Source of the DNA: a virus
Virus record (IMG/VR): IMGVR_UViG_3300023192_003818
Coordinates: 1 to 28,377 of that record
DNA length: 28,377 bases
Strand: one strand, 5' to 3'
Under the pieces are notes generated by a model. The model worked only from the letters and a program-made list of their open reading frames with translations. It ran no database searches and was not told the origin of the DNA. Made by a program: the position numbers and the translations under genes. Below, in pieces: positions 1-28,377 of this stretch. Each line of letters starts with the position of its first letter. Position 1 is the first letter of the stretch.

Positions 1-49
1 CACAAGAGGCTAAACTAATTAGTAAACCTAAAGCACCTATCAGACGCAT
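1..49 (-). CDS. Partial CDS (runs off the left edge), putative lipoprotein
   Basis: ATG at 49 reads MRLIGALGLLISLASC: basic residue, hydrophobic stretch, LAS-C lipobox. In-frame alternative ATG at 79. Not in the ORF track. Confidence 0.55.
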   Translation of the reverse strand, partial: MRLIGALGLLISLASC

Positions 50-191
50 TTTAGATTTTTGGTTGTTATTAAATTGCATATCTCTATAAATTAATTGTTG
101 AACATAACAAAAATAGTTAGTTTTGTCGAACTATTTCATTATTTTATTTTCTTTATTTTTTACCAAATATTTATAAGGTCTTATATTTTAT

Positions 192-199
192 TATAAATA
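192..199 (-). promoter_or_regulatory. TATTTATA putative phage late-type promoter motif
   Basis: Same motif as in other intergenic gaps; lies between the FAD gene stop and the partial lipoprotein gene. Confidence 0.35.
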
Positions 200-219
200 G
201 ATGTCCTAGACGTAAAAAA

Positions 220-1599
220 TTATTTCCCTTTCAAAATATTAGATACACTCAATATTCCTTGAGAACCTGATACTGTTATACCTCTAGCACTTAATGCATC
301 CCCTACAAAGTGAACGTTTGGGTATTGGGTTAAACTGAGATCTTTGTAATTGACAATAGGTTCAGAAGAAAGATATTTAACCTCGGGAATATAAATCCCA
401 TAATTATTTTTAAGTGTTGGAAATATCTTTTTAAGGCCCTCAATAAAATCTTCTATGTATTGAAAATAACCTTGAAATATTTCTTTAACATTTTCCAACC
501 CAATTTCATTTATTTCAAAAGATGTTACATAATTTCCTTCACTTGTTCGGCTTGGCCTTATTTTAGGTGAGTTTGGAGAATAAAATAAACCACATTTACC
601 ACTACCCAAAGCATGGTCTCCTGATTCTTCTACTCTTTTTTGTGTTTTTTTAACTAATTCTCTACACCATTCAAAAGGTTTATCAATACCTTGAATTTCC
701 ATTAAAATCCCAAAATTAGTCATTCCGTTTTCAAATTTTTTATCTTTCTTAGCATGACCATTATATGAAATATCACCATAAGTTTTTTCAACAGCAACAT
801 AAGCAGCTGTATTGTTTGTACAAAATGTTCTTAATGATACTCCTTTATCTTCAAATTTTTTATATAATTTAAAGTCATAAGCTAAATCTATTAATTTTTG
901 GAAATGGTGGGAAGGAGCTTCAAATCTTACTCCTATTTGAACTGGTTTAGGTTCTGTAGGTAATTCGTAGTTTTCAATTAATCCTTTTGAAAAATCAATT
1001 CCTGATTTACCTACACAAAATATAAGAGTATCATATGTAAAGGAAGGGAAATAACCTGGGGTATCAGGAGTTGGTTCTACATTACACATAACTTTTTGGT
1101 CTTTAAAGTCTATTAATTTTACTCTAGTTTTCCAAATAAAATTCACCCCTTTCTCAACTAAATAATCATACCAAGCCTTATTTATTTCAAATAGATAATC
1201 AGTACCTATATGCCAAACCGGAAATAATCTTAAACCAAAATGGGGTTTTATAAAATCGGGTTCTTCAATAGGATTTGAACATTGTATTTGTTCAGGGTGA
1301 GGGTGGAATCTTCTAAAATTATTTATAACTTCATCCATTAAAGACATTGCTTTTTCTTCTCCACAGTACTTTGATAATTGTCCTCCTATTGAAGTGTGAT
1401 AAGTTAATTTACCATCTGACCAACCTCCTGCACCTAAGAATCCTTCCATTACTTCTTCAGGTTTTCTTTCATAAGGAGATTTACCCATATCAATTATAGT
1501 AATTAATTCTCCCGGATAATCATTATCAACTAATTTAGTTGCAGCATTTACTCCTGCAACTCCTGATCCTACTATTAATATTTTTTTATTATACTCCAT
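220..1599 (-). CDS. NAD(P)/FAD-dependent oxidoreductase (COG2509-like uncharacterised FAD dehydrogenase)
   Basis: N-terminal Rossmann motif ILIVGSGVAG, GFLGAGGWSDGKL signature, C-terminal HFVGD...RGITVSGSQG FAD-binding motif. Confidence 0.85.
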   Translation of the reverse strand: MEYNKKILIVGSGVAGVNAATKLVDNDYPGELITIIDMGKSPYERKPEEVMEGFLGAGGWSDGKLTYHTSIGGQLSKYCGEEKAMSLMDEVINNFRRFHPHPEQIQCSNPIEEPDFIKPHFGLRLFPVWHIGTDYLFEINKAWYDYLVEKGVNFIWKTRVKLIDFKDQKVMCNVEPTPDTPGYFPSFTYDTLIFCVGKSGIDFSKGLIENYELPTEPKPVQIGVRFEAPSHHFQKLIDLAYDFKLYKKFEDKGVSLRTFCTNNTAAYVAVEKTYGDISYNGHAKKDKKFENGMTNFGILMEIQGIDKPFEWCRELVKKTQKRVEESGDHALGSGKCGLFYSPNSPKIRPSRTSEGNYVTSFEINEIGLENVKEIFQGYFQYIEDFIEGLKKIFPTLKNNYGIYIPEVKYLSSEPIVNYKDLSLTQYPNVHFVGDALSARGITVSGSQGILSVSNILKGK

Positions 1600-1942
1600 A
1601 TTTTATAATTCTTATTTTCAAATTATATTTTTTAGCTAAATCAATCATATGTTTAGTTCCTTTACTTTTACCATCCCAAAATGCAATTAAAGAATCAGCA
1701 TATTTTGCCATTTCTTCATTTCTTATAAAACCTGCTGCTTTTCCATGCTTATCCCAATCAGCAGGAAATTGTTTTAATTTATAACTATTTTTTATAGCAT
1801 AAAGTTCACCTAATTTATCAGCACCATTAGCCGTTCCACTTACTATTTCTATATTTTCTGAAGAATTTAATATATTATCACATTTTTTACTTAAAAAATT
1901 AAATAAGTTAAAATCTCTTCCTCCAGCCACAATAACTTTCAT
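1589..1942 (-). CDS. SLOG-family protein (YspA/DUF2493-like)
   Basis: MKVIVAGGRDF, IVSGTANGAD, FPADW..HGKAAGFIRNEEM, FWDGKSKGT motifs. Start moved from 1990 to ATG 1942 because the extension overlaps a hairpin/promoter. Confidence 0.85.
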   Translation of the reverse strand: MKVIVAGGRDFNLFNFLSKKCDNILNSSENIEIVSGTANGADKLGELYAIKNSYKLKQFPADWDKHGKAAGFIRNEEMAKYADSLIAFWDGKSKGTKHMIDLAKKYNLKIRIIKYGV

Positions 1943-1946
1943 ACAC

Positions 1947-1978
1947 GTAATATACGAAAAAAAAGCCATGGCTCCAAA
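1947..1978 (-). promoter_or_regulatory. Bacteroidota sigma70-like promoter (TTTG-N20-TATATTAC)
   Basis: TTTG at 1978-1975, 20-nt spacer, TATATTAC at 1954-1947, just upstream of ATG 1942. Partial match to the TTTG/TAnnTTTG consensus. Confidence 0.5.
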
Positions 1979-1994
1979 TAATGGTGCCACAGCT
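1957..1994 (-). terminator. Rho-independent terminator
   Basis: Minus-strand stem AGCTGTGGC-A-CCA / TTATT loop / TGG-A-GCCATGGCT running into a T8 tract, downstream of the Cys-rich micro-ORF. Confidence 0.6.
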
Positions 1995-2015
1995 ACCTAA
2001 TTTTTTTATAAAATC

Positions 2016-2036
2016 GAACTGGCTATGAATCAGTTC
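2016..2036. other. Small stem-loop
   Basis: GAACTG-N9-CAGTTC inverted repeat just after the micro-ORF stop. Confidence 0.35.
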
Positions 2037-2042
2037 TATAAT

Positions 2043-2111
2043 TTAACAATCACAACAAGGACAATCACAGGATGTGCCACAGTTGCATGTTTTACAATTA
2101 CATTTATTCAT
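2043..2111 (-). CDS. 22-aa Cys-rich metallothionein-like micropeptide
   Basis: MNKCNCKTCNCGTSCDCPCCDC*, 9 Cys. AAATAAAATG start context, TATTTATA motif just upstream, terminator downstream. Confidence 0.7.
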   Translation of the reverse strand: MNKCNCKTCNCGTSCDCPCCDC

Positions 2112-2121
2112 TTTATTTAAT

Positions 2122-2129
2122 TATAAATA
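2122..2129 (-). promoter_or_regulatory. TATTTATA putative late-type promoter
   Basis: AATATTTATAAT, 10 nt before ATG 2111. Confidence 0.5.
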
Positions 2130-2169
2130 TTGAAAATTTTTTAATGTTATGAATCTAGTATCTATTTTT

Positions 2170-2481
2170 TTATACATGAGAACTTAACCCACTACCTCCT
2201 GCAGGGTCTAAATCTCCATCATCAAACATATCTTCTCCTTCATGTTCATCTCTCTGTAGATCTTCTATCCAATCTTCATTATCTTCTAACCAATAACTAA
2301 ATGAATCATTATATTCATAAAAAGGGTCAATGAATTCTTCAACTATAGTTTTAATATTTTCAGGTTTTGATATTCCTATCCCTTTTAAGATTTCAATTAC
2401 ATTTTTTGGAATTGTAATTGTAATTTGAAGAGATTCCTCTTCATTAATAAATTTGTTAAATTCTTCTTGATATTGTTCCAT
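2170..2481 (-). CDS. Acidic hypothetical phage protein
   Basis: 103-aa ORF coupled to the upstream gene (TAATG overlap); very D/E-rich; early INE motif. Confidence 0.7.
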   Translation of the reverse strand: MEQYQEEFNKFINEEESLQITITIPKNVIEILKGIGISKPENIKTIVEEFIDPFYEYNDSFSYWLEDNEDWIEDLQRDEHEGEDMFDDGDLDPAGGSGLSSHV

Positions 2482-3086
2482 TATATTTTATCTACTAAAA
2501 AGTTCATCATTATTTTTATTTGATATTTATAAAATCCTTCTTGTAACCAATCCCCACCTTGAATTTGAATTAAATCTCTTAATAATTTAAAGTCTCTTAT
2601 ATTGGCCAAATCATCCATATTATTTAATAGTTCTGCTTTATCTCCTGCTGATTTCCATTCTCCATAGTTTTCTTCTTCAGAATCATTATAATCTTCTGTA
2701 ATATTATAGTTAATAGCATGTTTTAATTTCATTATTACTTCATCCGGATGAAGAACAACTTCATCTCCCTCTAAGAAATTTTCCCATTCTTCAGTGTAAA
2801 ATAAAATAGCATTAGAACCATCATCAAAATCTAACTCATGATAGCCACTTTCTTTTAACTCTACTCTATCAATCTTTACTTCTCTTTCACTTCCACCACC
2901 ATGGTAATAATAGCTACCAAGGCCATCAGATATATCTGTAATTATTACTGTTTGATCTTTTAATAAATCAGTTATAGTAGTTACATCATTTTTTATTTCA
3001 TCATCAAAGCTTACACCTCCTGTGTAGTCTTGGGTTTCATAAAGTTTGCCTTCGCTAATATATTTTTTTAAATTGAAGTTTTTCAT
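2481..3086 (-). CDS. Acidic hypothetical protein with shared N-terminal tag (putative internal head protein)
   Basis: Begins MKNFNLKKYISEGKLYE, nearly identical to the start of the 264-aa ORF. Confidence 0.75.
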   Translation of the reverse strand: MKNFNLKKYISEGKLYETQDYTGGVSFDDEIKNDVTTITDLLKDQTVIITDISDGLGSYYYHGGGSEREVKIDRVELKESGYHELDFDDGSNAILFYTEEWENFLEGDEVVLHPDEVIMKLKHAINYNITEDYNDSEEENYGEWKSAGDKAELLNNMDDLANIRDFKLLRDLIQIQGGDWLQEGFYKYQIKIMMNFLVDKI

Positions 3087-3088
3087 AA

Positions 3089-3340
3089 TTATATTATCTT
3101 TTTAAGCTTCATTAATTTTGTATCATTCTCTCCTAAATCAAGCATTCCACGAGAATATAATCTTCTTGCTTCTTTAATAAGTTTTATAAATTCCTTTTTA
3201 GGTAAAACTCCTAAACTTTCAATTAAGGGGATTTTACTATTTATTAAATTTTTAAGATTATTAGATAATATCGGTTCTATCCATTCCTCTTTTAAGATTG
3301 GATAATTTTTTTCACATTTATTACATCCACATTTACACAT
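3089..3340 (-). CDS. Hypothetical protein with N-terminal CxCxCxxC motif
   Basis: Start re-assigned to ATG 3340 (MCKCGCNKCEK), 1 nt after the stop of the 35-aa mini-ORF. The GTG 3400 extension overlaps that ORF. Confidence 0.65.
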   Translation of the reverse strand: MCKCGCNKCEKNYPILKEEWIEPILSNNLKNLINSKIPLIESLGVLPKKEFIKLIKEARRLYSRGMLDLGENDTKLMKLKKII

Positions 3341-3341
3341 A

Positions 3342-3449
3342 TTAAACAAATAATTTTTTAAAATCTCCATAAATTGAACTTTGGTTAACTCCAAAGTCAC
3401 TTAATAAAGATTCACTATCTTTTATTTTTTCTAGATTAAAGTTTTTCAT
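3342..3449 (-). CDS. 35-aa mini-ORF carrying the MKNFNL tag
   Basis: MKNFNLEKIKDSESLLSDFGVNQSSIYGDFKKLFV*. ATGA overlap with the upstream stop; its own stop is 1 nt before the next ATG. Confidence 0.55.
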   Translation of the reverse strand: MKNFNLEKIKDSESLLSDFGVNQSSIYGDFKKLFV

Positions 3450-3907
3450 AATTCTATATCATCTATTTCGGAGTTGGTAGAAATATCTAAAGGTTCTTCA
3501 CTTCCATCTATATCTGCTCCCCCTTCACTTGAATTGGTTTCTGATTTTCCCCCATACTGTAAAATACGAGCAATGGAAACAATTGCTCTTTGTTCTTCAT
3601 CTAAATTGAGTAAAAAATATTTTTTACCTTCAACTTGAGCTATCCAACTATTTTCATTATAAGTTAATATAAAACTTTGACCATTTAATAAATTAATTCT
3701 AAATGTTGTGGGTTTAGGTGCTACCCAATCTATACTTTCCAAAAATTTATCAAAATCAGTAGTTAATAAATCAACAATAACTACTTTAAGTTCTGGAAAA
3801 TTTGTTAATTCATCATAAGCTAAAGAAGCATCATCAACTTTGAACTTATCAGCCCAAACATTTAATACTAATCTTTTTATTTTATCTTTTAAATCTGCTT
3901 TAGTCAT
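3446..3907 (-). CDS. Hypothetical phage protein
   Basis: 153-aa ORF with ATGA coupling, globular core (IDWVAPKPTTFRINLLNGQ) and acidic tail. Confidence 0.8.
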   Translation of the reverse strand: MTKADLKDKIKRLVLNVWADKFKVDDASLAYDELTNFPELKVVIVDLLTTDFDKFLESIDWVAPKPTTFRINLLNGQSFILTYNENSWIAQVEGKKYFLLNLDEEQRAIVSIARILQYGGKSETNSSEGGADIDGSEEPLDISTNSEIDDIEL

Positions 3908-6408
3908 TTTTTATTAAGAATGTAGGCCTTTAAATCTTCACTTATTATATAAATATCATCTTGCAATTGTTCTAAATCTTCATGAGATAAAGCAACAACT
4001 AATTTTTTGTAAGGGTTTTGATATAAACCTTTACCTTTATATTCTTTATTAAATATATAAACTCCTGGAATTATATTTTGACCATTATGTTGGACATAAC
4101 TATCTGACCTAAATCTTTTAGGGTATTTGGGGGAATTTTCTTTACCTAATTTACCTGCTAGATTTGAGAATTTGTCTTCCTTTAAATTGCTTATCATTTC
4201 ATCTAAAGATAAAGTAATACCTGCTTTTTTGGCTGCTTGATTAAGTGGTTTTTTTAATTTAGGTTTATCTTTATAGTTTGCTCTTTTATACTGGTCTAAA
4301 ATATTTAAATATTGTTTTCTATCAGAATCTTCATCTTCTTTAATATTTCCCCTTTTTTTTAATTCTCCTTTCATTATAGAAGATCTCAGTTTTGCAGAAC
4401 GACCATAACCTTTATAATCTGTTGAATCTATTTTACTTATTTCTCCCTTTAATTCTTCATCTGACATATTTTTTATTTCATCTCCATCAGAAGTTTTGTT
4501 TTTTAATCCCCCATGGAAGGATGTTAAATCATATATTCCAGATTCTTTTAAATTTACAGACTTTTTAAGATTTTCTCTCCACTTATTACCATAAAGCTTC
4601 TTCATTAAACTTACTAACACTTTAGTATTTATTTTCTCTCCATCTGCTGAATATAACTTATCATTTTTTTGAATTATATGACCATCTTTTTTAATATAGT
4701 CTTGTAATTGTTGTTGTAATTTAGTTAAATTTTTATTATCTTCTTCATTAACTTTTTTACCTTTTTCTGAATCTGTGATTTTTTTTAACATTTCTTCAGC
4801 AGTATCATTTATATTACCATACATTGGAGAATTTGGTAGTGAAACATTTATAATATCTCCAAAATTTTGCATTTCATAACTTCCTGCTCCACCTTCTTTA
4901 TCAGGTAAATCTAAACTAAAAATATTTTTCTCTAAAGAGTCTTTATTTAAAGTAACTTTAACATTTAAATATTTAGACATTGCTTGAGCTAAAGTATTAG
5001 CAGGATTAATTGTAGATTTTAGATCTTCATCATTAACTTTTTTACCTTTTTCTAAATCTGTGATTTTTTTTAACATTTCTTCAGCAGAATCATTTATATT
5101 ACCATACATTGGAGAATTTGGTAGTGAAATATTTATAATATCTCCAAAATTTTGCATTTCATAACTTCCTGCTCCACCTTCTTCATCAGGTAAATCTAAA
5201 CTAAAAATATTTTTCTCTAAAGAGTCTTTATTTAAAGTAACTTTAACATTTAAATGTTTAGACATTGCTTGAGCTAAAGTATTAGCAGGATTAATTGTAG
5301 ATTTTAGATCTTCATCAATAGTTTCATCTACTTCTATTCTATCTTTATAAAAATCTCTTTGAGCTTTTCCTTCTCTATTAAAAGCATCTGCAATTAATTC
5401 TTTTAATTTTTCAAATTCTTTAGGAGATAATTCTATTGGTGTATAATTACCATCTTTAAAATAACTGGATATTCCTACATATCTTGTATCTAATTTGTCT
5501 CTAAATCCTAATTTTGATAATTCTGATGTGTCAATTCTATCTTGAGATGTTATTATTCTAACAATAAAATTTTCATTTTCTTTTTTGAATTGAATAGTAC
5601 TATGATCACTATAATTTATATTCTTATAGTCTCTATAACCCTCTTTTTCTTCTCCCCATTCTTCATTCAATTCCTTAACAGGTTCAGGGTATTTCTTTTG
5701 TAATTGTTTTTTGGGGGAGTGTGTAGATGATGTTTCATCCTCATTCATATTATATCCTTTTTTATTGGATAATTTTAAACCCCTTTTTACAGCATATTTT
5801 ATAGCATCATCAGGTGAATCAAACGTCATATCAATTTGAGCTGAACCATCAGGTTTTTCTAAAATATAGTGATGTTTTTTATCACCCTCACGTTTTCCTG
5901 CTCTTGAAATCATTACTTCATCTCCTTTATTTCCCATATAACCTTCATTAGTATCTTCTTCAATTTGTTCACCAATTGGAATATAACCTAATTTAGTATC
6001 ATATTTTCCAATTTTTTCTTCTAATTTAAATATTAAATTTGAAATAGATGTTAAGGCTCTTTGCCAAGTAATATCAGAAGTTTTTGCTAATAATTCCTCA
6101 ATTTTTTCAGAAAGAGCTTCAGTATGAGTTCCAACCTCATCCCAAATATATGCTTCTCTATCTTTAACATTATCTTCTTCTGTTAAAGGGGGGTTTTGTA
6201 ATACTTTTCTTACTAGTTCTTTAAGATTATTTTTATTCATCTCTTCTATTTTTTTTCTACCTTGTTTTGTAGCAATTCCATACATAACCTTCTCAGCATC
6301 AGCTCCATATTTCTTAACTAGAGCACTTTTATTTTGTTTAAGACCTTGAATAGCACGTTCCCGTGCCTCTACTTCATTATCACTAAGTTTACTTTCATTA
6401 AGCATCAT
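3904..6408 (-). CDS. Large modular charged protein (putative polyprotein / internal head protein) with an internal tandem duplication
   Basis: 834-aa ORF. Short modules flanked by LNE, LTEE, IEE, MNE, LNEE, IDE, VNEE, LKE, IKE, ISE. Confidence 0.8.
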   Translation of the reverse strand: MMLNESKLSDNEVEARERAIQGLKQNKSALVKKYGADAEKVMYGIATKQGRKKIEEMNKNNLKELVRKVLQNPPLTEEDNVKDREAYIWDEVGTHTEALSEKIEELLAKTSDITWQRALTSISNLIFKLEEKIGKYDTKLGYIPIGEQIEEDTNEGYMGNKGDEVMISRAGKREGDKKHHYILEKPDGSAQIDMTFDSPDDAIKYAVKRGLKLSNKKGYNMNEDETSSTHSPKKQLQKKYPEPVKELNEEWGEEKEGYRDYKNINYSDHSTIQFKKENENFIVRIITSQDRIDTSELSKLGFRDKLDTRYVGISSYFKDGNYTPIELSPKEFEKLKELIADAFNREGKAQRDFYKDRIEVDETIDEDLKSTINPANTLAQAMSKHLNVKVTLNKDSLEKNIFSLDLPDEEGGAGSYEMQNFGDIINISLPNSPMYGNINDSAEEMLKKITDLEKGKKVNDEDLKSTINPANTLAQAMSKYLNVKVTLNKDSLEKNIFSLDLPDKEGGAGSYEMQNFGDIINVSLPNSPMYGNINDTAEEMLKKITDSEKGKKVNEEDNKNLTKLQQQLQDYIKKDGHIIQKNDKLYSADGEKINTKVLVSLMKKLYGNKWRENLKKSVNLKESGIYDLTSFHGGLKNKTSDGDEIKNMSDEELKGEISKIDSTDYKGYGRSAKLRSSIMKGELKKRGNIKEDEDSDRKQYLNILDQYKRANYKDKPKLKKPLNQAAKKAGITLSLDEMISNLKEDKFSNLAGKLGKENSPKYPKRFRSDSYVQHNGQNIIPGVYIFNKEYKGKGLYQNPYKKLVVALSHEDLEQLQDDIYIISEDLKAYILNKK
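4738..5317. repeat. Tandem direct repeat, 285-bp unit (95 aa), 2 copies
   Basis: ATTAGCAGGA at 4996 and 5281 (offset 285). Six substitutions between the copies on manual alignment. Confidence 0.95.
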
Positions 6409-6415
6409 TTAGTAT

Positions 6416-7210
6416 TTATTCATCCCCAAAAGGAGTATAACCTTCTGAATCTCTTCTATATTCACTAGGATTTCTTAATTTATTTCCCATTCTATTATAA
6501 AAATATTCTCCATCCCAATATTCATAACTATCTGAAGGAGAGTAATATTCTTTTTCTAAATCAGAAATATCAATTCTTTCATATTCTTCATCTAAATCCC
6601 TTAACCCATCCTCTGAAATTTTATCAAATAAAGAACCTTGCCCCATTTCTCTTCTATTTTTAGCATCAATAAAAGATATAGTACTATTTCCTTTTGTAAC
6701 TATTTCTCCTTTATGAAGTCTATCCATTTCAGATTTAGTAAGATTAAAAGTACCATCCTCTGTTGAAACAACAATAGGATCGTCATCTTCATTTTCTTTT
6801 AAAGATTCATAATTAATTTCTCCTTGGTCATCATAATCATCATAAGTATCAAAGTCTTCTTCATATTCTCGTTCTTGAGTATCTCCATCATTATTAAAAA
6901 CTCCTTCAAATCTAACACTAATATCTAAGGAATCAAATAATTGAGATAAATCTCCTTCTAATGCATCATAATTTTCCATTTTTTCAGGGAAAAACCAATA
7001 ATTTTCTATTGAATTCCATTCTCCAAAAAACGCTGAATCCTCTAGTGCACCACTAATTAAATCATTATCTGATTGGGTACTTCCAATTACAATTAATCCT
7101 TGTTCCTCTTCATCAAATCCTTCATCTAAAGATTCATAATTTATTTTACCTTTTTCATTGTAATGAATTCTACCTTCACTAATAAATTTTTTTATATTAA
7201 AGTCTTTCAT
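6416..7210 (-). CDS. Acidic modular protein with shared N-terminal tag
   Basis: Begins MKDFNIKKFISEGRI; contains a duplicated G(K/E)INYESL(D/K)E linker. Confidence 0.8.
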   Translation of the reverse strand: MKDFNIKKFISEGRIHYNEKGKINYESLDEGFDEEEQGLIVIGSTQSDNDLISGALEDSAFFGEWNSIENYWFFPEKMENYDALEGDLSQLFDSLDISVRFEGVFNNDGDTQEREYEEDFDTYDDYDDQGEINYESLKENEDDDPIVVSTEDGTFNLTKSEMDRLHKGEIVTKGNSTISFIDAKNRREMGQGSLFDKISEDGLRDLDEEYERIDISDLEKEYYSPSDSYEYWDGEYFYNRMGNKLRNPSEYRRDSEGYTPFGDE

Positions 7211-7216
7211 AATTTT

Positions 7217-7927
7217 TTAATATTTACTTCTTCTTAATCCACTATGTTCATCTTCTTCTTCACTATCACCAATATCTTTCCATTTAGGTTTTCTTTTTAA
7301 TTTCACATCTGAATCAGGAATACCACCTTTTGTGTAATCTTTAAACACATCATATTCTTTTGCAAAAAAATCACCATCTACATCATCTTCAGCTACTTGA
7401 TTACCTCCTACAATATGAGTACGAGTAAACATTGTAATAGTATTACCTATTTGTTTTGCTAATTTATCATCTGCAATCTGAAGTGCATTATCATAAGCCA
7501 ATTTTAAAGCATCTTGAATTTGTTTTTCATCTTTTGTTAAACCTTCTTCAGGTGAGAATTGTATTTCTTCATCTCCACCTTCATCAGGAATATCATCTAT
7601 AACCGGTTCATCCACAACATCTTCTCCATCTCCTAAGTCAATATCATCTAAATTGATATCTTCAACATCATCCTTTTCATCTTCTTCATCCTTTTTCTTA
7701 TCTTTTTCATTAAGATTAAATAATATTTCTTCTCTTATTTTAAATTTTAATTCAGAAATTTTAATTTTAGTAGGTACTGATTCTTCAATTTCATTATCAG
7801 AATTAGAATCAACTACTTTATATCTTGGTTTAGTAGATTTTAATTCAGTTAGTAATTTGCTTTTTTTTTCATCATATTTAAATAAGACTTTGCTTTTTAA
7901 ATAGGCTTTATAATCGAAATTATCCAT
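7217..7927 (-). CDS. Acidic hypothetical protein (head scaffold/core-like)
   Basis: Begins MDNFDYKAYLK; long D/E tract; helical segment IQDALKLAYDNA...KLAKQIGNTITMFTR. Confidence 0.75.
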   Translation of the reverse strand: MDNFDYKAYLKSKVLFKYDEKKSKLLTELKSTKPRYKVVDSNSDNEIEESVPTKIKISELKFKIREEILFNLNEKDKKKDEEDEKDDVEDINLDDIDLGDGEDVVDEPVIDDIPDEGGDEEIQFSPEEGLTKDEKQIQDALKLAYDNALQIADDKLAKQIGNTITMFTRTHIVGGNQVAEDDVDGDFFAKEYDVFKDYTKGGIPDSDVKLKRKPKWKDIGDSEEEDEHSGLRRSKY

Positions 7928-7938
7928 GTGTTTTTAGT

Positions 7939-7946
7939 TATAAATA
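7939..7946 (-). promoter_or_regulatory. TATTTATA putative late-type promoter
   Basis: AATATTTATAAC, 11 nt before ATG 7927. Confidence 0.5.
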
Positions 7947-8018
7947 TTATTTTTTCTTCTAGATTTATTTTTAACAATATTAGGTGTTATTTATGTTTTT
8001 TTTCTTACTTTAATTTTA

Positions 8019-8525
8019 TTAACTTACATCCATACTATCATCCCAAGTTGCTTCTATTTCTAAAGAGGTTAACTTATCAACAATGTCATTTAAAAGAGAA
8101 ATACCATTAAAATCTGATATTTTTGGTAATTTTAGGTTAATTCCTAAATAATTAAGTAAACTATTTGTATCATCACCCCCAATTTTAATAGTTTCACCAC
8201 CTTTAACTAATATAGTTTTATAAAATCTTCCTCTATCTGTATAATTAATATCTATTTTTTCAATAGATTTATAACCACTTTCAGTAAGTGAACCTAATCC
8301 ATGGTTTTGTAACCCAAAATAAAAACTGGTTGCTGTTGGAAATTCTTGCTGAAAAATAGACATTCTTAATCCTGATTTTTTTGATGGTGATTCTAAATAA
8401 TTCTTTAACCAATTCCATATTTTAAAGGAATCTTGAGGAGAAATATTAGCATCATTATTATTTTCTTCAAATTCTCTAAGTCTTTGCTTGTATGACCAAG
8501 TCTTTATATTAAAATTATCTGGCAT
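8019..8525 (-). CDS. Hypothetical protein with tag-like N-terminus
   Basis: 168-aa ORF beginning MPDNFNIKTW; TATTTATA at 8552-8559 upstream. Confidence 0.75.
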   Translation of the reverse strand: MPDNFNIKTWSYKQRLREFEENNNDANISPQDSFKIWNWLKNYLESPSKKSGLRMSIFQQEFPTATSFYFGLQNHGLGSLTESGYKSIEKIDINYTDRGRFYKTILVKGGETIKIGGDDTNSLLNYLGINLKLPKISDFNGISLLNDIVDKLTSLEIEATWDDSMDVS

Positions 8526-9159
8526 TTTTTTTAGGTTTTATTTTTTCATCATATAAATAAGTACCAATAAGTGTACCTAATGAAATTGCTTTATCACTTA
8601 ACTCACTAATTTGTTCTTCATTTAATTTTTTAGTTTTATGAACATAATCAATGCCAAAAGTTCCTATAAAATCTCCTTCTATAGTTTTAAGAGCAAAGAT
8701 ATAAGAAGATTTAGTTTTTAAACCTTCAGCAAATGTTTTTAACCCAAATGTTGGGGAATTTTTTGAAGTAAAAGATGGAATTATTATTTGATTATTTTTA
8801 TATAATTCCATTAAAGGTTTGTTAAATAATGAAACTGGTATTGATGTAAAGGTACTCATTTTACTTTCAACTCCCAATTTTATATGTTCAAACATTACTG
8901 AAAATTTAGTAATTGCTTTCCCGGTTGGGAAAAAATGACCACCATTGTGAAATTGTGATAACCAAACTCTGTCTGATTTAAAGTCCTCTTGTATTTTTTC
9001 TAGCATTTCATCCACAACCATGTTGGATTTAATTATGCAATATATAGGGTCTTCTTTTGGTTTTTTAGATTCCAAGTAAGATTTATACCTAATATTAATC
9101 ATAGGTCCTATTATTGCAGTAATAAGAACCAATATTATAGCTATGTCCAATTCTAACAC
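8515..9159 (-). CDS. Membrane-anchored GAF-like domain protein (possible holin)
   Basis: Single N-terminal hydrophobic helix (IAIILVLITAIIGPMI), then DRVWLSQFHNG...SYIFAL...FIGTFGIDY, a GAF-like pattern. GTG start overlaps the upstream TAG. Confidence 0.6.
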   Translation of the reverse strand: MLELDIAIILVLITAIIGPMINIRYKSYLESKKPKEDPIYCIIKSNMVVDEMLEKIQEDFKSDRVWLSQFHNGGHFFPTGKAITKFSVMFEHIKLGVESKMSTFTSIPVSLFNKPLMELYKNNQIIIPSFTSKNSPTFGLKTFAEGLKTKSSYIFALKTIEGDFIGTFGIDYVHKTKKLNEEQISELSDKAISLGTLIGTYLYDEKIKPKKNAR

Positions 9160-9731
9160 TATTTTTTAAGTTTTAACAAATATTTTATTACTTCTTGTTT
9201 ATAAATATTGACCCTTTCTTCGTCTAATTGCCCTACCCATTTTTCCATTTGGCCTCCTTCAGATATAAATGACTCATTATCTTCTCCTTTTTTCTCTTCA
9301 ATCCATAATTTAAATTCTTTTATTTTATTATTAATTTCATCATTGTGAATCTTAATTTCATATTCTTTCCACTTTCCTTCTTTTTTAATTTCTATTTCCA
9401 TATCAATAACACAATTGTAACACTTTTTATGAATTCTATAAAAATCTTTATCATTTCTATTTTTCATAATTTTGGTACATTTAGGACAAAATAGTGGAAG
9501 TTTATATAATTTTTTAGCATTATCTAATTTAGTAACATTTTGTTTTATTCCATCTTTAATCGTCCATTCCCTATCATCCTCTACCCAAATATCTCCTTCT
9601 TTATAAATTTCACGTTTTTTAGAATACCCTATAACTGTTTTAGTTTTATCTCCATATTTACCTTGTATGAGATTTCTTAAACGTTGTACATCGTTTCTAT
9701 TAAACTGTTTCTTTAAAACTGATTCTTTCAT
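9159..9731 (-). CDS. Hypothetical phage protein with zinc finger
   Basis: CPKC...CYNC pair in a 190-aa ORF. Confidence 0.75.
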   Translation of the reverse strand: MKESVLKKQFNRNDVQRLRNLIQGKYGDKTKTVIGYSKKREIYKEGDIWVEDDREWTIKDGIKQNVTKLDNAKKLYKLPLFCPKCTKIMKNRNDKDFYRIHKKCYNCVIDMEIEIKKEGKWKEYEIKIHNDEINNKIKEFKLWIEEKKGEDNESFISEGGQMEKWVGQLDEERVNIYKQEVIKYLLKLKK

Positions 9732-12678
9732 TAACTATATTTTTTAGGTCTGATATGGTTTGTTGTGTATTTTTGTAAAAAATTCCTGTTCCTCCTGCTT
9801 TATTCCAAGTATCTATTGTTCTTTGTTTATCATCAACAAGGATATCATATTTGGTTAATTTGGGTTTTATTGTATGTTTTTCTTTTGAGAATTTGAAATT
9901 AATTTTAGGTATGGAAGGGAAGACGTCTCCTACATGATTTTTAACCCATAATCTTTTACCTAATTTTGATTGGTCTTTTAATGATGGAGAAGTTAAAATT
10001 TCATAGTCATAATCTTTTGCAAAATCAACTAATTCTTTTGCTCCATCCATTACAGGAATTCCTACCCAAAATTTTACTTTATTTTTTTCATCTATAAAAT
10101 CCCAAAATTCATTTCTTCCATATTTATCTTCAAAGTCTCCAGGTGACATCCCTGATAGGTCTCTAAAACGTTGATCAAAATCTGCTAAAACTCCATCTTG
10201 GTCTAAATAAATTTTATATTCTTGTTCTTTTGCAAGTTCTTTTATAAATTCTACTAAACCAAAAGGGTCATTTTCATTTATTTGTTCTATATTTTTAACT
10301 AGTACTATTTCATCCCCCTCTAGGTCCATTATCCAACCCTTAGGTAAATTCTTTTTTATATAAGCTTTATATAAGTTAAATCTTCTAGTATCATCCTTAA
10401 AATTTTTGGTTGGATCAATCAATATAAATTCCACATCTTTATTTTCAGATATAAATTCTTCTATAATACTTGTTATAGTAGACATTACTCTAAATATTTC
10501 TCCTTTATTTATAGTTCTTATAAAAGTATCATCTTTATCAAAATCCTCTAAAGTAAAAAACTCAATACTAGCTCTCTCATCCGCTATATGAATTTTTACT
10601 TCATATTGTGTATCTTTATCAGTTACAAATTTATAAGATTTAACAAAATATGAATCTTCGTCTTGGAAATAAGCATATGACTTAGCAGAACCATCTCCTA
10701 TTTCATTAATTTCTTTTAATGGGGAATTAAAAATTTGATCTTCTTTATAACCTAATAATTGGCCTATTCTATATATGTCTTTTTGTAAATTTTCTACATT
10801 TTCAGCATTATAATGACTAACATCTTCTAAATTACAAGGCTCGCATGCTGGGAGATAACCTCCATATTTTTCTACTAATGCTAATAATTCTTTTGCTTGT
10901 TCTATAAAACCCTCCCTATAAATTATAATTCCATTATTAGGACTTGAAGGAGCTTTTAAGGTTTTTATATCACTATATTTAGGTAAATCTTTAATAAAAT
11001 CAGGTTCAATATACCATGCCGCCCACATCACATTTCTTTTTTTATCTAATAAAGTTTGAAATGCATCATCATCCTCATATGCTTCTGAAGGATCAATTTC
11101 TTCGTTCAATTTATTACCTGTTTGTTTATCAGTCCAACTTCTAAACATAATATTTCCTTTCTCATATGCTTCACTTTCAAGTTTAGTAAGATATGCGTCT
11201 GTATTTATATCAGTAGTGTGAGATGCTTGATTTAAACGGTCTTCTACGTTTTGATACACATGAATAAGCTCATGACAGTAACTACGTAATATATCTTTGG
11301 GATGGCGGTTAAAAGTGTATAAGACAATAATATTAGTATTGGGGTCATAATGAGCAGTTTTACCTAATATACCTTTACTATTTTTTACATCATCTTCAAT
11401 AAATTGAACTTTTGGGTAAGGCTTTAAATTTATACCTTTTTCTTCCATGTGTTTAACAATAGAGGTAAGGTAAGGTTTTAATTCATTCTCTATGTTTGGG
11501 ATTTGTTCTTGTAGAGATTCTTTATTATCAATCTTATCTACAGATAAAATATAATCTTTAATATTTTCTATATACCCTTTAGGTGTAATAATAACTTCTT
11601 CATCTTCATCTTGAGTTTGGGGATTATTTGGAATATTATAGTCTCTCCTCCAATAATCATTAGGTAATATTTTGTAATTATTAGATAATTTATCCCCATC
11701 TAGTACTATTTGAACTTCATTATCATCGTATTTAAAATTTTTGTTTCTTGTAGTTGAAACCCCTGTTGTTTCTTCTCCATGAATGTTAATATAAGAACCT
11801 TTTAATTTATTTTGACTTAAAATATTCTTTAAATTTGGAAGAGAGGTATAATGATAAATTATTCCTACTTGTTTACCTTCTTCCAAACCTACCTTTCCCA
11901 ACTTTGAATAATATTGAGGGTCTTCATAAATATTATCCATTGCTATTTCAAAAGCAATATCTATGTTATCAGTATGTTCTAATTCTTCTTGTGAACCTAT
12001 TGTAATTTGATTTATTATATCTCTTAAATCAACCTTATGCATGTCTGCTAAATCTTCAAGAGTTGAACTTTTGGCAATTCCTCCTGAAATAATATTCTCA
12101 TGAAGGGTTGAAGATAAAATTCCGTAAACTTCTTGTTGTTCTTCATCATTTAATTCATTAGGTAAAAATGGTATTAATTTTTCTAAGGATACTTCAGCGG
12201 CATTACGAGCAGCAGTTCCACTTACTCCTTCTTGAGTAACAATTGTTCTTAAATCTATGTTAGGATATTTATTTATTGAAGTTGTTCTTGAGGAAATATC
12301 TTTAAAATCTTCCTCATTTCCTTCCCTGGCTCCTATTACCCATAATATTTTTTTATCAGGGTTGTTTTTAGAATAACGATAAATATCTCGAATTGGTTCT
12401 ACACTTGAAGGAACAAATTTAACTTTATTAGGTAAATATTTGTTATAAATTTCCCATATTAAAAGTGATTGGTCTTGAGTAACTCCTTCTCTTTCTTTTT
12501 TACCAATAAAAACTATAAATTCATCTATTTCAGGGTTTTCTTTTAAAGCTTGTTTAATTACTTCAAAATGTCCTCTTGTTGCAGGTTTAAATCCCCCACC
12601 ATATACAGCAATTATTTTTGTAGGTTCTTGATCTTCAGGTATAAGATCTTTTATCATATGTTTAACTAAAAAATTCAT
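9700..12678 (-). CDS. Polyvalent multidomain protein: HIGH nucleotidyltransferase + DUF5661-like + ART-like + HExxH metallopeptidase + 2 unknown domains + HAD 5'(3')-nucleotidase
   Basis: YGGGFKPATRGH/VSGTAAR; ELEHTD...IAMDN..EDPQYYSKL; YHYTS...VSTTR...EDEE; HELIH...ESEA; IYLDQDGVLADF...LTSP...LVDD. Confidence 0.8.
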   Translation of the reverse strand: MNFLVKHMIKDLIPEDQEPTKIIAVYGGGFKPATRGHFEVIKQALKENPEIDEFIVFIGKKEREGVTQDQSLLIWEIYNKYLPNKVKFVPSSVEPIRDIYRYSKNNPDKKILWVIGAREGNEEDFKDISSRTTSINKYPNIDLRTIVTQEGVSGTAARNAAEVSLEKLIPFLPNELNDEEQQEVYGILSSTLHENIISGGIAKSSTLEDLADMHKVDLRDIINQITIGSQEELEHTDNIDIAFEIAMDNIYEDPQYYSKLGKVGLEEGKQVGIIYHYTSLPNLKNILSQNKLKGSYINIHGEETTGVSTTRNKNFKYDDNEVQIVLDGDKLSNNYKILPNDYWRRDYNIPNNPQTQDEDEEVIITPKGYIENIKDYILSVDKIDNKESLQEQIPNIENELKPYLTSIVKHMEEKGINLKPYPKVQFIEDDVKNSKGILGKTAHYDPNTNIIVLYTFNRHPKDILRSYCHELIHVYQNVEDRLNQASHTTDINTDAYLTKLESEAYEKGNIMFRSWTDKQTGNKLNEEIDPSEAYEDDDAFQTLLDKKRNVMWAAWYIEPDFIKDLPKYSDIKTLKAPSSPNNGIIIYREGFIEQAKELLALVEKYGGYLPACEPCNLEDVSHYNAENVENLQKDIYRIGQLLGYKEDQIFNSPLKEINEIGDGSAKSYAYFQDEDSYFVKSYKFVTDKDTQYEVKIHIADERASIEFFTLEDFDKDDTFIRTINKGEIFRVMSTITSIIEEFISENKDVEFILIDPTKNFKDDTRRFNLYKAYIKKNLPKGWIMDLEGDEIVLVKNIEQINENDPFGLVEFIKELAKEQEYKIYLDQDGVLADFDQRFRDLSGMSPGDFEDKYGRNEFWDFIDEKNKVKFWVGIPVMDGAKELVDFAKDYDYEILTSPSLKDQSKLGKRLWVKNHVGDVFPSIPKINFKFSKEKHTIKPKLTKYDILVDDKQRTIDTWNKAGGTGIFYKNTQQTISDLKNIVNERISFKETV

Positions 12679-12684
12679 TTTATT

Positions 12685-13098
12685 TTAAGAACATTGACAA
12701 GTTCCGTAAGGATTTTCATCACTTATATTTCTTGGTTCATCACAACTTTTACACCATGAAGAATCATATTCTTCATCTTCTTGTTCATTTACAGGTTGTT
12801 CAGACATTCCATAATTTTTCAAAAAATTAAAAAAAGATGAGTATTTATCTAAATATTCAGATATAAATCTTAATTCTTTATACTTATCATCAGAAAGAGT
12901 ATTTAATAAAATTAAAGGATTCATTTCGTCTTTCAAATCTACATACCCTTCCATTATTTCTTCTAAATTTTCTAAATTATGAAGTATCCCTAAAGCTTTA
13001 TCCCAAACTGTTTCTAGTTGATTTTTTAAATCCTGTGAGTTATCTAAATCTCTATCTTCTTTTAAATATTCTTGAAATGCTTTTTTATAATCTTCCAT
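12685..13098 (-). CDS. Acidic hypothetical protein with C-terminal Cys cluster
   Basis: 137 aa; YLKE and VNE motifs; CKSC...CQC tail. Confidence 0.7.
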   Translation of the reverse strand: MEDYKKAFQEYLKEDRDLDNSQDLKNQLETVWDKALGILHNLENLEEIMEGYVDLKDEMNPLILLNTLSDDKYKELRFISEYLDKYSSFFNFLKNYGMSEQPVNEQEDEEYDSSWCKSCDEPRNISDENPYGTCQCS

Positions 13099-13101
13099 TT
13101 T

Positions 13102-13902
13102 TTAATTTAAAAATTGTTTTATTTTATTTTGTGCTTCTTCTTTCGAAACTGAATTATCTACTATATTTTGTACTACTTTATTATTTAATAAAGATTTAAC
13201 TGATAGAGTTAATTGTTCTTTTGATTTATTTGACCTTGCCTGTGCTTTATCATCTTTTGGTATTGTGTTTTTAGCTTTGAAAGGGTCTAAATATTGTTTT
13301 GTTAAAGATTCTAAATCTCTTAATTCCTCATCTTCTAAAGTATTAGCAACACTTATAAAATTATTCCCAAATAATTCTCTATAAGGATTATAATTTTGTG
13401 TTACACTATTCCAAGTACGTAATACTAAAGAAGGAGCAATGCTTCTATCTTCACCACCACTTTTTTCAAATCTATCCTGATTTTGAATTAAAGAACGTTC
13501 TAAACTGGTATAAACATATAACATAAATACCTCATATTCTGCTTCTTCTAACTTATTTTTTAATAATGATGTTTGCTTAAATGAAGCAGCAGTACCATCT
13601 AATACAAATGATTCTTTGTTTAAAATAGAGTTTGGTATTTGTTGTTTTTTTAATTGTTGAGTAGCCTGTACCATCGCTTGGGCAGATTTACTTCTATCAT
13701 CAGCACTTGCTCTTTTTAAATCTAAAGAAACATTAGCTTGTTTTAACAATTTGATATAATTATCATCAAGATTAAAGACTTTTAATCCACCTAAATCCAA
13801 ACCTTTTAAAACAAATCCTTTACCTGAGCCTGGAGCTCCTGCAAGGATTATTGCTTTAGGGGATTGTAATACTTCTTTAAGAATTTCTATTAAACTTATC
13901 AC
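13102..13902 (-). CDS. Zeta-toxin-like / AAA_33 P-loop kinase
   Basis: Walker A GAPGSGKG, FNLDD, FVLDGT, MLYVYTSLERS...R pattern; N-terminal MISLIEILKE leader. Confidence 0.75.
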   Translation of the reverse strand: MISLIEILKEVLQSPKAIILAGAPGSGKGFVLKGLDLGGLKVFNLDDNYIKLLKQANVSLDLKRASADDRSKSAQAMVQATQQLKKQQIPNSILNKESFVLDGTAASFKQTSLLKNKLEEAEYEVFMLYVYTSLERSLIQNQDRFEKSGGEDRSIAPSLVLRTWNSVTQNYNPYRELFGNNFISVANTLEDEELRDLESLTKQYLDPFKAKNTIPKDDKAQARSNKSKEQLTLSVKSLLNNKVVQNIVDNSVSKEEAQNKIKQFLN

Positions 13903-13915
13903 TTCATAGATTTAT

Positions 13916-13923
13916 CATAAATA
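13916..13923 (-). promoter_or_regulatory. TATTTATG variant of the late-type motif
   Basis: AATATTTATGAT, 13 nt before GTG 13902. Confidence 0.4.
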
Positions 13924-13934
13924 TTGATTGGTAA

Positions 13935-14297
13935 TTATTTAATTAATTTTAGTGCTTCTTGTAATCCTTTTTCTAATGCTTCTTCGTAAGTATTAAATTC
14001 AAACCCTGCTTTTAAATTAATTTTTAATTTTTTGATATTACTTACTTTATATTTATAAAACATAAAATCTTCTGCTCTTAAAGATATAACTTCAATATTA
14101 TGTTTTTCTCTTAACCACTTTTGAAGTAATGATTGTGTTGGACAAGATATAAAATCACTACCATTCCAATCCATAGGTAAATTATATTTGCCTGATTTTA
14201 TAACATTATATTCTGTAATTCCATTTACAGTTAATAAATCAAATCCTTTCTTTTTAGCTAATTTAGCTGTATTAAAGGATATTAATTGATCTTTCAT
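13935..14297 (-). CDS. Hypothetical phage protein
   Basis: MKDQLISFNTAKLAKKKGF...PTQSLLQKWLREKHNI...TYEEALEKGL. Start set at ATG 14297 because ATG 14321 lies inside the promoter motif. Confidence 0.75.
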   Translation of the reverse strand: MKDQLISFNTAKLAKKKGFDLLTVNGITEYNVIKSGKYNLPMDWNGSDFISCPTQSLLQKWLREKHNIEVISLRAEDFMFYKYKVSNIKKLKINLKAGFEFNTYEEALEKGLQEALKLIK

Positions 14298-14320
14298 AAC
14301 TTTTATTAATTTATATACCA

Positions 14321-14352
14321 TAAATATACGAAGGCTTCCTGTGGAAGCCTAG
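14321..14352 (-). promoter_or_regulatory. Promoter-like element with embedded hairpin (CTAG-N20-TATATTTA)
   Basis: Perfect 8-bp stem AGGCTTCC-N3-GGAAGCCT (14332-14350) running into TTCGTATATT, the same 10-mer seen at 1949-1958. Confidence 0.5.
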
Positions 14353-14518
14353 TTTTTTAGTGGATATTGTTAATTAATTTCTATCTGAATTTGGGAGTTT
14401 TAATTTTTCTATTTCTAACCATATCTTTTCATCTAATATAGTTCCATACATCTTTGCAATATTGTTTTGTTCTTTTCCACATAATATTATTATTTATTGT
14501 TAAATTTATTTTTATCTA

Positions 14519-14938
14519 TTAATATTTAGAAGCAATATTGATCTCATCAATAGCACTTTGCACTTCACTTAAACTAGTTGGTAATAATAAATCCAACCCA
14601 GCTTTAAATATTTTTTCTTTTATACCCTCTTTAAATATTATAATAGTGGGTGGCATTCTTACTTCATATTTTTTCTTAGCTATTGGAGCTTGCGCGAGAT
14701 CAACTCTATAATAAATTGCGTTTTCAATTTTATCCCAATCGGCAAAACAGTTTTTAGCGTTAAAGGAAGCCCAAAACTCCACAACAATAGGTAATTTATT
14801 ATCATCTCCAAATATATTAGACCCTTTAATTTTTTCTTCGAAGTTTGAATCTTCAATCCAAAATCTTTCGGGGACTGTAACTTGCGCATATACTATTAAA
14901 CTTAGAAGTGATATTAAAATAAATAATATTGTTTTCAT
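14519..14938 (-). CDS. Exported thioredoxin-fold protein lacking CxxC
   Basis: Signal peptide MKTILFILISLLSLIVYA-Q; VVEFWASFN in place of WAxWCxxC; KKYEVRMPPTIIIFKEG cis-Pro loop. Confidence 0.7.
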   Translation of the reverse strand: MKTILFILISLLSLIVYAQVTVPERFWIEDSNFEEKIKGSNIFGDDNKLPIVVEFWASFNAKNCFADWDKIENAIYYRVDLAQAPIAKKKYEVRMPPTIIIFKEGIKEKIFKAGLDLLLPTSLSEVQSAIDEINIASKY

Positions 14939-14944
14939 TTGATT

Positions 14945-15232
14945 TTATATTTGTTTTAGTGATATTTCATATAGTCTTTCGTCTAGTTTCTCTAACTTCT
15001 CTAAAATGCTTTCTATATCTTTTTGAGTTTCTATTATTGTTTGACGTATTAATTCATCTTTTAAATCATATTCAATTCTTTCTATAGAAGGTTTAGGTAA
15101 TTCTTTGGCTTCTTGTATGTCAGCTTGTAAAGTAAACCACATACCCACCATTACTATTAAACCACCAATTACTAACCCTATGGTTTTAAGATTAATCGTT
15201 ATTTTTGTATTTTCCCCAATTTCTTTTGCCAT
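14945..15232 (-). CDS. Small single-TM coiled-coil membrane protein
   Basis: TM segment IGLVIGGLIVMVGMWFTL followed by a heptad-rich C-terminus. Confidence 0.7.
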   Translation of the reverse strand: MAKEIGENTKITINLKTIGLVIGGLIVMVGMWFTLQADIQEAKELPKPSIERIEYDLKDELIRQTIIETQKDIESILEKLEKLDERLYEISLKQI

Positions 15233-15242
15233 ACCTTTTATT

Positions 15243-15250
15243 TATAAATA
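15243..15250 (-). promoter_or_regulatory. TATTTATA putative late-type promoter
   Basis: AATATTTATAAA, 10 nt before ATG 15232. Confidence 0.5.
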
Positions 15251-16027
15251 TTAAGATTTTCTCTGAATTATAATTGGAAAACTTTCAGTAAAGGGCTTAT
15301 GTTTAGGGTTTTCTAAATCAAATATTTTTCTTACTGCTTTGTATATTTCAAGATTATCTTCTTGACTACGAGAAGATTCATGAATTATCCATCTTTTACC
15401 TTGGATTTTTTTACCTGTATTATCATGGCCTCTTGATTTTGATTTTAACCACATTATTCCTATTCTATCTATTTTTTTACCAAAACATTCTTCATAACAT
15501 TTAGCATAAAGAGCAACTTGTAATTCATGGGTTGTTTGAATTTGATTAGAGGTCTTAAAATCAATTACCCATCTTTCCACATTACCGTTTAATTTAATTT
15601 CACATACCAAATCACAAGTGCCTGCTATTTTCAATTCATCTGAAAATAAATGAATTTCTGTTTCAATTAATGTAGGTTTATAAGTTTCCCAAAAATCAAC
15701 AAATTTTAAAAACATTTGCCAAACATGGGGTCCCATTTTAGGATTACCAAATCCATCTAAATATTCTAATTCAACTCCTTTAAGATAATATTCAATTAAG
15801 CTATGAACTTTAGTACCTTCTTCAGATGCTTTTTTTACAATCCAATCAGCACTATGTCCAACTTTTTTTAACCAATCTTCAAAATGTTTTCCTTTAGGGT
15901 AAGAAGATAAAACATAAGTAACTGAAGGGTAATATTCTCCATGTCTTCTATAATACCTTGAATCAGGTAAAGTTACCATTTTATGGTCTTCTGAAATTTT
16001 TAAAATACGGTTGTATGATTTTTTCAT
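15251..16027 (-). CDS. PD-(D/E)xK family exonuclease
   Basis: YPSVT, GTKVH, E...AGTCDL, IDFKTS, QVALYA motifs. Confidence 0.85.
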   Translation of the reverse strand: MKKSYNRILKISEDHKMVTLPDSRYYRRHGEYYPSVTYVLSSYPKGKHFEDWLKKVGHSADWIVKKASEEGTKVHSLIEYYLKGVELEYLDGFGNPKMGPHVWQMFLKFVDFWETYKPTLIETEIHLFSDELKIAGTCDLVCEIKLNGNVERWVIDFKTSNQIQTTHELQVALYAKCYEECFGKKIDRIGIMWLKSKSRGHDNTGKKIQGKRWIIHESSRSQEDNLEIYKAVRKIFDLENPKHKPFTESFPIIIQRKS

Positions 16028-16965
16028 ATATTAAGTTTTCTCTCTATTAGATTCCTATAAGTTAATGGGAAAGTTTGTTGTATTAGGTTAGTAAATTTTT
16101 CAAAACCTAAGTCACTGGGATCTTTGTCTTGCATCTCAACAAGATAAACTTCTTTACCTTCGTTCATTAATGTTTCACAGAACTGTAAAGCTTGTTTTAT
16201 TGCGTCCTTATCCAATGCAATATAAATTTTAGATACTTTTGAAGTAACTAATTTTTTCATTAAAGATTTTTGTATATTTTTCCCTAATAAAGGAATAACA
16301 TTTCGTTTTATAGCAAGAGCATCAAATAATCCTTCACATAAAATAATTGGTAAATTCCAATTAATTAAATGTTCGTTAGGTATAATATCTCTTGAATATG
16401 AAGGATTTTTATATTTAAAATATTCATCTTTTTCATAAGCACGGGAAATGAAATAATTTAATTTTCCTTCTTTATCATAAGTGGGTATAATAACTCTTTT
16501 AGAATATTTACCATATTCACAATACCCTATATTATATTTAATTATATCTTCTTTTGTTACCTTTCTTCTTTTCAAATAACTTAAAGCATGTCTACCTATT
16601 ATATCAGTGGTTTTAATATCTAAGAGGGATTTGAATTCTTTGGGTAACTGTAAGATAGTAGTATTTGTAGGAGGTATGTTAACAGGTGGAGATGAAGAAG
16701 TAGTTAAAGAATATAATTCTTTAATTTTTTGTTGGGATATTTTTGCTTTATAAAATAAATCTATTAATCTTTTACCTTTAAATCCTTTATCTTCTCCACT
16801 ACATATCCAACATTGGAATTGATGAGTTGTTAAATTTATTTCTAATTTATGTTTAGTAGGATGACATTTGTTAGGACAAAAAAAAGCATAATTATTCCTT
16901 GCAGTTTTATGACATTCTCCTAAAACTTCTTGCAAAAGATTTAAGACTAATAAATCATTCTCCAT
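16024..16965 (-). CDS. DNA primase (Zn-binding domain + Toprim)
   Basis: CPNKCH...CWIC zinc site; Toprim ILCEGLFDAL, IALDKDA, KDPSD. Confidence 0.85.
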   Translation of the reverse strand: MENDLLVLNLLQEVLGECHKTARNNYAFFCPNKCHPTKHKLEINLTTHQFQCWICSGEDKGFKGKRLIDLFYKAKISQQKIKELYSLTTSSSPPVNIPPTNTTILQLPKEFKSLLDIKTTDIIGRHALSYLKRRKVTKEDIIKYNIGYCEYGKYSKRVIIPTYDKEGKLNYFISRAYEKDEYFKYKNPSYSRDIIPNEHLINWNLPIILCEGLFDALAIKRNVIPLLGKNIQKSLMKKLVTSKVSKIYIALDKDAIKQALQFCETLMNEGKEVYLVEMQDKDPSDLGFEKFTNLIQQTFPLTYRNLIERKLNI

Positions 16966-17057
16966 ATTACCATATAAATTTATATAATGTTTTTTTGGTC
17001 GTTTCTACAACACTCACTTATATTAATACTAAGTGGGGTTTTGAATTTATATAAAAA
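16964..17057 (-). pseudogene. Decayed NUMOD1/IENR1-type homing endonuclease DNA-binding tail
   Basis: Reads FLYKFKTPLSINISECCRNDQK, then after a 1-nt shift in an A7 run TLYKFIW*Y. Resembles the NUMOD1 pattern Is.CC...kta.gf.W.Y. Confidence 0.45.
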
Positions 17058-17078
17058 TTAAGTGATTAATCATATACA

Positions 17079-17110
17079 TTAATGTACAATCAATATGTTA
17101 AGATTCCAAA
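17079..17110 (-). promoter_or_regulatory. Bacteroidota sigma70-like promoter (TTTG-N20-TACATTAA)
   Basis: TTTG at 17110-17107, 20-nt spacer, TACATTAA at 17086-17079, upstream of the primase/exonuclease genes. Confidence 0.45.
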
Positions 17111-17586
17111 AAATCTTTAGTAAAAAACTTTCCAAGAATATTTACGTTAAAATATTTTTCTGGTTTTTCTAATATTTCGTATTTGAATAAATATTTTGTT
17201 TCGAGATAAGTTAAATGTTTTTTATTATGAGCTAATTCTAATATTTCACGTTTAAAATTATTTTTACCCTCTTTTTTTATGAATTCTTTTAAAGGTTTAT
17301 TAGAACTCCAATAATTTAACCAATTAGATTCTTTTACTACTAATTTTTTAGAAGGAGCTCTTCCACGCATTTTTAAACGTTTTCGTTCTTCTTTTAATTT
17401 TATTAACTCTTTTTTACCTAATTTAATATTTTGCCGTGTTGCTAAATTTTTCCGACCTATATATTTTTTATTAGTAGATAATTGAGTAATTAAATATACA
17501 AAACCAAAACATTGTAAAGGATACATAATTTTATCTAAATCTTTTAAACTTTCTATAACTTTATTTTTATATAACCATTTTTCCAT
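17098..17586 (-). CDS. GIY-YIG family endonuclease
   Basis: GFVYLITQLSTNKKYIGRK, YWSS, FKREIL, LETKY, YFN motifs. Start set at ATG 17586 (MEKWLY). Confidence 0.8.
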   Translation of the reverse strand: MEKWLYKNKVIESLKDLDKIMYPLQCFGFVYLITQLSTNKKYIGRKNLATRQNIKLGKKELIKLKEERKRLKMRGRAPSKKLVVKESNWLNYWSSNKPLKEFIKKEGKNNFKREILELAHNKKHLTYLETKYLFKYEILEKPEKYFNVNILGKFFTKDFLES

Positions 17587-17597
17587 TGTTTTTATTT

Positions 17598-17903
17598 TTA
17601 TGATATACAACCACTAAAAGAACCTAAAAGACCATTAGAATCTATTTGATAAACTACGAGAGCACTTATTTTATACCATTTATTTCCACCATTAAATTTA
17701 TTTGAAGGGGTTCCAGGATCTCCTGTGTATAATGTATCACCCCCTTCAGGAAGAATATAATCTCCATCATGATACCTAGTCCAATTTAATACTCCTGAAC
17801 TACAGGCATTAGGACCAGTAGTATCTCCATGTCGATCCATTGAAAAAGAGGTTACTGATAATGATTGAGTTTCTATAAATGATGCTGCTATTATTCCATT
17901 CAT
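17598..17903 (-). CDS. Small beta-rich virion/fibre-associated protein
   Basis: 101 aa directly downstream of the fibre gene; G/aromatic-rich, two Cys. Confidence 0.6.
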   Translation of the reverse strand: MNGIIAASFIETQSLSVTSFSMDRHGDTTGPNACSSGVLNWTRYHDGDYILPEGGDTLYTGDPGTPSNKFNGGNKWYKISALVVYQIDSNGLLGSFSGCIS

Positions 17904-17905
17904 AA

Positions 17906-18973
17906 TTATGATGGTGTTAATTCTCCAAATACTCTATATTCTGTGGCTGTCATTTTTTGTATTGCTACTCTACTATATTGTCCATCCATTACAAGAGTTG
18001 CACTACTATTAACTTTTAAAGTAGCATTCCCTTCATAAATAGTTATAGTACCTGAACCATAATTCTCTATTTCTGAGGTATCACCTATATTAGATAATGA
18101 ACTACTATTTACTGTTACGTTAAAAGTTCCACCACTTATTTTTCTAATAGTTGTAGAATCTGTAGGAGTAACTGTAAAAGCAGTAGAGGCACTAACTATA
18201 CTTCTTCTTAAGTCATTATTAAATATACCTAATGGAATTGAACTAATCACTTGTCTACTTTCAACATTTGAATTATTTGCAATTAACCAATCAGTCCCTA
18301 CCAATGCATCACCTAATGGTAATCCTGAGAATTCTAAACTAATTGTTTGTACGTGATCTCCACTTGTAGTATTTAAAGTACCATCAAGTCCTGTACTAGT
18401 AGTAATATTAACTTGAGTTATATCACCAGTATTTGATGTCCAACTTAAATTGTTATTGAAGAAACCTAATTGAATTTCACTTGCAGCTTTCCTACTTTCG
18501 GTTGAACCGTTTTGAATAATAAATTCAGTTGTACCAGCAATATCGCCAGTCATATCTGTAAGGGTTGAAAATTCAAGATCTATAGTTTGAGTATGGTCAC
18601 CTGAAGTTGTGTCTTGATCACCTGTTAGGCCTATTCCTGCCGTAATGTTGACTCTTGTGATGTTGCCAACCGGTAAACCCGTTAAACCTGAGCCGTCTCC
18701 TTCAAAACTTCCTGAAAATGAGCCACTTCTAATAATATTATAATTATTGTAAAATATTTGACCTGTTGAAGTATCAAAAGCAAGGAAATTTTCCTGAGTA
18801 ACTGTAAGAAGTTTATTAGGATCCAAATATAAAGAACCTGTTAAAGTTAAAGAACCTGATAAGATTATATCATATTCTTCAGTTCCCGAAAAAGCATCTA
18901 TTGATTGTGTTACATCCCAAGAATTAATTGTTTGACCTTGGGTTATGTTGGTTTTATCTAAATTTCTAGCCAT
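17906..18973 (-). CDS. Tail-fibre-like structural protein with two internal ~75-aa repeats
   Basis: SGSFEGDGSGLTGL fibre motif; G(N/D)IT.VNIT...TTSGDH.QTI.LEFS...FNN.L at aa 103-176 and 183-255. Confidence 0.65.
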   Translation of the reverse strand: MARNLDKTNITQGQTINSWDVTQSIDAFSGTEEYDIILSGSLTLTGSLYLDPNKLLTVTQENFLAFDTSTGQIFYNNYNIIRSGSFSGSFEGDGSGLTGLPVGNITRVNITAGIGLTGDQDTTSGDHTQTIDLEFSTLTDMTGDIAGTTEFIIQNGSTESRKAASEIQLGFFNNNLSWTSNTGDITQVNITTSTGLDGTLNTTSGDHVQTISLEFSGLPLGDALVGTDWLIANNSNVESRQVISSIPLGIFNNDLRRSIVSASTAFTVTPTDSTTIRKISGGTFNVTVNSSSLSNIGDTSEIENYGSGTITIYEGNATLKVNSSATLVMDGQYSRVAIQKMTATEYRVFGELTPS

Positions 18974-18989
18974 TTGTTTTTTTATATAT

Positions 18990-18997
18990 TATAAATA
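18990..18997 (-). promoter_or_regulatory. TATTTATA putative late-type promoter
   Basis: TATATTTATAAT, 16 nt before ATG 18973. Confidence 0.45.
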
Positions 18998-19002
18998 TAA
19001 TA

Positions 19003-19971
19003 TTATCTATCGATATTTATTAAAATGTTAGTATCTACAAAATTATTTTTAGGTAAGGGTTTGGCTAATTTACCTAAAGCTAATAATTCAAATTTTTCAT
19101 TATATAAACCTATTGTTGTAATATAAGGTTCAAAATAAGAACTTGTAACATAATCGTATACATCTCCTTCACTTCCCTTTAAAATTGTTGGGTTTAAACT
19201 ATAATTAAATTCATCGGAATTTATTTCACATTTATATTGAGTTTCATAAAATTTATAAGAACTTGAAAATGAACAAGTTATATTACTTTCATCTATATAA
19301 GTAGAAATAAAATTACTATATATAACACCTTCTCCTCCATAACTTCCTGTTCCATACTCTGATTCTCCATAAGATTCAAGAATTTCTTCAACAATAATCT
19401 CATCTTTACATATTATTATTAAACCATGTTGATATATTATATTACCTATAAAATTATCCTTATATTTTAATCTTCCTTCCCCATCATCTGTTATACTTCC
19501 ACTTATAGGACTTATAAGTTCAAATGAATTAGGTTGTATAAAATCCCCAAATAATTTAGAAGGAATAGAAATTACTCCTATTATATCACCACTTGAGGTT
19601 GGGAAATTTTTTTGAGGGTTTAAATCTGTTTGTTCATAATTATAAAATGAAGTTTGATATGTACTTCCCTCTATAGTTCCATCATTATTATAACTTGCCG
19701 TACTTGCTTCAGAAATTTCACCCTCACTTCCTGATAAATAATTATTATAATAAAGTTGCTTTATCGAATCATATATTAATACTTCAGATTGGGGGTTAAA
19801 ATCTCCTGTTAATGTTTTATTATCCAGGTAAGAATCTACTAATCCAGTATATCTATTTATTTGAACATCAGACGCAGAAAATTCAGTTTCTCCTTTGAAA
19901 GTAAAGCTTTTATTTACTTCAAAAGGAGATATTATTATATCTTGAGAATTGAATTGTTTGTAAGCCCCCAT
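19003..19971 (-). CDS. Virion structural protein (baseplate/tail-collar-like), paralog of 20249..21283
   Basis: EFNYSLNPT...PYITTIGLYNEKFELLALGKLAKPL C-terminal module shared with its neighbour. Confidence 0.7.
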   Translation of the reverse strand: MGAYKQFNSQDIIISPFEVNKSFTFKGETEFSASDVQINRYTGLVDSYLDNKTLTGDFNPQSEVLIYDSIKQLYYNNYLSGSEGEISEASTASYNNDGTIEGSTYQTSFYNYEQTDLNPQKNFPTSSGDIIGVISIPSKLFGDFIQPNSFELISPISGSITDDGEGRLKYKDNFIGNIIYQHGLIIICKDEIIVEEILESYGESEYGTGSYGGEGVIYSNFISTYIDESNITCSFSSSYKFYETQYKCEINSDEFNYSLNPTILKGSEGDVYDYVTSSYFEPYITTIGLYNEKFELLALGKLAKPLPKNNFVDTNILINIDR

Positions 19972-19972
19972 T

Positions 19973-20230
19973 TTACATTAAAGGTTTGATTTTATCTATT
20001 ATAATTTCAGGTTTATTATAAATATCACTTTCCCAAAATCTTAACAAATTATATCCTTTATTTTTAGCAAACTTATTTTTAAATTTATCATTTTTCTTAA
20101 CTTCTTCTAATTTATAAAAATATTTATCTAAACTAGGACCTCCATGCCAATAATCACCATCAATTTCTAATAATAAATTTGTGTTTTTAATTCTAAAATC
20201 ATATGATTTACAAACTTTATTATTAGAAAT
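19973..20230 (-). pseudogene. 5'-truncated Vsr/DUF559-like endonuclease
   Basis: 85-codon open frame with no usable ATG start: ...SYDFRIKNTNLLLEIDGDYWHG...NDKFKNKFAKNKGYNLLRFWESDI. Preceded in frame by TAA TGA. Confidence 0.75.
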
Positions 20231-20248
20231 TCATTAGTAAAAATTAAA

Positions 20249-21283
20249 TCAAAAATCTAACTTTATTCTTATAAGTATTTCTTTTGTAAAATCTTTATTT
20301 AAAGGTCTTGACATTTTTGCTACAGCTACTAATTCATTAGCATCATTATACAAACCAATTGTTGTTGGGTAAACTTGAGGATTATCTATAAAATAAGTGA
20401 ATATAACTTCTCCGGTAGTACCTGAAATAAAACTAGGATTTTCAGAATAATTAAATTCAGAATTCCGTGCTCTAACGAATATATAATCTGAAGTAATAGT
20501 TTCTTCAGCATTTAATTTAAATACATCATCTCCAGATGAACCCGATAAATGAATATATAATTTTTCAGGATTTTTAGCAGATCCTGATGTTCTATCAGTA
20601 TTCAGATTAATTCCCCCACCATCTAAAGTATTATCATCAAGTGCAGCCCCATTTAGTAAAATTGTTGAAATATCGGGAAGAAATAAACCATACGAACCTG
20701 AATTAGGAGTATGACCTGTTCCTTCGTCATATGAAGTTCCATCTGAACCACTTATGATTTGATATGCTCTTTGTGTTCCATAATATATAGGCAATGATAC
20801 CATTCCTGAATCATCTGTTAAGTGGATTTTTTCATAATTTATATTACTACTACTTAAAATTAAATTAAAAGAACCAGGTAAAAGTTTTTCTTTATATCTT
20901 GCTCTTTCAATATTTATAGCATAAAAATAACTTCCTGTAAAACTTGTACCAAACATAAATTGAGAATTTTCATCTTCTAATATTAAAGTTCTATACTGAC
21001 CATAAATTGTTTTGGTAGGAGAAACTCCGGGTACTGAAGAATCAAAATCTGTACCTCCACCTCCTGTATCATCTCCATATGCAATTGAAAATTGTACTTG
21101 TGCAGTACTATCTTCTGATGCGGTTTGGTATGTATTTAAATAATATGGTCCTGAACTTCCTTCTTTCTGTGTTGAAGAAGTATAATAAGTATTTAATGAT
21201 AATGAATTGTTTGACCAAACTGTAGAAGTTACTGTATTTGAACTTACTAAAAAATCTTCGGCATCTAATTTTTTGAAACCCAT
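20249..21283 (-). CDS. Virion structural protein (baseplate/tail-collar-like)
   Basis: EFNYSENPS...VYPTTIGLYNDANELVAVAKMSRPL module; S/T/G-rich. Confidence 0.7.
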   Translation of the reverse strand: MGFKKLDAEDFLVSSNTVTSTVWSNNSLSLNTYYTSSTQKEGSSGPYYLNTYQTASEDSTAQVQFSIAYGDDTGGGGTDFDSSVPGVSPTKTIYGQYRTLILEDENSQFMFGTSFTGSYFYAINIERARYKEKLLPGSFNLILSSSNINYEKIHLTDDSGMVSLPIYYGTQRAYQIISGSDGTSYDEGTGHTPNSGSYGLFLPDISTILLNGAALDDNTLDGGGINLNTDRTSGSAKNPEKLYIHLSGSSGDDVFKLNAEETITSDYIFVRARNSEFNYSENPSFISGTTGEVIFTYFIDNPQVYPTTIGLYNDANELVAVAKMSRPLNKDFTKEILIRIKLDF

Positions 21284-21287
21284 AATA

Positions 21288-21956
21288 TTATGTTAATTGG
21301 TTTTTAGTTATTGTTATAGGAATAGCTACACGTGCCCCACTATCCAAACCTACAACGGTAAGAGTAGTTCTTATCTGAGTATTATCACCAAATAAAGTGT
21401 TGATAGTTGTTGCTGTTAAATTAAATTGTGTTCCTATTACTGTTTTAGAAACATTTGTTCCTATTGTTGTAGTTGAATTAATATTTTGATTTATTGATGA
21501 TTTATTATTAATCCCTACCCCATTAAATTGACTTAATAATCTTATATCTCCAATTGTAACACTATAACCATTTGATTCAAATGTTTGAGTATTACCTAAA
21601 TAATTTAGAGTTTGAGGGGTAATTGCTAATTTAGCTCCTTGTTTAAGAGTAATAGCAGCAAAACCTAAATCTAATACAGGTAATTTAGCTGTTCCTCTTG
21701 GTAAAGTTACTAATTTAAATTTCATTATTTGTTGTTCATCTGGGAAGGCTTCTAGTAAAGGCATATTATCTATTGCTTCCCCATAATAAGCAGAACCTGA
21801 TGGATGAATTGGGTTATACAAAGTATAATCTATTTCATCATCTGCTAATGCAAATTGTGTAATTCTAAAAGAACCATCACCTTTGGCTATTAGTTCTCTT
21901 CCTTTTTTTGTTAATATTGCGTCTACAGTAATAACACTATTGTTAAGATAACCCAC
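21288..21956 (-). CDS. Virion structural protein (tail-collar/baseplate-like)
   Basis: GTG start; DAILTKKGRELIAKGDGSFRITQFALADD resembles the N-terminus of tail-collar fibre (DUF3751-like) domains. Confidence 0.7.
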   Translation of the reverse strand: MGYLNNSVITVDAILTKKGRELIAKGDGSFRITQFALADDEIDYTLYNPIHPSGSAYYGEAIDNMPLLEAFPDEQQIMKFKLVTLPRGTAKLPVLDLGFAAITLKQGAKLAITPQTLNYLGNTQTFESNGYSVTIGDIRLLSQFNGVGINNKSSINQNINSTTTIGTNVSKTVIGTQFNLTATTINTLFGDNTQIRTTLTVVGLDSGARVAIPITITKNQLT

Positions 21957-21971
21957 TGAATTTTTTGTTTT

Positions 21972-22082
21972 TTAATTAATGTATGAAAAGGTATGTCCTT
22001 TTCTTATTTTTTTATTATTTCCTATTAATATTGATATAATTGTTCTTTTCTTTATATATTTTTTTAAATTAAAATTATTCAT
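21972..22082 (-). CDS. 36-aa chimeric mini-ORF (N-terminal tag + NUMOD1-like tail), possibly a remnant
   Basis: MNNFNLKKYIKKRTIISILIGNNKKIRKGHTFSYIN*, with TATTTATA motif just upstream. Confidence 0.5.
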   Translation of the reverse strand: MNNFNLKKYIKKRTIISILIGNNKKIRKGHTFSYIN

Positions 22083-22087
22083 TTTAT

Positions 22088-22095
22088 TATAAATA
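22088..22095 (-). promoter_or_regulatory. TATTTATA putative late-type promoter
   Basis: CATATTTATAAT, 5 nt before ATG 22082. Confidence 0.5.
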
Positions 22096-22097
22096 TG

Positions 22098-25000
22098 TTA
22101 TTTTATTACTCCTTTACCTATTAAATTGGTAATTATTTCGGAAGCATTTTCTTGTAATGAAATTACAGGGAATTCTGGAAATAAAAGTCCTGATGTTGAT
22201 GATTCTTTTGGGGGATTTGAATAAGGATAAGTTAATCCTAATAATATACTATTGGCATTATCAATATATCTTCTTACTAAAAAGAAATCTTTATTTATAG
22301 ATGTTGGTACTTCCTTGTCTAACTCTATTTTTAATCTACCTTTTCCATCACTTTCAATATTTTGTTGTGGTGGAGTTATTTTTTTAATTTTATAAGTATA
22401 ATTTTCATTATTACCAAATCTTATTTCATCTCCTTCTTCAAAATTTATTGGGTAAATAATAGTATCAAATCTTGTACCTTCAGGTTCTTCTCCTCCAGGA
22501 TGGTATTCTGAAGGTCCTACTTCATAATTTAATTCTCCTTGATAATGAGAACCTCCGTATGCTTCATTTATATTAGATGAAGACATTATTAATATTCTTT
22601 GATCTAAAATATCATTTCCACCTCCTGCTGAACCTGTAAATACCCAAAATGGGGCTGAACCTGTATTATCTCCTGATAATAAATGGGATTTAGAACCAAA
22701 GTTTGTAATTTTGGTTGGAAGTTTTTTTCCCTCATATCCTTCAGGGTAAAATACACTTTGAATTTTTCCTTTACTTTTATTTATTTCCCCATTTATTTCC
22801 CATTTAATAATATCATTTCTATTAAATATGTAATTTCCTGAATTAGCTTTTATACCCCATTCTAAAGCTACGATATCTCCTTTATCTTCTATACCTCCAT
22901 CTCCAGATTTATATAATCCTTTTTGTTTTAAGAAAGTTTTAATAGCACGATTTAATAATACTATTTCTATTTGAGAACTTGAATTTAAACCTATTGCATG
23001 AGTTGAATTTTTACTTAACCTTTTATTAAAATGGGTAAATTTATTAACAGAATTGATCTTAATAAATCTTACAATATCATTATTTTTTCCTATAACAGAA
23101 CCTACATTAAAACTTTTCCCTCCTTTTTTATGAACTATTAAAAATATATCTTCTAATTCAAAAGGAATATTATTGCTTCCACTTAATAAACTTAATTTTA
23201 CATTTAATTCTGCTCCATTACTATTATATAACCAGTTTGTAGTAAAAGAAGTTTCTAAAAATATATGTTGAGTATCTCCTAAATTATCACCAATTCCAGG
23301 GTCTCCACCAGGGAAAGTAATAATACCTAATGAATAAGGATTAGTAGCATAACTTTTAACTTCTATTTCTTCAGTAGGGTCTAAAACTTTATATATTGTC
23401 TTTGAAGGGAGACCATCTAATGAAGAAGAACCTAGAGCTGAAAAACTATAATCATCAAAAGCATTCTCATCATCATTATCATATAGACTTATACGACCTG
23501 ACCCAGTTAAAGGGATATCCCTTGAATAACCAATACTTGAAGTTTGAGTATATAATATAGGGGTTATTAATTTTCCTACTAAATGTGTTGGGTATAAACT
23601 ATTTAATTCTTTTAATTCTTTACTTCCTGAATTAATAGAAATACTTGCTAACCCTCCTTCTGGGAAAGATTGGATTAAAGTTGTTAATCCTGTTCCTTGT
23701 AAACTAGGTGGAATTGCATTTCCTTCTTCATCTATTAAATAAGTTAAATTTATATTAACAGTATCATTAAGGTTAGGATAGACATCTCTAATTGAATCAA
23801 AATATCCAAAGAAAGCTGTTCTTAATTCTATAGTAGGTAATTTACCATAAGTTCCTGTATCTTTGGGAGTCCAAACATTTAATCTTTCACTTGTTGATTT
23901 TGAACCAATATATCTAGAAGTAATAATACTTAAAGAAGAATAATTTGAATCAGGTACTTTTGCGGGGGTTGCAGTTCCTTCAAATATAGATGCTGAATTA
24001 ATAGGATTATAGATATCTGTTGTATAATCTACTTCCATTAACCAAGTATTATCTCTTGAATTTACATAATTATTTAATAATGGTTGGCAATCTAAAGCTA
24101 AATTAAAAGGTAAAACTCCTGACCCAAAGAAGGTTGGGAGTATAACTGCTGAACTTGTTGGTTCATTAAAATTTCCATATTCATAAGGTTCATCAAGTGG
24201 GGATAAAACTGAATCATTAGGATGAATACTCATAGTATATTCACTAATAGTTAAACCCCCATTAAGACTTTTATTAACATGGATTGCCATTCTAAAGGCA
24301 TCATCATAATCAAAATTTCCTTGGAAAGAACCAGATATTGTAACTCTATCTTTTGAACTACTATCAGGAACAATAAAATCCTCTGATAGTATAATATCAC
24401 CCTCCTCTATATTAGAATCATTTTTATTTCCTTGATATACTCTTAAAGAACCTGTAAGCCTAAAAGTTTCTTCAGTACCTACCTTAATAGATTGAGTTAT
24501 ATATAATTTAGGATAATCATTATCTTTTTGGAAACCAACCTTAATACTTGAAGTTATATTAGTAAATTCATATTGTACATAATACATACTTTCAGTAAGA
24601 TTAGAGTGAGGAGTTGTTCCTGATATAGGACTATCAGTAAAATTGTAATAACCTGAACTACTTATGATTTGGGAGGATAAGGTATCTGATGAAGTAATTT
24701 CGTAATCTCCAGCAGATGAAGTATTTTTTAATATTACTCTAATGTCAGCCGTTCCTTCATTATTTCCACTTGTTAAATTAAGATTCATCAATGCTGGTTG
24801 CAATAGAGTTCCTTGAGATTGGATAAAAGAATCCCCACTATTGTTTCCACTCTCATCATTATACTCATAAGCACATTGCCAATTATCTATTATATATTCA
24901 AAATCAGTATCAGTTTGAACTTCCATTCTAAAGTAGAAAGGACGAGAATCATTTCCTAATCTTGAAACAAACCATGCTTTGTTAAGAATATAATAAAAAG

Positions 25001-28000
25001 CCGCTTGACCTGCAACTATTGGGTTTGATTCTATTGGAGTCCAACCCCCTGAAAGAGATGAAGTTGTTCTAGAATAAGTTAATCCTAATCTCTTTCCACC
25101 CTCTCCATCTATATCTAAATAAAATTTGAGTTGCAAAGATGTTACCGAATTGGTTTCTAAGAAAGAATCTGCATCAAATTCCCATCTTCCATCTTCATGT
25201 TCTTTATTAAATACTCCGTTACCCCCAGGTTCTCCTCCACCACTTTCATATCCTTCAAAATCAAGATTTAATAAATTCCACCCACTTCCTGAAAAGGGGT
25301 AATAAAAAGATTTATCTGCTCCCATATCTGTAACAGTTCCTATATTTAAATCATCAAAATGAAAATCAAAACTTGCTGAACCTGAAGATAATATCATAGG
25401 ATGTCCTGAAGAAGTAGCCCCTGCATTATCATAAGACCAAATATTACCTTCTAAGTTTGAGTCCCATTCTGATACTGAAAAATAATTTTCTTCTAAATCT
25501 ACAATTTTTGTTCCGGGATTAAATGAAGAGGTTTGTCCCTCTGTAAAGTTAATTGTTTTTGCAGTACTACTTCCTGAATGGTATATCCCTAAAGTATTAA
25601 AGAAAGAACCTGTAGCCCCATTATCTGAAGCACTATAATAAATAGAAGCAGATATTATCCAAGGTATATTAGAAGTTCTTTGGGGATTGTATGTTCCTTT
25701 ATCAAAATTATCATTTGTAAATAAATTGCTTGAAGTAAAATTAACTGAGCCCGTATCCATAAAGTTTTGGTCATCATTAAGAGTACCATTCCAATATTGA
25801 AAATATTGTAATTGGATAGGTGTCGCTCTTTTTAATTCTCCTTGTGATTGATTATCTGTATCTTGTGATGATGAGAAATTACCATCTACATATAAACTCC
25901 AATTTTCTGAACCTTTATTTTCGGTTAAATCTTCAGTAGAATAATCTCCTTGAGATTGGTCTATTGTTAATAATATATTAGAAGAATTCACTTGGAACCC
26001 ATTTATAAAATACTTCTTACTACCCTCTGGGAATGTAAAGGTAATAAAATTTAAATCATATGTTATAAAATCTGAGATTTGATTACCATTAATATCAACA
26101 TTAGATAATTTAATATGAGTAACTTCATATTCATTTAGATCAGCATTAAACAGAGTTAAAAACCATGCATATCCATTTATTGGAGAGTTTTTAGGATTTG
26201 AAAAATCTGAAGAATTAACTGTTCCCCCAATATGAGAACCTATATCAACATTAAAAAATATTGGATTAAAATTTAAAGGAGTATCTATAACTTGTATGTA
26301 AGGATTACAATCAGGGTTTAAATCTTGTTGTGTTGCTATTATACAAGAACCACTAAATACCCCATCATAAAATTCAGCTTGGTCCCAAACTTCTACAGTT
26401 TCTTGACCTAATTTTCCTTTTTTAGTTTCAAACCAACTTTGAGTTATTTCAAACCTATTTGTTAAACCATAAGCAGAAGCAGAGGGTGACGTATATAATC
26501 CATTAAATATTTCAAATGTTCCCCCTGTTCCTCCTTTAAATCTATAAATAGAAGAACCACTATTATATTCATATTGCCCTGTATCTCCTGAACCTGTATT
26601 ATAATTTCGTGATTGGGGTTTAATAGTTCCTAAATATTGTTGATCTTCAGTTGAGATTTGTGCTGGCCTTTGTCTATTTCTTTCTAAAATATGTTGTTTA
26701 ACTACAACCCCTGATGATAAACTCATTCTTGCAGGAATAAAATCTTTAATCATATTAAATAAAGAATTATCAAAAAATTTCATTAATCTTATAAAATCTC
26801 TCACATCATAACTTTTAATATATTTATTAAAATATGAATCTCTTAATATATCTAAATCTGTATAACTTCTATCTGATGATGAAATTTGTCTTGGGTCACC
26901 TATATATTCTCCTATATTAAAATATCCTAATTGGGCATTAATATCATCATTTATTTCATCTTGTGGGGAGAAAACAACCTCTAAATAATTTATATCAGGA
27001 CCATAACTTCCACTATTTACAGAAGTTTGTTCTAAACTTATAAAAGGAGAAAGTTGATTATCCGAAGGTTGATTACTATTTTTTATTTGTATTTTATCTG
27101 TAACTCTATTTTTTATACCTGCTGGTACTTGATCTTGAAATATGTTTTCTACATTAGTAACCCATTTTTCACCAGAGATAAAAAATTCACTACCAACATC
27201 AAATGATGATGTTATTTGTGATGCTGATCCGGTTACTCTAGGATGTATTGATGTTCTACTACCTGTATCTAATTGAGTACCTAAAGCTGCTCTAAAATAT
27301 AATTGGTCGGGGGTACCATTAATACCATTTCCTTCTGTAGAGTATGGATTAACAGTATAATCATAAAAATTATTTTGAGATGGAGATTGTGTCCAATACC
27401 TTAGTTCTTGAAAAGAACCGGAAAAAGGTTGGTAAACCCCCAAACCTGAAGGGGTTACATCTACACCTTTATTTAAATAACCAATTGAAGCATCACCCCA
27501 AAAAGAACCATCAAACCCTGTATTAGATGAAGATTCATTAAAACCAACTTTCCCATCTATTTCATTTGCGACATATAAAGATGCAGTATTAGAATTTACA
27601 TTTATTTGTACTGCCCACCAATCTTCGTTAAAGAAGGGTAAATAAACACTAGCTGAAAGAGAAGGGTCATCATCTGCTGCAGGTATAAATTTAAGTCTTC
27701 CGTAAGTATCATAAGGACTAGCAACTGAGCCTGAATATGAGCCTGATACAAAACCATAACCTGTATATTCTAGTACTACATTACCACCATCATCCGTTGA
27801 GAATAAAGATTGAGAATATCTAATACTAGTGCTAGCTATGTTATTGGTAGGTGAAGGTATACTTGGAGATTTAAATCTAAATTGAACAGATGCAGGGGAA
27901 GAATCACCACTTGGAAATTTAGGATTTGAATCCCAAGATGATGAAATAAAATTATTTGCATCTTCACCAGTGTCAAATGCATAGTTAAATACATCTTGTT

Positions 28001-28377
28001 CTAAATCCCAAGCTTGGGTATTATTTTTATCTTTTCCTCCAAATTCATTTATTCTTAAAACAGTATTAGGAATTCCATATGACGTAATTAATGCCCTTAA
28101 ACCTGCTTTTGTTCCTTTTGTTTTAAGTAAATAAGGAATGTTATGGTATATACGTTTATATAAACGCTTATTAGCATCATCTAACGGTATTATATCATTT
28201 GACGCTGATACGCGTGTATCTATGTATTCAAACCCATTATTCACGGGAATTGTGCTACTTATATTATTAACAGGGAATGTATCAAAAGTTGATGTAAATC
28301 CTAGAAAAGCATTATATAAATCATCAACATTAAATTTATTAGAATATAATTTAATTCCAAATTCTTTAATAGCATCA
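22098..28377 (-). CDS. Very large baseplate-wedge-like structural protein (5' end outside the window)
   Basis: Frame stays open from GTG 28244 to the window edge (DAIKEFGIKLYSN...). IYHNIPYLLKTKGTKAGLRALITSYGIP resembles the KGT motif of P2 gpI/T4 gp7-type wedge proteins; FIPARMSLSSGVVVKQHILER. Confidence 0.75.
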   Translation of the reverse strand, partial: DAIKEFGIKLYSNKFNVDDLYNAFLGFTSTFDTFPVNNISSTIPVNNGFEYIDTRVSASNDIIPLDDANKRLYKRIYHNIPYLLKTKGTKAGLRALITSYGIPNTVLRINEFGGKDKNNTQAWDLEQDVFNYAFDTGEDANNFISSSWDSNPKFPSGDSSPASVQFRFKSPSIPSPTNNIASTSIRYSQSLFSTDDGGNVVLEYTGYGFVSGSYSGSVASPYDTYGRLKFIPAADDDPSLSASVYLPFFNEDWWAVQINVNSNTASLYVANEIDGKVGFNESSSNTGFDGSFWGDASIGYLNKGVDVTPSGLGVYQPFSGSFQELRYWTQSPSQNNFYDYTVNPYSTEGNGINGTPDQLYFRAALGTQLDTGSRTSIHPRVTGSASQITSSFDVGSEFFISGEKWVTNVENIFQDQVPAGIKNRVTDKIQIKNSNQPSDNQLSPFISLEQTSVNSGSYGPDINYLEVVFSPQDEINDDINAQLGYFNIGEYIGDPRQISSSDRSYTDLDILRDSYFNKYIKSYDVRDFIRLMKFFDNSLFNMIKDFIPARMSLSSGVVVKQHILERNRQRPAQISTEDQQYLGTIKPQSRNYNTGSGDTGQYEYNSGSSIYRFKGGTGGTFEIFNGLYTSPSASAYGLTNRFEITQSWFETKKGKLGQETVEVWDQAEFYDGVFSGSCIIATQQDLNPDCNPYIQVIDTPLNFNPIFFNVDIGSHIGGTVNSSDFSNPKNSPINGYAWFLTLFNADLNEYEVTHIKLSNVDINGNQISDFITYDLNFITFTFPEGSKKYFINGFQVNSSNILLTIDQSQGDYSTEDLTENKGSENWSLYVDGNFSSSQDTDNQSQGELKRATPIQLQYFQYWNGTLNDDQNFMDTGSVNFTSSNLFTNDNFDKGTYNPQRTSNIPWIISASIYYSASDNGATGSFFNTLGIYHSGSSTAKTINFTEGQTSSFNPGTKIVDLEENYFSVSEWDSNLEGNIWSYDNAGATSSGHPMILSSGSASFDFHFDDLNIGTVTDMGADKSFYYPFSGSGWNLLNLDFEGYESGGGEPGGNGVFNKEHEDGRWEFDADSFLETNSVTSLQLKFYLDIDGEGGKRLGLTYSRTTSSLSGGWTPIESNPIVAGQAAFYYILNKAWFVSRLGNDSRPFYFRMEVQTDTDFEYIIDNWQCAYEYNDESGNNSGDSFIQSQGTLLQPALMNLNLTSGNNEGTADIRVILKNTSSAGDYEITSSDTLSSQIISSSGYYNFTDSPISGTTPHSNLTESMYYVQYEFTNITSSIKVGFQKDNDYPKLYITQSIKVGTEETFRLTGSLRVYQGNKNDSNIEEGDIILSEDFIVPDSSSKDRVTISGSFQGNFDYDDAFRMAIHVNKSLNGGLTISEYTMSIHPNDSVLSPLDEPYEYGNFNEPTSSAVILPTFFGSGVLPFNLALDCQPLLNNYVNSRDNTWLMEVDYTTDIYNPINSASIFEGTATPAKVPDSNYSSLSIITSRYIGSKSTSERLNVWTPKDTGTYGKLPTIELRTAFFGYFDSIRDVYPNLNDTVNINLTYLIDEEGNAIPPSLQGTGLTTLIQSFPEGGLASISINSGSKELKELNSLYPTHLVGKLITPILYTQTSSIGYSRDIPLTGSGRISLYDNDDENAFDDYSFSALGSSSLDGLPSKTIYKVLDPTEEIEVKSYATNPYSLGIITFPGGDPGIGDNLGDTQHIFLETSFTTNWLYNSNGAELNVKLSLLSGSNNIPFELEDIFLIVHKKGGKSFNVGSVIGKNNDIVRFIKINSVNKFTHFNKRLSKNSTHAIGLNSSSQIEIVLLNRAIKTFLKQKGLYKSGDGGIEDKGDIVALEWGIKANSGNYIFNRNDIIKWEINGEINKSKGKIQSVFYPEGYEGKKLPTKITNFGSKSHLLSGDNTGSAPFWVFTGSAGGGNDILDQRILIMSSSNINEAYGGSHYQGELNYEVGPSEYHPGGEEPEGTRFDTIIYPINFEEGDEIRFGNNENYTYKIKKITPPQQNIESDGKGRLKIELDKEVPTSINKDFFLVRRYIDNANSILLGLTYPYSNPPKESSTSGLLFPEFPVISLQENASEIITNLIGKGVIK

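Follow-up and report, generated by a model that had tools for sequence, protein, structure and literature searches.

What joins the genes at positions 2170..13902 of this viral DNA, several of whose products begin alike and otherwise appear unrelated? The window analyzed here is a stretch of 28,377 nucleotides (positions 1-28377 of a partial, 65% complete, 106.6-kb virus contig). Nearly all genes of the contig are on the minus strand, as are all window features given below. A preliminary description of the window proposed that this ~12-kb block encodes head-packaged, protease-matured, injected proteins built from plug-in modules. The model for this idea is T4, in which the internal proteins IPI-III and Alt carry a capsid targeting sequence (CTS) that is removed by gp21 (available text of PMC9026906 and PMC9958956). 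We consider it probable (about 0.7) that most genes of the block encode passengers that are docked by a leader, cut by the head protease and probably leave the capsid with the DNA.

The best cultured match of two window proteins is Flavobacterium phage vB_FspM_immuto (Immutovirus), and the source phage is a T4-related, aquatic relative of Immutovirus. Immuto has an equivalent block between the exonuclease and terminase genes, followed by portal, prohead protease, a scaffold-like gene and gp23. The same gene order is found in the nearest IMG/VR relatives. The window is one end of the contig, which terminates ahead of the head module (terminase, portal, gp21-type protease, scaffold and gp23). 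Immuto is the closest cultured relative found and shares both gene order and leader families with the window; its cargo set differs, and its block genes are mostly annotated as hypothetical. No virion proteome of immuto or its clade was found in the literature searched. One structural-region protein of the contig matches RM378, and the gp23, gp20 and gp17 markers of the Far-T4 grouping are absent from the contig.

The expectation that a prohead protease would lie elsewhere on the contig was not borne out. A search of the 65% complete contig for a gp21-type protease gave no match at E 10, and the capsid gene is also absent. The protease is encoded instead by 4 of the 5 nearest relatives, a few kb downstream of the block. 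It matches T4 gp21 (5JBL) with E = 1e-16, has His, Ser and Asp at the expected positions, and carries [LIV]xE sites near both termini. The capsid protein of the relatives has an invariant LxE8 and VxE58, and VxE58 is at most 4 residues away from the position where gp23 is cut in T4. A complex prediction for a relative's capsid protein with that relative's own tag peptide scored 0.00 and was uninformative either way.

The N-termini listed in the preliminary description are all present at their given starts (3086, 3449, 7210, 7927, 8525 and 22082). The long tag is a 17-18-residue leader with the consensus MxxF[DN]L[KR]KY[LI]xEG[KR]L(L)xE. A profile trained on relatives only was used to score 182 ORFs, against a background in which the 99.5th percentile of shuffled N-termini was 6-7 bits. 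The starts at 3086, 7210 and 7927 scored 29.8, 21.5 and 19.2 bits, and the start at 8525, a Trp variant of the tag, scored 8.6 bits. Two further copies outside the window, at contig positions 47105 and 102487, scored in the range of 19-30 bits. Unsupervised clustering of N-termini with non-homologous bodies, which recovered signal peptides as a control, placed 3086, 7210, 7927 and 102487 in one group and 8525 in a Trp-variant group. A shared tag on unrelated ORFs is thus upheld for 3086, 7210, 7927 and 8525 and fails for 3449 and 22082, which are stubs.

The spread of the tag was surveyed with a DNA pattern for its residues 1-13, which matched 127 stretches (~320 estimated). In these 127 stretches the tag heads 160 distinct proteins with 74 body families, and it lies at the ORF start in 141 of 157 cases. 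The second [LIV]xE was not part of the search pattern; in 144 of the 160 proteins the tag ends with this site, at residue 17 or 18, and conservation stops after it. A credible Pfam family was present in 1 of the 74 tagged body families and absent in 73. Several pairs of tag copies share 30-36 of 42 nt, and decayed tags on stubs show cassette copying. Both observations, together with an ordinary bulk frequency of the motif, fit an explanation at the DNA level, in which the common starts and the motifs at junctions are cassettes that act as expression-friendly 5' ends and crossover homologies, with no role in targeting or cleavage. We regard this explanation as very unlikely: the tag is conserved as protein and ends at Glu, different leaders encoded by unrelated DNA close with one tripeptide ahead of the same module, mosaic proteins of the tail region lack such a motif, and the virion enrichment and size drop in phage Atu_ph07 described below speak against it.

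The long tag recurs, on 74 body families, and it is one of several leader families rather than the one common tag first proposed. A third leader type, ME[DQ]Y...F..Y[LI]xE, was seen only in the window's own contig, on the genes at 12685..13098 and 2170..2481 and at contig position 51037. Leaders are also exchanged. The kinase at 13102..13902 begins with a 10-residue short leader in the window, and in L313 the same kinase begins with the long tag. The ART-like module starts directly after [LIV]xE in 12/12 parsed loci, whatever precedes it (13 loci were fetched and 12 parsed, two of which are the same protein). The module is either part of a polyprotein or stands by itself after a leader of 8-10 residues, and one of these leaders, in L204, closely resembles the CTS leaders of T4 IPI/II/III. 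The leaders are real and of several types, and the natural swaps suggest that they are portable. Few strong leaders were found in the 90 of 190 kb of Mel-JY01 that were covered.

Two likenesses are leads to what the leaders may mimic. One leader family of immuto matches the C-terminal tail of the scaffold (21.5 bits). A similar short leader or early site is present in 17/17 distinct N-termini of capsid proteins, compared with 0/21 portals and 0/11 terminases. The leaders could instead be protein signals with a role outside the head, for example as degrons, as anchors to the membrane or assembly site, or as helices that dock to the tail or baseplate. One leader type does head a baseplate-region gene (33892-34272), and some tagged genes are distant from the head genes. 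The scaffold-tail copy in immuto argues against a signal of this kind, as does the closing motif of the leaders, which equals the sites on the capsid protein and at the protease termini. The distant tagged genes also tend to have the upstream motif of structural genes. This motif, TATTTAT, precedes 131/133 portal genes and 59/80 neck genes, compared with 0/11 exonuclease and 0/8 primase genes. Strongly tagged genes distant from the structural region have it in 2/2 cases here versus 7/118 other genes, and in immuto the same comparison gives 3/5 versus 11/136. A non-head signal is accordingly given little chance. The block itself is headed by a ATATTTAT motif at 13917..13924, a putative late promoter element, with additional copies at 9201-9208, 7940-7947 and 3949-3956. 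Judged from these positions, TATTTAT/ATATTTAT may act as a late promoter.

The gene nearest the heading motif (13102..13902) encodes a 266-aa Zeta-toxin-like P-loop kinase (Pfam PF06414, E = 6e-14), and its 10-residue short leader, which ends in LKE (13873-13902), scored 19.3 bits. A 137-aa protein (12685..13098) carries the third leader type at 13057-13098, identified by its likeness to the leaders at 2481 and 51037; its body had no homologue in the sets searched. Domain searches, 47 non-redundant homologues and a structural model were used to parse the 992-aa polyprotein at 9700..12678. A 15-aa leader ending in IPE is followed by nucleotidyltransferase (12097-12621), DUF5661 (11878-12096), ART-like (11506-11877, residues 268-391) and HExxH peptidase-like (11101-11505) modules, a module without an assigned family (10711-11100), and DUF6934-like (10273-10701) and HAD 5'-nucleotidase (9727-10230) modules. 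The junction sites are at residues 194, 267, 391, 526, 656/659, 802 and 984. The ART-like module has the motifs HYT, STT and EDEE, and its nearest named clusters are Arr and DarT/PARP at 0.89-0.90, an affinity that is a lead only. A locus scan for the DUF6934-like module confirmed none.

Two genes inside the block have no leader. A conserved 190-aa Cys-containing protein (9159..9731) has full-length homologues (57-61%) in near relatives and no leader score, and is probably not tagged cargo. The 214-aa protein at 8515..9159 has an N-terminal hydrophobic helix and a GAF domain (model pLDDT 95.8; Foldseek GAF matches, E ~1e-8) and is not cargo. The proposal that the whole ~12-kb block encodes cargo is therefore narrowed to its leader-bearing genes, which are the majority.

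The remaining genes bear leaders of varying strength. A 168-aa protein (8019..8525) has the Trp variant of the tag (8472-8525), which ends in LRE and clustered with 7 other body families. An acidic, conserved 236-aa protein (7217..7927) with a tag-like N-terminus has homologues at the equivalent position in relatives, and contains an internal amphipathic motif and 7 [LIVM]xE sites. The 264-aa modular protein at 6416..7210 carries the tag at 7154-7210, and its residues 35-113 are found again within head-region proteins of relatives. An 834-aa polyprotein (3904..6408) combines a conserved N-terminal part with shuffled modules and has 22 [LIVM]xE sites. It includes a 95-aa tandem duplication (5026-5310 and 4744-5025) bounded by IDE, VNDE and VNE; a homologue search with residues 84-834 gave just one partial relative. 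A conserved 153-aa protein (3446..3907) has a weak helical leader of only 6.4 bits, and in some relatives it is itself fused to another protein as the C-terminal module. The 83-aa protein at 3089..3340 has a Cys-rich leader ending in LKE, and its homologues are longer (203-447 aa). A 201-aa protein (2481..3086) has the full 17-residue tag (3036-3086) with the sites ISE and LYE ahead of an orphan acidic body. A 103-aa acidic protein (2170..2481) has the third leader type (2440-2481), ending in INE.

The frequency and position of [LIV]xE were compared with shuffled and reversed controls. The block contains 86 sites versus 77.8 in shuffled sequences (z = 1.1), an excess lower than that of the reversed control ExL (1.33x). 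Bulk frequency gives no support, because an excess is absent in the block and falls under the ExL control. Position gives a different result. Junctions were taken as de-duplicated BLAST breakpoints and scored as near when a site lay within 6 residues. In the block zone of relatives 96/226 junctions (42%) were near a site compared with 27% in local shuffles, with 33% for ExL and flat values for the other controls; the remaining 58% had no site within 6 residues. In the neck/tail zone 12/130 junctions (9%) were near a site and 10% were expected. A coarser first test of the window's own block, with few homologues, gave 7/19 and was not significant. The earlier statement that (L/I/V)-x-E bounds the modules is thus supported by junction positions in relatives, and not by the coarse test of the window's own block or by the bulk count.

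The 992-aa protein was used to examine the junctions individually. Its modules are reordered and duplicated among the 47 homologues. The mean distance from junction to site is 8.7 aa versus 23.2 aa for random positions (p = 0.0006; the 11 automatic junctions are non-independent), and two controls are likewise close, [LIV]E with p = 0.009 and ExL with p = 0.047. Aligned segments of the homologues have a site at 24/24 ART starts and 20/22 ART ends, 19/20 DUF6934-like starts and 16/17 ends, 21/22 nucleotidyltransferase ends and 36/45 peptidase starts, and at only 14/26 peptidase ends and 1/3 nucleotidase starts. The AlphaFold model places the junction sites in coil at the edges of confident domains and most other matches within helices or strands; low confidence in this model also spans poorly aligned modules. 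As read from these alignments, [LIV]xE marks leader ends and module junctions, and modules are shuffled and duplicated there.

The mechanism that we favor would start with late expression of the block genes. Interchangeable N-terminal leaders would dock the passengers in the core of the prohead during its assembly. There, cleavage after [LIV]-x-Glu by a gp21-type protease would clip off the leaders. The same protease would split the long polyproteins into single modules, and the folded modules would stay inside the capsid until they pass into the host together with the DNA; this injection is the weakest step. We infer late expression, packaging and cleavage from the evidence given here, and injection would follow by analogy with T4 and from the presence of ART-like, kinase and nucleotide-metabolizing modules.

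A different fate is conceivable for the tagged proteins. They could be core or filler proteins like T4 gp22, gp67 and gp68, which are shredded and whose pieces exit before DNA packaging, so that little is injected. T4 degrades gp22, gp67 and gp68 (available text of PMC9958956). A conserved position, acidic character and many sites are common to the proteins at 7217-7927 and 3446-3907 and to the first part of 3904-6408. Modules are exchanged between the block and head-core genes, and the motif excess is greatest in the head-core zone (1.59x). The three acidic products may, by analogy with T4, be core proteins that are degraded. As an account of the tagged proteins at large, degradation is unlikely, if less so than the cassette and non-head explanations. 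The stretches between sites contain folded enzyme modules whose motifs are intact, and a single tag on 74 unrelated bodies has the look of variable cargo. A homologous kinase protein is also still in mature Atu_ph07 particles, with 31 peptides.

The virion proteome of Atu_ph07, a T4-like jumbo phage that encodes a gp21 homologue, was used as an outside comparison (Table S5 of PMC6102473, in its available part). Mass and order mapped 138 of the 140 rows to ORFs, with the gp42 row partial. An early [LIV]xE is present in 46/138 virion-listed proteins versus 136/673 other ORFs (p = 0.001), and four control motifs were flat. The short-leader profile trained on the window's clade matched 4/138 virion-listed proteins and 0/673 others at 8 bits. 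One pattern finds 20/21 Atu_ph07 ORFs in the virion list; it was devised with that list already in view and is descriptive only. Gp53 has a leader and, between two sites, a homologue of the window's kinase (E = 3e-16). It is an 87-kDa protein, yet it peaks in a gel band whose other proteins average 21 kDa; the 31 peptides noted above are its own. Proteins running far under their own mass make up 11/40 of those with a leader versus 5/67 of the others (p = 0.01), with one case in each group produced artificially by the wide top band. A gel-band proteome of this kind reads inside and outside, or processing and decay, as the same signal. Atu_ph07 also encodes a standalone 5'-nucleotidase homologue, which lacks a leader and is absent from the virion list. 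The long tag had no close match in Atu_ph07, where the best virion scores, 11.6 and 8.6 bits, stand amid similar-scoring non-virion ORFs. The proteome therefore bears on the short leader and the principle, and not on the long tag.

Synteny with the protease, the capsid propeptide sites, leader swapping, junction enrichment and the Atu_ph07 proteome together make head loading and protease trimming of the block proteins well supported, though indirectly. The core of the preliminary description, head-packaged and protease-matured modular proteins, survives on these grounds, with the corrections that the whole block is not cargo and that the protease is off the contig.

The window system resembles the T4 internal proteins, as far as the cited text describes them, in its ART-type cargo and in that unrelated proteins start with a short leader closed by L/I-x-E. 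It may also share a gp21-type protease, which relatives encode. Unlike in T4, the main tag has 17-18 residues and two sites with no sequence likeness to the 10-residue T4 CTS, at least four leader types coexist with dozens of cargo families, and the cargo includes polyproteins with sites between modules. It is not classed as a member of the T4 internal-protein system because the T4 leader sequence test failed. By analogy it is most likely a variant of that system that works alike. The available text of the PMC9026906 review suggests that CTS-like leaders are possibly a general T4-like mechanism.

Polyvalent and MuF-fused head effectors carry ART, zincin-like peptidase, kinase and nucleotide-processing domains and are proposed to be injected (PMC9503650, PMC7824862, available text). 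The block resembles the polyvalent proteins of Iyer et al. in having multi-domain proteins near head genes, with several conflict-type enzyme domains per polypeptide in variable order, as in the 992-aa protein and its 47 homologues. Searches of the block proteins for a MuF or portal fusion found none (Pfam E 0.01, PHROGs E 0.001), with the sole exception that the kinase domain matches part of a 'minor head protein' profile. Unlike the MuF-fused effectors, the block proteins have no detected MuF handle and are apparently targeted by short leaders, and head-protease sites between domains are not described in the available text of those two papers. In phiKZ, 201phi2-1 and SPN3US, ejection and head proteins are cut after Glu by gp21-like proteases at redundant propeptide sites (PMC9026906, available text). 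Many proteins with Glu cut sites are likewise predicted from sequence here. The phiKZ motif is S/A-x-E, whereas the window has a T4-like [LIV]-x-E motif and short portable leaders in a T4-related phage. A literature search that fell short of most subscription papers found neither a description of these leaders nor one of polyproteins that a head protease separates into parts.

A broader possibility, to which we give somewhat less than even odds, is that a general plug-in cargo system operates in T4-related aquatic phages. It would use a small set of interchangeable address peptides, some of them copies of the docking ends that the phages' own scaffold and capsid propeptide carry. With protease-site linkers any domain could join a polyprotein, which would be packaged a single time, and the modules would be released in the head as separate enzymes and injected. 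If this is true, the leader would make virion cargo predictable from sequence in hundreds of genomes and would mark a large pool of early counter-defense proteins. With the tag as a sequence rule, candidates for head cargo can be picked out among unannotated genes (73 of the 74 body families lack a credible Pfam match). Polyproteins cut by the head protease would be a compact route to co-deliver enzymes, and the new leaders could add to the CTS tools with which proteins are loaded into capsids. Core protein localization in T4 was "still mysterious" in a 2023 review (PMC9958956, available text), and the question becomes testable because several natural, swappable leaders occur in a clade that includes the cultured phage immuto.

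The starts at 3449 and 22082 were ruled out as cargo because they head decayed stubs of 35-36 aa. The 35-aa stub (3342..3449; 1.1 bits) has Asp at the closing site when set in register with intact tags. The 36-aa stub (21972..22082; 14.8 bits) retains tag residues 1-10 and has no Glu site. Judged by eye, its tail resembles the end of a homing endonuclease at the same site in a relative.

An 8-residue leader ending in Glu is common to eleven adjacent virion proteins (gp53-63; L213:24484-35592) of the T4-like jumbo phage Atu_ph07. The accessible part of the virion proteome paper on this phage does not mention the common leader (PMC6102473). In L208 and G012:C1:8609-14438, eight genes near one another have a short leader in common, and stand-alone versions of the ART-like and DUF6934-like modules of the block's 992-aa polyprotein are among them. 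A T4-CTS-like leader begins most neighboring ORFs of the phage fragment L204. Elsewhere on the contig, two adjacent ORFs (G000:C1:50427-51037, -) have in common an internal peptide following a Glu site, and one of them has the third leader type (ME[DQ]Y...F..Y[LI]xE).

The C-terminal tail of scaffold-like gp067 of Flavobacterium phage vB_FspM_immuto is matched by the leaders of immuto gp083 and gp230 (L001:45626-46867, L001:31675-32139, L003:25061-25456). The first 8 residues of the capsid protein itself resemble the short cargo leader (L116:11939-13567; alignment A1), and Leu6 and Glu8 are invariant in this N-terminus.

Inside the block, window 8515-9159 (-) encodes a member of a conserved family consisting of a hydrophobic helix and a GAF domain, with 458 representatives at E 0.001. 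This layout is reminiscent of T4 holin T, which is absent among the structure matches listed for the protein. Genes for a FAD-dependent oxidoreductase and a YspA/SLOG protein (window 220-1969, -) separate the block from the head module, which this contig lacks, and the oxidoreductase is kept at the same position in near relatives. A 22-aa Cys-rich, metallothionein-like ORF (window 2043-2111, -) comes directly after the ATATTTAT motif at 2130.

The site of the stub at window 21972-22082 (-) holds a GIY-YIG homing endonuclease in a relative (L012:4792-5472). The conserved gene following the stub site appears to start with GTG, not ATG.
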